Source: Candidatus Helarchaeota archaeon (lineage in GTDB: Archaea > Asgardarchaeota > Lokiarchaeia > Helarchaeales > RDOG01). From it: 64,000 nucleotides of DNA. Numbering within the stretch: position 1 is the first letter of the stretch; every line of letters starts with the position of its first letter. Made by a program: the position numbers and the translations under genes. The notes under the pieces are model-generated. The model was not told where the DNA came from. It did not search any database and saw only the letters and a program-made list of their open reading frames with translations. The stretch is from positions 224,001 through 288,000 of the forward strand of contig JAHPZH010000005.1 in the NCBI GenBank assembly GCA_019058315.1, in the 5' to 3' direction. Shown here one piece after another: positions 1 to 64,000 of the stretch.

Positions 1-435
1 ACTTCCCTTGAACATACAAGAGTTTTGACGGCATTTGTGTCAGTTTTAGCAGCTATTTTCAATATAGTTTTGATTTTAGCTATTTTATCTGGACCGTCTT
101 ATGCCGATGTTATTGGTTATGAGATAGTATTCGATCTATCAACAAGTCTAATTGTTTATCCAGTATTATCAGTAATTCTTTTAATACCACCGATATTCTT
201 CTTTTACTATTATTTTAAAATGCGTAATGAGAACAGACCCAAAGCAAATCTAACTTTTTGGTTGGGAGTTGGATTATCATGCTTTTTTGTTGCCCTTATT
301 ACTGAAGTAGCACCTTTTTTCCCAACAGTTTTGTCAACACCCTTACGTATTTTCTTCATTCTCGCAGCTCTTACAATGTATATATGCTTTTCAAAGCCTG
401 ACTGGTTTAAAAAGAGAATTGGTTTAACAGAGTAG
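1..435 (+). CDS. Multi-pass membrane protein, 5'-truncated by window edge
   Basis: Frame open from position 1; about 4 hydrophobic helices in the visible part; ends KPDWFKKRIG. Confidence 0.75.
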   Translation, partial: TSLEHTRVLTAFVSVLAAIFNIVLILAILSGPSYADVIGYEIVFDLSTSLIVYPVLSVILLIPPIFFFYYYFKMRNENRPKANLTFWLGVGLSCFFVALITEVAPFFPTVLSTPLRIFFILAALTMYICFSKPDWFKKRIGLTE

Positions 436-651
436 AAATAATGATCCAAAAGACTTGATTCAAAGCTAAATTTACCCCTTTTTTTTATAAATATAAAACG
501 AAGAATTTTTCAACTCATAAGAATTTTAAATTAATATAAAATATTTCATAATTAAAGTATGGATCTTTGAAGTTAATAACGAAATAATAATACTGGATAA
601 TAGAGGTAGTTTTTTAATCAAAGGAATTCATAAGTTTTTTTGATTTCTCCA

Positions 652-1344
652 TTATTTGTTGTTAATTATAATTTCATTTATTTCAGAGAGTTCAAAATCT
701 GCGTATTTTCTTCTGGAATTTAGTTTTTCTGGCCATATTTTTTCAATTATATATGTAATAAGAACAGTGTTCATACCTATTTCCTTCGCACCCTGTAGTT
801 CATCACTGCCACCATCACCTATGAACAAGCATTCTTCTGGATTAACTTTAAGATCCTCAAGAGATTTTTCATAAATTTCTCTCTCTGGTTTTATGTAACC
901 TACGTTACAAGAAAAAATTACACTGTTAAAGTATTTATATAAAGGCGACTCATCCCAACCAGCTATTTCATGCACATCACCATTACTGATAAGACCTATT
1001 AATTTGCCCATATCTCTAAGCTTAGCCAAAGTATCAAGGACGCTCGGATCTATGTGCTGCAAAGAATATTTGAATCTAGCCATACGAGTATCAGTGGCTT
1101 CTTTGATAATATCTTCAGGAATATCGGGATTTATTGCATGAGCCATTTTTTTTATAATTTTATATGGATTTTTTATTATACCTCGAAGCCTATCTTGTGA
1201 ATACTTGAGTAATTGATCATTCCAATCTTTTCTAGTAACTCCCAATATGGCACTTGTTCCTTTACCAGGTGCACGTGCAGATTCCACTGAAGTCAATGTA
1301 TGAAATAAATCAAAAATAACCGCTTTGTATTTACTCAAGTTCAT
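652..1344 (-). CDS. HAD-superfamily hydrolase (HAD-IA)
   Basis: Motif I FDLFHTL, LISN, KP(ERE)IY, FIGDGGSDE. Confidence 0.9.
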   Translation of the reverse strand: MNLSKYKAVIFDLFHTLTSVESARAPGKGTSAILGVTRKDWNDQLLKYSQDRLRGIIKNPYKIIKKMAHAINPDIPEDIIKEATDTRMARFKYSLQHIDPSVLDTLAKLRDMGKLIGLISNGDVHEIAGWDESPLYKYFNSVIFSCNVGYIKPEREIYEKSLEDLKVNPEECLFIGDGGSDELQGAKEIGMNTVLITYIIEKIWPEKLNSRRKYADFELSEINEIIINNK

Positions 1345-1510
1345 TTATAATCAATTTATTTTGTAAATCCATTCAATCTTTTTTATATTAAAATAAAAAT
1401 TTTAAATATTATGTATGTATTTGATAATTAAATCAAATTTTAGATGGGAAATAAAAAGAAGATTAAAAGAATTATTAAAAAATCTTTTAATTTTTATTTT
1501 AATAGATTTC

Positions 1511-2185
1511 TTATTTTTTAGACACTTTTACAGGTTTCTCAAGAGGTTTTTCAAGCAATTCAAGAGCTTTTTTTACTGCTAATGGAGCTGTTAGAGCCCA
1601 TCCGTCCGCACCCATTTTCAAGGCAATTTTTTCAGTTACTGGTCCCCCACCAGCTATGATTCTCACATTAAGACCTTTATCTTTAGCTAGAGTAGAAATT
1701 TTTTTTATTTCTGGAAATAATGATGTAAGCATTGTAGAAATTAGAATTAGATCAGCGTTTGTTTTTTCTGCCTCGTCTATAAATTTTTCAGCTTTTACAT
1801 CGAAACCAAGATCGTGGATTTCAATGCCTTCAGCTTCCATTAGATATTTTACCATATTTTTTCCAAGATCATGGATATCACCTTCCACTACACCAAGAAC
1901 TGCAATGCCTTTTCTCATTTCACTAGCTTTATCTGCACTAATTTTTGAGCGTAAAACTTTAACTCCTTCGTAAAAAGCATCCGAGGCAATTAACATTTCA
2001 GTAGGAAAAACAGTTTTTTCATATTCATTACATACTTCACTCAAACCTAAATAAAGTCCTTTTTTGATAGCTTCGGAAGGGTCTATTTTAGCATCTAATG
2101 CTTCTTTAGCTGCTGCTTTTGCTGTATCACTATCCATATTTATAACGCTTTCTTTAAGTTTTTTCAATATATCTTCTTTTGTCAT
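1511..2185 (-). CDS. Corrinoid (cobalamin-binding) protein, MtaC/MtbC-like
   Basis: N-terminal cap helices, GDIHDLGKNMV (DxHxxG), DLGFDV, IIAGGGPV, GADGWA. Confidence 0.9.
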   Translation of the reverse strand: MTKEDILKKLKESVINMDSDTAKAAAKEALDAKIDPSEAIKKGLYLGLSEVCNEYEKTVFPTEMLIASDAFYEGVKVLRSKISADKASEMRKGIAVLGVVEGDIHDLGKNMVKYLMEAEGIEIHDLGFDVKAEKFIDEAEKTNADLILISTMLTSLFPEIKKISTLAKDKGLNVRIIAGGGPVTEKIALKMGADGWALTAPLAVKKALELLEKPLEKPVKVSKK

Positions 2186-3292
2186 TTACGCATTCGCTCC
2201 TTTACCTCTTTGAAAATTAGCTCCGAAAGTCCTAGCTGCCTTGACCATTGGTATCACATTGGTTAGAGGGGCGTATGGGGGGTATTCACATGATGCTCCA
2301 AGAAAATAACCTGTCGGAGATTTGCCAAATACCTCAAGCTGCCTTTTACATTCCTCGAAAACTTCACTAGGACTTGACCAAGCAAGCATCTGAACGCTTA
2401 AAAAGCCCAAAAAGATTAGTTTTTTTCCGTATTTTTGTACCATTTCTTCTTCGGTTTTACAGTCATCTGGTAGAAAGGCGTTTTGTATAAGTGTGGGGCG
2501 TAACCATTTAATTAGAACGTCGAAGTATGGTCCACGACCACAAGTATGGACGCAATAATTTACTCCTTTACTTTTCACAAGGTCTGCTATTCTTTTTTGG
2601 TAGGGAGCATCTAATTCTTCCCACATTTTTTTACTCATTAATTCTCTTTCAGCTAGAACAACCGGCACCATAATTGTTCGGGCTCCAGCTTCAATCTCTT
2701 TCTCTACAAATTCTAATTGAATTTCTGTAACTTGATCAAGAGCTTCATGAAGCAAATCTGGATGGTAAATGAAATCACGAACAAGGTCATTTGGATTGCG
2801 AATCCTTGATAAAAGACCCATCGGACCTATGGTAGCTCCACCAACCATTAGACCTTCCAATCTCTCATTTAAGGTCTTAATTATATGAATTTGGTTATTC
2901 ATTCTAGTTGCATTTTTCCAACTAAATAATTTACCAACTTTTTTATAATCTTCATGAGAATTAAGAATCCATTTATAAGGATCTGGATATGCAGCGTTGT
3001 TCTTAGGATAGATAATATTTGCACCAAATGCTTGAGCTTCAACACATAAATCAGCAATTGACGTCACGGCGTCATATCCAAAAGTACGTTGTGATTCCAT
3101 TTGACATCTCATAAAAACCTCAGGATTCTTACTATATTCCGCGTAATTAACATGGAGTACTTGGGCGGCGGCGGCTGTGACAAATGGAAAGACAGGTATT
3201 CTATCTACTTTTTTACCCAAGATCATTCCGGTAATTCTCTCTTTTGGGGTCATATATTCTTCGCATTCTTTTAATTTTTGCATAATTTTCAA
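2186..3292 (-). CDS. Uroporphyrinogen decarboxylase-family methyltransferase (MtaA/CmuA, MT2-like)
   Basis: MTPKERI..DRIPVFP, VEAQAFGA, Zn ligands HTCG and GASCE; abuts the corrinoid gene. Confidence 0.85.
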   Translation of the reverse strand: MKIMQKLKECEEYMTPKERITGMILGKKVDRIPVFPFVTAAAAQVLHVNYAEYSKNPEVFMRCQMESQRTFGYDAVTSIADLCVEAQAFGANIIYPKNNAAYPDPYKWILNSHEDYKKVGKLFSWKNATRMNNQIHIIKTLNERLEGLMVGGATIGPMGLLSRIRNPNDLVRDFIYHPDLLHEALDQVTEIQLEFVEKEIEAGARTIMVPVVLAERELMSKKMWEELDAPYQKRIADLVKSKGVNYCVHTCGRGPYFDVLIKWLRPTLIQNAFLPDDCKTEEEMVQKYGKKLIFLGFLSVQMLAWSSPSEVFEECKRQLEVFGKSPTGYFLGASCEYPPYAPLTNVIPMVKAARTFGANFQRGKGANA

Positions 3293-3413
3293 CTTTTTAA
3301 ATTAATTAATTCAATATTAAACTAACAATATCTAATTCTTATTAATAAGCTATGTGTAATGAATTAGATATTCTTAACTTATTAAATCATTAAATCAAAA
3401 TGGTGACAAAATA

Positions 3414-4196
3414 ATGAGTTATCAAGACATTATATTCGAAAAAAAAGGAAGTATTGCCCGTATTACTATCAATCGACCTGAACGTTATAATGCATGCACA
3501 CAACAGACAGTCCATGAATTGATAGATGCTTTTAACCGCTGTATGGATGAGGAAATCGGTGTAGTAGTCTTCACAGGAGCTGGGGAGAAAGCTTTCTGTA
3601 CAGGAGGTGATCAAACAACCCGTGAAAAAGGGGGTTATAAAGGAAAATACATGTTACCATTAGAAGTAGGTTGGCAGACTGTAACTTATCAAATTCGGAC
3701 CTTACCCAAACCTGTCATCGCACGTGTAAATGGTTACGCGATAGGTGGTGGACATGTATGGCATGTCAACTGTGATCTAAGTATAGCAGCAGAGAGTGCA
3801 CAACTAGGGCAAGCAGGACCTCGTGTGGGATCTTTCGACCCAGGATATGGCACTGGAGACTTGATGCGTGCCGTGGGTATAAAACGTGCAAAAGAAATAT
3901 GGTTTCTTTGTCGTAGATATACTGCCCAACAAGCCTTACAAATGGGTTTAGTAAATGCAGTTGTACCTATGGAGAAATTAGATGAAGAAGTAGAAAAATG
4001 GTGTCAAGAAATATTAGAAAAAAGCCCAACAGCTTTAAAAATGTTAAAATATGCATTCTTGGCCGAAACGGACGGTTCGACTGGAGCTACATTTCTGGGC
4101 GTTGGTGGTCTTTCTCTTTACTATGGTACCGATGAGGCGGTAGAAGGAAAAAATGCGTTTGTAGAAAAACGTAAACCAGAATTCCGAAAAAAATAA
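3414..4196 (+). CDS. Crotonase-family enzyme, MenB (DHNA-CoA synthase)/BadI (2-ketocyclohexanecarboxyl-CoA hydrolase) clade
   Basis: AFCTGGDQ, GYAIGGGHV, GPRVGSFDPGYG, LYYGTDEAVEG..AFVEKRKPEF. Confidence 0.85.
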   Translation: MSYQDIIFEKKGSIARITINRPERYNACTQQTVHELIDAFNRCMDEEIGVVVFTGAGEKAFCTGGDQTTREKGGYKGKYMLPLEVGWQTVTYQIRTLPKPVIARVNGYAIGGGHVWHVNCDLSIAAESAQLGQAGPRVGSFDPGYGTGDLMRAVGIKRAKEIWFLCRRYTAQQALQMGLVNAVVPMEKLDEEVEKWCQEILEKSPTALKMLKYAFLAETDGSTGATFLGVGGLSLYYGTDEAVEGKNAFVEKRKPEFRKK

Positions 4197-4498
4197 CCTA
4201 ATCTTTTCTTTTTATTTACCTTAATACAATAACATAAGATAATGGTTTATTATCTTTATTTAATTTTAAAATACAAATGTATGTAATAAAGACTATAGGA
4301 ATAGTTATAACGAAATAAAGTAGATTTACTAAGTGGAATTCCATTTTTTTCAGTCCTTTTTCAATTAATCCTTTCCTAATATTTACCATAATGACGTTAA
4401 TTTTTCAATTAAAAAGTTTTTGTTAAGTCTATTAAGTTAATAAATTTTATCATTAAAAATCACCATACAATGAATTAACTTCAAAAATAGGTGTTTAT

Positions 4499-4630
4499 GT
4501 GAAAAGAAGAAAAACAGACGAGGATTTTGAAATAAGATTATTACAAGATAAGATTTTCGAAATATTGGCTGAATATTTCGAACATTTTTTTTCTAATTTT
4601 AGGTTAGAGAACATTTTTGATAATAATTAA
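4499..4630 (+). CDS. Putative 43-aa microprotein (not in ORF track)
   Basis: AGGTG RBS at 4489, GTG start, MKRRKTDEDFEIRLLQDKIFEILAEYFEHFFSNFRLENIFDNN, TAA at 4628. Confidence 0.4.
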   Translation: MKRRKTDEDFEIRLLQDKIFEILAEYFEHFFSNFRLENIFDNN

Positions 4631-4660
4631 GTTAAAAAAATAAAATTAGGAGGTCTAGTT

Positions 4661-5074
4661 ATGTGTAAAAAGAATAAGAGGAGTAAAACAAAGAAAAAAT
4701 TAAAGGCTAAAAAATATGCACAAAAAAGAAAATTGTATAGTAAGGATACTATCAAGAAATTAAATAAAATTGAGTATTGTCAAAATAAGATTAATAAAAA
4801 CAAAAAATGTGAAAAATATATTCCTTTAGACTCACCTGAAAGACAAAAACATCATATTATACCCTTATCTCGGGGAGGGACAAATAACATGAGAAATATA
4901 CTTGTTTGTTGCATCGATTGCCATTATTCAATTCATAAGGAGGAATTTGAGGCAAGGGGATTGACATTAGAAAAGTTCAGAGAAAACATTTATCAGAAAT
5001 TCTATGAAAACAAGCGAAATAGTTTAACTGAAAGAACTTTTTGTAGCCAAACACAATATCAATATAATTTTTAA
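4661..5074 (+). CDS. HNH endonuclease domain protein
   Basis: HHIIPLSRGGTNNMRNILVCCIDCHYSIH HNH signature; AGGAGGT RBS; Lys-rich N-terminus. Confidence 0.85.
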   Translation: MCKKNKRSKTKKKLKAKKYAQKRKLYSKDTIKKLNKIEYCQNKINKNKKCEKYIPLDSPERQKHHIIPLSRGGTNNMRNILVCCIDCHYSIHKEEFEARGLTLEKFRENIYQKFYENKRNSLTERTFCSQTQYQYNF

Positions 5075-5084
5075 GGGGCTTCAG

Positions 5085-5243
5085 GTGGATAAAAAAGATT
5101 GTCCAGTCCGAAGTCTATGTTATTGGAACTTTAATGATATGTGTAAAAGATTGGGGATAGAAAAACACTGTTTACCTACTTTTTCTAAATTTGCATTATC
5201 AATTGAATGTATAAAATTGTTAGAAAATCACATTAAAAGATAA
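5085..5243 (+). CDS. Putative 52-aa Cys-rich microprotein (not in ORF track)
   Basis: GTG 10 nt after the HNH stop, GGGG upstream; MDKKDCPVRSLCYWNFNDMCKRLGIEKHCLPTFSKFALSIECIKLLENHIKR (5 Cys). Confidence 0.4.
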   Translation: MDKKDCPVRSLCYWNFNDMCKRLGIEKHCLPTFSKFALSIECIKLLENHIKR

Positions 5244-5289
5244 ATTTTTATTAATTTTTTTAATTTAATATATTTATATAATTAATTTA

Positions 5290-6099
5290 TTGTCACATCT
5301 TTTAATGGTGATTTTTATTTCTACAATATTAGGGGCAAATAGGATCCACATAGCATTTCAAGGATTCGAAGTTGATAGGATTGCGAAGCCAATTATAAAA
5401 TTTAAGGGAGATAAAGCATATATTTTTATTTTTAGGGATGAGAAAACCGAACAGTTCATGAAACAACATAATTTAATTAAGCAAGAGCTAGAAAAAATTA
5501 ATATAGAGACTATTTCTATTAATGCAGAAATTCATGACTATAATAATGTGATTCAAAAGATTTCAAAGATAATAAAGGAGGAGCGAGAAAAAAATGCGTC
5601 ATGTGAAATTTTTATAAATATTTCAGTGGGCACAAAGATTACAGCGGTTGCTGGAATGGACGCTTGCCGGATTTGGAATTGTACTCCTTATTATGTTCTT
5701 CCCGAATATTATATACCTGAAGATGATGGTAAAAAACAAAGTTTGAGTAAAGGTATAAAGGATATTTTTTCACCTCCTCAATTTGAAATTGTAAAACCGG
5801 AGGCACATTTGATTCAAGCTCTCAAAATCCTGGCGTCTAGCAAGAAAGATTGGATGTATAAAAAGGATTTTAAAAAAAAGCTGCAGGAGAAAAAATTACT
5901 AAAGATTATAAAGACATATAACGATCCTCGAGACCCTAAGAAAAAATCTGCGGAATATATGGCATTAAATCAGCAATACATAATACCTTTAAGGGATAGA
6001 TGGAAATATATTGACGAATCAAGTGATAAAAGAAATAAAAAAATAACAATCACAAAAATGGGTTATGAGATTTTAGAGATTTTTAAATATTTAGATTAA
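5290..6099 (+). CDS. CARF-like Rossmann + winged-helix protein (DUF6293/HFX_2341-like regulator)
   Basis: RIHIAFQGFEVDRI, INISVGTKITAVA, YYVLPE.Y; C-terminal wHTH ending KITITKMG; true start uncertain. Confidence 0.75.
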   Translation: MSHLLMVIFISTILGANRIHIAFQGFEVDRIAKPIIKFKGDKAYIFIFRDEKTEQFMKQHNLIKQELEKINIETISINAEIHDYNNVIQKISKIIKEEREKNASCEIFINISVGTKITAVAGMDACRIWNCTPYYVLPEYYIPEDDGKKQSLSKGIKDIFSPPQFEIVKPEAHLIQALKILASSKKDWMYKKDFKKKLQEKKLLKIIKTYNDPRDPKKKSAEYMALNQQYIIPLRDRWKYIDESSDKRNKKITITKMGYEILEIFKYLD

Positions 6100-6121
6100 A
6101 AAAATAGGGTTTATTGGTTTA

Positions 6122-8044
6122 TTATATTTTCATTACTGCTTTATAGGCCTCTTTAGTTGCATCTGAAATTTTTCTTGGTTTCTTACAATCTCCAATTTCC
6201 TTACATTTAATTCCTTTTTCTTTAATTTCGTCCAAAATGGTCTTATTAGGTTTTAATCCAGCTGAAACTATGAAATCATCAAATTCTACTTCTATTTTTT
6301 TATCTTTTTGAGAACAAATGGCCTTATTTCCGATTATTTCTTCAACCTTAGTTTTTTTCAGAATTTTAATATTCTTATTAGCTTCAATTTCTGGAATAAT
6401 CACATTTGCTACAGAAACAATGATATTTGCACCGATTCTTTTCATTTGTTCAATTATGGTAACTTCATTATCTTTCGCAAGTAATTCAGATACTTCAATT
6501 CCAGTCATCCCACCCCCTAATATTGTTACTCTTTTTCCAAGAGGAACTTTTCCTTCTAGAACATCGATATAGGTTTTATAATCAATTTTATCAAGTCCTT
6601 TAATAGGAGGTATCTCAGGTATTGTACCAGTTGCAAGGATTATAATATCGGGTTTAAGTTCATCAATAAGATTCATAGAAATTTCAGTATTGAGTCTTAA
6701 ATCTATATTTAATTGCTTTAATTTATGATTATAATAGTTAATAATTGAAGAAATTTCTTCTTTACCAGGTGCCACTTTAGCTAAGTTAAGAGCCCCTCCA
6801 ATTTTATCATTTTTTTCCAATAAGGTCACATTATGACCTCTTAAACTGGCATATTTCGCAGCACATAGCCCACCAGGACCAGCACCAGCTATTAATATTT
6901 TTTTAGGAGTTGCACTTTTTTCTATCTCTGATTCCAATTCATGAATATTAGGATTAATTGCACACTCTATTCCACCCATTTGCATTAGACTATCAGAACA
7001 ATGAAGACATGCAATGCATCGAATAATATCATCAGATTTATTATTTATAACCTTGTTTGCAAATCCAGGATCTGCTATTGATTGCCTACCAAATGCAATT
7101 AGATCTGCTTTTTCTTCATTCAATATTTGTTCTGCTAATTGAGGATCATTAATACGACCTACAGCAATTATAGGCACTTTAGAAGTAGCCTTCTTAACAT
7201 CAGCAGCTAGGTATGTAAAAATTCCTCTAGGTTCATTCATGTAGGGGATTAAAATGAATTTTGGATCATATGCACCCGCTGAAACACTAATTATGTCTAC
7301 TCCTTTTTCTTCCATAGTTTTAGCAACAATTTTTGCTTCATCTATGTCAAAACCCCCCTCAATATAATCCCTGCCATTCATTCTAAAAGAAATAATAAAG
7401 TCTTTACTAACTCTACTTTTAATTTCATCAAATACTTCTAACAGAAATCGCATTCTATTATTCAGATCTCCCCCATATTCGTCAGTTCTTTTATTATTAT
7501 AGGGAGATAGAAATTGACCTAATAAGTAACCATGTGCGGCGTGAATTTCTACTCCATCAAAGCCAGCTTTTTCAGTTCTTACCGCTGCATCACCATATTT
7601 TTTCGTAATTTGTTTTATTTCCTCCACCGTTAAAGGTCTCGGAGTTTCCTTAACCATCGAGTAGAGAAGCTGACAAGGAACAGAACTTGCAGACACCGGT
7701 TGATTTCCAGTTATAAGTGAGGTGGCTTGACTTCCGGCGTGATATAATTGTAAAATTGTTGCTGCTCCATGTTTCTTAATCGTTGCAGCTAATTTTGATA
7801 ACCCTTCAATTTTATCATCCTCACGGATACTTAACATGTTGCTTGTCCCTTTTCCATATTCGTCAAAATAAGTACCCTCAATATAAATTAATCCAATACC
7901 GCCCTTTGCGCGTAGTTCATAATAGTTCAAGGTCTTGTCAGTAACAAAACCTTTTGGATTAGCAAAATTCGTATCCATAGGAGGCATTACTATCCGATTT
8001 CGTAATTTACAATTTTTTATTTGAAAAGGTTCTAATAACTTCAT
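6122..8044 (-). CDS. NADH:flavin oxidoreductase (Old Yellow Enzyme/FadH-BaiCD type with 4Fe-4S and FAD domain)
   Basis: LRNRIVMPPM, GFDGVEIHAAHGYLL, RTDEYGG, CIACLHC..C, GAGPGG, GGGMTG; start moved to ATG 8044. Confidence 0.92.
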   Translation of the reverse strand: MKLLEPFQIKNCKLRNRIVMPPMDTNFANPKGFVTDKTLNYYELRAKGGIGLIYIEGTYFDEYGKGTSNMLSIREDDKIEGLSKLAATIKKHGAATILQLYHAGSQATSLITGNQPVSASSVPCQLLYSMVKETPRPLTVEEIKQITKKYGDAAVRTEKAGFDGVEIHAAHGYLLGQFLSPYNNKRTDEYGGDLNNRMRFLLEVFDEIKSRVSKDFIISFRMNGRDYIEGGFDIDEAKIVAKTMEEKGVDIISVSAGAYDPKFILIPYMNEPRGIFTYLAADVKKATSKVPIIAVGRINDPQLAEQILNEEKADLIAFGRQSIADPGFANKVINNKSDDIIRCIACLHCSDSLMQMGGIECAINPNIHELESEIEKSATPKKILIAGAGPGGLCAAKYASLRGHNVTLLEKNDKIGGALNLAKVAPGKEEISSIINYYNHKLKQLNIDLRLNTEISMNLIDELKPDIIILATGTIPEIPPIKGLDKIDYKTYIDVLEGKVPLGKRVTILGGGMTGIEVSELLAKDNEVTIIEQMKRIGANIIVSVANVIIPEIEANKNIKILKKTKVEEIIGNKAICSQKDKKIEVEFDDFIVSAGLKPNKTILDEIKEKGIKCKEIGDCKKPRKISDATKEAYKAVMKI

Positions 8045-8243
8045 AATCTTCCCATTTTTTCGTGTTTTTAAATACTTACAAGATATAAACTGAAAAAAAT
8101 AACTACAAGCAAGATAAAAAATATTTCTCACAAAAAATCTTATTTCGATTATAGAATTTTAATAAGAATAAAGCTTTTTTAAAAGAAAAAAGAGAACTTA
8201 AAGATAAGCAAATATTTCAGATAAATTAAAAAGAGTTAAAATT

Positions 8244-8876
8244 ATGGATTGGAACATAAAAGAATACCCTATAAGTCTTATAACAGCAATTATTGCTAAC
8301 ATTTTATACTATGCTTTTTTAATACCTGCCTCATTTACATTTCTAAAATTTCCATTTCAAACATACAATCCATTTTTTGATACTGTATCTTCTCTAGGAG
8401 ACACGGGAAAAAATCCTAGAGGTTGGATACTGTTTAGCATCTGTCTTATTCTATTAGGAATTATCCTAGTTCCATTTTTTATTGATATGAGTCGATGGTA
8501 TGACAACCAACCTGAAAAAAAGAAATTAATAAGAACCATTCAAATTTTAGGATATCTAAATAGTGTCTCTATGATAATGATCGGTATTTTTCCAACCGAT
8601 ATTCGATCATTTGAGCATGGTTTTTGGAGTTTTATGAATTTTCTCTTTATAGTTTCGATAATAATAATTACAATTATAACATTATGGGATCACCCATCCT
8701 ATATAAGACAAATAGCTTATATTGGAGTCTTTACATGCGGTTCTTGCTTCCTTTATATAATTTTTGGGATTTTTAACCTTCGGGGAATTACGACAATTTG
8801 GGAATGGCTAACATTCATAGGTTCTTTAGCTTATGCACTGGCAATTGCTCTGAATATATATAATAAAGGTCTATAA
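8244..8876 (+). CDS. DUF998-like membrane protein
   Basis: Six TM helices, YNPFFDTVSSLG, IGIFP, H, WEW. Confidence 0.7.
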   Translation: MDWNIKEYPISLITAIIANILYYAFLIPASFTFLKFPFQTYNPFFDTVSSLGDTGKNPRGWILFSICLILLGIILVPFFIDMSRWYDNQPEKKKLIRTIQILGYLNSVSMIMIGIFPTDIRSFEHGFWSFMNFLFIVSIIIITIITLWDHPSYIRQIAYIGVFTCGSCFLYIIFGIFNLRGITTIWEWLTFIGSLAYALAIALNIYNKGL

Positions 8877-8951
8877 TGCTAATTCTGCTTATTTCTTATT
8901 TTTTATACTTTAAAATCTATAAAGTGCAATCCTATAACTTTAAAAATTTTA

Positions 8952-10373
8952 ATGATTTTTTTTAAAGGACGAAAATTGACTTTAAAGGATGAATTGATAG
9001 AAGGTTTAAAAGAGGCGGTGGGAGCGGATTATATCGCAATGGATAAAGAGATTTGTTATACTTATTCTATGGATGCAAGTCCAATTCCAGGAGAAATCCC
9101 AGACATTGTAGTTCGGCCAGAAACAACAGAACAAGTTTCGAAAATTATGAAATTAGTAAATAAATATAAAACTCCAGTTTATCCCCGCGGGGCTGCAAGT
9201 TCCTTAGTATTAATGGGTGTACCTCTTCAACCTGGTGGAATCTCTCTTGATTTAACCAGAATGAATAAAATAATGGAGATTGATGAGGATTCTATGAGTG
9301 TAACTGTCCAGACTGGTATAACTTGGGGAGAATTAGAATATGAATTAAAAAAGAAGGGTTGGTATACGGGTTTTGTAGGACCTGGTCCCGGTCTTTCAGC
9401 TACAATTGGAGGAGGAATTTCGGTTGCTTCTGCATATTATGGATCAGCTAAATTTGGAACTGCTTGTGATATTCTCCTTGGATTGGAAGTTGTGTTACCA
9501 ACTGGAGAGATAATTAGAACAGGTTCGGCTGCATTAGATACAGCAAAGAGACATACTAGATATGGTATTGGATTAGATTCTACGGGAATTTTTTGTGGAG
9601 ATCAAGGAATAATGGGTATAAAGACGGAGGCTACATTAAAATTATATCCATACCCAGAAGCTATAGGATTTTTTGTTTATGGTTATGAAGATGAAGAACT
9701 GCTTCTAAAAGCAATTCATAAAATGGCATCCTTAAGAATTGCTTCGGATATTTGCTTTATTGATAAAGAAGCAGGACTAGATTTTGGAGGAAATCCGGAG
9801 CGTTTTCTAATTCATGGAAAAATAGAAGCACATAGTGAAAATGAATTAAAAGCCCAATTGGAGTTATTTGATATAATTGCCAAAGATACAAATGGGGTTA
9901 AAAAACCTGATTCTTTTTCAAAAATAGCTTTACACGATCAAAAATATGAGTTTCTTGAATTAGCAGGTTTTATGGGGAACTTTTTTAGTCCTTGCCACAA
10001 ATTACCAATCTTCAAATCCAAAAAAGTTCATGATTTATATTTAGATCATATCAAAGCTCATAAAGAAAAACTCAAGAAATACAAAGTTACAACCATTTAT
10101 TATCCGTTTGTGGTTCACGGGCATCTAGTTCTTGTTCCTGAGATCCAAGTCCCAATACATGATCCAGTAGGAAGAGACTTTGGCGTTAAATTCTGGAAGG
10201 ATTTTATTCATAACGTAATAAATCAGGGTTCTGTCCATTATTGGCTCGGGAAGGTAATCGGGGATATGGTAGTTGAACATTATCGTCCAGAATATTTTGA
10301 TTTCATAAAAAGATTAAAAAAAACACTTGATCCAAATGGAATTTTAAACCCTGGCTTATTAAAATTACCATAA
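8952..10373 (+). CDS. FAD-linked oxidase (GlcD/D-lactate dehydrogenase family)
   Basis: PDIVVRPETTEQVS, ATIGG, LGLEVVLPTG, GDQGIMGI.T, LDPNGILNPG. Confidence 0.9.
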   Translation: MIFFKGRKLTLKDELIEGLKEAVGADYIAMDKEICYTYSMDASPIPGEIPDIVVRPETTEQVSKIMKLVNKYKTPVYPRGAASSLVLMGVPLQPGGISLDLTRMNKIMEIDEDSMSVTVQTGITWGELEYELKKKGWYTGFVGPGPGLSATIGGGISVASAYYGSAKFGTACDILLGLEVVLPTGEIIRTGSAALDTAKRHTRYGIGLDSTGIFCGDQGIMGIKTEATLKLYPYPEAIGFFVYGYEDEELLLKAIHKMASLRIASDICFIDKEAGLDFGGNPERFLIHGKIEAHSENELKAQLELFDIIAKDTNGVKKPDSFSKIALHDQKYEFLELAGFMGNFFSPCHKLPIFKSKKVHDLYLDHIKAHKEKLKKYKVTTIYYPFVVHGHLVLVPEIQVPIHDPVGRDFGVKFWKDFIHNVINQGSVHYWLGKVIGDMVVEHYRPEYFDFIKRLKKTLDPNGILNPGLLKLP

Positions 10374-10390
10374 AAGAAAAAAAAGATTGA

Positions 10391-10705
10391 TTATTCTTCT
10401 ACTAGTGTTAAATTGTTCTTTTTCGCATAATCTCGAGCTTTATTTTTATCTTTAAAAGATTCTTTTACATCATAGACCATCCAGCTTGTTTCTCCTTTAA
10501 CATTAACTTCAATAATTGGTCTAGTCATAGTTCCTGGATCTGGATATACCTTTAATAAATAGATTTTTACATCTTTCGCTGCTTCTCTGCACTTCTCACA
10601 GCCTTTGGGACCTTTTGCACAGTGAGGGAGCGACATTTCTCTTATCACATAAATATTTCCATAAATATCTTTAGAATTATCTTCAGGAATATCTTCTAGT
10701 TTCAT
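10391..10705 (-). CDS. Small putative metal-binding protein, paralog of 10710-11015
   Basis: SLPHCAKGPKGCEKC motif. Confidence 0.75.
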   Translation of the reverse strand: MKLEDIPEDNSKDIYGNIYVIREMSLPHCAKGPKGCEKCREAAKDVKIYLLKVYPDPGTMTRPIIEVNVKGETSWMVYDVKESFKDKNKARDYAKKNNLTLVEE

Positions 10706-10709
10706 TCAA

Positions 10710-11015
10710 TTAATCCTCCACTGTAGTATTTTTTAAAAGATTGAATCCCCGTTTATTTGCATATTCTTCAGCTTCAGATTTACTTTCAAAACCTTTAATA
10801 ACATTATAATAAACAAAATTTCGTTTCTTATCCTTTATAATTTCAATAGTGGGTCTTGCACCTTCACCTGGTCCGTAATCTACTTGCAATATATAAAATT
10901 TTTTTAATTTTGCGGCTTCTTTACATTTTTCACACCATTTTGGACCTCTTGCACAATGACCAAGGCTCATCCATTTAATAACATAATCGACTTCTTTGTT
11001 AGTTTGGGGTTTCAT
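10710..11015 (-). CDS. Small putative metal-binding protein, paralog of 10391-10705
   Basis: SLGHCARGPKWCEKC motif. Confidence 0.75.
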   Translation of the reverse strand: MKPQTNKEVDYVIKWMSLGHCARGPKWCEKCKEAAKLKKFYILQVDYGPGEGARPTIEIIKDKKRNFVYYNVIKGFESKSEAEEYANKRGFNLLKNTTVED

Positions 11016-11092
11016 TCTTTATCCATCTAAAAATTTTAGTGAAATTATATCTATTTGATGAAATTATATTTAATTAATCAATTTAAAACTAG

Positions 11093-11389
11093 GTGTTGAA
11101 AATAGAGGATTTGTCAAAATTTGCAGTAAAAGTTGCAGACGCAATATTTTCTGGAAAAAACTCTATTGAAATTGACAATAAAACCTATAAAGTTCAAGTT
11201 TTCGCTAAAAGTGGATTAAAATATGTTGATATAGGTTATTATAGAATTGTAGAACAAAATCCAAATAAAAGTTCGAAATGGGCTAAAATGGCAAAAGAAG
11301 GAAAAAAAATTGCCTGGGTTTTTAAGGGAAGAAAATATTACGCAAGAGTTGTAGATGGTCATTTTACGTTATTGGGACATAAAAAATAG
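11093..11389 (+). CDS. Small basic hypothetical protein
   Basis: 98 aa, typical codon usage, VEQNPNKSSKWAKMA. Confidence 0.7.
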   Translation: MLKIEDLSKFAVKVADAIFSGKNSIEIDNKTYKVQVFAKSGLKYVDIGYYRIVEQNPNKSSKWAKMAKEGKKIAWVFKGRKYYARVVDGHFTLLGHKK

Positions 11390-11393
11390 TATG

Positions 11394-12770
11394 TTAAAGG
11401 TATTTTTCTAGTTCAAAATCCTTCGATGAAGGAACTTTATGAATAATTACACCGGGAGAGGTTACTTTTAATGAATCATCTGCAATTTTTTCGGCATTTG
11501 GAATATATTTGAATACTATATCCTCATCATTTTGATCTAGTGGCTTAGTTGTTATGAGAAGAAATGACCCACCACCGGAAGCCCCTAAAACTTTACCAAA
11601 ATACAATTTTTCATTCGATTTTGTGTTTAATTCATTCATAGTTCTAGAAATATTTAATGGAACAATCCCTAATGAGTTAAAATTTGATTGAAGCATGTCA
11701 AATAGTGTTTTAATTTCCTTAAGATTACTTTTATTTCCATTATCTTGTAATCTTTTAACAAGGACTTCAGATATTTTACTCATTTGATCAAAAGTAAGAG
11801 AATAAATATCCCAGAATTCTTTTGATTGAGAATCCATATTTTTAATCATCTTAGGTGTTGAGGTTCGAGTTCCTGAATAATATATTGTAAGAAATAAATG
11901 ATTTATTAGGTCTGAATTGACCTTGAGAGTCGATATCATCGGGCTACCTAGCAAATCCAAATTTTTAATTTGATAGATTTTTTTAATAAAATCATTAATT
12001 GGGATTTCTTTAAATTGAGATTGTTCACTTTTTTGGAGTTCAAAAAATTTGGTTAGATCTAATTGAAAAATCTCACCTTTATCTAGTGGAAAAATACACG
12101 GAATGACACTAAATCCTCCAGCAATACCTTTTAAATCCTCTACATGTCGTTTACCATGATGATAAGCATCTTCTAATAGGATTGCGACTAAAAATATTAA
12201 TGTTCTATCTTTTGGAGTTAGCTTTTCTGATACTATTCCAAGCTTGTGCATTGTTGCTAAAGCTAAAAGAGAGGCGAATACAGCACTACTGCCCAATCCA
12301 CCACGTATAATAATATTACTTATAATAAATAGGTCTAAACAAAGATCATCGATTTTCTTAACCATTTCTTTATTATAGAGAGGGTGTTTTACAGTTCCTA
12401 ACACTTTTTTTACAGCATCTTTCCATTTTATACATGAAACCTTGATAATTTCAATCCAATCTTTAGTGAGTCTTTGCGTTAAATCAATAAAAATTCCTCT
12501 TTGATCTCTTTCATAGATTCTAGTAATATTAACTTCTTCAGCATCAGGTGTTATTGATTTATTATAAAAGTTAAATGAAATTAGGGTTCGGGCGTTTACA
12601 CCCATAAGTAATGAAGTTCCGGAATGAAAGATTAAATATTCTCCAGTTAAGAATGCTTTTGCATTTGATGAGACTAATAGGTCGGATTTGTGAATTCTTT
12701 CTTGTATTTCATTCCTTATTCTTACTTGTGCTTTTGGGAATTTATTTCTTTTAGTATTAGGATGAGTCAT
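11394..12770 (-). CDS. GHMP-kinase superfamily protein (mevalonate/phosphomevalonate/sugar kinase-like)
   Basis: KAFLTGEY, GGLGSSA ATP loop, KVLGASGGG. Confidence 0.8.
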   Translation of the reverse strand: MTHPNTKRNKFPKAQVRIRNEIQERIHKSDLLVSSNAKAFLTGEYLIFHSGTSLLMGVNARTLISFNFYNKSITPDAEEVNITRIYERDQRGIFIDLTQRLTKDWIEIIKVSCIKWKDAVKKVLGTVKHPLYNKEMVKKIDDLCLDLFIISNIIIRGGLGSSAVFASLLALATMHKLGIVSEKLTPKDRTLIFLVAILLEDAYHHGKRHVEDLKGIAGGFSVIPCIFPLDKGEIFQLDLTKFFELQKSEQSQFKEIPINDFIKKIYQIKNLDLLGSPMISTLKVNSDLINHLFLTIYYSGTRTSTPKMIKNMDSQSKEFWDIYSLTFDQMSKISEVLVKRLQDNGNKSNLKEIKTLFDMLQSNFNSLGIVPLNISRTMNELNTKSNEKLYFGKVLGASGGGSFLLITTKPLDQNDEDIVFKYIPNAEKIADDSLKVTSPGVIIHKVPSSKDFELEKYL

Positions 12771-12802
12771 ACTTGATCCTTCCGTTTAATAAATAGTGAA
12801 AA

Positions 12803-13228
12803 TTAAAAATTAAAATCTTTTCGCCATAGTTTATATCCAATTCGCCAAAGCTTTAACCTTGGTTTATTGAGCTTATTATCAACATCAATTCCAGGTTTTG
12901 GATTATCCATGACTTCATTATATCGTGCATAATATACATCAGCACTCGGATTCCCTTCAATTAAACTTAAAATCCCATTTTCGGTAAAGAATAAAATTAA
13001 ATCTGGTTTAATATCCGGCTTTTCTTTCGTCATTACTAATTTGTCTTCATCTACTTTGTACAAAAAATAATGTAATTTTGCATTTTCAGCAGCGGAATCA
13101 TCTATTAAATCTTCAGTAATAAAATATTCCCAACATGCATTAATATGAAGGTGCCTCATTAAATCCGGGTTATTTGGAAAATAATTTTTGAGTTTTTGAT
13201 ATAATTCTTCGGAATCCATTCCTATCAT
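12803..13228 (-). CDS. Hypothetical protein, SCP2-like fold suspected
   Basis: KPDLILFFTENGILSL pattern; homologous to the C-terminal domain of 17345-18985. Confidence 0.6.
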   Translation of the reverse strand: MIGMDSEELYQKLKNYFPNNPDLMRHLHINACWEYFITEDLIDDSAAENAKLHYFLYKVDEDKLVMTKEKPDIKPDLILFFTENGILSLIEGNPSADVYYARYNEVMDNPKPGIDVDNKLNKPRLKLWRIGYKLWRKDFNF

Positions 13229-13233
13229 TTAGA

Positions 13234-14715
13234 CTATTTTATTTTTTCTAAGTTCGCTGGGGTTCCATCATAGATATATTTAGCAAAAACTAAATCTTGA
13301 GGATAATATCTCGCTCCTGCAGGCCAGCTAGAATCTTTAATTCCACCTAATGCCACCGAAATATCTGTTAACATCGGCTTAGCGTTTATGTATATATTGG
13401 CGGATTCTAATTGCGTCTTAAAAATTTCGATATTCTTTAAATCTGATGTATAAGCAACTGCTCTCATACCATAGTTACTCGCATTTGCAAGTCTTATTGC
13501 GTCTTTTAAATCATCGGCTTTAGTTACGGAGCGGACGGGTCCGAATGCTTCTTCTCTCCATAAAAATGGAGCTTTAGTCAAATCTTCACATAGTTCTGGT
13601 CCTATTTCTACCAAAGTTGGCTTGTAAAATAAGCCATAGTCTTCACCAGGATCTATTTTTTCGCCACCAGTATAAATTTTGCAGTCATATTTTAGAGCAT
13701 CTTCCACCATAACTTCCATCATCATTAATATTTTACGACTACCGAGCGGTCCTATATCCACATCTGGATCTGTTGGGTCTCCGTATTTTAAATTTTCAAT
13801 TTCTTTTATTAAGCACTCAATATAATCATCATAAATATCTCGATGAACAATTATTCGTTTCATGGAAAAACATTGCTGCCCAGAATTAGTATAGCTCGCG
13901 TTAACATTCCATTTGGCGACTTGCTCTAAATTTACATCATCCATGATGATCCCCGCATCATTTCCTGCACATTCAAAAATGAATTGTTTGAAGGGAAAAG
14001 TGTACATATCAATACCCATTGATTTATCTACCGATTTTTTCAGAATTTTAGCATAACGAACTAAAATATCTTTAGCGGTGTGGGATGCACTGATACATAA
14101 GAACGTTTTTACTAGCTCATTTTTAAGAAACTCATTAACAGCCCATTCTCCAGGAGCAATTGCTAAATTAAATCCATCAAGAGCAGGAAGTTGCATGTCT
14201 TCCATTATATCAAATGCCATTCGCATAGTTAATGGACAAGCAGTTGATGGTTTAACGATTGCAGGGTTTCCTACAAGATAATTTGCACCCATTTGATATA
14301 ATGGTAAACTTATAGGCGTGTTTCTAGGGGATATACAAGCGGCTAATCCTTGTGGAACATATTTGAGTCTACAAAATTGTTCACCATCCATATTTGTAAG
14401 TGGTTTGTCTTCTAAAAATTGCCAATACCACTCGCAAAATTTAAATCCGTTTGTAACAATAGCCAATTCCCACTCAGAATATTTGATAGGTAATCCACCT
14501 TCTGCGACTATAAGCTTTTTTAATTCTTTCTTTTTAAATCGCAATCGGGTAGCAACCTTACCAAGTAATTTTGCACGCTCAAAAAAATCCATATCTTTTA
14601 ACTTAGCCCAATTTCTATGAGCATTTTTAATTTTTGAACTTAAAGTTTCTTTTGTGTCTCCGGTAATCTCGTCTATTATTTCTCCAGTATATTTATTTTT
14701 AACCCGTATACTCAA
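13234..14715 (-). CDS. Aldehyde dehydrogenase family (lactaldehyde dehydrogenase-like)
   Basis: PRNTP, VKPS, catalytic Glu in FECAGND, SGQQC catalytic Cys, EEAFGPV, ANASNYG. Confidence 0.9.
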   Translation of the reverse strand: MSIRVKNKYTGEIIDEITGDTKETLSSKIKNAHRNWAKLKDMDFFERAKLLGKVATRLRFKKKELKKLIVAEGGLPIKYSEWELAIVTNGFKFCEWYWQFLEDKPLTNMDGEQFCRLKYVPQGLAACISPRNTPISLPLYQMGANYLVGNPAIVKPSTACPLTMRMAFDIMEDMQLPALDGFNLAIAPGEWAVNEFLKNELVKTFLCISASHTAKDILVRYAKILKKSVDKSMGIDMYTFPFKQFIFECAGNDAGIIMDDVNLEQVAKWNVNASYTNSGQQCFSMKRIIVHRDIYDDYIECLIKEIENLKYGDPTDPDVDIGPLGSRKILMMMEVMVEDALKYDCKIYTGGEKIDPGEDYGLFYKPTLVEIGPELCEDLTKAPFLWREEAFGPVRSVTKADDLKDAIRLANASNYGMRAVAYTSDLKNIEIFKTQLESANIYINAKPMLTDISVALGGIKDSSWPAGARYYPQDLVFAKYIYDGTPANLEKIK

Positions 14716-15158
14716 AAATTACACCTATAATCTTTAATTCAAATAAATATGAAAAATGAATTTATGTGAAATTTTAAAAATATAAATAATTTAATCTAAA
14801 AAAATATTTTTATTGGACCTATTTTTCGTTAATTTTCAAAAAATTGCTTCTATTTCTTACTTTTTGATTCATGTTTCAATAATTATGACAAATTTAATTC
14901 TTTTAGTCGATCTTCAAATTCATTTTGCATTGAAAGATATTTAATCTTCAAAAAACATCAACTTCCATAAGCCAAATTATCTAATTTTTCTCTAGATGAA
15001 GTATCATAGATGGCTTTTTGAGCTAATCTAAAAGAGCTTATAAATCAATCTAACATGTTCCATTATTGAAAATTCAATTAATGGTTTTTGAAAATCCAAA
15101 AATTTTTATAATCGATTAACTTAAATTCAGTTACTCTTTTTATAGAAGGAAAGGGAAC

Positions 15159-17177
15159 ATGAAAAAAAATAAATTATTAATATTCGGAAGCTTATCTTTT
15201 ATTTTATTAACATCCTTCGTTCTCTGTTTTTCTCAAATCTCTATAAACGGTATATCTATTACTTCTACTCCAGATGCAATTCTTTCCTCAAAATGCATTC
15301 TTTGGACAGCTAACGGCACTGCCATTTGCACGGCAAACAATCAGCAAAAAATGCCTCAAATTTGCAGCGATGGTGTAGGCGGTGCGATCATCGCGTGGGT
15401 AGATGAGAGAGATGGAGTAACAGCAGATGACATTTACGCACAGCGAATCAATTCCATTGGAAGTATACAATGGGCTCCTAACGGTGAAGCCATTTGCACG
15501 GCAAGTGATGATCAATTTAGCGTTCAACTCTGCAGTGACGGTGCAGGCGGAGCGATCATCACGTGGATTGATGATGATGGAAGTGATTTCGATATTTACG
15601 CACAGAAAATCAATTCCAGTGGTGGTGTTGAATGGACGGGAAACGGCACTGCAATTTGTACAGATATCAGTTTACAATTCGAACTTCAAATCTGTTCCGA
15701 CGGCGCAGGCGGTGCTATCATCGTATGGAGGGATCTTAGAGACGATGGTGGCGACATTTATGCACAGAAGATCAATTCTAGTGGAGATGTTGAATGGAAC
15801 GGCAATGGTAATACCATTTGCGATCTAACTGGTACCCAAAGTAATCCCCAGATATGTTACGATGGGGCAGGTGGGGCGATAATTACGTGGCAAGATGAGA
15901 GAGATGGACCAACAGTAGATGACATTTACGCACAGCGAATTAAACCCAATGGAACTATACAATGGACCAGTAACGGTATTGCCATTTGTACTGCAGACTA
16001 TCAGCAATTTGCCCCTCAGCTTTGTAGCGACGGTGCGGGTGGTGCGATAATTACGTGGCAAGATGAGAGAGACGGATCAACAGTAGATGACATTTATGCC
16101 CAGCGAATCAACTCGAGCGGAGCCATACAATGGACCGATAATGGCACTACCATTAGCACCGCAGCCAATCAGCAATTGACCCCTCAGCTTTGCAGCGACG
16201 GTGCGGGTGGTGCGGTCATCACGTGGGAAGATGAGAGAAGCGGACCTAATCGTGACATTTACGCTCTGAGAGTCGAATCCAGCGAAGATATTAAGGGGAC
16301 AGCTAACGGCACTGCCATTTGCACGGCAGACAATGGTCAATGGTCCCCTCAGCTTTGCAGCGACGGTGCGGGCGGTGCGATCATCACGTGGGAAGATGAG
16401 AGAGATGGAGCAGCGAATGATGATATTTACACGCAGAGAATCAATTCCATCGGAGGGGTGGAATGGACTGGCAACGGTACTGTAATTTGCATGGCAAACA
16501 GTCAGCAAGCTTACCCTCAAATTTGCAGCAACGGTGCGGGTGGTGCAATCATCACGTGGGAAGATGAGAGAGATGGAGGAGCATTAGACGATATTTATGC
16601 ACAAGGATTCCGGAATGAGTCGGAATTTCCATGGTATTTGTTATTATTGGGGCAAGGAGGGGGAGGAATCATCGAATTCTTACTTTCTGCCTTGGGTCTT
16701 CTCATGATGGCTAGTGTTGGGTTAGCAGCTATTGTGGTTGTCGTGGTATACAAAAATGTAAGTTCAAAGCGTCCAAAAACAAAAAAACTAGATAACATCA
16801 AGACAGAAATTAAAGGCAACAACTTAATATTGAAGTTCAACATAACCAAGGAATTGGGAAAATCCTCCACAGAGAAAACCATCATCGTAGCAAATTCCCA
16901 CGGAGAAGCGCAAATCAAGGATACGGACTTGAATTTCGGCATGTATGCATTTAAATACGAAACTAAAAAGGATGTAAGGGATAAAAAGCCAGAAGCAATG
17001 CAAAATATCGACGTGAAACTGGGTGGAAATACAGCAGTAATCAAGGTAGACATGAGAAGAAATTTTGGACCTTCAAGCACGGGAAAAAGCACGATAGTCG
17101 CATCGTCTAGGGGTAACAAGTTAATTAAAGACTCGGGAATTTATTTCGGTCTGAATGTTTACAAGAAAAAGAAATGA
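15159..17177 (+). CDS. Secreted/membrane-anchored 8-repeat beta-propeller protein with duplicated cytoplasmic C-terminal domain
   Basis: Signal peptide, 8 repeats of about 55 aa, TM helix, two copies of a roughly 60-aa GxSSTxKxxIVAxSxG domain. Confidence 0.85.
   Translation: MKKNKLLIFGSLSFILLTSFVLCFSQISINGISITSTPDAILSSKCILWTANGTAICTANNQQKMPQICSDGVGGAIIAWVDERDGVTADDIYAQRINSIGSIQWAPNGEAICTASDDQFSVQLCSDGAGGAIITWIDDDGSDFDIYAQKINSSGGVEWTGNGTAICTDISLQFELQICSDGAGGAIIVWRDLRDDGGDIYAQKINSSGDVEWNGNGNTICDLTGTQSNPQICYDGAGGAIITWQDERDGPTVDDIYAQRIKPNGTIQWTSNGIAICTADYQQFAPQLCSDGAGGAIITWQDERDGSTVDDIYAQRINSSGAIQWTDNGTTISTAANQQLTPQLCSDGAGGAVITWEDERSGPNRDIYALRVESSEDIKGTANGTAICTADNGQWSPQLCSDGAGGAIITWEDERDGAANDDIYTQRINSIGGVEWTGNGTVICMANSQQAYPQICSNGAGGAIITWEDERDGGALDDIYAQGFRNESEFPWYLLLLGQGGGGIIEFLLSALGLLMMASVGLAAIVVVVVYKNVSSKRPKTKKLDNIKTEIKGNNLILKFNITKELGKSSTEKTIIVANSHGEAQIKDTDLNFGMYAFKYETKKDVRDKKPEAMQNIDVKLGGNTAVIKVDMRRNFGPSSTGKSTIVASSRGNKLIKDSGIYFGLNVYKKKK
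15303..16610 (+). repeat. Eight coding tandem repeats (about 165 nt; WTxNGTAICTA..Q..PQLCSDGAGGAIITW.DER....DIYAQRINSSG)
   Basis: Directly visible in protein and DNA; GC clearly higher than flanks. Confidence 0.95.
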
Positions 17178-17344
17178 TATAATCATTTTTTACTTTATTT
17201 TTCATTTTCAATGATGAACTCATCTTTAACGAGGGATAAAATTCCTGAAAATTGGGTAATTTTTCCTTAAAAATTCTCAATATATTTATTCTTAATTTTC
17301 AGTTCTTGTGGTATTGCTGCTAATTTAACCTACTTTAAATTACT

Positions 17345-18985
17345 TTAAATTTCGTCTTCATCTTCTAAGATACCTGCTTCTTCAGCAAATTTCCCATATC
17401 CCATTCTAATTAATGTTTTGGTTCTTTTATGAAGAACAAAATCGATCCATCCTTCATCTTCGTCAGGTTCATTATAAAAGATTCCAAATTGTTGTGCATA
17501 ATCGGATTTAGTCTCATTTAAAACTAATTTATTAACAGCTTCTGTTGAAACTGCTAATTCTAAATCGGGATCATCTGCCTTACCTGATTTAAGTTCAATT
17601 CCATTCTCTGTACGTAATACATTAAAGCAACATAAAGGATTTTCTTCTTCTAAATCATCAAGTTTTTCATAAATCGCAAAATCTAGATTCGAACCTGTTA
17701 CTAAGTCGGAGAAAATATCCGGATATTTTGCTAAAAATTTCATATATTTTTTTCCAATTTTAAATTCAGTTTCGGAATCATCCAGAATTTGACCTTCCAT
17801 TTCTTTTTCAATTGATCGTAAAAGCATTTCTGAAATATCTAAAATTTCTAAGTTTGCTCCATTTAGACCATCTTTTAGATTCTTTTCACAGAATGGACAA
17901 GCTGAAACAAGAATTTCAATTCCTTTTTCAAGTGCCTCACTATTTCTATTAACAGCGATTTTTTGAGCCAAATCTGGGTCTGATGATTTTACTCCTCCAC
18001 CTGCTCCACAACAATGACTATAATTTCTTAAAGCATCAAGTTCAATAAAATTTGAATTGTTAATTCTTTTTAATAGACTTCTTGGAGCCTCATAAACCCC
18101 GGAATGCCTCCCTAAATGACAAGGATCGTGATAACTTATTTTTTTGTAATGTTTCATTTTAAATTTATAGGAATTTTCATTCAAATATTGATCTAGAAAT
18201 TCAGTTAGATGATAAAATTGAATTGAGCTTTTATCAAGCTCAGCATAATCCATTTTAAAAGTTCTATAACACCCAGCACATGGGAAAATAACCTTCTTAA
18301 TTTTATTCTTTTTAAATAATTCTAAATTTTTTCTCGCTATGGTCTCAAATTCATTTTTATATCCATATCTTTTTAATATTGAACCACAACATGGCTCATT
18401 ATCAATGATAGAATAATCGATCCCTAAATTATCTAAAAGTTCAATAGTAGACAGTGCAATATTTTGTTGGCGATAAGAGGAGGTACAACCTAAAAATACT
18501 AAATATTCAGCATTTGGATTAAATTTTCGACCACTTAATATTTTTGATCTTGTTTCTTTAGGTTCGTTATAAGGATTATTATTTTGTAAAATACTGTCTA
18601 GAATCTTTTGATGCTTTTCTATTTTCAATTCTTGATTAACAAAATCTTGTCGCAAAGCTTCCATTAGTAGAGGTGTATTAATTCCTCCTTCAATTGCTAG
18701 ACAAGTTTCTTTACAACTTCCACAGCCAGTACAGGTATATGCCCATTTCAAAATAGACTCATCAGTTTCCAATTTTTGATCAATCAATTTTTTTAAAATT
18801 AAAATTCTGCCTCTAGCATCATAGGCTTCAAACCCCAATACGTTCTTAACGGGACAAGGTTTTGTTACATGCCTTTTTGCAGTTGTAATTTGAGTGCCGC
18901 TACTACTACAGTCACCACATTTACCGCAATATTCCATCATATCTAGATGTTTTTTTAATTCTGAAAAAATAGCCAAAATGAACAC
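17345..18985 (-). CDS. Fe-S oxidoreductase (GlcF/HdrD-like, two CCG domains) with C-terminal SCP2-like extension
   Basis: CGKCGDC, CTGCGSC..C, PCCG, PCAGC, YHDPCHLGR, HCCGAGGG, SACPFC; likely start TTG 18976. Confidence 0.9.
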   Translation of the reverse strand: MFILAIFSELKKHLDMMEYCGKCGDCSSSGTQITTAKRHVTKPCPVKNVLGFEAYDARGRILILKKLIDQKLETDESILKWAYTCTGCGSCKETCLAIEGGINTPLLMEALRQDFVNQELKIEKHQKILDSILQNNNPYNEPKETRSKILSGRKFNPNAEYLVFLGCTSSYRQQNIALSTIELLDNLGIDYSIIDNEPCCGSILKRYGYKNEFETIARKNLELFKKNKIKKVIFPCAGCYRTFKMDYAELDKSSIQFYHLTEFLDQYLNENSYKFKMKHYKKISYHDPCHLGRHSGVYEAPRSLLKRINNSNFIELDALRNYSHCCGAGGGVKSSDPDLAQKIAVNRNSEALEKGIEILVSACPFCEKNLKDGLNGANLEILDISEMLLRSIEKEMEGQILDDSETEFKIGKKYMKFLAKYPDIFSDLVTGSNLDFAIYEKLDDLEEENPLCCFNVLRTENGIELKSGKADDPDLELAVSTEAVNKLVLNETKSDYAQQFGIFYNEPDEDEGWIDFVLHKRTKTLIRMGYGKFAEEAGILEDEDEI

Positions 18986-18991
18986 CTATTT

Positions 18992-20413
18992 TTATAATTC
19001 AAACACCATTGGATGTAAGAGATTTTTTGGATCGAGGGCTTTTTTTAATTTCTTTAAAAGCCCAATAAAGCTTGGATTTACTCTATCAAGTGCATAAGGT
19101 TCCCATAGTTTTCCCGTCCAATAAGGTACGCCTCCAAGCTCCATTTCAATTTCTCTTAATTCCTCCCAAGCTTTATAGACTAAATCTTTCTTATTTTTAT
19201 CTCCCAAAAATATAGTTATCCACCCTGAAGTAAAACAGTGATCCACACCTAATGCACTTATAATCCAATTAAAACCATTTTCTTTAAGTTGATATTTATT
19301 TGCCAAAGCGTGAAACTTTTCAACCAGAATTGGTAATGTAGAAATTGGTCTGATATGACAAGTATTATACCAAAACCCTTCTTCAAAGAGAGATTGGACT
19401 AAATTAAACATATTTAGCCAATGAGCTTTTGATAAAAACATCCCAATTGATTTTCCACCATATTTTCTCACGATTTTCTCACAATATTCCCTTTTTATCT
19501 TTGCTATTTCCTCATCTACTTCTTCTATAATTACAGCTAAAATACAATCAAGATTTTTAAATGTTGAGCGATATGATGAAGCTAATAGATCAATTGAATT
19601 TGTATCTCCTAACATAACTGCTTCTTCAACTAAATGATTACTTTGAATTTCATGAAATGCTTTTGTAGCTTGCTCAAGGTTTGAAAATCCAAAGTCTGCA
19701 TATGCAACTCCTTTCGGAACGGGGAAAATTTTCAATGTAGCGGCTGTTTTTATTCCTAAAGTACCATGATCTCCTAAAAATAAACCCGTTAAATCATTAA
19801 AGGTACAATAACGTGCAAAATTTTCTCTCATAATAGGCTCTTTATTTTTCCAATTACTTCCAGTTTTTATAATCTCCCCATTAGGTAGAACAACTTCTAA
19901 TCCAATCACATTATCACAAGCACCACCATTTGCAGAAGCTCCACAACCTATGGAGTTTGCACTTAATGATCCTCCAACAGTTCCTGCGTTTCCACCATAT
20001 GGTCCTCTAAATCCCAGTTTGTAACCTTTTTCTTTCAATAAATGTATAAGCTCGGACCATGTAATACCAGTTTGAACAGTTACCGTCATAATATCCTCAT
20101 TTAATTCCAAGATTTTAGTCATCTTTGTAATATCAATCATTAAAGCATTATCTACTCTTGGAATTGTTGAACCACTAATAGAACTTCTTCCACCTACTGG
20201 TACAACGGGAATTTGCTTTTCCGTTGCAATTTTCATAATCTTTGAAATATGTTCAGTGGTTTCGGGTCTTACTACAATTTGAGGAAGATTACCTTCAAAA
20301 GGAGAGGCATCTTCCGAATAAGAAATGAGTATAAATTTTTCGGACGAAACATTTTCAGATCCTAAAAATGAAGATAATTCAGAACTTAATTCTTTATTTA
20401 TTTCTAAAACCAT
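18992..20413 (-). CDS. FAD-linked oxidase (GlcD family)
   Basis: PQIVVRPETTE, PVGGRSS, GTVGG, GLEVVLPNG, GDHGTLGI, LDPKNLLHP; start set to ATG 20413. Confidence 0.9.
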   Translation of the reverse strand: MVLEINKELSSELSSFLGSENVSSEKFILISYSEDASPFEGNLPQIVVRPETTEHISKIMKIATEKQIPVVPVGGRSSISGSTIPRVDNALMIDITKMTKILELNEDIMTVTVQTGITWSELIHLLKEKGYKLGFRGPYGGNAGTVGGSLSANSIGCGASANGGACDNVIGLEVVLPNGEIIKTGSNWKNKEPIMRENFARYCTFNDLTGLFLGDHGTLGIKTAATLKIFPVPKGVAYADFGFSNLEQATKAFHEIQSNHLVEEAVMLGDTNSIDLLASSYRSTFKNLDCILAVIIEEVDEEIAKIKREYCEKIVRKYGGKSIGMFLSKAHWLNMFNLVQSLFEEGFWYNTCHIRPISTLPILVEKFHALANKYQLKENGFNWIISALGVDHCFTSGWITIFLGDKNKKDLVYKAWEELREIEMELGGVPYWTGKLWEPYALDRVNPSFIGLLKKLKKALDPKNLLHPMVFEL

Positions 20414-20430
20414 ATAAACCACCAATTTTT

Positions 20431-21702
20431 TTATGGCCAATGATTCAATTTGCCGATTTTACCCATTCCCTTAAATAATCGTTTTATTAAACCCTTAATA
20501 AAAGTTCTTCGTCTATAAAGGGCTTTTCCAAAGGTCATATATCCTTTCATTAAAGAGGGAGGACATCCCTTGACAAAAATTGCATCTTTACCTGCCTTTT
20601 GAACATTTTTTCGTTGACAATTTCCCCATAAAATTAATTGTCCTTCATAATCATCAGGTACTTCAGCATGAGCACTTAATAATAATATTTTTTGTCTATA
20701 ATTTGTACCAGCATCATCTCTTAAAGCCCAAACAGGTCCAATATAATTTAACGCACACGTGCTACAAAGATGACCATGAATAACATCTACAGAATCTGGA
20801 GGGAGTTCCAAGATTTCTATTATAGCATCTTTAGTTTCAGCCTCTGTAGGTGCTTTTTCAAATTTTACTTTTACATCCTCTATTTTATCACCAATAACTT
20901 TAATCTTATTTAAATCAGCAATTCCAACACCGTTTTGTTCCGCAAGTTTAATGTGTTCAACTTCTTGAGGTGAAATACCCATGATTTCTGAACTTACGGC
21001 ATCCACAGAAACCGTATTTTTTCCTAATATAATACACCCTACCTCTTTTGGTTTTCCTGTCTGCATAGGTCCAAATCCTTGCAAGCCGACTAGCCCTTCT
21101 ACTAATGTCAAGGTTGGTTTGTTATATTCTAAAAGAATTTTAGATAATTCCGCTATACTTTTACCCAGACCGAATCTATGAAAAATTTTTTTACTTTCGG
21201 AGTGTAAAATTCCTTTTAGATTCTTCATTCCAATACTAACTATTGTGGATCCATGAGTTTTTAACATAGGCATATTAATTAATACTTCGGCATCTAGGAT
21301 GAATTGCGAAATTTGGATCTTCCGATCAAAGAATTTTACTGATTTAAAAGGATATTTGTCAAGATTGATGAGTTTAATATTTGGATCGTTAATAATTTTT
21401 TTCAATTTCATATTTTTATAATTTTTATCTATATTATTATCAACAAATGCACTTTCAGCAACTGTAATTGACTTAGGTTTAAAAGTTTTTAAAGATTGAA
21501 TAACATCAGCAATAAATTGGGGCTTTGTCACTGTCCATTTATTAACTTCTCGCGGTAACCTAGCATCCCAACATGCCAAATTTGGTTTTAGGACAATATC
21601 TTTATTTTCGAACAATTCTGGCTCATTTAGTAGTCCTAGAGCGGATTTCAGCATGTCTGGAGCATCAGTTCCCTTAATGAGAATGACCTCATTTAAATCC
21701 AA
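20431..21702 (-). CDS. DUF362 domain Fe-S protein
   Basis: VLKPNL, VAES, INMPMLKTH, GMKNLKG, VSVDAV, CSTC, GNC, KGCPP. Confidence 0.85.
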   Translation of the reverse strand: MDLNEVILIKGTDAPDMLKSALGLLNEPELFENKDIVLKPNLACWDARLPREVNKWTVTKPQFIADVIQSLKTFKPKSITVAESAFVDNNIDKNYKNMKLKKIINDPNIKLINLDKYPFKSVKFFDRKIQISQFILDAEVLINMPMLKTHGSTIVSIGMKNLKGILHSESKKIFHRFGLGKSIAELSKILLEYNKPTLTLVEGLVGLQGFGPMQTGKPKEVGCIILGKNTVSVDAVSSEIMGISPQEVEHIKLAEQNGVGIADLNKIKVIGDKIEDVKVKFEKAPTEAETKDAIIEILELPPDSVDVIHGHLCSTCALNYIGPVWALRDDAGTNYRQKILLLSAHAEVPDDYEGQLILWGNCQRKNVQKAGKDAIFVKGCPPSLMKGYMTFGKALYRRRTFIKGLIKRLFKGMGKIGKLNHWP

Positions 21703-21886
21703 GAAATAACACCATTTGATTTTGTCTTATTTTCTTCAATTTAAACGAGAGACTGATTTAAATGATATTTATCATTGATGAAATAATTTATTTAGAAAGA
21801 ATATGAATTGAAGATAAATATACAACTCTAGAAAACACAAAATCAAATCAATTAAACAAAGAAAGAAAAATAAGAAAAATAATTTT

Positions 21887-22648
21887 TTATTGAGTTTGAA
21901 CTTTAAAATCTTTCCATAGATAATCAAATATAATTTTTCCTACTCCCCAAGCTAATAATACCCCTGCTATTTCGTCAAGGATATAGTGTTGTTTCACAAA
22001 TAAAGTAGATAATACAACAGCGGCAGCTATAACACAAGTTATAATTGCCAGAACTTTTCTTATTATTGGTTTTGGCGCTTGGGGATGTTCTAATTCTATT
22101 TTCGAATATCTGTACCATGCATAGAAAATAATTACTGAAACTGCAGCATGGAGACTTGGTATACAATTAAACGAAGTATCAATGAGATAATATTCGAACA
22201 TAGTACCTGCCCAAATATTTTGATAAGCCCATTGATTTAACCATAGTTCCAGCCTCCATAAAAATGTTGACACGGGAAAGAAAATGTAAATAATAATAGA
22301 TATTAAATTAATAATCACTAATGACCATCCGAGCGCGTAACCCTTTTCTGAATCAAAGAATCCGAAATATGCCATTGAACTTATTACTGTTGTATAAAAA
22401 ATATAGACATAAACTATTGAGAATTCAGGTATAAATGGAATTGAGTTATCTCCAAGGAAATTTAGTCGATTTCCTTCCCATACAGGATAGATACTTCCCG
22501 TCCAGTTATAAGCTATTGTATTTAAAAGAATAAAAAATATAAGCAACATTAAAATTACATTTGCTATCACATAAGTTAGCCATTTACTCCAACCACTCGA
22601 TTCTCCTTTAAAAAATGCTTTTTCAATCCAATTTTGAAACTTTTCCAT
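21887..22648 (-). CDS. PAP2-family (Aur1-like) membrane phosphatase
   Basis: NCIPSLH, STLFVKQHYILD. Confidence 0.85.
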   Translation of the reverse strand: MEKFQNWIEKAFFKGESSGWSKWLTYVIANVILMLLIFFILLNTIAYNWTGSIYPVWEGNRLNFLGDNSIPFIPEFSIVYVYIFYTTVISSMAYFGFFDSEKGYALGWSLVIINLISIIIYIFFPVSTFLWRLELWLNQWAYQNIWAGTMFEYYLIDTSFNCIPSLHAAVSVIIFYAWYRYSKIELEHPQAPKPIIRKVLAIITCVIAAAVVLSTLFVKQHYILDEIAGVLLAWGVGKIIFDYLWKDFKVQTQ

Positions 22649-22731
22649 AATTGCACCCTAATTTCACAATACAAAATCTAATAATAATTTTTTCATAAAA
22701 AAAAGAATAAAAATTTGAGACGTTTTAGAGG

Positions 22732-24228
22732 TTATAATCGTTCCCAGATCGGTGAAATTCTTTCATCCTTTTCTTTTCCGAGTATAACAGGCGTAATATT
22801 AGCTATCTCACAGTAATAAATTAGTGTTTGAATATAATTTCCATGAACAGCTAATATATGATTACATGGAAAAGTAGATAAAAACTCCTCAAACTTACAA
22901 TTTAATCGAGTCCATACATGAGGCCATGTTGGGTTTGTTTCATCAGCTAATTTTTTACTTTGTTCTTCTGGCAAATCTAAACTTTCGCCTAATACAATAA
23001 CCATATATAGTTTATCATTATCCCATAGTCCTAATCTACAAAACGTCATTTTTCCTGGGGCGGCATCGAACTCTACACTTGCACCTCCTGCTTTAAAATA
23101 CAATTCCAAAGCTGGATGGAAAGTAATTTTAGAAAAATTCTCCTTTGGATCAAAACTGCGACTCGCATAGTAACTTGAGTGGTTACCAGAATTGCAAAAA
23201 TCCCACAAATCTAAATCTGGATGATATAATCTAACATCCATAAATAACGCAGGCAAACCGCCTGAGATATATTTAAGTATTTGCATTGTTATCGCAGCAT
23301 AAGCATCAGCTTCGGTGGAACATACCACTGTCTCTTTTCTGCCATTCCAATCGTAAGGATCATTAGATATCATTTCAGGAACATCCCCTAAGCAAACATA
23401 TTCGGTTAGTTCTCTCTGACCTTTTAGTCCGCAAAAATCAAACCCCTTTTCCTTATTTACCATTTGCATAGCTAGATATAATCTAATTTGGGTTTTTAGT
23501 GTGTCTGGAGTTAAAATTTTTCCATCATACTTTAATCTTTCCCCTAATATATCTTCAAACCACTTTAATCCTTTTTCTACCTCAGCTTCATCAACTTCTT
23601 TCATTTTTTCCAATAACCAAAGTTGATCTATTTGTCGCCCAGTAAGCCCTAGCGTTCTTATGGTTGGTGTAAGATGAAAATACCCTGTTTCCATGCCCAT
23701 AGAATGACCACCATAAATACCGAATACCTCATTTTTCATGGTTGCATAAGCTTGAGAGGCTCTTATCCACGCAAAGACTTTATCTTGTGTCTTTTTATCG
23801 TTAATATCCCCTACAATTCGATGAGTACGAATACCAACTTGACGAAGTGCACCATCAGTTGCAAGTAGACCAACATTTCCAGGGAATTCACCGTTGTTAT
23901 TTGATAAATTTAAAATTGGTTTATCAGTTCCAATGGTTTGAATAAAAGGCCAAACCAAAAATGGAAAATTCCAGACATTATAGCAAAGAATTACAATTTT
24001 TACATTAGCTTTTGTTAGTTCTTCCCCTATTTCTTGAGCTATTCTGACCGAGGTAATAATTTTCGAACCAACTATTATTTCTGGAGAGGTTCCATCTATA
24101 TTTTTTATATTATTTTTAATTAAATCCGCCCATCTTTTTACAACGTTCATATTCAACTCATTATTAGTGCGATAAACGTGTTCTCTTTCATCATTTAACA
24201 TTACTAAGCCAATAGTTGAACTTCTCAT
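22732..24228 (-). CDS. L-fucose/L-arabinose isomerase family protein
   Basis: W.FP, GGHSMGM, KGQREL, STEADA, MDVR, NSG, TNPTWPH, CNH. Confidence 0.85.
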   Translation of the reverse strand: MRSSTIGLVMLNDEREHVYRTNNELNMNVVKRWADLIKNNIKNIDGTSPEIIVGSKIITSVRIAQEIGEELTKANVKIVILCYNVWNFPFLVWPFIQTIGTDKPILNLSNNNGEFPGNVGLLATDGALRQVGIRTHRIVGDINDKKTQDKVFAWIRASQAYATMKNEVFGIYGGHSMGMETGYFHLTPTIRTLGLTGRQIDQLWLLEKMKEVDEAEVEKGLKWFEDILGERLKYDGKILTPDTLKTQIRLYLAMQMVNKEKGFDFCGLKGQRELTEYVCLGDVPEMISNDPYDWNGRKETVVCSTEADAYAAITMQILKYISGGLPALFMDVRLYHPDLDLWDFCNSGNHSSYYASRSFDPKENFSKITFHPALELYFKAGGASVEFDAAPGKMTFCRLGLWDNDKLYMVIVLGESLDLPEEQSKKLADETNPTWPHVWTRLNCKFEEFLSTFPCNHILAVHGNYIQTLIYYCEIANITPVILGKEKDERISPIWERL

Positions 24229-24324
24229 GAGCTCACCTCATAAGCTAATATTTATTTTTAATTTTTATTACTTACAAATTAAGGAAATTTTATTTGATAT
24301 TTTATTTTTGCATTTTACAAAACA

Positions 24325-24367
24325 TTTAAATAGTAGAGATCTACTATCACATTGTAGAGATCTACAA
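24325..24367 (+). promoter_or_regulatory. TATA box plus two tandem palindromic operator sites (GTAGA-GA-TCTAC)
   Basis: TTTAAATA 24325; ATAGTAGA-GA-TCTACTAT 24330-24347; TTGTAGA-GA-TCTACAA 24352-24367; 21-bp period. Confidence 0.75.
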
Positions 24368-24416
24368 AAAAAGATCTATTAAAATAAAAAAGACAAATCT
24401 AAAAGAGGCATTATTA

Positions 24417-25007
24417 ATGATACATAAAGGAAAAAAGATGAAATATCCGGTTAATAAACAAGTTATAAAAGATTTTGATTTTTTTGGCTTTGCTCCCAAA
24501 ATGTTTAGTCATGTTGAAAAATATTTTAAGCCAAATATGAAAATATTAGACGTTGGGACAGGTAACGGTGTCGTTGCAAGATTTTTAGCTTTAAAACTTA
24601 AAAATGCATCTAATAATTCCGGAAAAGTTTTTTCTATTGATATTTCAGATAAACTACAGGAAGTAATTATGGAAATTCTTGAAGAAGAACAACTCAGCAA
24701 ATATGTGGAATTACTTATTACTGATATAGAAAATAATTCGTTTGAAGACTCATCTTTTGATTTGATTGTGACAGCAAACGCATTACATCATTTTTCAAAC
24801 CCAGAAAAGGCTTTAAATCAAATGTTGAGAATCCTAAAAGATGATGGAATTCTCTGTATGATTGATTGGTCTAAAAAAGCCAGATTTTTACCTCATAAGA
24901 AAGAAGATTTATTTAATTTGGAAGATTTTAAGGAAATAGCTAAATCGAAAAATATCATCGATGAATATTCGGAACGCTTATGGTGGTTTGTGGCACTAAA
25001 AAAATGA
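24417..25007 (+). CDS. Class I SAM-dependent methyltransferase
   Basis: ILDVGTGNG, SIDIS, FDLIVTANALHH. Confidence 0.9.
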   Translation: MIHKGKKMKYPVNKQVIKDFDFFGFAPKMFSHVEKYFKPNMKILDVGTGNGVVARFLALKLKNASNNSGKVFSIDISDKLQEVIMEILEEEQLSKYVELLITDIENNSFEDSSFDLIVTANALHHFSNPEKALNQMLRILKDDGILCMIDWSKKARFLPHKKEDLFNLEDFKEIAKSKNIIDEYSERLWWFVALKK

Positions 25008-25132
25008 TTCTTCAATAACTTATATTCTCAATAATTTTTTTTAATTTTAAAATTATATTCAGAAAAAATATTAGATAAATGGTGGAATTTGAGAATCAAA
25101 CATTTATAAACTTGTTTAATATAATTAAAACC

Positions 25133-26557
25133 TTAACTTTGTTGTTTTAATTTTAGTTGATTAGCTCTTTCATCTAGTATTTCTTTTATAACTTGTCTAT
25201 CATTATGATACCATTTTAAAGCCATCATCCAAAAAATTATTCCAGGTATGCCAAATGATAGAGTCACTACAGATGTGATTTGAAAGTTTTGGTTATTTAA
25301 AGCAAGGAGGACGCCACCTAGAAGTGGTCCGATCCCAGTTCCTAAAGTTTCGACGAATTGGTTCCAAGAAACTATTTGTCCTTGCGCTTCTGGAAGATTA
25401 ATATTTTGTAGAAGCGGAGCTTGATTAACATCATAAAGCCCCATTACAGAAAATACAATAATTATGCCAATACCAAAAATCCAAATAGAAGGAAAGGTAA
25501 ATAATAATAAAATATCAAGACCTTGTTGGGGATTTAAATTTGGTAAAGGAATAAAGAAAAATAAACCAAAGGTAAGAAGTGAAATAGATAAACTGAATAT
25601 AATAAATTTTATCCTCCTAGGAGGGTTATTTGCTGCGAATTTGTCAGACAATTTTGCAAATACTTGACCAAGGAATGCACCAGCAATACCAAATGTTATA
25701 AGAAGAAAACTTATCATAACACCAGAGATATTATGAGGAGGTAATTCGGTATATGGTACGACTAAAGCAAAGAAAACCCCCAATATTATACAACTAAAAA
25801 CCCCTTCTAGAAGGGCAGCAATATTAGTTTTACTTAACATGGTTTTTCTCATTATTTCTCTGGTCATTTGGAAATCATAAATAATTGATTCATCTTTTAG
25901 AATCTCTGATAGTTGCTCTTCTTTAGCCCCTCGTTTAGGTTCTTCAGTAAATATCCAAAAAATAATAGAAGCTATTATAGTCATCACCCCAGTAAACCTT
26001 AAAAATTCCCTCCAAAATCCTGTTTGAAATGCAAATGCGCTAACTAGAAACCCTAGAAATTGAAAAACGGCCCAAATTATACCTAATATTCCGAAAAATT
26101 GAGATCTTTGATTTTTTCTAAGCACATCATTTGACAAAGAAACTTGTGCTGGTCGGTTTCCTCCACCGAAAAATGAACTAATAGTCATAAATGTTAAAAA
26201 ATATCCCCAAGTTTCGTATCCTAAACCTTCTTGGGCAAAACTTATGAAGATTCTCGTTGATCCGATAATTATTGATATTACGGCTAAGATAATCTTACGT
26301 GAACCTCGATCAATGAATTTACCAAGTAATATACCAGAAACTGCGGCAGTCAAAGAAGTAACTGTCATGATTAACCCCATTTCAACTGCATGAAAGTTCT
26401 GATATGGCCAAAATAAATTAGATAAGGGGACGATATTAATCCAAAATATTGATCTGCTAAAGACTTGAAAGGAAACCATTATGAAAAAAGCCCAGAATTT
26501 TTTGGCAATTGAACTTTCTGATTTGTTATTTTGTTCTTTTTTCATTAAAATGCACAT
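25133..26557 (-). CDS. MFS transporter
   Basis: About 12 TM helices, GKFIDRGSRK motif A, EEPKRGA. Confidence 0.85.
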   Translation of the reverse strand: MCILMKKEQNNKSESSIAKKFWAFFIMVSFQVFSRSIFWINIVPLSNLFWPYQNFHAVEMGLIMTVTSLTAAVSGILLGKFIDRGSRKIILAVISIIIGSTRIFISFAQEGLGYETWGYFLTFMTISSFFGGGNRPAQVSLSNDVLRKNQRSQFFGILGIIWAVFQFLGFLVSAFAFQTGFWREFLRFTGVMTIIASIIFWIFTEEPKRGAKEEQLSEILKDESIIYDFQMTREIMRKTMLSKTNIAALLEGVFSCIILGVFFALVVPYTELPPHNISGVMISFLLITFGIAGAFLGQVFAKLSDKFAANNPPRRIKFIIFSLSISLLTFGLFFFIPLPNLNPQQGLDILLLFTFPSIWIFGIGIIIVFSVMGLYDVNQAPLLQNINLPEAQGQIVSWNQFVETLGTGIGPLLGGVLLALNNQNFQITSVVTLSFGIPGIIFWMMALKWYHNDRQVIKEILDERANQLKLKQQS

Positions 26558-26768
26558 TTAACTAAAAACTATAATTATGATTGTTTAATGAAAAATTGAA
26601 TACAATTTATTTAAAAAAATTGTATAAGTAGTGCAACAGTTTTAGAGATTAAAAATCGAGAATTAAAAGATTTAAATTATGGAAAAAAAAGGAAAATGTT
26701 ATAAATTTACTCATATAATATAATTTTACCATTAAAAACTATATTAAATAAAAAAATAGTGATTAAAA

Positions 26769-26954
26769 ATGGCAGTTGATAGAGAACAAGCAGAAAAAGT
26801 AATTTTAATAATTTGGTTAATCGGTTTGATATTTTTATGGGTTACTTATCCATTCTTACCTGGTGAATTTTGGTTTTGGTTCTATCTAGCCATAGGCTGG
26901 TCTATAGCAGGCGGTATTTTAGCATTAATCTTGATTTTAACTAGACCAAAGTGA
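26769..26954 (+). CDS. Small two-TM membrane protein
   Basis: 61 aa, GTGAT upstream, two hydrophobic helices. Confidence 0.7.
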   Translation: MAVDREQAEKVILIIWLIGLIFLWVTYPFLPGEFWFWFYLAIGWSIAGGILALILILTRPK

Positions 26955-27038
26955 ATGGAAAATAGCATTTTCTTTATTTTTTTATTTTTACACAAAGAAT
27001 AATCTGGAATATTTGCACATTTGTAGCTCATATTTGAA

Positions 27039-28247
27039 CTATTCAACAATCAAATACATTGTCGGATCTTCTTTTTGAACTTCTATTGGTCTTCTAAATC
27101 TTAAGATAAATGGATGGATTCCTTGTGGATAGTTGCTAAAAGTTGGGATGTATGATTCAGTTTCTTTAGAAATACCTAATTTATAACCACTTGTCTTAAC
27201 TGGTGCAAATAATGCAGTTCCCATCGGAGTAATTATATATAATGAAACGCCTTCAAGACATCGACGATTATAGTCCCATTTTGAAACCTTAATATATAAT
27301 TTTTCCAAAGCTCGTTGTGACCAGCTCCCAACCTTTTCAAAAGTTTCCCAAGATATGGGCCAATTATTTCCAAGATTATTTGGATATTCTAAATTATCCG
27401 GCATTATTAATTCATGAGTCCACATTCCAATTGATGTAATATGATTAGAAAAATCGGATGGGTCTGTGAACATCGTACCCCAATCATTAAATAACACAGA
27501 ATTCATATCTTTCAAAGTATAAGCCAAGACTAAATTTTGAAGGGGACATCGGCTAATTTTATTAAGCGCAAATTGGAAATCTTTGAAAATTAATAGTTCT
27601 CCTGTATCTAATTTATAAGGACCGTGGTCAAGAATACCTGCTCTGCACTCACATTTATCTAAAAAACCATAATTGGATATATTAGCAATAATTCTCTTAA
27701 ATCCTTTAATCTGCTTTTTATTTACTTCAAACATTTCCCCTCTAAACCGTTCTACTAATTTTTTATCAAGAAAACGCAAATTCTTATCTTTACTATGATC
27801 TACTAATAGTAAATGGTCATTTCTGTAATGTGGGTTTAAATTTCTAAAAAAGTCTAGAATGAATTTAGTTTCTTCCTTCTTTTCTTCAGGCTCCTTTTCA
27901 GGTCCTCCCCAATCATGGATCCATTGCCCGCGACCATGAAGATAAAGCATTGCGAAAGATTGAAAGGCAAGCCCATTTAAACTGCTACCAACAGTTTTAC
28001 ATTTTAAACCAATATCTCGAGGATCTAATCCCCCATTTTCAACGGCGTTCTTAACAATATTATATTGATATGACTGCCCGTAGAGTTGATGACAAGCAAT
28101 ACCAATATAGGTAGAAACAGGGAAAAGTTGACTTTCAATTATATCTCTACCTTCTAAATTCTTTCGTACATTTTCATCCATTATTTTAATTAATTCATTA
28201 GCTTCTTCAGTAGAAATGTTACTCTGCCAAACCATTAAATCACTCAA
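27039..28247 (-). CDS. Hypothetical protein (402 aa)
   Basis: Long ORF; ECRAGILDHGPY and FNDWGTMF conserved-looking motifs; function unknown. Confidence 0.75.
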   Translation of the reverse strand: MSDLMVWQSNISTEEANELIKIMDENVRKNLEGRDIIESQLFPVSTYIGIACHQLYGQSYQYNIVKNAVENGGLDPRDIGLKCKTVGSSLNGLAFQSFAMLYLHGRGQWIHDWGGPEKEPEEKKEETKFILDFFRNLNPHYRNDHLLLVDHSKDKNLRFLDKKLVERFRGEMFEVNKKQIKGFKRIIANISNYGFLDKCECRAGILDHGPYKLDTGELLIFKDFQFALNKISRCPLQNLVLAYTLKDMNSVLFNDWGTMFTDPSDFSNHITSIGMWTHELIMPDNLEYPNNLGNNWPISWETFEKVGSWSQRALEKLYIKVSKWDYNRRCLEGVSLYIITPMGTALFAPVKTSGYKLGISKETESYIPTFSNYPQGIHPFILRFRRPIEVQKEDPTMYLIVE

Positions 28248-28256
28248 ATAATACTA

Positions 28257-29219
28257 TTATTTATAACGTGTTGATTTCAAGTACTCTGATATTCCGTAAC
28301 CTTTTTTGCCATCCATTTCAAATTCCACAATTTGTTCGTGAACTTCTGCATATCCTTGGTCAGTTTGACGTTGTAAATGAAACGACGTCCATGTATGTGA
28401 TATTATTGTGAGTTGCCGAGTCGGAGTTGTGATCTTGAATGTAGAAGATTTTGGAACAGAGGCTTTTCCTTCATATCCATATTCAGTTTCTATGTCTAAA
28501 TCGATTATTTGTTCGTGTCCTTTGGCAGTAGAGATGAATCCTTGTTTAATAATTTTACCAATAACTTCCACTCTTGAAGAATTGATGGTGCAATCGTCAA
28601 ACTGACAGGCTATCCAGTTCCATTTATCAATTTTAATCCAGTCTCTCATACCCCAAGAATGATCACGATGTCCATAACAATTAATCTGTCGCTCTTCTTT
28701 AATTTGACCTTTTTCTTTTAGTTTTACAACACCTGTAGCGTTCATACCTTGTTCATAGTGTCTTGATGCAGCAATTTTCAGAATTTCCATACCATATTTC
28801 TTCAATGTTTCCATAGGGTCTTCTTGACTCCCATAAACATAAGGTGAGAAACGCTCTTTATACAAAATATCAGCTTCATATTTATCACCGTTAAACAAAA
28901 TACGCCATTTTTTCAAGGGTTCCAAACACTCATATTTCAATTTATCATCCCCATAAATTTCATCACTTTGAAACCCTTCAACCTTTAAAGCATTGAAATA
29001 TTCTACTTTTTTTCCATCTACCACGAGAAGAAGCATGACATCCAGTTCTTTTTCTCCCAATCTAAATCCAACACGAGTAACCAGATGAACATTAGCATTA
29101 AAATCCATAAAATTAAAGTACCAACTCTCATTATGGTATTGAGGGTATTTCCTTAAAATATGCTTGAATTCATCCTTCTCTGTAATAGTAAAATATTTTC
29201 GAGATCTTTTACTTTTCAT
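28257..29219 (-). CDS. AttH/CrtC-like double beta-barrel protein (DUF7064/7065-like)
   Basis: NESWYFNF, RHYEQ, GHRDHSWGMRDW, GYGISEY. Confidence 0.65.
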   Translation of the reverse strand: MKSKRSRKYFTITEKDEFKHILRKYPQYHNESWYFNFMDFNANVHLVTRVGFRLGEKELDVMLLLVVDGKKVEYFNALKVEGFQSDEIYGDDKLKYECLEPLKKWRILFNGDKYEADILYKERFSPYVYGSQEDPMETLKKYGMEILKIAASRHYEQGMNATGVVKLKEKGQIKEERQINCYGHRDHSWGMRDWIKIDKWNWIACQFDDCTINSSRVEVIGKIIKQGFISTAKGHEQIIDLDIETEYGYEGKASVPKSSTFKITTPTRQLTIISHTWTSFHLQRQTDQGYAEVHEQIVEFEMDGKKGYGISEYLKSTRYK

Positions 29220-29443
29220 ATTCTCACATTCTTCTTTTTTTAGGAATCTTACATTATCCTATCTAATTGTTTATATAAATCATTATTGATGATAGAATAC
29301 TATTTTTGAACCTGACCTATATCTTTTATCATTAAGTTGAGCACCAATTCCAATTTTAAAAATTTATATAAGGAAATTAATGGAATCTTTAACGTCGAAA
29401 AATAAAAAATAGCTACCCTTTCTTTTTAAAGGATTGATGGTTT

Positions 29444-29767
29444 TTGACCAAAAAAGATATTAAAAATCAGCTGAACTGTTGTAAAAAGCCCAATTTAGAA
29501 ACCATTAAAGCGATTTATGAATCCAATCATGATTTAGAAACACTTCAAAAATGTAAAAATTGTGGAAGTTATTGGTTTTATCGATATCATGAATATAAGG
29601 ATGATTGGACTGTTTGGTATTCTCTTCTAACTCAAGTTGAAGGGAAAAAAATTCTGGACGCAAAAGATAAGCCAGATTTATCCTTTTTAAACGATAAACT
29701 TAGTATTATGGAAGATTCAGAAGGTGTTAAACAAGTTAAGGGACAACCAACTCATCCATGGAGTTAA
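29444..29767 (+). CDS. Small Cys-containing hypothetical protein
   Basis: CC..P and CKNCG motifs; TTG start. Confidence 0.6.
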   Translation: MTKKDIKNQLNCCKKPNLETIKAIYESNHDLETLQKCKNCGSYWFYRYHEYKDDWTVWYSLLTQVEGKKILDAKDKPDLSFLNDKLSIMEDSEGVKQVKGQPTHPWS

Positions 29768-29831
29768 GTTACCAAAATATATAATTTAATAACAAAGAAA
29801 TTATAAGAAAGTTAAGTCGGAGGTAGAATAT

Positions 29832-31238
29832 TTGTCAGTAGAATATAATGGAACTGTACGGTCCATAGTAACTCGTAAGAATTTAAAACAGCTTGATCTT
29901 TCTGATTTGGGAATTTATGATATTACAGATATTAAGAATTTAGAAAATCTAACGGAACTTCAAGTATTATATTTGGGAAGAAATGAAATTTCAGAAATAA
30001 AAAATCTAGAAAATCTAATTAATCTCCAACAGTTAGTCCTTAATGCAAATCAAATTTCAAAAATCGAGAATTTAGAGAATTTAACACAACTTCAAGAATT
30101 ATATCTTGATTATAACCAGATTTCAGAAATAGAGAATCTAGAAAATCTATCTCAACTACAAAAATTAGAACTTAGTAATAATCAAATTTCAGAAATAAAG
30201 AATTTAGATAATCTTTCACAATTAAAGTCACTATATCTTCTTGATAATGAAATTTCAGAGATTAGGAATTTAGATAACCTCACAAAACTTGAATTTATAA
30301 ATCTAGGTAATAATCAAATTTCAGAATTAAAGAATTTAGAAAATTTAAAACAACTCAGTGCGTTATATCTGTATGGAAATCAGATTTCAGAAATAAAGAA
30401 TTTAGATAATCTCATTCAACTTCTAATTCTATATCTTGATTTTAATAAAATTTCAGAAATTAAGAATATAGAAAATCTGACTAAACTCAAAGGCTTATAT
30501 CTTCATTCAAATGCTGTTTCAGAAATTAGCAATTTAGATCATTTGAAACAACTCACTTCATTATTTTTAGGTGATAATAACATTTCAGAAATTAAGAATT
30601 TAGAGAATCTGACCCAGCTCCAAGATTTAGCTCTTGGAGGTCAAATTTCAGAAATAAGGAATTTAGAGAGACTTAAACTTTTAGAAGGTTTAAATCTCAG
30701 TGGAAACCAAATTTCAGAAATTAAGAATTTAGATAAGCTTACAAAACTCCAGAGTTTAGATCTTTGTGGAAATCAAATTTCAGAAATTAAGAATTTAGAT
30801 AAGCTTACAAAACTCCAGACATTAGAACTTGGTGGAAACCAGATTTCAGAAATAAAGAACTTAAAAAATTTAAGAAAACTTCAGAGCTTAAATCTTAAAG
30901 AAAATCAGATTTCAAAAATCGAGAATTTAGAAAATTTAACACAATTACAAGAATTATTGCTTGACCAAAATCAGATTAAAAAAATTGAGGGGTTAGAAAA
31001 ACTCTCCAAATTAAACCATTTAAGCCTTGACTCGTCCATATTACTAGAAGATGATGTTAAAATATATGATAGAGGAATTAAAGCAGTAATTGGGCATTGT
31101 AAATATCAAAATCTCCTTGAACAACTAGAATCAATTCAACAACAGATTAATACGGGCGGACTTAAACTAGCAGATTTACAAAAACTAAAAAAGAAGGCTG
31201 AAGAGATAAACAAGAAATTGAGACGTATTAAAAAATAA
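29832..31238 (+). CDS. Leucine-rich repeat protein (SDS22-like 22-aa repeats)
   Basis: About 17 repeats LxxLxLxxNQISEIKNLENL; GGAGG RBS; coiled-coil tail. Confidence 0.95.
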   Translation: MSVEYNGTVRSIVTRKNLKQLDLSDLGIYDITDIKNLENLTELQVLYLGRNEISEIKNLENLINLQQLVLNANQISKIENLENLTQLQELYLDYNQISEIENLENLSQLQKLELSNNQISEIKNLDNLSQLKSLYLLDNEISEIRNLDNLTKLEFINLGNNQISELKNLENLKQLSALYLYGNQISEIKNLDNLIQLLILYLDFNKISEIKNIENLTKLKGLYLHSNAVSEISNLDHLKQLTSLFLGDNNISEIKNLENLTQLQDLALGGQISEIRNLERLKLLEGLNLSGNQISEIKNLDKLTKLQSLDLCGNQISEIKNLDKLTKLQTLELGGNQISEIKNLKNLRKLQSLNLKENQISKIENLENLTQLQELLLDQNQIKKIEGLEKLSKLNHLSLDSSILLEDDVKIYDRGIKAVIGHCKYQNLLEQLESIQQQINTGGLKLADLQKLKKKAEEINKKLRRIKK

Positions 31239-31254
31239 AATATAGTTTAAGAAA

Positions 31255-31833
31255 TTATCCATGAATTTTCGTTAATAACCATGCCATATTTTTTCCAAGA
31301 TCTTTCATAGTAGTTTTTCCTTCGGAATCTTTTTGTACATCACCAGGATTTAGCCCTATTCCCATATTCCAATAACTTGAACCAACTATAATCATATTAC
31401 TAATTCCAAAGAGCATATTGATAGAGTTCCAAACACGACAAGCTCCTTGTCTTCGTACTGCGATAACAGCTGCTCCTAATTTTCTTTTAAATTTATTTCC
31501 ATTAGCCATCTGTACGAATCCCGATCTCTCTATTAAACATTTAGCTTTTCCTGTCACGTCACCGTAATAAACAGGTGATCCTATTATTATTGCATCTGCT
31601 TCAATCATTTTTGCATATACATCATTAAGGTCATCATTTTGGGCACATTTATCGTTTCGGTTTGCCATACATTTAAAACAAGCAATACAAGGGTTTATTT
31701 TTTTTCCAGCTAATTGAATCATTTCGGTTTCAATGTTTTCATTTTCTTTCTTTATTGCCTTAAAAACCATTTCAATTAATTGGGCAGTATTTCCCTCAGG
31801 ACGAGGAGATCCATTAATAGCTAAAACTTTCAT
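31255..31833 (-). CDS. Iron-sulfur flavoprotein (flavodoxin/FMN_red family)
   Basis: INGSPRPEGNT, CIACFKC.....C, IIIGSPVYYG. Confidence 0.92.
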   Translation of the reverse strand: MKVLAINGSPRPEGNTAQLIEMVFKAIKKENENIETEMIQLAGKKINPCIACFKCMANRNDKCAQNDDLNDVYAKMIEADAIIIGSPVYYGDVTGKAKCLIERSGFVQMANGNKFKRKLGAAVIAVRRQGACRVWNSINMLFGISNMIIVGSSYWNMGIGLNPGDVQKDSEGKTTMKDLGKNMAWLLTKIHG

Positions 31834-31945
31834 ATTATCAATCCTTCTAATTTGCAGATTATTTAATTGTTAATTAAGTTTATTTTTAATTTAATTTTTA
31901 CTCTAATAGTAAGTTTAAAAATAAGCTATAAGCATAATAGCAAAA

Positions 31946-33871
31946 TTATTCCAATATTTCGTAAAGCACTTTTCCTTGCGCAGTTTTCGGAATTGGAATT
32001 TTCAATAAATTAGCTATTGTCGGAGCTATATCGATTAAATTTGCTGGATCTTTTAATTCATAACCTTTTTTTATCCCTGGTCCATTAATTATAAGAGGAA
32101 CACTAATAGAATAATTTCCAAGTGTAGCATCAGGAAGATAATAAGCATGAGCAGCATAATTTACTACTGCATTATAGGCTTCTGGTTTAACTAAAAGATC
32201 AGGCGGTTGTTCAGCCGCATTAAGTTGTTCCATTCTAGCATCGAATAACATATATGGGGGGTTAAGAAAATAAACCACGTCACCTACTTTTTCTCCATTC
32301 TGCCCTAGATGATCAGCTTCTTCTTTTCGAAGTGCAAGGTGAACGATTTTATTTCCTGTTTCAGGATCCCTCATTTGATACAGCGTCTGAATTATCTTAT
32401 CTCTCACTGATTCATATTCTGAAGGACTTACAATTCCATGAGGATCTCTCCCCTTAAGATTGACCCATATATATGAAGGCTCTAAATAAGGAAATGCAAC
32501 TGTATTTTTCCAATCAACAACAAATTTTTGATCATTTTTATTCCATTTATAAGTTAAAAGATTTGATCTAACGAAAGCTAATGGAATATTCACAACTCTC
32601 CAAGCGGGAAGTGCGCCATGGTCTGATAAAAAAATGACAATTGTCTCTTTATCAACACAATTTTTCAATAGATCTCCAACAAGATCATCAATTATATGGT
32701 AAGCGGTTTGTACATGTTCCCAAGCTCTTTCAGCAGCTTTTTCAGTAAAAAAAGGAGATTTTTCATAAAGTTGAGCAAGAGTTCTATGGTTGACACTATC
32801 AAGGATATGGATATGAAAGATACATAAATCCCAGTCTAATTTTTTCTTAGAATACTCTATAGCTCGCGTGAGAGTATATGTTTCTCTCCCAGCATATGAT
32901 AAAAATGATTTGACTTTTCCTTCTATCATGTAGTCAACTTTTTGTTGCTTCACAAAGTCGTATATATCGTAGACCATTGCATTCCTAATAATTTCTTCAC
33001 CAAATTTCTCAGAAGTTGTCCAACCTTTAGTGTTATAAACACTTGTAAGTTGAAACCTTAATTGACTACCATCACGTGCTAATTCTAGTAATTGAATTTT
33101 TAAGAGACAAGGTAATATTCCATGAATTGTTGAAACATCAAAGGAGATCCAATCACTCCATCCTTCGACCTTAATATTTTGCCATTTTTCTTCAAAATTT
33201 ATAGGCAAAGTTAGAGAATCAAACCCCTTTCCACTGCTATCTATTAAATAAGCATTAAATTTAATGGCTTCTTTTATATTTTCATTTTTAATCTCAATAG
33301 TAATTTGAAATAATGGAGATTTACTATCAAATTTATTCGGTTCTTCTGACCTAATGATCTGGGTAGAGGGATTTGGGGAATCTTTAGTATAAGTAAATTT
33401 ATTTGGATAAGTTATTGTTCTTGGGAGTGATTCTGGAAGAGGCCAAGTAAGTAGACTCATGACACCATTTTTAAAATTACTGGGCCAACCTCCCGGATAA
33501 TTCAAAACAAAAGGAGTTAGTCCATGTTTATCTGCAACATCCCAAATATACTCAGCACCACAATGACGTGAGAGTGAAGACCTTGATCTAATCTTGAGAC
33601 CATAGTCAAATGGTTCACCTGGAATATGTAAATAAAAACTGGTTGCTCCATGAACAGCAGTGGTAGCCCCAGTGGCTATAGTGGTCCAGTTTGTAGGAGT
33701 ATCACATGGTGGACATGAAAGTCCTTCTCCTATTACTCCACCTTCAACTAACTTACTAATATTAGGTAAGGATCCTTCTCCAATAAATTTTCTAATTAAA
33801 TAAGGTATTGCTTGATCTACTCCAATTAATAAAACCTTGTTAGAAGTCAACTTTTTTACCGTGAAACCCAT
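31946..33871 (-). CDS. Alkaline-phosphatase superfamily nucleotide pyrophosphatase/phosphodiesterase
   Basis: LLIGVD, TPTNWTTIATG, LDSVNH, LSDHG, WVNLKGRDPHGIV, DIAPTI. Confidence 0.9.
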   Translation of the reverse strand: MGFTVKKLTSNKVLLIGVDQAIPYLIRKFIGEGSLPNISKLVEGGVIGEGLSCPPCDTPTNWTTIATGATTAVHGATSFYLHIPGEPFDYGLKIRSRSSLSRHCGAEYIWDVADKHGLTPFVLNYPGGWPSNFKNGVMSLLTWPLPESLPRTITYPNKFTYTKDSPNPSTQIIRSEEPNKFDSKSPLFQITIEIKNENIKEAIKFNAYLIDSSGKGFDSLTLPINFEEKWQNIKVEGWSDWISFDVSTIHGILPCLLKIQLLELARDGSQLRFQLTSVYNTKGWTTSEKFGEEIIRNAMVYDIYDFVKQQKVDYMIEGKVKSFLSYAGRETYTLTRAIEYSKKKLDWDLCIFHIHILDSVNHRTLAQLYEKSPFFTEKAAERAWEHVQTAYHIIDDLVGDLLKNCVDKETIVIFLSDHGALPAWRVVNIPLAFVRSNLLTYKWNKNDQKFVVDWKNTVAFPYLEPSYIWVNLKGRDPHGIVSPSEYESVRDKIIQTLYQMRDPETGNKIVHLALRKEEADHLGQNGEKVGDVVYFLNPPYMLFDARMEQLNAAEQPPDLLVKPEAYNAVVNYAAHAYYLPDATLGNYSISVPLIINGPGIKKGYELKDPANLIDIAPTIANLLKIPIPKTAQGKVLYEILE

Positions 33872-34638
33872 CCACCATCTACTAAAATATCTGCTCCGGT
33901 CATATACGATGAATCCTCACTTGCTAGAAATAAAATAACTTTCGCAACTTCCATAGGATCTGCCCAACGTCCCATGACACCCTCTTCTTCAAACTCCTTT
34001 TTAACAACTTCAAAATCTACGCCCCTTTCGCGAGCATTTTTTGCAACATCACTTCTTAGCATTGGAGTGTCTGTGGCACCAGGACTAACAGAATTAACGC
34101 GAACATTAAATGGTGCTAAGTCTAATGCCAAGGCTCTGGTCATCCCGAGAACTCCTGCTTTTGTAGAACAATAATTGGCATGATTAACTTGTCCAATATG
34201 TCCTGCCACAGATGCAAGATTTACTATTACACCAGATTTTTGTTTTTTAAAAGTTGGTATAGTATATTTACAGCAAAAAAAGGTTCCCTTTAAATTAACA
34301 TTAATAAGTAAATCATAATCTTCTTCATTGAATTCTTCTGGCAGCCCTACGCGTACAACTCCTGCATTATTGATCAATAGATCTATACGTCCATATTTTT
34401 TCAATATTTGTTCAATAGCATCAGCTACAGCGCTAGATTTAGAAACATCAAGATTAATAAATTCAGCTTTTGCGCTTGGAACTTCATTTTTAATTAAATT
34501 GACTGTTTCTTCTCCACCCTTTTGATCTATATCTGCAAGTATTTGAATAGCACCCTCTTTTGCAAATAAGATGGCAGTTGCACGTCCAATACCTGAAGAA
34601 GCACCTGTCAAAAGAGTAATTTTATCTTTTAATTTCAT
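33856..34638 (-). CDS. Short-chain dehydrogenase/reductase
   Basis: TGASSGIG, NNAG, YCSTK, VSPG, DGG. Confidence 0.95.
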   Translation of the reverse strand: MKLKDKITLLTGASSGIGRATAILFAKEGAIQILADIDQKGGEETVNLIKNEVPSAKAEFINLDVSKSSAVADAIEQILKKYGRIDLLINNAGVVRVGLPEEFNEEDYDLLINVNLKGTFFCCKYTIPTFKKQKSGVIVNLASVAGHIGQVNHANYCSTKAGVLGMTRALALDLAPFNVRVNSVSPGATDTPMLRSDVAKNARERGVDFEVVKKEFEEEGVMGRWADPMEVAKVILFLASEDSSYMTGADILVDGGWVSR

Positions 34639-34768
34639 AATTTTTACTCCTAATCAAATATCTTAATCATTTATATTTAATTTTTTCAAGATAGATTATC
34701 TGATTTGAACTTTTAATTGTCTATCTAGGACTTATTTAAATCCAAAATCTTCTTTATCCATGAACATT

Positions 34769-35941
34769 CTATTTGAAAATACTAAAAATCAAATTTTTCA
34801 TTTTTTCAGTTTCAAATAAACCAACATTACCTCTCCAATTCTCAAGTTCCTTTTTATAAGTTGATTCAAACATATCAATAAATTTGATTAATTTCTCATG
34901 AATTAAAGGTGTTTGCTCAGCTACGAATAATACTCCAAAAACATGTTTTCCATGTTTAAATAATAAAATTAAATCCCCAAAATCTACTGTATTTACAGTC
35001 TTACCCAAAACATAAGAATCCTCCAGACCGTAAGCTATTGAATAAATAAAACCACCTAATAAAAGTTTTTTTGAAGAAAAGGTTTCAGAATATTGACCTT
35101 TCTTAAAGTCAATATCATATATCAATTGTCCATTATTTCTAATCAAGTAGAGAGATTTAACACTAAAGTAAGCAGTTATTGATTCAATATAATCTGGGAA
35201 TATAATAGTGAAAGAAGCTGCAAAAACCAAGATAAATGCAACAAAAAATAAGTCAACTGTAAATAATTCTACAGTATTTGGGGAAGTAAAGTAAATTCCA
35301 ATAATTAAAAATCTTTCTACTATAATTGTACAAAAAATAAAACAAAATTGAGCAAATACTATTAATAACCGCTTATTTTTGATTTCTTTTAAAAAATTGA
35401 TGGTAAGGTAAATTAGATAGATGGCAAAAAAAATAACAAAAAAGAAAATAATAAGATATTGAGTTTGGTCGGTTTGATAGGTATAAAATCCAATCTCATT
35501 GGGTGAAATTTCATAAATACCAAACATATTTACTAGGAAAAAAAATCCTGATAAAAATACATAAAAAAATACTATTGTGTATATTAAAAATTCTTTTTTT
35601 AATTCATGACCACTCAATTTATTTATAACAACGACCATTTGAAATGTTATAGGGACACTAAGATAAATAAGGGCTATTTTTACAATATAATTAAATTTAT
35701 CCATAAATTCTGGAACAAAACCTATAAGATGAATTGTGAGTATCCTATAACAATCAAAAACAATCCCATATCCAACACTAAATAAAAATAACATTAAATA
35801 TTGATTGATCTGGGTAATATGCTTTAAATTCTGTATAAAACTATTTATAATAATTATTGAATAGGAAATTAAAATCGTAATGGTTAAGCTTAAGATAAAT
35901 ATATTCAAATACAAACACCATAAAATGTTAAATTGTCCCAA
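34769..35941 (-). CDS. 7-TM membrane protein with C-terminal longin-like domain
   Basis: Seven hydrophobic helices, then YLIRNNGQLIY..LLGGFIYSI..DFGDLILLF..FESTY..W.G. Confidence 0.7.
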   Translation of the reverse strand: MGQFNILWCLYLNIFILSLTITILISYSIIIINSFIQNLKHITQINQYLMLFLFSVGYGIVFDCYRILTIHLIGFVPEFMDKFNYIVKIALIYLSVPITFQMVVVINKLSGHELKKEFLIYTIVFFYVFLSGFFFLVNMFGIYEISPNEIGFYTYQTDQTQYLIIFFFVIFFAIYLIYLTINFLKEIKNKRLLIVFAQFCFIFCTIIVERFLIIGIYFTSPNTVELFTVDLFFVAFILVFAASFTIIFPDYIESITAYFSVKSLYLIRNNGQLIYDIDFKKGQYSETFSSKKLLLGGFIYSIAYGLEDSYVLGKTVNTVDFGDLILLFKHGKHVFGVLFVAEQTPLIHEKLIKFIDMFESTYKKELENWRGNVGLFETEKMKNLIFSIFK

Positions 35942-36098
35942 TTCAATAATTTTTTAAATAACGAATCTCCTTATGACCAGATTTCTCATAAAATAACCTA
36001 TCAAATTTTAATATTAATTTTATAATTTATTTAATTTTACAATCAATTTAAAAAAAATTCAAATTCCTTATTCAATAAAATTTAGAATGTGAATAACC

Positions 36099-36338
36099 AT
36101 GAAACCCCCAATTTGTGAAATATGTGATAAGAGAATGGACGAATTTGACGATTGTGGACTAGTATATTTCAAAAAGCGACCAAGTGATCTTGAGTGGGAC
36201 AAGAAGGCAGAACAACCAGGTTTTGTAGGCCATCCACCGTACGCTGCATGGTTTTGCAAAGAGCACTACGAAGAGGCAAAAAAATTTGAACATTTAACAA
36301 TTTCAGAAGCACTGCAAAAGATAAAAGAGAAAACTTAA
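36099..36338 (+). CDS. Small Zn-finger protein
   Basis: CEIC ... WFCKEH. Confidence 0.75.
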   Translation: MKPPICEICDKRMDEFDDCGLVYFKKRPSDLEWDKKAEQPGFVGHPPYAAWFCKEHYEEAKKFEHLTISEALQKIKEKT

Positions 36339-36342
36339 ATTA

Positions 36343-36801
36343 TTAAATATCCTTCTCAAATAATACTTTTTCTTCAAATCCTAATTTTTTATAAAATCTA
36401 ATTGCTTTCTTATTCTCAAGCTCTGTACTAACTTCAATTTCACAACAGCCAAGTTTCTTACATTGTTCAATAACCCCTTCTACCAGATATTGACCAATCC
36501 CTTTATTTTGATAATCTTGACTAACAATCAGCTCATCAATTAATCCAGATAAACCCGAATGTAGGAGTGTTTTCCGGATTATAAAGGTAATAAAACCTAC
36601 TACCCTGTTATCAATTTCAGCAATTAAAAATTTGGAATTTGAATCCTTTAACATATCTTTAAAATTATTAATAGCTATGTCTTTCTCAATGCCTTCCTTG
36701 TTGTTTAGAGAAGCAATAAGTTCATTTATTAAATTTTCAACAAATAGTAGGTCTTTTTCTACTGCATTTCTAATTACTATGTTATTCATACAAATCAACA
36801 A
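36343..36801 (-). CDS. GNAT acetyltransferase
   Basis: IDELIV..YQNKGIG, NKKAIRFYKKLGF. Confidence 0.9.
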   Translation of the reverse strand: MLICMNNIVIRNAVEKDLLFVENLINELIASLNNKEGIEKDIAINNFKDMLKDSNSKFLIAEIDNRVVGFITFIIRKTLLHSGLSGLIDELIVSQDYQNKGIGQYLVEGVIEQCKKLGCCEIEVSTELENKKAIRFYKKLGFEEKVLFEKDI

Positions 36802-36807
36802 ATTATT

Positions 36808-37239
36808 TTAAATTTCTAATTCCATGATATAACTTGAAATTTTGAACTTGAATTTTTCATATAATTTTATGGCAGTTTCGTTCCGTTTTTGGACAGTTAA
36901 TCTAATTAGACCTCCTCCCTCCTTTTTTATATAATTTAAACTCTCTTCCAGTAATTTTTCACCTATTTTTCTATTTCTCCATTTCTCATTAACTGCAATC
37001 GGTCCGAAATACCAATGGCCTTTTAATATAAAACTCGCGAAACCAACTATTTCATCCTTTTCTAAAGCTACTAAAATATCCCCAGGAATATTTAGTTTCG
37101 TGAATCTTTTAACATCTTTTTTGAATTTATTAGTAGTATATTCAATATTATCTGTTTTATCTTTAAAATTTTCAATATAAATATTAATTATTTCATCTAA
37201 TTCTTCCATTTTAAAAGCTCGAATGGTAACCATATTCAT
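36808..37239 (-). CDS. GNAT acetyltransferase
   Basis: IAV..WRNRKIG, NETAIKLYEKFKF. Confidence 0.88.
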   Translation of the reverse strand: MNMVTIRAFKMEELDEIINIYIENFKDKTDNIEYTTNKFKKDVKRFTKLNIPGDILVALEKDEIVGFASFILKGHWYFGPIAVNEKWRNRKIGEKLLEESLNYIKKEGGGLIRLTVQKRNETAIKLYEKFKFKISSYIMELEI

Positions 37240-37251
37240 TCAACTCGAAAA

Positions 37252-37725
37252 TCAGATATGTTTAAAATATTGACTCCAATCGATAGATTTGACTGTGGAA
37301 TGAAGCATATGGTCATCATCCACAAGATGATAAGTTAAATTAGTAAAAAGCTCCTCGGCACGTTTACGAGTGGCTTCAATTGAAACTATCTGATCATTTT
37401 TACCATGATAAAGGACCACAGGAATATTTATAGACTTACAAGATTGGAGTTTTGAATGAGTCAATACTGGTGCAAGAAGAATTAGCCGATCTACGCTATC
37501 AGGATTTTCACATGTATAAAGTGTACCCATAAATCCCCCATAACTCGAACCTATAATGATCCAATGCTTTTTTTCACTTAGAATATTCTTTAATTGGTTT
37601 ATTTTTTCTTCTTCAGTTCCTACAAAATCTGGTGTAAGACAAGTGGGTAAGATACTTCGAAAGAAATTCCCCTTAAATCCTTGTCCTGAGGAAATTAGAC
37701 CATGTACAAAAATTACATTTAGCAT
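37252..37725 (-). CDS. Alpha/beta hydrolase (YqiA/YcfP-like)
   Basis: FVHG, GSSYGG, HGKND, DDH. Confidence 0.88.
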   Translation of the reverse strand: MLNVIFVHGLISSGQGFKGNFFRSILPTCLTPDFVGTEEEKINQLKNILSEKKHWIIIGSSYGGFMGTLYTCENPDSVDRLILLAPVLTHSKLQSCKSINIPVVLYHGKNDQIVSIEATRKRAEELFTNLTYHLVDDDHMLHSTVKSIDWSQYFKHI

Positions 37726-37836
37726 ATGGTATTATTACAATTAAATTATTTAAAAAATGGATTAATTAAAAATCAATTATTATATCTTATTGGTATTTGT
37801 TATTCATACAATTTTACTTTTGATGAGGAAAAATTC

Positions 37837-38982
37837 ATGGATATTGTAAAATTTGGTATAATTGGATGTGGAATGGCGGCGAGGTTTCATATTTTAGGAA
37901 TGAGAAATGTTTCTAATCCCCCTTTGAAATTTGTAGCTGCCCATGATATTAATGAGAAAATATTAACCCGATTTTCAAAAGCACATAAATTAACTCCTTA
38001 TAATAAATTAGAAGATTTGCTTCAAAGTGATATTGACGCTGTGTTGATATTACTTCCACATTATTTGCATGCCAGAGTAACTAAAGCAGCTGCGGAAGCT
38101 GGGAAACATGTATTGTGTGAAAAGCCCATGGCACCTACACTTGAAGAATGTGATGAAATGATAACAGTTACAAAAAAAGCTGGTGTAGAATTCATGATTG
38201 CAGAAAATCACCGTTTTCTCCCTGCTCACCTGTATATAAAAGATTTACTAGAGCGGGATTTTATTGGAGATGTTTTTCTCATTAATACTTATGAAGGTGC
38301 ATATGACGATCCCGAACATTTCCTCAATCCCGATATTTGGCATTTTACTTACGATAAGGGGGGCGGTGGAGTCTTAGCGGATCAGGGAGCTCATAAATTT
38401 GCTTTATTAAATTGGTTACTTGATGATACAGTTGAATCAGCACAGGCATGGTGTGCAAAGACATTAAATAGTCCTCCAAATAAAGGTGAAGATAATGCAA
38501 TAATTTTTTTACGATTTAGAAAAGGTGCTATTGCAGAAATTACAGTTTCAACAAGTGCTATCCATACACCATATAATTCAACAGAATTACATGGAACTAA
38601 AGGTTCTATAATCGAAAATCACCAATGGGAGAATCCAGTTAAGATATTTTCATCACATAAGGAAGCAGAGACAAAAGGTTTTTTTTACGGACCAAAAGAA
38701 CCTCCAGAACATGGTCCATTTCCAAAATATTACATAATATCTGCTCGAAATGAAGATTCACATTTTGCCGAATGTGTATTAAACAATAAAAAACCAGAAT
38801 TTACTCCTGAAAATGCCAAAGAAGCAGTCGCTTCAATACTACTTGCTTATCTTTCAGTTAAAAAAGGTACTATGACTAAAATGGATGAATTAAAAAAAAT
38901 GGCCAAAATGGAAGGAACTAAAAGCATTTTAAATGGTTTAGAAGAATTTATGCAAAAGAATTATGAAAATTTGAATTGGTAA
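37837..38982 (+). CDS. Gfo/Idh/MocA oxidoreductase
   Basis: GIIGCG, HVLCEKP, GGGVLADQGAH; start moved to ATG 37837. Confidence 0.92.
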   Translation: MDIVKFGIIGCGMAARFHILGMRNVSNPPLKFVAAHDINEKILTRFSKAHKLTPYNKLEDLLQSDIDAVLILLPHYLHARVTKAAAEAGKHVLCEKPMAPTLEECDEMITVTKKAGVEFMIAENHRFLPAHLYIKDLLERDFIGDVFLINTYEGAYDDPEHFLNPDIWHFTYDKGGGGVLADQGAHKFALLNWLLDDTVESAQAWCAKTLNSPPNKGEDNAIIFLRFRKGAIAEITVSTSAIHTPYNSTELHGTKGSIIENHQWENPVKIFSSHKEAETKGFFYGPKEPPEHGPFPKYYIISARNEDSHFAECVLNNKKPEFTPENAKEAVASILLAYLSVKKGTMTKMDELKKMAKMEGTKSILNGLEEFMQKNYENLNW

Positions 38983-38996
38983 GGGATTAAGAATTT

Positions 38997-39725
38997 ATGA
39001 ATAAACGCTATTCTTTCATCTGTGCTCACCCAGACGATCTGGAAATGATGGTAGGAGCTTTTATTCGACACGCTGTGAATAAAGGTAATGATGTAGAAAT
39101 AGCTTCTATGACAAAGGGAGAATGGGGAACATTAATTCCAGAATTAAAAGGGGAAAAATTAGCAAAAATTCGTGAGCGAGAACTTCAAAATGCTGCCAAG
39201 TTACATGGAATCCCCAAAAATAAAGTAAAATTTCTAGGGCTTATTGATGGAAATGTAACAGTTCCAAAAGCCATAAAAGTTCTTCGAAAATATTTCAAAG
39301 ATCGCAAACCTGATGTAATTTTTGTTCCTGAATATAATTTTTCTACTTATGTTCATGAAGATCATTTAAATACGGGGAAAGCCGCTTGCATACTTCTTAA
39401 AAAGGAGTTCGAATCCCAAAGACCGCTCATGTTTACATATCATTCATATAAAAATAATGTTTTTTTACGCACAAATATGCGTTCTACAGGAAAAGCCCTT
39501 GCAGAACATAAAACTCAATTTCAAGTCATTGGTTTTTTATTACCCTTTCGATATTTAATTGATTTATATCATGGGTTTCATTACCACCGACTCATGTTCA
39601 TGGAGGCATGTCGTCAAGTTTTTTTCAATAAAAAGATAAAAGTCACACTTTGGGATAGAATTCTTCATGCAGCTTTTAACCTCGGTAAATTTGTCTTTAA
39701 AGCTTGGAAACCAGAAAATATTTAA
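38997..39725 (+). CDS. PIG-L/LmbE-family deacetylase
   Basis: AHPDDLE, TKGE, R..E, H.DH, HKTQ. Confidence 0.9.
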   Translation: MNKRYSFICAHPDDLEMMVGAFIRHAVNKGNDVEIASMTKGEWGTLIPELKGEKLAKIRERELQNAAKLHGIPKNKVKFLGLIDGNVTVPKAIKVLRKYFKDRKPDVIFVPEYNFSTYVHEDHLNTGKAACILLKKEFESQRPLMFTYHSYKNNVFLRTNMRSTGKALAEHKTQFQVIGFLLPFRYLIDLYHGFHYHRLMFMEACRQVFFNKKIKVTLWDRILHAAFNLGKFVFKAWKPENI

Positions 39726-39783
39726 TTTTATGAGATATTGAATTAAGGGCATTTTAAGAGTAAATGATGATTTTAAAACATTG

Positions 39784-40410
39784 TTAGTCAAGCATAAGAG
39801 TTGATATTTTACCATTTTTAATAGTAAATAAAGCACCTTTAGGTCCTACATTGCAAACCATAGAAGAGCCGATATATGCGATTTTTTGAACTTCTTCATG
39901 AACATGACCACAAATTACTAACAAAGGTTGGATTTTAGCAACTAAGTCTCTATATTCTGCAACACCAATATTTCTTCCATCATTACATAGATCAACAGTC
40001 TCAAATGGTGGAACATGAGAAATAATAATTAAATTTTCATTCTTTGGAACATTTTTTGAAATAATTCCATGTATCTCCGGGATATCCCGTTTAACATCAA
40101 ATTCATCTCCTCCCAATCCAATAAAATGAATTCCATTAAAAACCTTGATCTTTAGATGAATGTTTATCGCATTCTTAAGTTCAGTATTAGGATTCAGTTG
40201 TTCTTCAGAATTACCCCAAACAAATAATATAGGGGAATATTCCAGATTTTGAATCCTATTTTCAAGAAGTTTGATAGACCCACGATCTTGCAAGTCTCCA
40301 CATAATAAGAGAAGATCTGGTTTATATTGTTCTAGCTTTTTCTTTACATCGATATAATGATCTTTAAGGCCAAATAAACCATGAAAATCAGAAAAAGTTA
40401 AAATTTTCAT
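39784..40410 (-). CDS. Metallophosphoesterase
   Basis: SDFHG, GD, GNSE, SHVPP, GHVHE; start ATG 40410. Confidence 0.9.
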   Translation of the reverse strand: MKILTFSDFHGLFGLKDHYIDVKKKLEQYKPDLLLLCGDLQDRGSIKLLENRIQNLEYSPILFVWGNSEEQLNPNTELKNAINIHLKIKVFNGIHFIGLGGDEFDVKRDIPEIHGIISKNVPKNENLIIISHVPPFETVDLCNDGRNIGVAEYRDLVAKIQPLLVICGHVHEEVQKIAYIGSSMVCNVGPKGALFTIKNGKISTLMLD

Positions 40411-40423
40411 ACTTAACTCAATT

Positions 40424-41362
40424 TTATTTAATTTTTTCAAGTTCTGCCTGTCTTTTTGCAAGTGTATACGAACTAATAAGAACTAGTCCTATTCCGACTG
40501 TTAAAAATATAATTGAAAGTAAATTAGGAATGGGTAGTAGATATACAATAATAAAATAAAATGGGGGCACTATTTGGATAGGAACTTGTTGAATTGGAAC
40601 CATATGGCTTGCTTTGGCAACCCTGAATGCCTCTTGGATTTTGGCAATACCTAACATATTCACTAAAACCAAAATAATACTAGCAGTGGTAAATATTAAC
40701 AATTCATCTAGAATAAATCTGCCACTTAGCACATGAGCAATCGTACCTAAAAGTGGGCTTATCCAAAAATTTGAGAGTGCGAACATAGTTCCAGAAAGAT
40801 TTGCCAAAAAAATTCCCTTATATATTCCTTTTCTTTGTAAAAGCTCACAAATTAATGCAAATAAAAATAAGATAATGGTAAAGATTGTAATCCTAATAAT
40901 TAAATCGATATTTAGAAAGTCTATTAAAGCAATTTTTATATCCATTCCACTAAATCCAATAAAAGCAATGGCTCCAATCATTAAAAAAATTCCAATTATT
41001 TCAGAAACTTCTAGTTCTTCTCCTAAAATTTTAATAGACCCTATTGCTAGTACTATTAAACCAGCAGCCATAAGACCAGGAATTAATGTCGGACCAATGT
41101 AGAGCTGTGCAAGCATAAAGAGTGCAGCTCCAACCCCCATTCCTGAAATTAATCCTAATAACCATATTGGATTTTTAATTAGGCTTCTCATTAATTTCGC
41201 CTCATCTGGAACTTTATTTACAACTATTTTTTGTAAGACTGCTCCTATATTGGAAAAAATGCCTGATAATATCGCCAAAAAAACTCCTATCCAATAATCC
41301 ATTAAATTTTTACCGAAAATTTCAGATAAAGTCTCAATAATTGCTTCTGCTAAATTTATCAT
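40424..41362 (-). CDS. DMT-superfamily membrane transporter (NIPA-like)
   Basis: About 9 TM helices, LQK, NPIWLLG, ILGEEL. Confidence 0.7.
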   Translation of the reverse strand: MINLAEAIIETLSEIFGKNLMDYWIGVFLAILSGIFSNIGAVLQKIVVNKVPDEAKLMRSLIKNPIWLLGLISGMGVGAALFMLAQLYIGPTLIPGLMAAGLIVLAIGSIKILGEELEVSEIIGIFLMIGAIAFIGFSGMDIKIALIDFLNIDLIIRITIFTIILFLFALICELLQRKGIYKGIFLANLSGTMFALSNFWISPLLGTIAHVLSGRFILDELLIFTTASIILVLVNMLGIAKIQEAFRVAKASHMVPIQQVPIQIVPPFYFIIVYLLPIPNLLSIIFLTVGIGLVLISSYTLAKRQAELEKIK

Positions 41363-41463
41363 TTATACGCATCCATTTCTTTTTCTTATCCTAAAAAGAA
41401 ATTAAATACTTAAGAAGTGAGATTCAAATTTCTCCTTTAAAACCGCTGTTTATACCAAATGAA

Positions 41464-42249
41464 TTATTTACCCTTAAATTTTCCTTGCCTTTTTTGAAAG
41501 AAAGCTGAAACTCCTTCGTTAAAATCTCTAGTTCCATGAGTAAGCAGAAGTTGGTCACCATCCATATGCATAATCGATTGATCTAATGCCGAAACAACAT
41601 TATTAATACTTTTTTTAATCATTTGGGCAGGTATTGGTGGCATTGCAGCATATTTCTTGGCAATTTCAATCGCTCGCTCTAATAAATTATTCTTAGGAAC
41701 CACTTCGCTTAAAAATCCCCATTTCAATAGCGTTTGTGCATCGTTATTATTTCCAAGAATTATCATTTCTTTTGCATATGTAGGACCGATTAAATGAACT
41801 ACTAATGGTAGACTGACCCAGCTTAGGCTCATACCTAACCTACTTTCTGGAAATCCTACAGAGCAATCTTCTGTACCAATTCGAAAATCTAGTGCAGTGA
41901 CAATACATGCAGCTCCCCCAAGAGCAAATCCATTTATTGCTGCAATTGTGATCTGGTCCATCTCATAGAGACAACGAACCATTTTTGGACCAAAATAATA
42001 ATCCCGTTGTCTACCAAGAAGTGTTTTCGGAGTTTGCGGTTCTTTTAAATCTACACCAACGCTAAAATTCTTACCTGCGCCCGTGAAAATTACTACACGA
42101 GTCTCTGTATCTTCATGGAACTCCTCTGTGACTTTAATAATCTCCTTCCTAAGAGTACTATTAAGTGCATTCAGTTTATCTGGACGATTTAAGGTTACAA
42201 TGGCTATGTGGTCATCTCTTCGTTCGATAAGGATATTTTCATATTTCAT
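41464..42249 (-). CDS. Enoyl-CoA hydratase/isomerase
   Basis: LNRPDKLNAL, FSVGVDL, INGFALGG, PESRLG. Confidence 0.92.
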   Translation of the reverse strand: MKYENILIERRDDHIAIVTLNRPDKLNALNSTLRKEIIKVTEEFHEDTETRVVIFTGAGKNFSVGVDLKEPQTPKTLLGRQRDYYFGPKMVRCLYEMDQITIAAINGFALGGAACIVTALDFRIGTEDCSVGFPESRLGMSLSWVSLPLVVHLIGPTYAKEMIILGNNNDAQTLLKWGFLSEVVPKNNLLERAIEIAKKYAAMPPIPAQMIKKSINNVVSALDQSIMHMDGDQLLLTHGTRDFNEGVSAFFQKRQGKFKGK

Positions 42250-42367
42250 AGCTTTAGCTTTAGATTAAAATTTATAAATTTTTGTGAAAAGGTTAAAAAA
42301 TAAGATAATATTGGGGGTTTTTTTTCCTTTTACCATCGTTTTTTAATACCAGAATATATTCTAGCAA

Positions 42368-43537
42368 TTATACAAATTCGGTATTGATTCCTATACCTTT
42401 TGAAATAATATGAGAGGATGTAGCTTTTATATTTTTGGGTGTTTGATGGTCTATGTCTAGATATATTCCAGCACAAGTTTCCTCAACTGTCATCCCTAAA
42501 GAATCAGGGGTTATCCAGTCTCCTTTTGGAAAATCATAACTAAATTGTTCTCGTTCATAAGTTGATTTCTTTTTATAGTTTGGTAATTTACGGTCTAAGG
42601 TTTGCCAAGGATAGGGGACTCCCTCTTGTCGTGGTATCGCAACTGCATGTTCCCAAAGCTCTGGAAAATTTTCTACAACCCATTTTACACCGTCTTCTTC
42701 TAAGGCCATCAAATACATCTTGTGTTCAGTTGTAATTCCAGTTAAACCTAAGGTCCATTTGTTTCTACCAGCTAACATGAAAGCATTAAGCATTGGAGGC
42801 CAAGGGATATATCCAAAGTAATTATCTGGAAGCCCTAAGTTTTTTGCGTTGATTCCATCATGAATCCAAGCAAATTGTTCATAATTAGAAGCTTCTCCCA
42901 TTAAATTGATAATTCCACTAATCCATACCATACAAATAATATAAGAACTGTCCGACCATTGAGGACTTCTCTCGTTTCTAACATCTTTAAGGACGTCAAT
43001 TAACCTTTCTCCTGCTTTGAAAAGGCCTTTGGTCTTGCTGGTCATTTCTCGTAACTTTAGTCCATATTTTAAATGACGTCTTTCTAAAATTTCATCTTCT
43101 GGACCTACAAGCCACCAATCTACTGGGACTCCATCCTCACAGTGTCCATTAAGAAGACCAATAACTTCTTGGTCGATATCATTAACAACAACAAATGTCA
43201 AATCACAAGACTCACCATATATAAGCTTAAGTGATCCTTGGCTTAGATCCCCCCTAATCGGAAGAATTGGAGGAAATAAAAGGTAGGACAAAACTTTATC
43301 TGGATTTTTAAGTGACCCATCAATTACAGCTTTAGCAGTTCTGATTGATTCGTCTAACCTAAGCTTTAACAAATCATATACAAATTCTGTAGAAAATTCA
43401 GCGATAGCCTCTTCGTAATAATCTAAGCCTAATTCTTGATACATTCTCCATAGATGACGTCCAAATGGTATGAAACGCTTTGTTTTCATCGTATCTGGAA
43501 TTTCTGAATATGTATGCATTTTTAATATCTCCCTCAT
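42368..43537 (-). CDS. Hypothetical protein (389 aa)
   Basis: Long ORF with enzyme-like motifs (FPP..RGDL, NGHCEDGVPVDWW, RNERSPQW). Confidence 0.8.
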   Translation of the reverse strand: MREILKMHTYSEIPDTMKTKRFIPFGRHLWRMYQELGLDYYEEAIAEFSTEFVYDLLKLRLDESIRTAKAVIDGSLKNPDKVLSYLLFPPILPIRGDLSQGSLKLIYGESCDLTFVVVNDIDQEVIGLLNGHCEDGVPVDWWLVGPEDEILERRHLKYGLKLREMTSKTKGLFKAGERLIDVLKDVRNERSPQWSDSSYIICMVWISGIINLMGEASNYEQFAWIHDGINAKNLGLPDNYFGYIPWPPMLNAFMLAGRNKWTLGLTGITTEHKMYLMALEEDGVKWVVENFPELWEHAVAIPRQEGVPYPWQTLDRKLPNYKKKSTYEREQFSYDFPKGDWITPDSLGMTVEETCAGIYLDIDHQTPKNIKATSSHIISKGIGINTEFV

Positions 43538-43639
43538 AGAATTTTTAAAATCAAATTATTAAGATCTTAAATTTTATTGATTTGAAATTAATGACCAATT
43601 TTATTTAATTTCTATATTTATAAATCTCGTCCTTTACTT

Positions 43640-44974
43640 TCATGAATTATTGCATATTTGCTTTGGAAATTTTGCGAAACTGATTAATGCAATTAACATA
43701 GCAGCAAAGGCTATTCCACCAATCATTAAGATTGGACCTAATGGATTATAAGTATTGGCTATATTCCAACTTTCATCAATTATTATTCCGATCCAGAAAA
43801 AGCTCAATATTGCCCCCTCCAACCCTATAGCTCCTGAAATTGCTAGTTTTTCTAACATTTCTTGCATTGAATAATACATACTTTCCCTTCTAAGCCCCGT
43901 CCTTTTTTCTTCATCATCAATAATATCAGCAATTAGCACTGGCGAAATTATCCATATTCCTCCCATACCGATTCCTCCAAAAACTGCGAAAAAGATGCCA
44001 AAAATAATTTTTGCTAAGCCGAAAAGGATGAGGAAAAACCAAGATAAACCTAAAGGTATTGTAAAAAAAATCATTGTTAAAATGTAGGTAATTTTCTTTC
44101 CATATTTAATACTTAATTTTTCCCATAATATAATACTTGAAAATGCCCCTACAAATAGAAAGGCGGATATTATAAAAACTTCAGAGAGTTTCAGTCCTAT
44201 AACGCTTACGATTAAAAATGGTAATATTGCAGAAAGGATACGGAATGCAAATTCAATAGCTGTTTTGTTAATTAGAAATAATTGATAAGGAGGATTTTGA
44301 AAAGAGATTTTTAATGCTTCTTTAAAGGAAGTTTTTTCGATTTCTTGATATTCAGGATTTTCTTTGATGGATAACAGGGGTAAAATGGTAAGCACAATAA
44401 TAATAGAAAATATAATAGCTGAAAATGGATATCCGAGACCTTCATATAATATTGGAGCTACTGTAACCGAAATCACTGTAGCTAATACGGCGAATATATT
44501 ACTGTACATCGATACTGATAATCTATCTTCAGAGCTAATAGCGATTTCTGGAAGAAGAGCATAAACTGGCACAACAAGAAATGTAAACATGGCATCAAAA
44601 ATTGAAATTATTATTAGGACATAAATCGAGATAACGGTAGATCCTAGCCCAATGGGAGGAGTCCAAAGTAAAATATATAATATTATTAATGGAATAATTC
44701 CCATAATTATAAATGGCTTCCTTCTTCCAAAACGAGACCTATAATTATCACTTTTGGATCCAACTATTGGATTAAATATAGCATCAACAATTCTTCCAAT
44801 AGCTAATGCTATCCCCATAATGAGTCCACCCGCAGCGAATCCAATAAAGGCTTGATCTAGATAAAAATATAAAATATAACTTAAAAATGTGCCATTAATT
44901 ATGCTAATTCCAAAATTTCCCAGACTATAAATTAATTTAGTTCTTATACTAATTTTTTCCATTGTTCCACCCAT
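43640..44974 (-). CDS. MFS transporter, GPH/MelB family
   Basis: DAIFNPIVGSKSD..SRFGRRKPF, ADIID.....G.RRESMY. Confidence 0.92.
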   Translation of the reverse strand: MGGTMEKISIRTKLIYSLGNFGISIINGTFLSYILYFYLDQAFIGFAAGGLIMGIALAIGRIVDAIFNPIVGSKSDNYRSRFGRRKPFIIMGIIPLIILYILLWTPPIGLGSTVISIYVLIIISIFDAMFTFLVVPVYALLPEIAISSEDRLSVSMYSNIFAVLATVISVTVAPILYEGLGYPFSAIIFSIIIVLTILPLLSIKENPEYQEIEKTSFKEALKISFQNPPYQLFLINKTAIEFAFRILSAILPFLIVSVIGLKLSEVFIISAFLFVGAFSSIILWEKLSIKYGKKITYILTMIFFTIPLGLSWFFLILFGLAKIIFGIFFAVFGGIGMGGIWIISPVLIADIIDDEEKRTGLRRESMYYSMQEMLEKLAISGAIGLEGAILSFFWIGIIIDESWNIANTYNPLGPILMIGGIAFAAMLIALISFAKFPKQICNNS

Positions 44975-45058
44975 ATAAAAGAGGACAATTAGGAATTATT
45001 AATAAAAAATACTTTTTGGACCTTTTTGGATTTAATTAAGAAGAAAATATATTATGTA

Positions 45059-45412
45059 CTATTCTCCTTCTCCTACAGGTTCTTTACCTGTGTATACACT
45101 ATTGGAACTGGGGTGTGTACTGCTAACATATATGTAAACTGGTTTTTCATTTCGAAGTATATCTATATACCAACTAAATTGGTAGGCTTGTTCATGTGGG
45201 ATGTAGAGCATTGCTTTTTTTATAACGGGATCGTATGAATTATTAGGGATAACGCTATCTGGATGTAAGAATTTTATAGTAAGTTCATGTTCATCATCAC
45301 CAGTAATTACAATATAGGCATAAAAATCTAATTTTTTATCATCAATTGTAGAACTTAATTTTCTCCCAAGAAAAACCTCATAGCTTCTGGCTTTAAATGT
45401 ATGAGTTACCAT
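45059..45412 (-). CDS. Conserved-looking hypothetical protein
   Basis: IDILRNEKPVY and C-terminal EPVGEGE. Confidence 0.75.
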   Translation of the reverse strand: MVTHTFKARSYEVFLGRKLSSTIDDKKLDFYAYIVITGDDEHELTIKFLHPDSVIPNNSYDPVIKKAMLYIPHEQAYQFSWYIDILRNEKPVYIYVSSTHPSSNSVYTGKEPVGEGE

Positions 45413-45532
45413 ATATTTTCATCCTACTATTAATTTATAAGATTATTAATTATCAAATCTAAAGGATTTAATATTTTTTTATTTTTGATGATATTAACAA
45501 TTTAATCAAAAAAAAAAAGAAAATAAGTTAAA

Positions 45533-47074
45533 TTATTTACGTTTTCTATATATTAATACCACAATAATTAGTAACGTAACTCCTATAGCAATGCTGACAA
45601 TTATTAAGGGAAGTGTCAGATCAGATTCTGGAGAAAGAGTCATAATTAGAAGGATTATATCTACTAGGCTTTCTTTGGTAGAGGTTTTATTGTTTGAATA
45701 CATTATTTCTATATCTATTCCCCAGATACCATTCGTATGATCTTCCCATACAACATGCACTACTCCATTTTCGTCCGTCAATATAGTGGGATTTATACTT
45801 GTATCATCATTCCAACCAGAACTATCATCCGAAATCACTTCTATATTCGACCAACCCGTCACAGTGTATTTTGAATACATTATTTCCTGATCCGTTCCCC
45901 AAGTACCGTCAGTACTGTCTTGCCAAACTACATGTATTATCCCATCTTTATCTACAGTAATATCAGGTTGTTCACTGAGACCATCATTCCAACCCGTATT
46001 ATCATCCGAAATCACTGATGCGTTTGACCAGCCAGTAGAGGTATGATTCATGTACATAATTTCTCTATCATTTCCCCATTCACCATTTGTGTCATCAAAC
46101 CAAACGACGTGGACTGTTCCGTTACTATCTGTTGCTATATCAGGCCAAAAACTACTTTGATCATTCCATCCATAAATATCTGAAATCGCTGTTGCATTTG
46201 ACCAACTAGTAGAAGTAGTGTAGTTTGCATACATTATTTCCCAATCCGTTCCCCATTTACCATTTGTGTCATCATACCAAACAACATGGACAGTTCCATT
46301 AATATCTGTAGCTATTTTTGGCACTAATGATTGATCATCATTCCAACCTGTATAATCATCCGATATCACAGTCGCATTCGACCAGCCAGAAGTTGTATAA
46401 TTTGTATACATTATTTCTGTATCAACCCCCCATTCACCATTTGTATTATCATGCCAGACTACATGTATTACATCATTATTGTCAATTGCAATACTTGGAT
46501 ATTGACTACTCTCATTATTCCATAAATTTTGATCATCAGAAATGACTATCGGATTTGACCATCCAACACCAGTATTATTAATATAAAATATTTCTTGATC
46601 GTTTCCAAAGCCAATATCTGAAGAATCTTGCCAGATCACATGAATTACTCCGTTATTATCGATTGCAATATCAGGATTTTCACTAATACCCGTATTCCAA
46701 TTGCTGCTATTGTCTGATATTACTGTTGCGTTTGTCCAGGCGCCGGATTCACATTTAGCATACATAATCTCTGAATCCGTTCCCCACTCGCCATCAGTGT
46801 CATCCCTCCAAACAACATGGATGACGCTATTGTTATCAATGGCAATAGAACAAGCGTAACTATTACCGTCGTTTCAATTAGTATTATCATCAGATATTAC
46901 CTTTCCTTTAGACCAACCGGAACTATTTAAAGCTAAAGAACTATTTCCACAAGTCTTTAAAGGTATTTGAATGTTAGAATTGGATAAGACCAAACAGAAT
47001 GTCGAAAAGAATAATATTTGTGATATTAAAATATATAATTTTAATTTACGGTTCAAATTGTAACTCTCCTTCAT
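45533..47074 (-). pseudogene. Secreted beta-propeller repeat protein with C-terminal anchor, interrupted by one in-frame TGA (46874-46876)
   Basis: ORFs 46874-47074 and 45533-46765 are in the same frame; the intervening codons read ISDDNTN*NDGNSYACSIAIDNNSVIHVVWRDDTDGEWGTDSEIMY, a complete repeat. Confidence 0.85.
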
Positions 47075-47229
47075 TTTTTTTGAAGTTACTTTAATTTTAA
47101 AATAATTATTTATAAAAGTTTATTAATTAATCTTTTTTAGAATCCATTTTTAAATTAACAATAGCACTGAGTCTTTCGAATAATAATTCTCTTCTTTTTG
47201 TTATTATGGAATTGCCAAGGATTCTTAAT

Positions 47230-47814
47230 CTATTTTTTCTTTCTTAATTTCAGTTCTATATTCTTCATTTTAGCAAATTTATTAAGGAACTCTTTTAGAA
47301 TTTTGGCTTTATTTTTTATATCTCCATCGTCTATCTTTTCATTTTTAATTTTTTGTTCTATTTCCTCCAATGACTTCTCAATATCTTCAATTGGTAATAG
47401 AGTTGCAGCAATACAAAAAAAATTCTTTGACCTTCCATCATTATAATCTTTTAATATCGTATTAAGCAGATTAATTCGCCTTTCTTGTTGTTCTATAAAT
47501 GCTTTAATACCATTTTTTTTGATGAATTCAAAATTAGGCTTGACTTTTTTATAGGTTAGAAAAGAGTCATATTTTGTTGTCAAATTTTTTTCTAATTTAA
47601 TACATGGAAATTCGTCACACTGAGCACAAACTTCAAGATTCTTTTTCTTTACACAACATGTTATAAATGAACATGATGGATGCTTATTGGAGAAATTAGG
47701 ACCACAACATCCAGGGCATTTTGAACTACCTTCTGTGTTATATCTTGGACATAATCCACAATCAAGGCCACAACAGCCAAGGGTGGGATGATCTTTCACA
47801 GAGTGTTTACTCAA
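47230..47814 (-). CDS. DUF3795 Cys-rich protein
   Basis: CCGLDCGLC, CPGC, CC....CAQCDEFPC. Confidence 0.85.
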   Translation of the reverse strand: MSKHSVKDHPTLGCCGLDCGLCPRYNTEGSSKCPGCCGPNFSNKHPSCSFITCCVKKKNLEVCAQCDEFPCIKLEKNLTTKYDSFLTYKKVKPNFEFIKKNGIKAFIEQQERRINLLNTILKDYNDGRSKNFFCIAATLLPIEDIEKSLEEIEQKIKNEKIDDGDIKNKAKILKEFLNKFAKMKNIELKLRKKK

Positions 47815-47871
47815 ATCATTTCACGAAAAGAAGGTCTATTGATTTTTAAAATGTAAAAGAAATAATAATTT

Positions 47872-48498
47872 CTATTTTTTCAGCTTTTTACCACATTTAA
47901 CACAAAATGTAGAATCAGATGTATTAAATTCGCCACAAATTGGACAAGGTTTTTCTATTAATAAATCAATTTTTTTTCCACATTTAGGACAAAAATTCTT
48001 TGGCTCTTTAATTACATTTCCACAATCTGGACATTTATATTGAACAGTTGGTTTTGTTATTACCACCTTCATTGGTTTAACTGGTTCTGGAATTGTTTCA
48101 TTTTCAGCAGATTCAAGCGGTTCCAAACTTATTCCCTTTTCGGTTGATGGGTTCTCAAATATACTATCATCAATTGCGGCTAATGAAGATATGTCTTTGA
48201 TTTCTTCTGCAATTTTTATACCTCTTGAAGTTAATGAAAGCAAGTTATTTTTAATTTCGATTAAACCTTGATCTTCCAATTCATTAATTGCACCTTGCAC
48301 GTCAGCTGCTGTCGCTATTCCCCTATCTAATAGCTTAAAGGGATTTATATTTTTAGTTAAAAATACCCCTTCTAGTTTGCGATATTCTTCAGCTTCATTG
48401 GGTGTTCCGAGATACTTATTTTTCTTTTTTAATAATCTTTTTAGTGTATAAACCTTAATTTCCTTAAATATTTTAGGATTAATTCTTTCTACTGGCAT
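47872..48498 (-). CDS. Winged-helix plus double zinc-ribbon protein
   Basis: LE.QGLI...LTSRG; CPDC, CPKC, CPIC, CVKC. Confidence 0.8.
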   Translation of the reverse strand: MPVERINPKIFKEIKVYTLKRLLKKKNKYLGTPNEAEEYRKLEGVFLTKNINPFKLLDRGIATAADVQGAINELEDQGLIEIKNNLLSLTSRGIKIAEEIKDISSLAAIDDSIFENPSTEKGISLEPLESAENETIPEPVKPMKVVITKPTVQYKCPDCGNVIKEPKNFCPKCGKKIDLLIEKPCPICGEFNTSDSTFCVKCGKKLKK

Positions 48499-48641
48499 GA
48501 ATTTTCCTCTTATTATTAAATTTCTTATTTTATCTAAACTACATTTAACTTAAAAATTTCATTTTTGAGGCGAATAAAAAGACATAAAAAAACTTAATTT
48601 TCAAAATTAAAACATTAAAAATGTATGTTTTAATTTAGAAG

Positions 48642-49451
48642 GTGCATAATGAAATGGAGAATGAAAAAAAACTAATTATTACAGTTACTACAGCAAATTC
48701 TTGGATATATCCCGAATTAAAGAATTGGCCGGAAACATTAGATGATCTCATAGAAACAATTGTCCAATGTCATAAAGCCGGTGCAGCTATTGCACATATT
48801 CACCTGATTAGAGGTAAAGAAAAAGAGATAGTTCAAAGAATTCGTGAACAATGTGATATTATAATTCAGGCAGGTATGTCAAGTGATCCCATAGAAAAAA
48901 GAAAACCATTATTTGATTCAAAACCAGACATGGTCTCCATAATCTTAAATCATCATGATGAACGTTTTACAAGTGTTGAATTACATCAGCTTCATCCAAG
49001 GGAGGAGTTAGAAAAATATTGTAAAACTTGCAAGGAATATAAAATAAAACCAGAATGGGAAGTCTGGCATCATGGGTCCATTTGGAATTTAAACTATTTA
49101 ATTAAGAAAAATCTAATTGATGGACCCCATTTTTTATCAGTTTTTTTTAATTGGCCTGGAGGTGCATGGAGTCCCCCCGAACCAGGAGAATATTTACACC
49201 GTATTAAATATTTTCCAAAAGATTCTTTACATACAGTAAGTATTATGGGGTCAGAGCAAGTAAAAATTGCTACATTAGCAGTCTCAATGGGTGGACATAT
49301 TCGTGTCGGGACTGAAGACTACCCGTTTATTAAAGAAGGAGTTCCTGCTAAAAATAATGCAGAAATTGTTAAAAATTGGGTTTTAATCAGCGAAAAAATG
49401 GGAAGATCTGTTGCCACACCTTCAGAGGCTCGTAATATGATTGGTATTTAG
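48642..49451 (+). CDS. Beta-keto acid cleavage enzyme (BKACE/Kce family)
   Basis: AGAAIAHIH, KPEWE, GGHIRVGTED, GRSVATPSEAR. Confidence 0.9.
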   Translation: MHNEMENEKKLIITVTTANSWIYPELKNWPETLDDLIETIVQCHKAGAAIAHIHLIRGKEKEIVQRIREQCDIIIQAGMSSDPIEKRKPLFDSKPDMVSIILNHHDERFTSVELHQLHPREELEKYCKTCKEYKIKPEWEVWHHGSIWNLNYLIKKNLIDGPHFLSVFFNWPGGAWSPPEPGEYLHRIKYFPKDSLHTVSIMGSEQVKIATLAVSMGGHIRVGTEDYPFIKEGVPAKNNAEIVKNWVLISEKMGRSVATPSEARNMIGI

Positions 49452-49459
49452 GAAGTAAT

Positions 49460-50212
49460 ATGATGAAATTAAAAGGAAAAGTAGCTTTAATTACCGGAGG
49501 AACAGCCGGGATTGGTAAAGCAACAGCTATACTGTTTGCTAAGGAAGGAGCAAGAATAGCAATAAATGGAAGAAATGAAAAAAAAGGAGAAGAAACTTTA
49601 AAAGCTTTGAAAAATATGGGTGCTGAAGCAATTTTTATCCAAGGTGATGTTTCAAAGGCAATTGATGCAAAAAAAATGGTTGAAGAGATAATAAAGAAAT
49701 TTAAGAAATTAGATATTTTGTTTAATAATGCAGGGATAGTGACACCAGGGACAATTGAATCTCTTACAGAAGAACAATGGGATAGAGAAATGGCAATTAA
49801 TGTAAAAGGAGTATTTTTAGTTACAAAATCAGCACTTCCTGAACTTCGAAAAACTAAAGGATGTATAATTAATAACGCTTCGGTAATCGCAGTTAAAGGA
49901 GTAAAAAATAGAGCTGTTTATTCCGCTTCAAAAGGAGCAGTTTTAACTTTAACAAAAGCTATGGCTGCAGAATTTTTAGACTATGGTATTAGGGTTAATG
50001 CAATTCTACCAGGAGTGACAGATACTCCATCACTTCATGTTCGATTGTCAAAATCTCTTGATCCAGAAGCTACTAGAGCGGAATTAATTGCGCGACAGCC
50101 ATTAAAACGTATGGCAAAGCCTGAGGAAATAGCTGAGGCAGTTTTATTCTTAGCTACTAATGAATTTAGCACAGGAACTGCCTTGTTTATTGATGGTGGA
50201 ATGACCATATAA
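49460..50212 (+). CDS. Short-chain dehydrogenase/reductase
   Basis: TGGTAGIG, NNAG, YSASK, IDGG. Confidence 0.95.
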   Translation: MMKLKGKVALITGGTAGIGKATAILFAKEGARIAINGRNEKKGEETLKALKNMGAEAIFIQGDVSKAIDAKKMVEEIIKKFKKLDILFNNAGIVTPGTIESLTEEQWDREMAINVKGVFLVTKSALPELRKTKGCIINNASVIAVKGVKNRAVYSASKGAVLTLTKAMAAEFLDYGIRVNAILPGVTDTPSLHVRLSKSLDPEATRAELIARQPLKRMAKPEEIAEAVLFLATNEFSTGTALFIDGGMTI

Positions 50213-50365
50213 AATATATCTTTCAAAGGCATTTAATTCAATTTATAGTGCCACTAAGGGAATTTTGTCGGAAAATATGAAATACTCCATCAATAATATT
50301 TTTTGCCTTTTTGAAATTTTATACAAAATGTTTAAAAATAATGTTTCTTAAATTCTGATCGTAAG

Positions 50366-50481
50366 TTTAAAAAACCCACAGTGTAAGAAGTGAAAATATT
50401 GAGGGATTTTGTTCACCATTGTTTTGGAAAACTTTAAAACAGTGAACTGTGGAAATACTCAAACTAACAATTCTGTTTTTT
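50366..50481 (+). promoter_or_regulatory. his operon leader: TATA box, His-His leader ORF, alternative hairpins and T6 tract (candidate attenuator)
   Basis: TTTAAAAA 50366; hairpin 50399-50462; AAAACAG 50436 can pair with TGTTTT 50420 or CTGTTTT 50473; T6 at 50476-50481. Confidence 0.65.
50390..50437 (+). CDS. Putative histidine leader peptide (hisL-like), MKILRDFVHHCFGKL
   Basis: GTG 50390 (or in-frame TTG 50399), CAC-CAT at 50414-50419, TAA 50435; 75 nt upstream of hisG. Confidence 0.6.
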   Translation: MKILRDFVHHCFGKL

Positions 50482-50511
50482 ATATCAAATTAAATTATTA
50501 TAGTTTTAGAT

Positions 50512-51501
50512 TTGGAGGTTTTTAAAATAAAAAAAATAAGATTCGTTATACCAAAGGGTTCACTAGAAAAAGACACCATGGATCTTCTTAAACAAGCGGG
50601 ATACAGCCTAGTCGGAACAGACAGATCTTATCGTCCGCTTATTAATGATCCAGAGATTGAATTGAAAATTCTTAGACCTCAAGAAATACCTAATTTAATT
50701 GCCCAAGACGCACATGATATCGGTATTTCTGGAATCGATTGGACAGAAGAATCTGGAGTAATTGATGAAGTAGAGGACATATTGGATTTGGAATATGGAA
50801 AAGTAGAATTGGTTGTTGCAGTCCCGAGGGATTGGGACGATGTAAAGAGCTTTTCAGACTTATTGAAGAAATTTCTAAATAAAAACAAGCCCGTACGAAT
50901 TTTCACAGAATTAATAGCAACAACTAAGAAATATATTATGAACAATCCTGTGTATAAACAAAAATTTCAAGATAAAGTCCCTGAAATAATCACTCCTTGG
51001 TCTAGGAATGGAGAAAATCCCCAAGTTAAAATCATCCTTTCTTTTGGAGCAACCGAAGCCAAACCACCCGAAGATGCGGAAGCTATTATTGACCTTACTG
51101 CAACTGGAAAAACCATCGAGGAAAATAAATTAAAAATTATTGATAGTTTAGTTTCCTCAACTGCACGGTTATTAGCTAACCGTAACGCCTTAAAAGATCC
51201 ATGGAAAAAAGGAAAAATTCAAGATATCAAGATGATATTGAAAGGTGTTGTAGAAGCTAGAAAAAAACTACATATATTCATGAATATTAAGAATGAGAAT
51301 CTACCAAAGATGCTTAAAGAACTTCCTGCTTTGAAGCGACCTACAATATCCCCTCTTTCAGGAATTGAAGGCTGGAGTGCAATTAATACTATCATACCCA
51401 AAGATACTTTTATGAAACTAATGCCGATTTTGAGAAAATATGCTCAAGGAATCGTAATACATGAACCAAGACAAATAATACCTTCTGAAGAAGAAGAATA
51501 A
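50512..51501 (+). CDS. hisG: ATP phosphoribosyltransferase (long form)
   Basis: IPKGSL, RPQEIP, DIGISG.DW, SFGATE, IDLTATG.T...N.L, C-terminal PTISPL domain. Confidence 0.95.
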   Translation: MEVFKIKKIRFVIPKGSLEKDTMDLLKQAGYSLVGTDRSYRPLINDPEIELKILRPQEIPNLIAQDAHDIGISGIDWTEESGVIDEVEDILDLEYGKVELVVAVPRDWDDVKSFSDLLKKFLNKNKPVRIFTELIATTKKYIMNNPVYKQKFQDKVPEIITPWSRNGENPQVKIILSFGATEAKPPEDAEAIIDLTATGKTIEENKLKIIDSLVSSTARLLANRNALKDPWKKGKIQDIKMILKGVVEARKKLHIFMNIKNENLPKMLKELPALKRPTISPLSGIEGWSAINTIIPKDTFMKLMPILRKYAQGIVIHEPRQIIPSEEEE

Positions 51502-51523
51502 AATTCAATGTGTGAGTTAAGAT

Positions 51524-52822
51524 ATGTTAGAAACAATAACCATTAAGGATTTTAAAAAACAATACTTAGAGAAGGTAATTAATAGAGGCAAAGTTCAATT
51601 CGAGGACGTCTCATTTGCAGTTTCAAAGATAATCAGTGAAGTAAAACAAAGAGGTGACGCAGCACTTCTCAGTTTTACTGATAAATTTGATGGTGTTAAG
51701 TTAAGTAAGGATAAGTTAGCAGTAGATAAAGACGAAATTAAAGAAGCTTATAAAAAAATTGATTCAAATTTCCTAGATGTCATTAAGATTGCTAAAAATA
51801 ATATAGCAAAATATCATCAAGCTCAATTTAGAGAGCCTTGGTTTGTTGAAACTTCAAAAGGAGTGTCAGTTGGACAAATTATGAAGCCTTATAAAAGAGT
51901 TGGGCTTTATATCCCTGGAGGAAGAGCCCCATATCCTTCTACAGTATTGATGACAGCTGTTCCAGCAAAAGTTGCAAATGTTAAGGAAATTATACTATGT
52001 ACACCACCTCAAAAAAATGGCAATATAGACCCCTATATTTTAGTTGCTGCAAATGAAGTAGGAATTGATAAAATCTATAAAGTAGGTGGAGCCCAAGCAA
52101 TCGCTGCAATGGCTTATGGGACTTCTTCTATTCCAAAGGTTGAAAAAATTGTTGGTCCTGGAAATATTTATGTTCAAGCAGCAAAACAAATTGTAAGTGT
52201 TGATGTTAGAATCGATTTACCAGCGGGACCAAGCGAAGTACTTATCATTTCTGATGAAAATAGTAATCCGAATTTTATTGCTGCTGATATTTTATCTCAA
52301 GCAGAACATGAACCGGGAACATTTTGTTTTCTACTAACAACATCGCCGGAAATTGTGGAAGCAACTATTTTAGAGTTGAAGAAATTAATCCCGGAGTTAC
52401 CTAAAAAAGAATTTGCAAGTGAAGCATTAGAAAAAAATGGATTTTTCATCCTCGTTGAATCAATTGAGGAAGCTATACAACTGACAAATAAGATTGCGCC
52501 TGAACACTTAGAAATCCAAATTAAAAACCCTAAGTCGGTTTTAGATAAGATTGAAAATGCCGGATCAATCTTTCTTGGTGATTTTGCGCCTGTTCCATTA
52601 GGTGATTTTGCAGCAGGTTCTAACCATGTCTTACCATCTGGTGGAGCTGCGAAATATTATTCAGGTTTATCTATTATGGATTATGTTAAACTAATAGATG
52701 TTATTCAAAGTACAAAAGAAGGTTTAAATGGGCTGAAAGAATGCATTGTGAACTTTGCACAGGTCGAAGGATTTCAAGCTCACGCCCAAAGTATTTTAAA
52801 GAGGTTTGATACTGGTGAGTAA
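51524..52822 (+). CDS. hisD: Histidinol dehydrogenase
   Basis: GLYIPGG, GGAQAIAA, GPGN, AGPSE, SQAEH, APEHL, GSNHVLP. Confidence 0.97.
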   Translation: MLETITIKDFKKQYLEKVINRGKVQFEDVSFAVSKIISEVKQRGDAALLSFTDKFDGVKLSKDKLAVDKDEIKEAYKKIDSNFLDVIKIAKNNIAKYHQAQFREPWFVETSKGVSVGQIMKPYKRVGLYIPGGRAPYPSTVLMTAVPAKVANVKEIILCTPPQKNGNIDPYILVAANEVGIDKIYKVGGAQAIAAMAYGTSSIPKVEKIVGPGNIYVQAAKQIVSVDVRIDLPAGPSEVLIISDENSNPNFIAADILSQAEHEPGTFCFLLTTSPEIVEATILELKKLIPELPKKEFASEALEKNGFFILVESIEEAIQLTNKIAPEHLEIQIKNPKSVLDKIENAGSIFLGDFAPVPLGDFAAGSNHVLPSGGAAKYYSGLSIMDYVKLIDVIQSTKEGLNGLKECIVNFAQVEGFQAHAQSILKRFDTGE

Positions 52823-53597
52823 AGAAGAAGGAGAAAAAGATTTAGAAAAAAATAAGGTTGATAGATCTAGAGATGATAATAGCTTGGTTTTTAGATCAGA
52901 TCAAGTTGTATCTTTGCTTGAAAAGGGAATAGAATTAGTACAATTAGGTAAAGCAGAAGAAGCTATTACTTATTTTGATCAAGTTATTGAAATTAATCCC
53001 GAAGATCCTTCTGGATGGTATAGTAAAGGTTCAGCTTTATTTAATTTAGGAAAGTTAGAAAAAGCCATATCATGTTATGATAAAGCTATTGAATTAAATC
53101 CAAAATTAAGTATCGCATGGTATATGAAAGGGAGTGTTTTATCTCAACTAAATAAATTTGAAGAAGCTATATCATGTATTGATAAAGCAATTGAAATAGA
53201 TCCAAAAAATCATTTTCCATGGTTATTAAAAGCTCGTACATTAGTCGAATTAGGTAAATTAAATGATGGAATATCATGTTACGATAAAGTAATTGAAATT
53301 GATCAGAGAAATCAAGCTGCTTGGAACGATAAGGGAGTAGTATTAATTAAATTAAAGGAATACGAGGAAGCAAATAACTGTTTTAATACAGTATTAGAAT
53401 TAAATCCAAATTCAGCTTTTGCCAATTATAATAAGGCTTGTGTGAGTTCTCTTCAAAATAAAAAAGATGAGGCTTTAAAACTATTAGAAATCGCGATTAA
53501 ATTAGATCCGTATGCTAAAGTGCTAATGGAAACAGATTCTGATTTAGATAATATTAGAGAATCAAAAAAATTTCAAGAATTACTTAAAGATGAATGA
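52815..53597 (+). CDS. Tetratricopeptide repeat protein with C-terminal TPR end domain
   Basis: About 6 TPRs; YNKAC..SL..DSDLDNIR; GTG start overlapping the hisD stop, GAGG upstream. Confidence 0.92.
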   Translation: MSKEEGEKDLEKNKVDRSRDDNSLVFRSDQVVSLLEKGIELVQLGKAEEAITYFDQVIEINPEDPSGWYSKGSALFNLGKLEKAISCYDKAIELNPKLSIAWYMKGSVLSQLNKFEEAISCIDKAIEIDPKNHFPWLLKARTLVELGKLNDGISCYDKVIEIDQRNQAAWNDKGVVLIKLKEYEEANNCFNTVLELNPNSAFANYNKACVSSLQNKKDEALKLLEIAIKLDPYAKVLMETDSDLDNIRESKKFQELLKDE

Positions 53598-53636
53598 TTT
53601 AGGATTAGACTATAATGAAATCGAGGTTTAAACCAA

Positions 53637-54425
53637 ATGAGTAGAAAGAAAGACGAAGTCGAAATGGATTCGGAAAATTCTGATAATACCAGTTCTAGAA
53701 ATACTCATGTATCTTTTTCTGAGAAAGATCAAATTAAAAATTTAAATATAGAAGGATTTAATTTAATCCGAACAGGAAAAGCCGAAGATGCAATCCTAAA
53801 TTTTGAAAAAATCATTGAAATCGATCCAAAGAATTCTATTGGATGGTATGGTAAAGGATCAGCTTTATTTGATTTAGGAAAATTAGATGATGCAATATTG
53901 TGTTTTGATAAAGCTGTTGAATTAGATCCATCTAATCCTGATGTTTGGTATGTAAAGGCGTCAGAATTAAAAGAATTTGGAAAATTTGAAGATGCAATAT
54001 CATGTTTTGATAAAGCAATTGAAATAAATCCAGATTTGATCGATATATGGTTAGATAAAGCAAGTACATTATTCAATTGGGGAAAAATAGATGATGCTTT
54101 ATTGTGTTATGATAATGCACTAGAAATTAATCCTAAGAATCAGGACACTTGGAACGAAAAGGGGATTTTATTATTAAAAATAAAGAAATACAAAGGAGCT
54201 CTAATCTGTTTTAATGAAGTATTAAAAATTAATCCCAATTCGGCTTATGCTTATTATAATAAAGCTTGCGTGGCTTCTCTTCAAAATAAGAAAGATGAGA
54301 CCTTAAGACTATTAAAAATTGCGATTAAATTAGATCCCTCTGATAAAGAGTCGATTAAAACAGATTCTGATTTTGATAACATCAGAGAATCAAAAGAATT
54401 TCAAGAATTGTTTAAAGAAGAATGA
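53637..54425 (+). CDS. Tetratricopeptide repeat protein, tandem paralog of preceding gene
   Basis: Same architecture; near-identical 3' end. Confidence 0.92.
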   Translation: MSRKKDEVEMDSENSDNTSSRNTHVSFSEKDQIKNLNIEGFNLIRTGKAEDAILNFEKIIEIDPKNSIGWYGKGSALFDLGKLDDAILCFDKAVELDPSNPDVWYVKASELKEFGKFEDAISCFDKAIEINPDLIDIWLDKASTLFNWGKIDDALLCYDNALEINPKNQDTWNEKGILLLKIKKYKGALICFNEVLKINPNSAYAYYNKACVASLQNKKDETLRLLKIAIKLDPSDKESIKTDSDFDNIRESKEFQELFKEE

Positions 54426-54439
54426 TTTAGGTTATAAAT

Positions 54440-55561
54440 ATGGTTAAAAAAAGAGATTATAAGAAATTGCTCAGCAAAAATTTGAAGAACTTCGAAATAT
54501 ATCAATCAGGTGCCTCACTCCCAGATACTATAAAAAAATTTGGGTTAGAAATTGAAGATATTATTAAAATTGACGCTAATGAAAATGTATTTATTGAGCG
54601 TTCCTGGATGCAAGAGCAATTAAAAAAATGTTTGCAAAAGATAAATCTGGCACGTTATCCGGACCCTCTTTATATAGAAACTCGGAAAAGTCTCGCACAA
54701 TATTTTGGATTAGATTATAATGAAATTATCGTTGGAAATGGTTCAGATGACGTTTTTATGACGATTTTTCATACGATTATAGATAATCAAAGTGAAGTAT
54801 TAGTGGCTGAACCTACATTCTCGATGTATAAATTTTTTACAGATATTTTAGGAGCGAAATATTCTTATGTCCTCCTTAATGATGACTTTACCCTAGATGT
54901 TAAGAGTTTGCTCTCTAAAGTATCAAAAAACACAAAGTTAATGATAATAGCATCGCCAAATAATCCTACTGGTAACACATTTGAAACAGATAAGATTAAA
55001 TTTCTCATTGAAAACTTCGAAGGAATTTTTATTTTAGATGAGGCTTACGCTGCTTATTCTAATGTTTCTTTAATTGATTGGATACATAAATATAATAATT
55101 TAATAGTTATAAGAACATTCAGTAAATCCTTAGGATTAGCAGGTTTGCGCGTAGGAATAATGGCTCTAAATAAAGAATTAGCCGATATTCTTAGACCTAT
55201 TCAAATTCCTTACAGTTTAAACGTCGTTGCACAGTATTTAGTTCCTCAACTCCTCAAAGAAAAAGAATATTTTCAGAAAAAGATTGAGGAAGTTAAAAAA
55301 GAACGTGAATGGTTATTCTCAAAGCTAACTGAAATAAAACAATTAAAAGTCTATCCGTCTAATACTAATTTTATTTTAGTAAAAGTGTTGAAAGATGGTT
55401 TAAATGCAAATAAAGTATGCGAAGAATTAATTAAAAGTGGAATAATTATTCGCGACCGAAGTAAAGTCCCCTTGCTATCCAATTGTGTTCGAATAACTGT
55501 AGGAACAAGAGAAATTAATTTAAATTTACTGGAACAATTAAAACGAATTCTTGGAGATTAA
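54440..55561 (+). CDS. hisC: Histidinol-phosphate aminotransferase
   Basis: DANEN, RYP, GNGSD, SPNNPTG, DEAY, RTFSK..GLAGLR. Confidence 0.95.
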   Translation: MVKKRDYKKLLSKNLKNFEIYQSGASLPDTIKKFGLEIEDIIKIDANENVFIERSWMQEQLKKCLQKINLARYPDPLYIETRKSLAQYFGLDYNEIIVGNGSDDVFMTIFHTIIDNQSEVLVAEPTFSMYKFFTDILGAKYSYVLLNDDFTLDVKSLLSKVSKNTKLMIIASPNNPTGNTFETDKIKFLIENFEGIFILDEAYAAYSNVSLIDWIHKYNNLIVIRTFSKSLGLAGLRVGIMALNKELADILRPIQIPYSLNVVAQYLVPQLLKEKEYFQKKIEEVKKEREWLFSKLTEIKQLKVYPSNTNFILVKVLKDGLNANKVCEELIKSGIIIRDRSKVPLLSNCVRITVGTREINLNLLEQLKRILGD

Positions 55562-55655
55562 TTTAAGTGAATTATTTGATTATTAAAATTCTTAAAATGT
55601 ATTAATACAAAATATGAATTATAGTATTTATTTGAAAAAATTGGAGGAAATAATT

Positions 55656-56249
55656 ATGAGAACCGCAGAAAATCATCGTAAAACTAAAGAAACGGATATA
55701 AAAATTGAAATAAATTTGGATGGAACAGGAATATATAAAAATGAATCTAAAACCTTTACCGAAGGTTATAAATTTTTATCTCATATGCTTGAAAATTTTT
55801 CTAAACATTCTTTAATCGATATAAAAATCGAAGGAGATGGAGATCTTCAACATCATATGGTTGAGGATGTTGCGATATGTTTAGCAGAGGTTCTAAAAAA
55901 AGCTCTAGGAGATAAAAAAGGAATAAAAAGATTTGGTTCTGCATTTGCTCCTATGGATGAGGTACTAGCGCGTGTTGTTGTTGATGTGAGTGGGCGTGGA
56001 TATTCAAATATAGAATTGGGATTAAAAATAGAAGAAGTTGATGGGCTTCCAGTTAGTTTATTAAAACATTTCTTGACTACTTTCGTTAAAGTATCTGAAA
56101 TAGCACTTCATGGAAAGGTTTTATACGGCGAAGACGATCATCATAAGATCGAAGGTTTTTTCAAAGCGCTTGCTCTAGCGTTAAGACAGGCGGTTTCCAT
56201 AGATGAAAGAATAAAAGATATAATTCCAAGTACAAAAGGCACAATATAA
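55656..56249 (+). CDS. hisB: Imidazoleglycerol-phosphate dehydratase (monofunctional)
   Basis: RKTKETDI, HML, HHMVED, PMDE, DDHHKIE, PSTKG; GGAGG RBS before ATG 55656. Confidence 0.96.
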   Translation: MRTAENHRKTKETDIKIEINLDGTGIYKNESKTFTEGYKFLSHMLENFSKHSLIDIKIEGDGDLQHHMVEDVAICLAEVLKKALGDKKGIKRFGSAFAPMDEVLARVVVDVSGRGYSNIELGLKIEEVDGLPVSLLKHFLTTFVKVSEIALHGKVLYGEDDHHKIEGFFKALALALRQAVSIDERIKDIIPSTKGTI

Positions 56250-56405
56250 AACATTTTTTTTCGTTTATTTAATATTTATTTTTTAATTGCTGATATATTA
56301 GTTTAATTATGCTAAATATTAATATTTTTAAGAGAGTAAATAATAAAATTTTATACCAATAGAATTATTTCAATACAAAAAAAATTATTCTTTGAGGTTT
56401 ATAAC

Positions 56406-57917
56406 ATGGATGAGACAACTAGGAAGAAATTATTGAACAAAGTTTCTAGTAAAGAATCAACACAAGCAAAATTGAACAAATATAATGTAAGTATAGGAAG
56501 GTTATTATTATATTTAGTTCCCTTGACTCTAGTGGTTTTAACAGTTTTAAACATTGTTACATCGGGCAACTTGTTTGGATTATTACTCATTGTATTCATT
56601 TGTATTTTAGCTATCTATGCAGTAAATTCTTTGCTGCTTATGATGGGAGCTCTTACTACAGGACAAGCATTTCAAATGAGATTGGATTTTGAGAGACAAA
56701 TTGGTAGACCTTTAGATAGTCTAAGAGGATTTAGTACAATTCAGAAAAAAATTGGAATGACTTTAAACTTATTAAAAATTATAGCACTCGTAAGTTTTGC
56801 AGCTTTGGGTATATACGCAGTTTGGATTGTACTATCCATGCAAGGAGCTCCGGCAAGCGATATTTTAAGCTATGCGGGAATAGGTTTTACTCTTGTTACA
56901 GCAGGTCTTGCTCTATTAGTAAAGAGTGTAAAGATGGATATTACTGACGTTACCGGTCTATCAGATTATTATAAGCCAAGTAATCATGATTTATTCATTG
57001 ACAACTTTTTTGGAGACATATTTTATGGTTCCCTTGATCCAATCGTAAAACTGAAATGGGATGAATTTACAGATGTTCTCGCAAATAATTTAAAGCCAGA
57101 ATATGTGGCAGAGATTAAATCTAAAGAAGAAACAGAGGTTCCAGTTAAATTTGCAATCGAAAAAATTCTATATTTAAGCTATTTAGAATCGCAAGGTGTT
57201 ATTGATAGGGAAACGGTAACAAATGAAATTAGCGAAATTATGAACTTTGGTGAAGAATATACTTATGAACGAGGAGCTATGATTGAAGGTCGGTATTATT
57301 TCGGTGTAAGTGATTTACATAAAATATTTCTAAATATTGAAAAGCATATTCCCGCCTTTTTTGACGCAGTAGATAGATTGCAATTAGAACTGATAGATAA
57401 CATCAAAATTTTGAGTGACGATCCGATTTACTTAGATGTCTGTGCAGAGGAAATGGTTGCAAAAGATGGTGAAATTAATATTATATTATTTCTATATAAT
57501 AATAAACCTGCTAATGATAAATATAAGATTAAGATTTTTGCTCCTGGATTTCAACCTGAAGAACTAATTGTAGATGTTATGTGTGAAGGTAGAGGCGACT
57601 TTGAAATTCCCAAAAGTGAAATTCCGTTAACTTCAGATACAGAAACAGATGTTGTTGGTGTAATGAGTACAATGCTTAAGAACGGAGATGCGGTATGGTT
57701 AACGCTAGAACCAAGAGAAAAAGGAGAACAGACAATCCAAGTTTTCTTAATGGAACCAGATGGAACTGTTATAGAAGGCAAAACTATGACTGTAGATATT
57801 TTCACAAATTTCTTCTATTTAATTAAAAAATTAACAGGTTCAAGTTCAGTGCTCGGTGGAGTAGCAACTCCGGTACTTCGTACCGTAATGGGTGGCAATA
57901 GCGGACTTGGAGGATAA
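56406..57917 (+). CDS. Membrane protein (4 TM plus large soluble region)
   Basis: 503 aa; N-terminal TMs, beta-rich C-terminal domain. Confidence 0.8.
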   Translation: MDETTRKKLLNKVSSKESTQAKLNKYNVSIGRLLLYLVPLTLVVLTVLNIVTSGNLFGLLLIVFICILAIYAVNSLLLMMGALTTGQAFQMRLDFERQIGRPLDSLRGFSTIQKKIGMTLNLLKIIALVSFAALGIYAVWIVLSMQGAPASDILSYAGIGFTLVTAGLALLVKSVKMDITDVTGLSDYYKPSNHDLFIDNFFGDIFYGSLDPIVKLKWDEFTDVLANNLKPEYVAEIKSKEETEVPVKFAIEKILYLSYLESQGVIDRETVTNEISEIMNFGEEYTYERGAMIEGRYYFGVSDLHKIFLNIEKHIPAFFDAVDRLQLELIDNIKILSDDPIYLDVCAEEMVAKDGEINIILFLYNNKPANDKYKIKIFAPGFQPEELIVDVMCEGRGDFEIPKSEIPLTSDTETDVVGVMSTMLKNGDAVWLTLEPREKGEQTIQVFLMEPDGTVIEGKTMTVDIFTNFFYLIKKLTGSSSVLGGVATPVLRTVMGGNSGLGG

Positions 57918-57920
57918 TAC

Positions 57921-57936
57921 TTTTTTTCTTTTTTTT
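57921..57936 (+). terminator. T-rich archaeal terminator between convergent genes
   Basis: Near-continuous T tract directly after the 57917 stop. Confidence 0.5.
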
Positions 57937-57937
57937 A

Positions 57938-58930
57938 TTACGGATCTTGAATCCCTTGCTCATTTATTAAAAATACTGCTTCGGTCTCAGGTAAACAAGG
58001 CGAATCAACTAGCCTAGCTATTCTTTTATTAGCTTTGGATTTTCTTAAATAGATTCTATAAGTGCTAGCATGTGCTAAAACGTGTCCTCCAACTGGTTGC
58101 GTCGGGTCCCCAAAGAATAGTCCTGGAGCAGCCATAACTTGATTTGTTATATATATTGCTAAATTATACGCTTCACCAAGTCGTAAAAGTTTATGAAGAA
58201 GTCTGTTTAATTTTTGTTGTCTGTCAGCTAAAGTCCCTCTACCAATGTATTCTGATCTAAAATGACTAATTATAGAATCCACAACGATAAGTTTAATGTT
58301 ATGTTCTTGTAAGAAATTTGGAAGTTTATCTACTATAAGTTGTAGATGGTCGGAATTGAAAGATCTAATATAAACTACACGCTCTAACATAGTTTTAGGA
58401 TCCAGATCAGGATATTTTTCAACTATTTCTAGTAAACGTTCTGGTCTAAAAGTACCTTCTGCGTCGATATACAACGCTTCAGCCCCTAGACCACCTTTTT
58501 CCCTCGGGAGTTGAACAGTAACACAAAGTTGATGGGCGATTTGTGTTTTTCCAGTTCTAAATTCCCCATAAACTTCAATTAATGTCCTTGTTTCAACACC
58601 ACCACCTAACATGGCATCAATTTGTTCTGAACCACTCGTAAATTTTTCCATTGATTTTCTACGTTCTAATAATTCGGCAGCGGATTCGAAACCAATATCT
58701 AAACTGTCTCTTGCAGCAGCAATTATCTTTCCTATAGTAGCTTCTCCTATTGAAGTTATTGAGCTTATTTCGTTTGGAGAGGCTACCGCTAAAGCTTCTA
58801 AAGAACTATAACCAGCCTCCCGCAACTTTTCTGCAATTGCAGGACCTACCCCACTTAAATTTTCAATATTTATACTAGCCGAGCTTTTGGTCTCAATTTT
58901 TTTCTCTTTACTATTTTTTGTTGTAGACAT
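57938..58930 (-). CDS. radA: DNA repair and recombination protein RadA
   Basis: HhH N-domain, GFESA polymerisation motif, GEFRTGKTQ, YIDAEGTFRPER, VVDS, YIGRG.L..RQQ.L, TNQV. Confidence 0.97.
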   Translation of the reverse strand: MSTTKNSKEKKIETKSSASINIENLSGVGPAIAEKLREAGYSSLEALAVASPNEISSITSIGEATIGKIIAAARDSLDIGFESAAELLERRKSMEKFTSGSEQIDAMLGGGVETRTLIEVYGEFRTGKTQIAHQLCVTVQLPREKGGLGAEALYIDAEGTFRPERLLEIVEKYPDLDPKTMLERVVYIRSFNSDHLQLIVDKLPNFLQEHNIKLIVVDSIISHFRSEYIGRGTLADRQQKLNRLLHKLLRLGEAYNLAIYITNQVMAAPGLFFGDPTQPVGGHVLAHASTYRIYLRKSKANKRIARLVDSPCLPETEAVFLINEQGIQDP

Positions 58931-59249
58931 AATAATCACCAAATAATTACTATTAACTTCAAAAGCATCTTATTAAAGCACACAGAGGGAGGTATTGAGA
59001 GGTATTATAAATAAAAAAATAAAAAACATAAAGTTATAGATAATAATTCTTGTATAAATAAATCAAAATATTAATAACTTTCATCATTCAAAATTAACAA
59101 TGTAAATAAGTTATTACGGGATTTTGTCGGAAATTTGTTAAATTTAGATCTTTGAAAAAAAATACTTTAAAAAAATATTCGTAATTAAAATTGAATTAAT
59201 ATCAATTGAAGAGATCAATATTAACTATTATGATTAAAGGCGAAAATAT

Positions 59250-60443
59250 TTGTCTAATTCAACTTTATTTGAAAATTTAAGGTCAGAGGTTATCAATACC
59301 TCAAAAGATTGTAAATTTTACCATGACATATGTGTTAAAGAAGAATATGACTTTGATCAAACGGTTAATGAGTCAAATTTAGAAGAAATTCCTTATATTA
59401 ATTGGTCTTATTTTAAAGCATCTAATGGACAATTTAGTAAATTACTTCGATTTCCATTTGACAAGTTAGCCTATTGGACTTTAAGCTCCTCCACTTCTGG
59501 AGATCCTAGTTTGGTTGGTAGAGGTCCTGAAGATATAGAAGTCTTTAAAAATAACTTTAAGCGAGTTTTTGAAGAATATTCAAACATGAGCCAGATAAAA
59601 CGGCTCATTTTATTTGCCCCACATATGAGATTTATGAATAGAATGCCTGGAGAGTGGGAGGGAAAGCGTGGGTTTCTTTTTTATCGTGATATTACCCAAA
59701 TTTGGGAAGATTATAAGATAGATTATTTATTGAAATTTAAATTTTGGAAAACAGTTGGTTACACTATAACTCATTTTAAACCCAAAGTATTTATTGAAAT
59801 AGACGGAAAATTACTTAAAAGAAGTCTTAATCAGGTAGAGAAGGAACATATTCCTGCATTAATTGCCAATTCTGCTCCTTTAATGTACAAAAATTTCATG
59901 GATTATCGAAAAAAACGTAAATCGGGCTTTAATATGGCTGAAACTTTTCGTGTTCAAACAGGAGGGGGAGGTTGGTCGGGAAAAAAAGGCCGAGTAAAAC
60001 TAGATTATGAGATAAATAAAGCGGATTTTATAGAACAACTATCTGATTTTTTTAATATTCCATTCGAAAATTTTGCAGATTTATATGGTGCAACGGAAAC
60101 ACCTATAGCATGTGGGGGTCATTGGAGTAAAAAATATGAGGATTTTATTTTGCATCTCGATAAAAGCAATGCGCGATTCGTTATCCGCTCAATTGGCACT
60201 CTAGAAAGAATTAAAAAAACCAAAGAACCAGGAGTCCTTGAAATATTAACACCATACGGTGTACAGTCATATGCAGGAGTCGCTATTTTATTAGATGACA
60301 TCATAGAAATATTAGATTTTAATAAGTGTAGTGAATGTGGTAGAGAAGGAATTATATTCAGAGTGGTTGGTAAATTAACCCCAGATATTGGAAAAGGATG
60401 TATTTCTTTTACTAATTTATTTCCTTTTGAAAAGGAAACTTAA
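59250..60443 (+). CDS. LuxE/PaaK-like acyl-protein synthetase (ANL adenylation fold)
   Basis: SSSTSGDPS P-loop, TGGGGW, DLYGATE, GKGC. Confidence 0.75.
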   Translation: MSNSTLFENLRSEVINTSKDCKFYHDICVKEEYDFDQTVNESNLEEIPYINWSYFKASNGQFSKLLRFPFDKLAYWTLSSSTSGDPSLVGRGPEDIEVFKNNFKRVFEEYSNMSQIKRLILFAPHMRFMNRMPGEWEGKRGFLFYRDITQIWEDYKIDYLLKFKFWKTVGYTITHFKPKVFIEIDGKLLKRSLNQVEKEHIPALIANSAPLMYKNFMDYRKKRKSGFNMAETFRVQTGGGGWSGKKGRVKLDYEINKADFIEQLSDFFNIPFENFADLYGATETPIACGGHWSKKYEDFILHLDKSNARFVIRSIGTLERIKKTKEPGVLEILTPYGVQSYAGVAILLDDIIEILDFNKCSECGREGIIFRVVGKLTPDIGKGCISFTNLFPFEKET

Positions 60444-60449
60444 TCTTTT

Positions 60450-61922
60450 CTAATTTTGCCTTTGAAGATAATTGTAATATTGATTTAAACGATAATAGAC
60501 TTTAGCACCTCGTGTAATAGAAGAAAATGTTGGAATTTTTAAATCATTTAAGTTCTTAATAAGATGAATTCTAGTATCCTCAATTTCTAAATTGGTTTCA
60601 ATAATTCTCGGAATAATGCAAATTAATGGTTTTGTTATAAATCGTTTTATTTTTTTATAGGCTTTAACAATTTCTGTTCCATAATCAAATCTAGAGAGAC
60701 CAGAAGCTCTAATTCTTTCATTAAACCAATAGAATCGTTCTGGCATTTGATAAGTAATGAGTGCGTCAATTTTTGAGTCATTACTTACATATTTGATAAT
60801 TCTTCTGAAAATATCTGGAAAGAAACCCATACCTCCCATATCTACGGGATTTTTTACACTAGTATTTACATCAGGTAAGATCTTTGAGATTTTATTTTTA
60901 GTTTCCTCAGATAATTGGGGTAAATATAATCCTTCTTTCGCACAAGCATCTGTCATTTCCACCGAAGATCCTCCACCACCCACTATTATCCCGATATTTT
61001 TACCTTTAGGTAATTTATTGCCAAGCAAAAGACAACTATGCAAAACATCCCCCAATTCATCGATAGATTCAGTCAGGATAATACCAGTTTGTTTCATAAT
61101 GGATCGCCAAAGATTATTATCCATAGCTAAAGCTCCAGTGTGGCTAAATGCAGCTCTTTTTCCATCTTCAGTAACTCCACCTTTCCAAACAACAACTGGC
61201 TTTTTTATAGTTACCTTTTTAATTTTTTCATAGAAATTATTCCGTTTTACATCCTCAATATATACCCCAACTGCCCTAATTTCATTATCATTTCCAAAAT
61301 ATTCTATAAAATCTTGAATTGTTAAGTCACATTGATTACCTATACTTACGGTTTTGTTAAACTTTATTCCTTTTCCATTTGCTAACAAAGTGAATGTTCC
61401 AGCATGACCTCCGGATTGAGAAATAAATCCAACATTACCGATATCTCCTACCTCTTGTCCCGGCATAAAAGCTAATCTACTTTTATTACAGTGGATACCT
61501 AGACAATTTGGACCAATTAGTCTTATTTTACCCTTTTTAGCTATCTCTACTATTTCATCTTCCAATTTTTTATTACCCACTTCACTAAATCCTGAACTAA
61601 ATATAACAGCATATTTTACCTTTCCAGAACATTGTTTTAATATCTCAGGACATTTTCTCGCAGGAACAGCTATAATTGCTAAATCAATTAGTTCAGGTAC
61701 ATCCAATATTGTGGGAATTACTTTCCTTCCATATATTTCTGAGCGATTTGGATTAATATAATAAATAGTTTTAGGAAATTTTGAGTTATCTAAAGCGGTT
61801 ACGAAACCCCCACCTTTTATTGGTTGATTTGAAACCCCTATTATTGCTACATTATTAGGATAAAATAACTCATTCATATCTATCAAATTTATGCCTCTTG
61901 GTTTCATAACCAACATAACCAA
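60450..61922 (-). CDS. Acyl-CoA synthetase (NDP-forming) alpha subunit, AcdA-like
   Basis: VAIIGVS, SGFSE, GPNCLG, SQSGG, GNQ.D, SHTGA phospho-His, NPVD. Confidence 0.9.
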   Translation of the reverse strand: MVMLVMKPRGINLIDMNELFYPNNVAIIGVSNQPIKGGGFVTALDNSKFPKTIYYINPNRSEIYGRKVIPTILDVPELIDLAIIAVPARKCPEILKQCSGKVKYAVIFSSGFSEVGNKKLEDEIVEIAKKGKIRLIGPNCLGIHCNKSRLAFMPGQEVGDIGNVGFISQSGGHAGTFTLLANGKGIKFNKTVSIGNQCDLTIQDFIEYFGNDNEIRAVGVYIEDVKRNNFYEKIKKVTIKKPVVVWKGGVTEDGKRAAFSHTGALAMDNNLWRSIMKQTGIILTESIDELGDVLHSCLLLGNKLPKGKNIGIIVGGGGSSVEMTDACAKEGLYLPQLSEETKNKISKILPDVNTSVKNPVDMGGMGFFPDIFRRIIKYVSNDSKIDALITYQMPERFYWFNERIRASGLSRFDYGTEIVKAYKKIKRFITKPLICIIPRIIETNLEIEDTRIHLIKNLNDLKIPTFSSITRGAKVYYRLNQYYNYLQRQN

Positions 61923-62032
61923 AGGAAAAATAAAAATTTTTCATTTAAATTGAAAAATTCGTTTTTATAAAAAAGAGGGGGATGGAGTTTCTTTGTTGAA
62001 CGCGATAATTTGAATAATTAGTTTTTAATTAT

Positions 62033-62164
62033 TTATACACTTGCTATACTATTTATCTCTACTAACTTTTTTTGATTATTTTTTAATTTACATTTATCGC
62101 ATTCCTTAACGAAGTTAAATTTCCGTTTTAATCCAAATTCTTCTCCACAGGTTAAACAAATCAA
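62033..62164 (-). CDS. Putative 43-aa Zn-finger microprotein (not in ORF track)
   Basis: AGGAG RBS, TTG start, MICLTCGEEFGLKRKFNFVKECDKCKLKNNQKKLVEINSIASV with CxxC-x15-CxxC. Confidence 0.65.
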   Translation of the reverse strand: MICLTCGEEFGLKRKFNFVKECDKCKLKNNQKKLVEINSIASV

Positions 62165-62340
62165 AATATCGTTCTCCTATTTTTGTCGGATTAGACAATA
62201 GGATTTCTAATTGTAAGAATTGTATGAACTTCAAAATAAATCTCCCCTTTTTTTGTCGAGACCGACAAAAATATATTCTAAAATTAAATATTTCTTTAAT
62301 ACCAAAATAAGAAATTCGGTTTTTTGTCGAATTAACAATT
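62161..62340. repeat. Three degenerate tandem units (period 70-71 bp), each with a TTGTC-N5/6-(G/A)ACAA palindrome
   Basis: CAAAATA at 62162/62232/62303; TTTTGTCG at 62181/62251/62322. Confidence 0.7.
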
Positions 62341-62411
62341 TTAGATAATAGGAAAGTCCATGTCCTTAACGCTCATTTAATCAATTGAATAGATGAATTA
62401 TTGATGATTAA

Positions 62412-62675
62412 TTAATTAATATTTTGTTTTGCTTTCTCTAATTTATCACAAGGCAAACAAGGACATTTTTTATTACGAACCGCCCGTTTGCAAACAAAAG
62501 GATACCCTTTACCATTCTTTATAATTTCTTCACATAATCTTATTTCATCTTCAGTCAAAGGTTGGGCATTTTTTTCCATTATATTCGGAAGTATATACGT
62601 TATAAAGATAATTATTACTATAATTACAGCGATAATAATTCCAATTATTATTAAAATAATCCAAAGGTCAGACAT
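62412..62675 (-). CDS. Small membrane-anchored Cys-rich protein
   Basis: N-terminal TM; C..C...CPCLPC. Confidence 0.7.
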   Translation of the reverse strand: MSDLWIILIIIGIIIAVIIVIIIFITYILPNIMEKNAQPLTEDEIRLCEEIIKNGKGYPFVCKRAVRNKKCPCLPCDKLEKAKQNIN

Positions 62676-62772
62676 TATATCCTCACCATTAAAAATTGAA
62701 TATATATGCTTTAAAAGTCTTTAGTTCAAGTTTAAGGTTCTGGTTGAAAAAATTCGATCTTTTATCACTTAT

Positions 62773-64000
62773 TCAAATCATATCAACCTTATACGGAACT
62801 AAGTTTCGAAATGCTCTCTTCAGTAATTTAGTGTACTCTTCCACATCACATCGACTGGAGTGTTTAAGTAAGTGGGATACAAGCACGCGATTTATTGGAG
62901 TTTTCGAATTTGCGTTGGTTATGATATATCTTACTTTTTGTCCAGGGTGAATTTCAATTCCTAGATTGGTGAGCTGCTTCGCAGCAATAGCTTGCCGTGA
63001 GTTGTTCTTATATTGATGCGGGTATCTAGTGATACGGGTGGTAATCAACAGATCTTCAGGGTTATAATCTCTATTTCGTATCTTATCAATATATTTTTTT
63101 AAAACCTTGTTGTAGACTTTCGGAACTAGTTGCTTAAATTCGAAACTGTTATTCGCGTGTTTTGCAAAATAGTCAATCATCTCACTCTGTGCGTCTTTCA
63201 CTATCTTAGGAGCATCATGTCTCCTCAGTTCTATACCCCTCACTTTCATCTTTCCGTTTTTGAACACACCATAGTAATGATTTAGAGTCCCAATTTCGGG
63301 ATTGGCTTGAGTTGGAAGGAAAACAATGAACTTGTAGCAACCATCATAATCCATAGGAATTTTGGTTTCCTGTTCTATTTCCTCACAATACTCTACATAT
63401 TTATCAATTGAATTATCAGTATATTCATCCTCATCCTGTAGCCAGAGTGAGTCCACAATACCATGGAGCACGTGAAGCTTTTTTTTGCGTGCAATTTCCG
63501 CAGCTCGTAAGAGGAGCTCCCGAGAATAAGCCGTTACTGCTTGATGCCCTTCCACACGTCCAAATCGAGCATTTCGGAACCCCATATAGCCAAAACACAC
63601 GACTAATATCCATTTTAGTGCACGCTGCCTCTTGGCATACACCTCGCTATTTGGGTTTTTTGCTTTGATTAGACGCTTGTATTGGAGTCTTTTCTCTAAT
63701 ACTGTTTTTAAGGAAATCGGTACGATACCCACACGCTTCTCACAAATTCGAAACTTGATTTGAGGCACAATTCTTGATGAATTTGGACAACATTTACAAA
63801 GAAGAGTCTCTGGTGAAATGTTATATTCTTTCATTAACGTTGGATACATACTTGTGAAGTCAAATTCATGGACATCATCAAAAATGCCGATTTTCGGTTC
63901 AAAGATAAAACCACCCTTGTCTGCTTCTAGTAGTGTGAGTGCAGGTTTGAAGCATTCTGCATTTCTTTTTACGGGAGGGATGAGTATATCGTTCTTTATT
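62773..64000 (-). CDS. polB2: Family B DNA polymerase, PolB2 group (N-terminus beyond window)
   Basis: Frame open to window end; DKGGFIFEP, DFTSMYP (motif A), KWILVVCFGY, variant motif C HGIVDSLW, RGIE.RR.D.P. Confidence 0.9.
   Translation of the reverse strand, partial: IKNDILIPPVKRNAECFKPALTLLEADKGGFIFEPKIGIFDDVHEFDFTSMYPTLMKEYNISPETLLCKCCPNSSRIVPQIKFRICEKRVGIVPISLKTVLEKRLQYKRLIKAKNPNSEVYAKRQRALKWILVVCFGYMGFRNARFGRVEGHQAVTAYSRELLLRAAEIARKKKLHVLHGIVDSLWLQDEDEYTDNSIDKYVEYCEEIEQETKIPMDYDGCYKFIVFLPTQANPEIGTLNHYYGVFKNGKMKVRGIELRRHDAPKIVKDAQSEMIDYFAKHANNSFEFKQLVPKVYNKVLKKYIDKIRNRDYNPEDLLITTRITRYPHQYKNNSRQAIAAKQLTNLGIEIHPGQKVRYIITNANSKTPINRVLVSHLLKHSSRCDVEEYTKLLKRAFRNLVPYKVDMI

Follow-up and report, generated by a model that had tools for sequence, protein, structure and literature searches.

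In this genome a gap of 299 nt separates hisG from a short-chain dehydrogenase gene (49460-50212). What in it could make an archaeal his operon respond to histidine? To our knowledge, the regulation of amino-acid biosynthesis operons in archaea is largely unknown, and the literature that we searched holds no report of ribosome-mediated leader control in this domain. The gap lies in a stretch of 64,000 nucleotides, referred to here as the window, whose host is archaeal according to its partial SSU rRNA (752 bits with the archaeal model vs 574 bits with the bacterial model), and it is followed by hisG, hisD, two TPR-repeat genes, hisC and hisB. A preliminary description of the window had proposed a histidine attenuator, in which a leader peptide with two adjacent His codons and a pair of switchable hairpins determine whether a U-tract is hidden or exposed. 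Based on the comparison of related leaders reported here, the region would be the 5' leader of the his operon mRNA that acts as a ribosome-based sensor of charged tRNA-His with a change of reading frame as its output, a reading toward which we incline, if only slightly.

All of the individual elements that had been pointed out in the window are present. An upstream open reading frame (uORF) of 15 codons, MKILRDFVHHCFGKL, runs from GTG 50390 to TAA 50435-37 and includes CAC at 50414-16, CAT at 50417-19 and an in-frame TTG at 50399, and its stop codon is followed after 75 nt by TTG 50512. The TATA-like sequence TTTAAAAA(A) was found at 50366-74, and AAAACAG at 50436-42 is complementary to CTGTTTT at 50473-79, with a T6 tract at 50476-81. 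The hairpin at 50399-50462 folds as described, with a free energy of -16.8 kcal/mol (z = -2.65, equalled by 3 of 200 shuffled sequences), and the stability of the whole 122-nt leader is ordinary in comparison to shuffled sequences (z = -0.32). The start of the uORF is assigned differently when the window is aligned with related leaders. By homology, it is TTG 50399, and the same-frame GTG 50390, which falls within the SD-like AGTGA, could also start the uORF. Upstream of these elements, the candidate TATA box TTTAAAAATA is essentially unchanged in strains of about 91% identity, with one minor A>T substitution at 50326, just outside the box, and the box at 50366 carries T>C at 50368 in close strains (three runs). 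The distance from the TATA box to the uORF start is 43-51 nt in relatives and 68 nt in the window, or 33 nt when counted from the box at 50366; if the latter is used as the promoter, TTG 50399 would be leaderless or nearly so. The coordinates of all features are collected in the table. Among them, the CCACAGU arm is homologous to CCACAGGTG in the same-family genome G001.

Table. Features of the his leader in the window, with the basis of each assignment.
Feature	Position	Strand	Basis
TTTAAAAATA, candidate TATA box of the leader transcript	50331..50340	+	sequence
TTTAAAAAA, TATA-like box of the preliminary description	50366..50374	+	sequence
CCACAGU, 5' arm of the predicted helix enclosing the uORF, pairing with 50446-52	50376..50382	+	minimum-energy fold of 50362-50535
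AGTGA, SD-like element 5 nt before TTG 50399	50389..50393	+	aligned to GGTG/GGAG/AGTGA of other leaders
Predicted leader uORF, frame 0: TTG AGG GAT TTT GTT CAC CAT ... TAA	50399..50437	+	homology to related leaders
Second long frame (LORF), +1 to the uORF, 40 sense codons	50403..50525	+	stop-codon analysis, close-strain comparison
Proposed +1 shift site, GUU in P site and CAC in A site	50411..50416	+	UU-CAY in 40/40 leaders
12-bp inner hairpin, core of the larger hairpin of the preliminary description	50417..50444	+	fold; directly 3' of the His codon, within the second frame
T6 tract within the second frame	50476..50481	+	sequence
GGAGGT, hisG Shine-Dalgarno	50514..50519	+	sequence
hisG (long form)	50527..51501	+	Pfam HisG and HisG_C

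Judged by its homologs, the uORF of the window is a member of a conserved leader family with the peptide M-R-x-x-[V/I/L]-H, which we defined by a uORF of the form [A/G/T]TG-AGG-n6-nUU-CAY together with an open second frame. The order to which the window belongs comprises seven genomes, six of which carry hisG, and the HisG identity among those six is only 62-65%. The leader motif lies ahead of hisG in all six, 100-125 nt upstream, and its elements follow one another in a shared order, namely an SD-like element, a start codon, AGG, two free codons, an nTT codon and a His codon. The peptides encoded by these uORFs are MRDFVH.., MRNCVHV, MRFCVHCYY, MRSCVH, MRRYFVHLE and MRRYLLH... The motif recurs at metagenomic hisG loci, most of which have a second near-copy 19 nt downstream. 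A gapless single-unit profile (R1) built from 31 leaders matched the window at 50385-50418 (E = 4e-4), the sole significant match in its own 5.8-Mb genome, on the hisG strand and upstream of hisG, and it also matched 37 of the 80 metagenomic hisG loci. A two-unit profile (R1+R2) was run on 87 genomes that belong to a different class of this phylum; 18 of them gave a match, at one place each, and every match at a locus also holding hisG lies just upstream of that gene. The preliminary description had thus pointed to a leader uORF with a His codon that is conserved far beyond the genome of the window. The motif was absent from the class-level relatives nearest to the window's order, where a different conserved motif was seen. 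The hisG loci scored as lacking the motif gave no usable control, since in many of them either another gene lies upstream or the motif is there in diverged form, outside the first search pattern. Scanning of 49900-50900 against Rfam at E up to 10 gave chance-level matches only, and the leader is undescribed in Rfam and in the searched literature.

The uORF was compared across 40 leaders. The first base of the start codon is never C (22 ATG, 11 GTG and 7 TTG), an SD-like element precedes the start in 37, and the His codon is in frame in 39. The sequence UU-CAY is present in all 40 with CAC in 24 and CAT in 16, a synonymous variation, and indels come in multiples of three (G002/G004 and L168/L189), all of which points to translation of the uORF. 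The codon before His is always nUU (GTT in 30, ATT in 5 and CTT in 5) and the second codon before His is mostly nGY, and the third uORF codon varies widely among D, E, G, K, N, Y, S and F. Considering that the third codon varies and that silent positions in nUU and nGY are fixed, the constraint does not act on the peptide; such silent-site constraint fits a shift site, not selection on the peptide. Close strains, available as DNA contigs of about 91% identity from other samples and used for variation only, add to this comparison. In the close strain, CAC at 50414-16 is replaced by the synonymous CAT, but CAT at 50417-19 is replaced by CTT, which argues that one His codon counts and not two. 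Of the adjacent His pair on which the proposed attenuator was built, the first codon is therefore conserved in every related leader and the second is not. Most likely, the short leader frame is translated and reports the supply of His-tRNA through the ribosome.

The switch assigned to the U-tract fared less well. Archaeal transcription termination at U-tracts is established, and a ribosome whose position sets a hairpin switch could in principle hide or expose U6 at 50476-81; in a variant of this explanation, an untranslated long frame would lead to factor-dependent termination (polarity). The hairpin described above is real by its z-score, the AAAACAG/CUGUUUU complementarity and the T6 tract are unchanged in the close strain, and T4-T7 runs are found in the six A+T-rich leaders of the order. 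However, the T6 tract of the window is ordinary for a leader so rich in A+T (shuffling test, p = 0.165), and many members carry T-runs of at most T2-T3; many leaders have no run above T3, and one has none above T2. Since T-runs are not conserved, U-tract attenuation was rejected as a feature of the family. When 50362-50535 was folded with a ribosome footprint held at the His codon and then at the stop codon, the pairing of T6 was left the same (0.36, 0.37 and 0.47), and AAAACAG was not transferred onto CUGUUUU in these constrained folds. Furthermore, the outer stem TTGAG/CTCAA is broken in the close strain by two uncompensated changes, at 50459 and 50461, and the loss of the second His codon there also speaks against this explanation, which we regard as highly improbable for both variants.

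The preliminary description had named conservation of the uORF and of its stems as a check on the attenuator, and the outcome was divided in that the His-codon uORF is conserved in relatives and no switching hairpin pair is conserved family-wide. RNAalifold detected no covarying structure in a 26-sequence core, and a covarying hairpin, which contains the His and stop codons, was supported only within the 6-codon class. A pairing of GUGAA with UUCAC, from the SD region to the His site, was noted as well and left unused, being present by eye in only about half of the leaders. The conserved architecture, as far as alignment and reading frames indicate, is that of a frame relay and not of a terminator/antiterminator pair.

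This relay consists of the uORF and of the second long frame that overlaps it. In the window, TGA 50400-02 closes the +1 frame upstream; between 50403 and 50522 it carries no stop, and it ends at TAA 50523-25 (probability of being open by chance, 0.035). The strain of 91% identity retains both the open frame and its stop, free of indels, with 9 of the 40 residues changed, and has two additional stops in frame 0. Judged from this comparison, it is the openness of the LORF that is kept, not its product. The +1 frame is likewise open up to hisG in all six hisG-bearing genomes of the order. A simple rule describes these and more distant leaders: starting from the uORF frame, each in-frame UU-CAY adds +1, and the resulting frame runs without a stop as far as the hisG start. 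In each of the 55 leaders analysed, the offset of the open frame agrees with the count of in-frame UU-CAY sites. L063 and L064 are counted under a relaxed site rule; their second site is degenerate, with CUC or UAU in place of nUU before the second His, and the open frame is kept. The window, with one site and a +1 frame open to the hisG start, follows the rule, as do all single-site leaders with an offset of +1 (L001-L006 of the window's order, L048, L050, L065-67 and L111), and two-site leaders have their open frame at +2. In L073, a 1-nt deletion puts the first site out of frame and leaves the second in frame, and the offset is +1. The probability of an open frame by chance is 0.011-0.29 per leader, and the product over ten distinct lineages, about 1e-14, is generous because the leaders are related by descent, so that the counts overstate their independence. 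Motif and frame design were both tested independently, and the rule that links site number to frame offset is new here.

How ribosomes might enter the open frame is indicated by what it lacks. In 4 leaders the long frame contains neither ATG nor GTG nor TTG, and in 6 others such codons occur only late; a stop located past the start of the uORF closes it in 4 leaders. The downstream +1 frame is thus without a conserved initiation site of its own, as expected of programmed +1 frameshifting. In two-site leaders, the frame of the second site has a stop within 3 codons of its His codon in 26 of 32 cases; the two control frames have one in 0 and 1 of 32, and one of these control frames is open through to hisG in nearly every leader.

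At its other end, the open frame meets the start of hisG. ATGA or TTGA overlaps with the hisG start are found in L006, L069, L079, L110, L112, L163, L073, L066 and L048, and a TAATG overlap in L109. Other paths end mostly 5 to 11 nt past the hisG start and in a few cases 3 to 9 nt before it, so that stop and start overlap or lie within 11 nt in the leaders examined. In three genomes, the long frame enters hisG without any stop; a general in-frame fusion of the long frame to hisG was considered and set aside, since it is true in these three only. For the window, the start of hisG probably has to be reassigned. The mechanically called start, TTG 50512, has no SD, and ATA 50527 lies 7 nt after the SD GGAGGT and gives the translation M-K-K-I-R-F-V-I-P-K-G, whose N-terminal length matches that of orthologs (M-x-K-V-K-F-A-I-P). 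Because ATA gives the ortholog N-terminal length and TTG 50512 lacks an SD, hisG probably starts at the non-AUG codon ATA 50527, one base past the stop of the second frame. This ATA is retained in the strain of about 91% identity, and the SD of hisG in relatives is GGAGG, AGGTGAT or CAGGAGA, 5-9 nt ahead of the start. The stop TAA 50523-25 is thereby placed between the SD and the likely start codon of hisG. The frames and their stops, the conservation of the sites and the geometry of coupling can all be read directly from the leader sequences.

From these observations, we infer a slip at the His codon, its dependence on histidine and the coupling to hisG. A slow A-site codon combined with weak P-site pairing promotes +1 frameshifting, as in prfB and Ty1, and 'hungry' codons cause ribosomal shifts (PMC5009743). 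In the proposed mechanism, ribosomes would initiate on the mini-uORF at TTG 50399, or at the same-frame GTG 50390. When His-tRNA is plentiful, CAC 50414-16 would be read and translation would terminate at TAA 50435-37, leaving hisG with its weak non-AUG start little translated. When His-tRNA is scarce, the ribosome would wait on GUU in its P site while the A site, at CAC, stays empty, and would then slip by +1 and read ACC. The shifted ribosome would then translate the 40-codon second frame (50403-50522), unwinding leader structure on its way, and terminate at TAA 50523-25, on the hisG initiation region between GGAGGT and ATA 50527, and hisG would be translated through termination-reinitiation or through an unmasked ribosome-binding site. 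Two further elements of the window might assist the slip. The purine-rich GAGGGA (50401-06) lies 4 nt upstream of GUU, with its GAGG core at 6 nt, and the inner hairpin at 50417-50444, which has no disrupting substitution in the close strain, may serve as a pause or stimulator. In two-site lineages, the sites would act in series: a first slip would bring the ribosome into the frame of the second site, at +1, and a second slip would be required to reach the +2 frame leading to hisG. Reaching +2 by a -1 shift at the first site was judged less parsimonious than two +1 shifts, since the offset in single-site leaders is +1 and the second site comes with a frame-specific stop.

That a hungry His codon triggers the +1 frameshift and that the second frame is translationally coupled to hisG seems to us somewhat better than an even call. 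The more specific picture, in which starvation is read out at a single codon by +1 frameshifting, two serial sites in many lineages square the response as a two-step check, the relay frame has no start of its own and the non-AUG hisG of this genome depends on the relay, stands at about even chances in our judgement. Several features fit the mechanism less closely. In a slip from GUU to UUC, tRNA-Val would re-pair at only 2 of 3 positions, and GUU-CAY is not among the shift sites known to us. L063 and L064 keep their open frame despite a degenerate second site. Without a shift, ribosomes on leaders of the long-uORF class would go on for another 14-17 codons, so an early stop after His is not universal. 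Nucleotide-level conservation of the second motif copy extends to leaders in which this copy is unread in frame 0, which a bound factor would also explain.

This last feature leads to a different explanation, in which the unit GAT-TGY-RTT-CAY (11-12 nt), occurring once or repeated directly at a period of 19 nt, binds a histidine-responsive trans-acting factor and the reading frames are secondary. Candidates for the factor would be an RNA-binding protein, a DNA-binding repressor that acts immediately past the promoter or, in a T-box-like manner, tRNA-His. Nucleotide conservation at silent positions and in a second copy that is untranslated in frame 0 would be accounted for, as would the fixed spacing between the two copies. 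The spacing in L168 and L189 differs, however, by exactly 3 nt, a change that keeps the frame and not the helical phasing, and nothing in this explanation would account for the signatures of SD and start codon, for the open frame or for the overlaps of stop with start. With respect to tRNA-His as the factor, the organism's own tRNA-His gave the best local match to the leader among 26 tRNAs (shared GAGGGATTG), but the resemblance does not carry over to G003, where the anticodon arm of tRNA-His does not follow the G003 leader. Mimicry of tRNA-His was accordingly dropped as a probable coincidence, and neither a T-box nor any other Rfam family matched the leader. We consider control by a trans-acting factor improbable, though less so than the U-tract switch.

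Stalling of the ribosome without a change of frame would retain the uORF as the sensor and has to be weighed separately. Here the stalled ribosome would remodel the leader, exposing the hisG ribosome-binding site or allowing non-canonical entry into the long frame or reinitiation there. The conserved uORF with its SD, start and His codon suits stalling as well, and so does the covarying hairpin of the 6-codon class with its His and stop codons. In addition, a helix that joins the uORF ribosome-binding region to a downstream segment and encloses that region exceeds shuffled sequences in 4 of 6 order members (combined p = 2.6e-4), CTCC..GGAG hairpins cover the hisG SD in some leaders, and mycobacterial short-ORF cysteine attenuators are a precedent for the use of stalling alone (bioRxiv 10.1101/834739). 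In the window itself, the same long-range helix was not beyond chance (p = 0.26), and no helix is conserved family-wide. Stalling alone leaves unexplained that the open frame is offset according to how many His sites there are, that the long frame of several leaders lacks start codons, and that the frame of the second site stops right after His. We find this explanation unlikely, although of the three alternatives it is the one we would give most weight.

Returning to the frameshift relay, its rule makes it accessible to experiment: because the number of His sites equals the frame offset, mutational expectations are clear and the prediction can be tested with reporters. If true, the leader would be the first physiological sensor based on 'hungry codon' frameshifting, and it would represent ribosome-based metabolite sensing in archaea with a logic unlike that of bacterial attenuation. 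It would also embody a regulatory principle for which no example has been described and which is shared by two classes within a single archaeal phylum. A 2016 review stated that no functional use of starvation-induced shifting was known (PMC5009743).

A leader of a related kind was seen at the trp operon of the same genome (contig C5, trpD start 509564, minus strand), where an SD-led mini-frame encodes M-D-W-N-L-L-L, with the counterparts M-D-W-N and M-D-W-A in G001 and G004. The long frame of the trp leader ends in FFWSWSWHY, and in LEWPWCWRN in G001. The frame relations of this leader differ from those of the his leader. As predicted frames, they show that leader frames with cognate codons are not confined to one operon in the lineage.

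Among known systems, the closest in setting is the enterobacterial hisL leader (RF00514), which also has a short SD-led leader frame with His codons at the 5' end of the his mRNA and in which the ribosome likewise serves as the presumed sensor of charged tRNA-His. hisL, however, has seven His codons in a row, together with a U-run and a terminator/antiterminator pair. In the leaders described here, one His codon is conserved at each site, no terminator is conserved, the second frame would be coupled to hisG and the host is an archaeon. Of the hallmarks of hisL-type leaders, the SD-led leader ORF is found in the window, and a run of cognate codons and mutually exclusive terminator/antiterminator structures with a U-run are absent; the Rfam model His_leader (RF00514) gave no match at E up to 10. 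The his-specific T-boxes of Firmicutes and Actinobacteria similarly present a His codon in a conserved leader ahead of his genes, but here the codon lies within a translated frame with SD and start, and no Stem I, specifier loop or T-box sequence was present in the leader folds. The mycobacterial polycysteine leaderless attenuators (bioRxiv 10.1101/834739) are alike in that the mRNA of a biosynthetic operon opens with very short ORFs whose cognate codons control downstream translation and not transcription termination; they rely on runs of Cys codons and stalling, with no frame change and no second overlapping frame.

With respect to mechanism, the nearest counterpart is the CUU-UGA-C site of prfB. 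An nUU P-site codon, SD-like purines upstream, a start-less +1 frame and a frame-0 stop at or after the site are common to both, and a slow A-site codon and a +1 slip would be so under the proposed mechanism. The slow codon of prfB is a stop and reports release factor, whereas here it would be a sense His codon and report amino-acid supply. Moreover, the product of the new frame would here not be the regulated protein, the frame serving to deliver ribosomes to the next gene; two sites can act serially, and the P-site codon is mostly GUU, with poor re-pairing. In Ty1 (CUU-AGG-C) and in the 'hungry codon' shifts of E. coli, a shortage of A-site tRNA leads to a +1 slip, as is proposed here, the shortage in Ty1 being constitutive and due to a rare tRNA (PMC5009743).

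Judged from the sequence, the probable start codon of hisG in the window is ATA 50527, a non-canonical one, which follows a perfect GGAGGT SD by 7 nt and would give the ortholog-like N-terminus M-K-K-I-R-F-V-I-P. The sole canonical in-frame start upstream of it, TTG 50512, overlaps this SD and is without an SD of its own. Further along the his operon, two paralogous TPR-repeat genes, encoding 263 and 262 aa, separate hisD from hisC.

In the three leader-bearing genomes whose +2 frame is listed in the table, a double shift, if it occurs, would yield an N-terminally extended HisG; hisG retains its own SD and start in all three. The His-codon leader was absent from the class-level relatives of family f4 (loci L007-L015). 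These loci have in common a conserved element, AAATTTCA(A/T)AA..TGAAT, located 40-90 nt before hisG, which is partly an inverted repeat and operator-like.

Positions of the features described in the leader-bearing genomes
Feature	Genome or sequence	Position	Locus
Region of the probable hisG start	window	50512-50530	
Paralogous TPR-repeat genes	window	52806-54425	
Archaeal-type tRNA-His	window's genome, contig C6	72340-72411	L113
tRNA array	window's genome, contig C3	626098-629155	L119
trp operon leader (minus strand)	window's genome, contig C5	~509565-509830	L171/L173
tRNA-His gene	G003	1453-1558	L114
+2 leader frame without a stop, continuous into hisG	G190, G206, G168		L183, L184, L186

The leader consensus (window 50400-50411) shares AGTGG..ATGAGGGATTG with the archaeal-type tRNA-His, in the stretch from the D loop to the anticodon loop, and among 26 tRNAs this one was the best match to the leader. 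The likeness is probably a coincidence, because it is not retained in the relative G003. In the tRNA-His gene of G003, for which ARAGORN made no call, an insert of ~30 nt seems to interrupt the D-arm region. The G003 contig DATKTP010000207.1 (L031) is publicly labelled as the bacterial genus Candidatus Deferrimicrobium; G003 and the archaeal genome of the window are assigned to one order, the archaeal-type promoter and the leader are common to both, and this may be a case of a mislabelled MAG. The window's genome, which has a contamination rating of 6.6%, also has at least 8 tRNA genes packed into a 3-kb array. One of them specifies a second tRNA-His, which is bacterial in style: its extra 5' G and its CCA are both encoded in the gene. 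The array may be a mobile element or may stem from contamination.

The trp operon leader of the same genome contains an SD-led mini-frame, TTG-GAC-TGG.. (MDWNLLL), overlapping the entry to a frame of ~61 codons that lacks a canonical start, has the C-terminal sequence FFWSWSWHY and finishes ~50 nt ahead of trpD. MDWN and MDWA mini-frames are present in the relatives G001 and G004, and a W-rich terminus, LEWPWCWRN, was found in G001.
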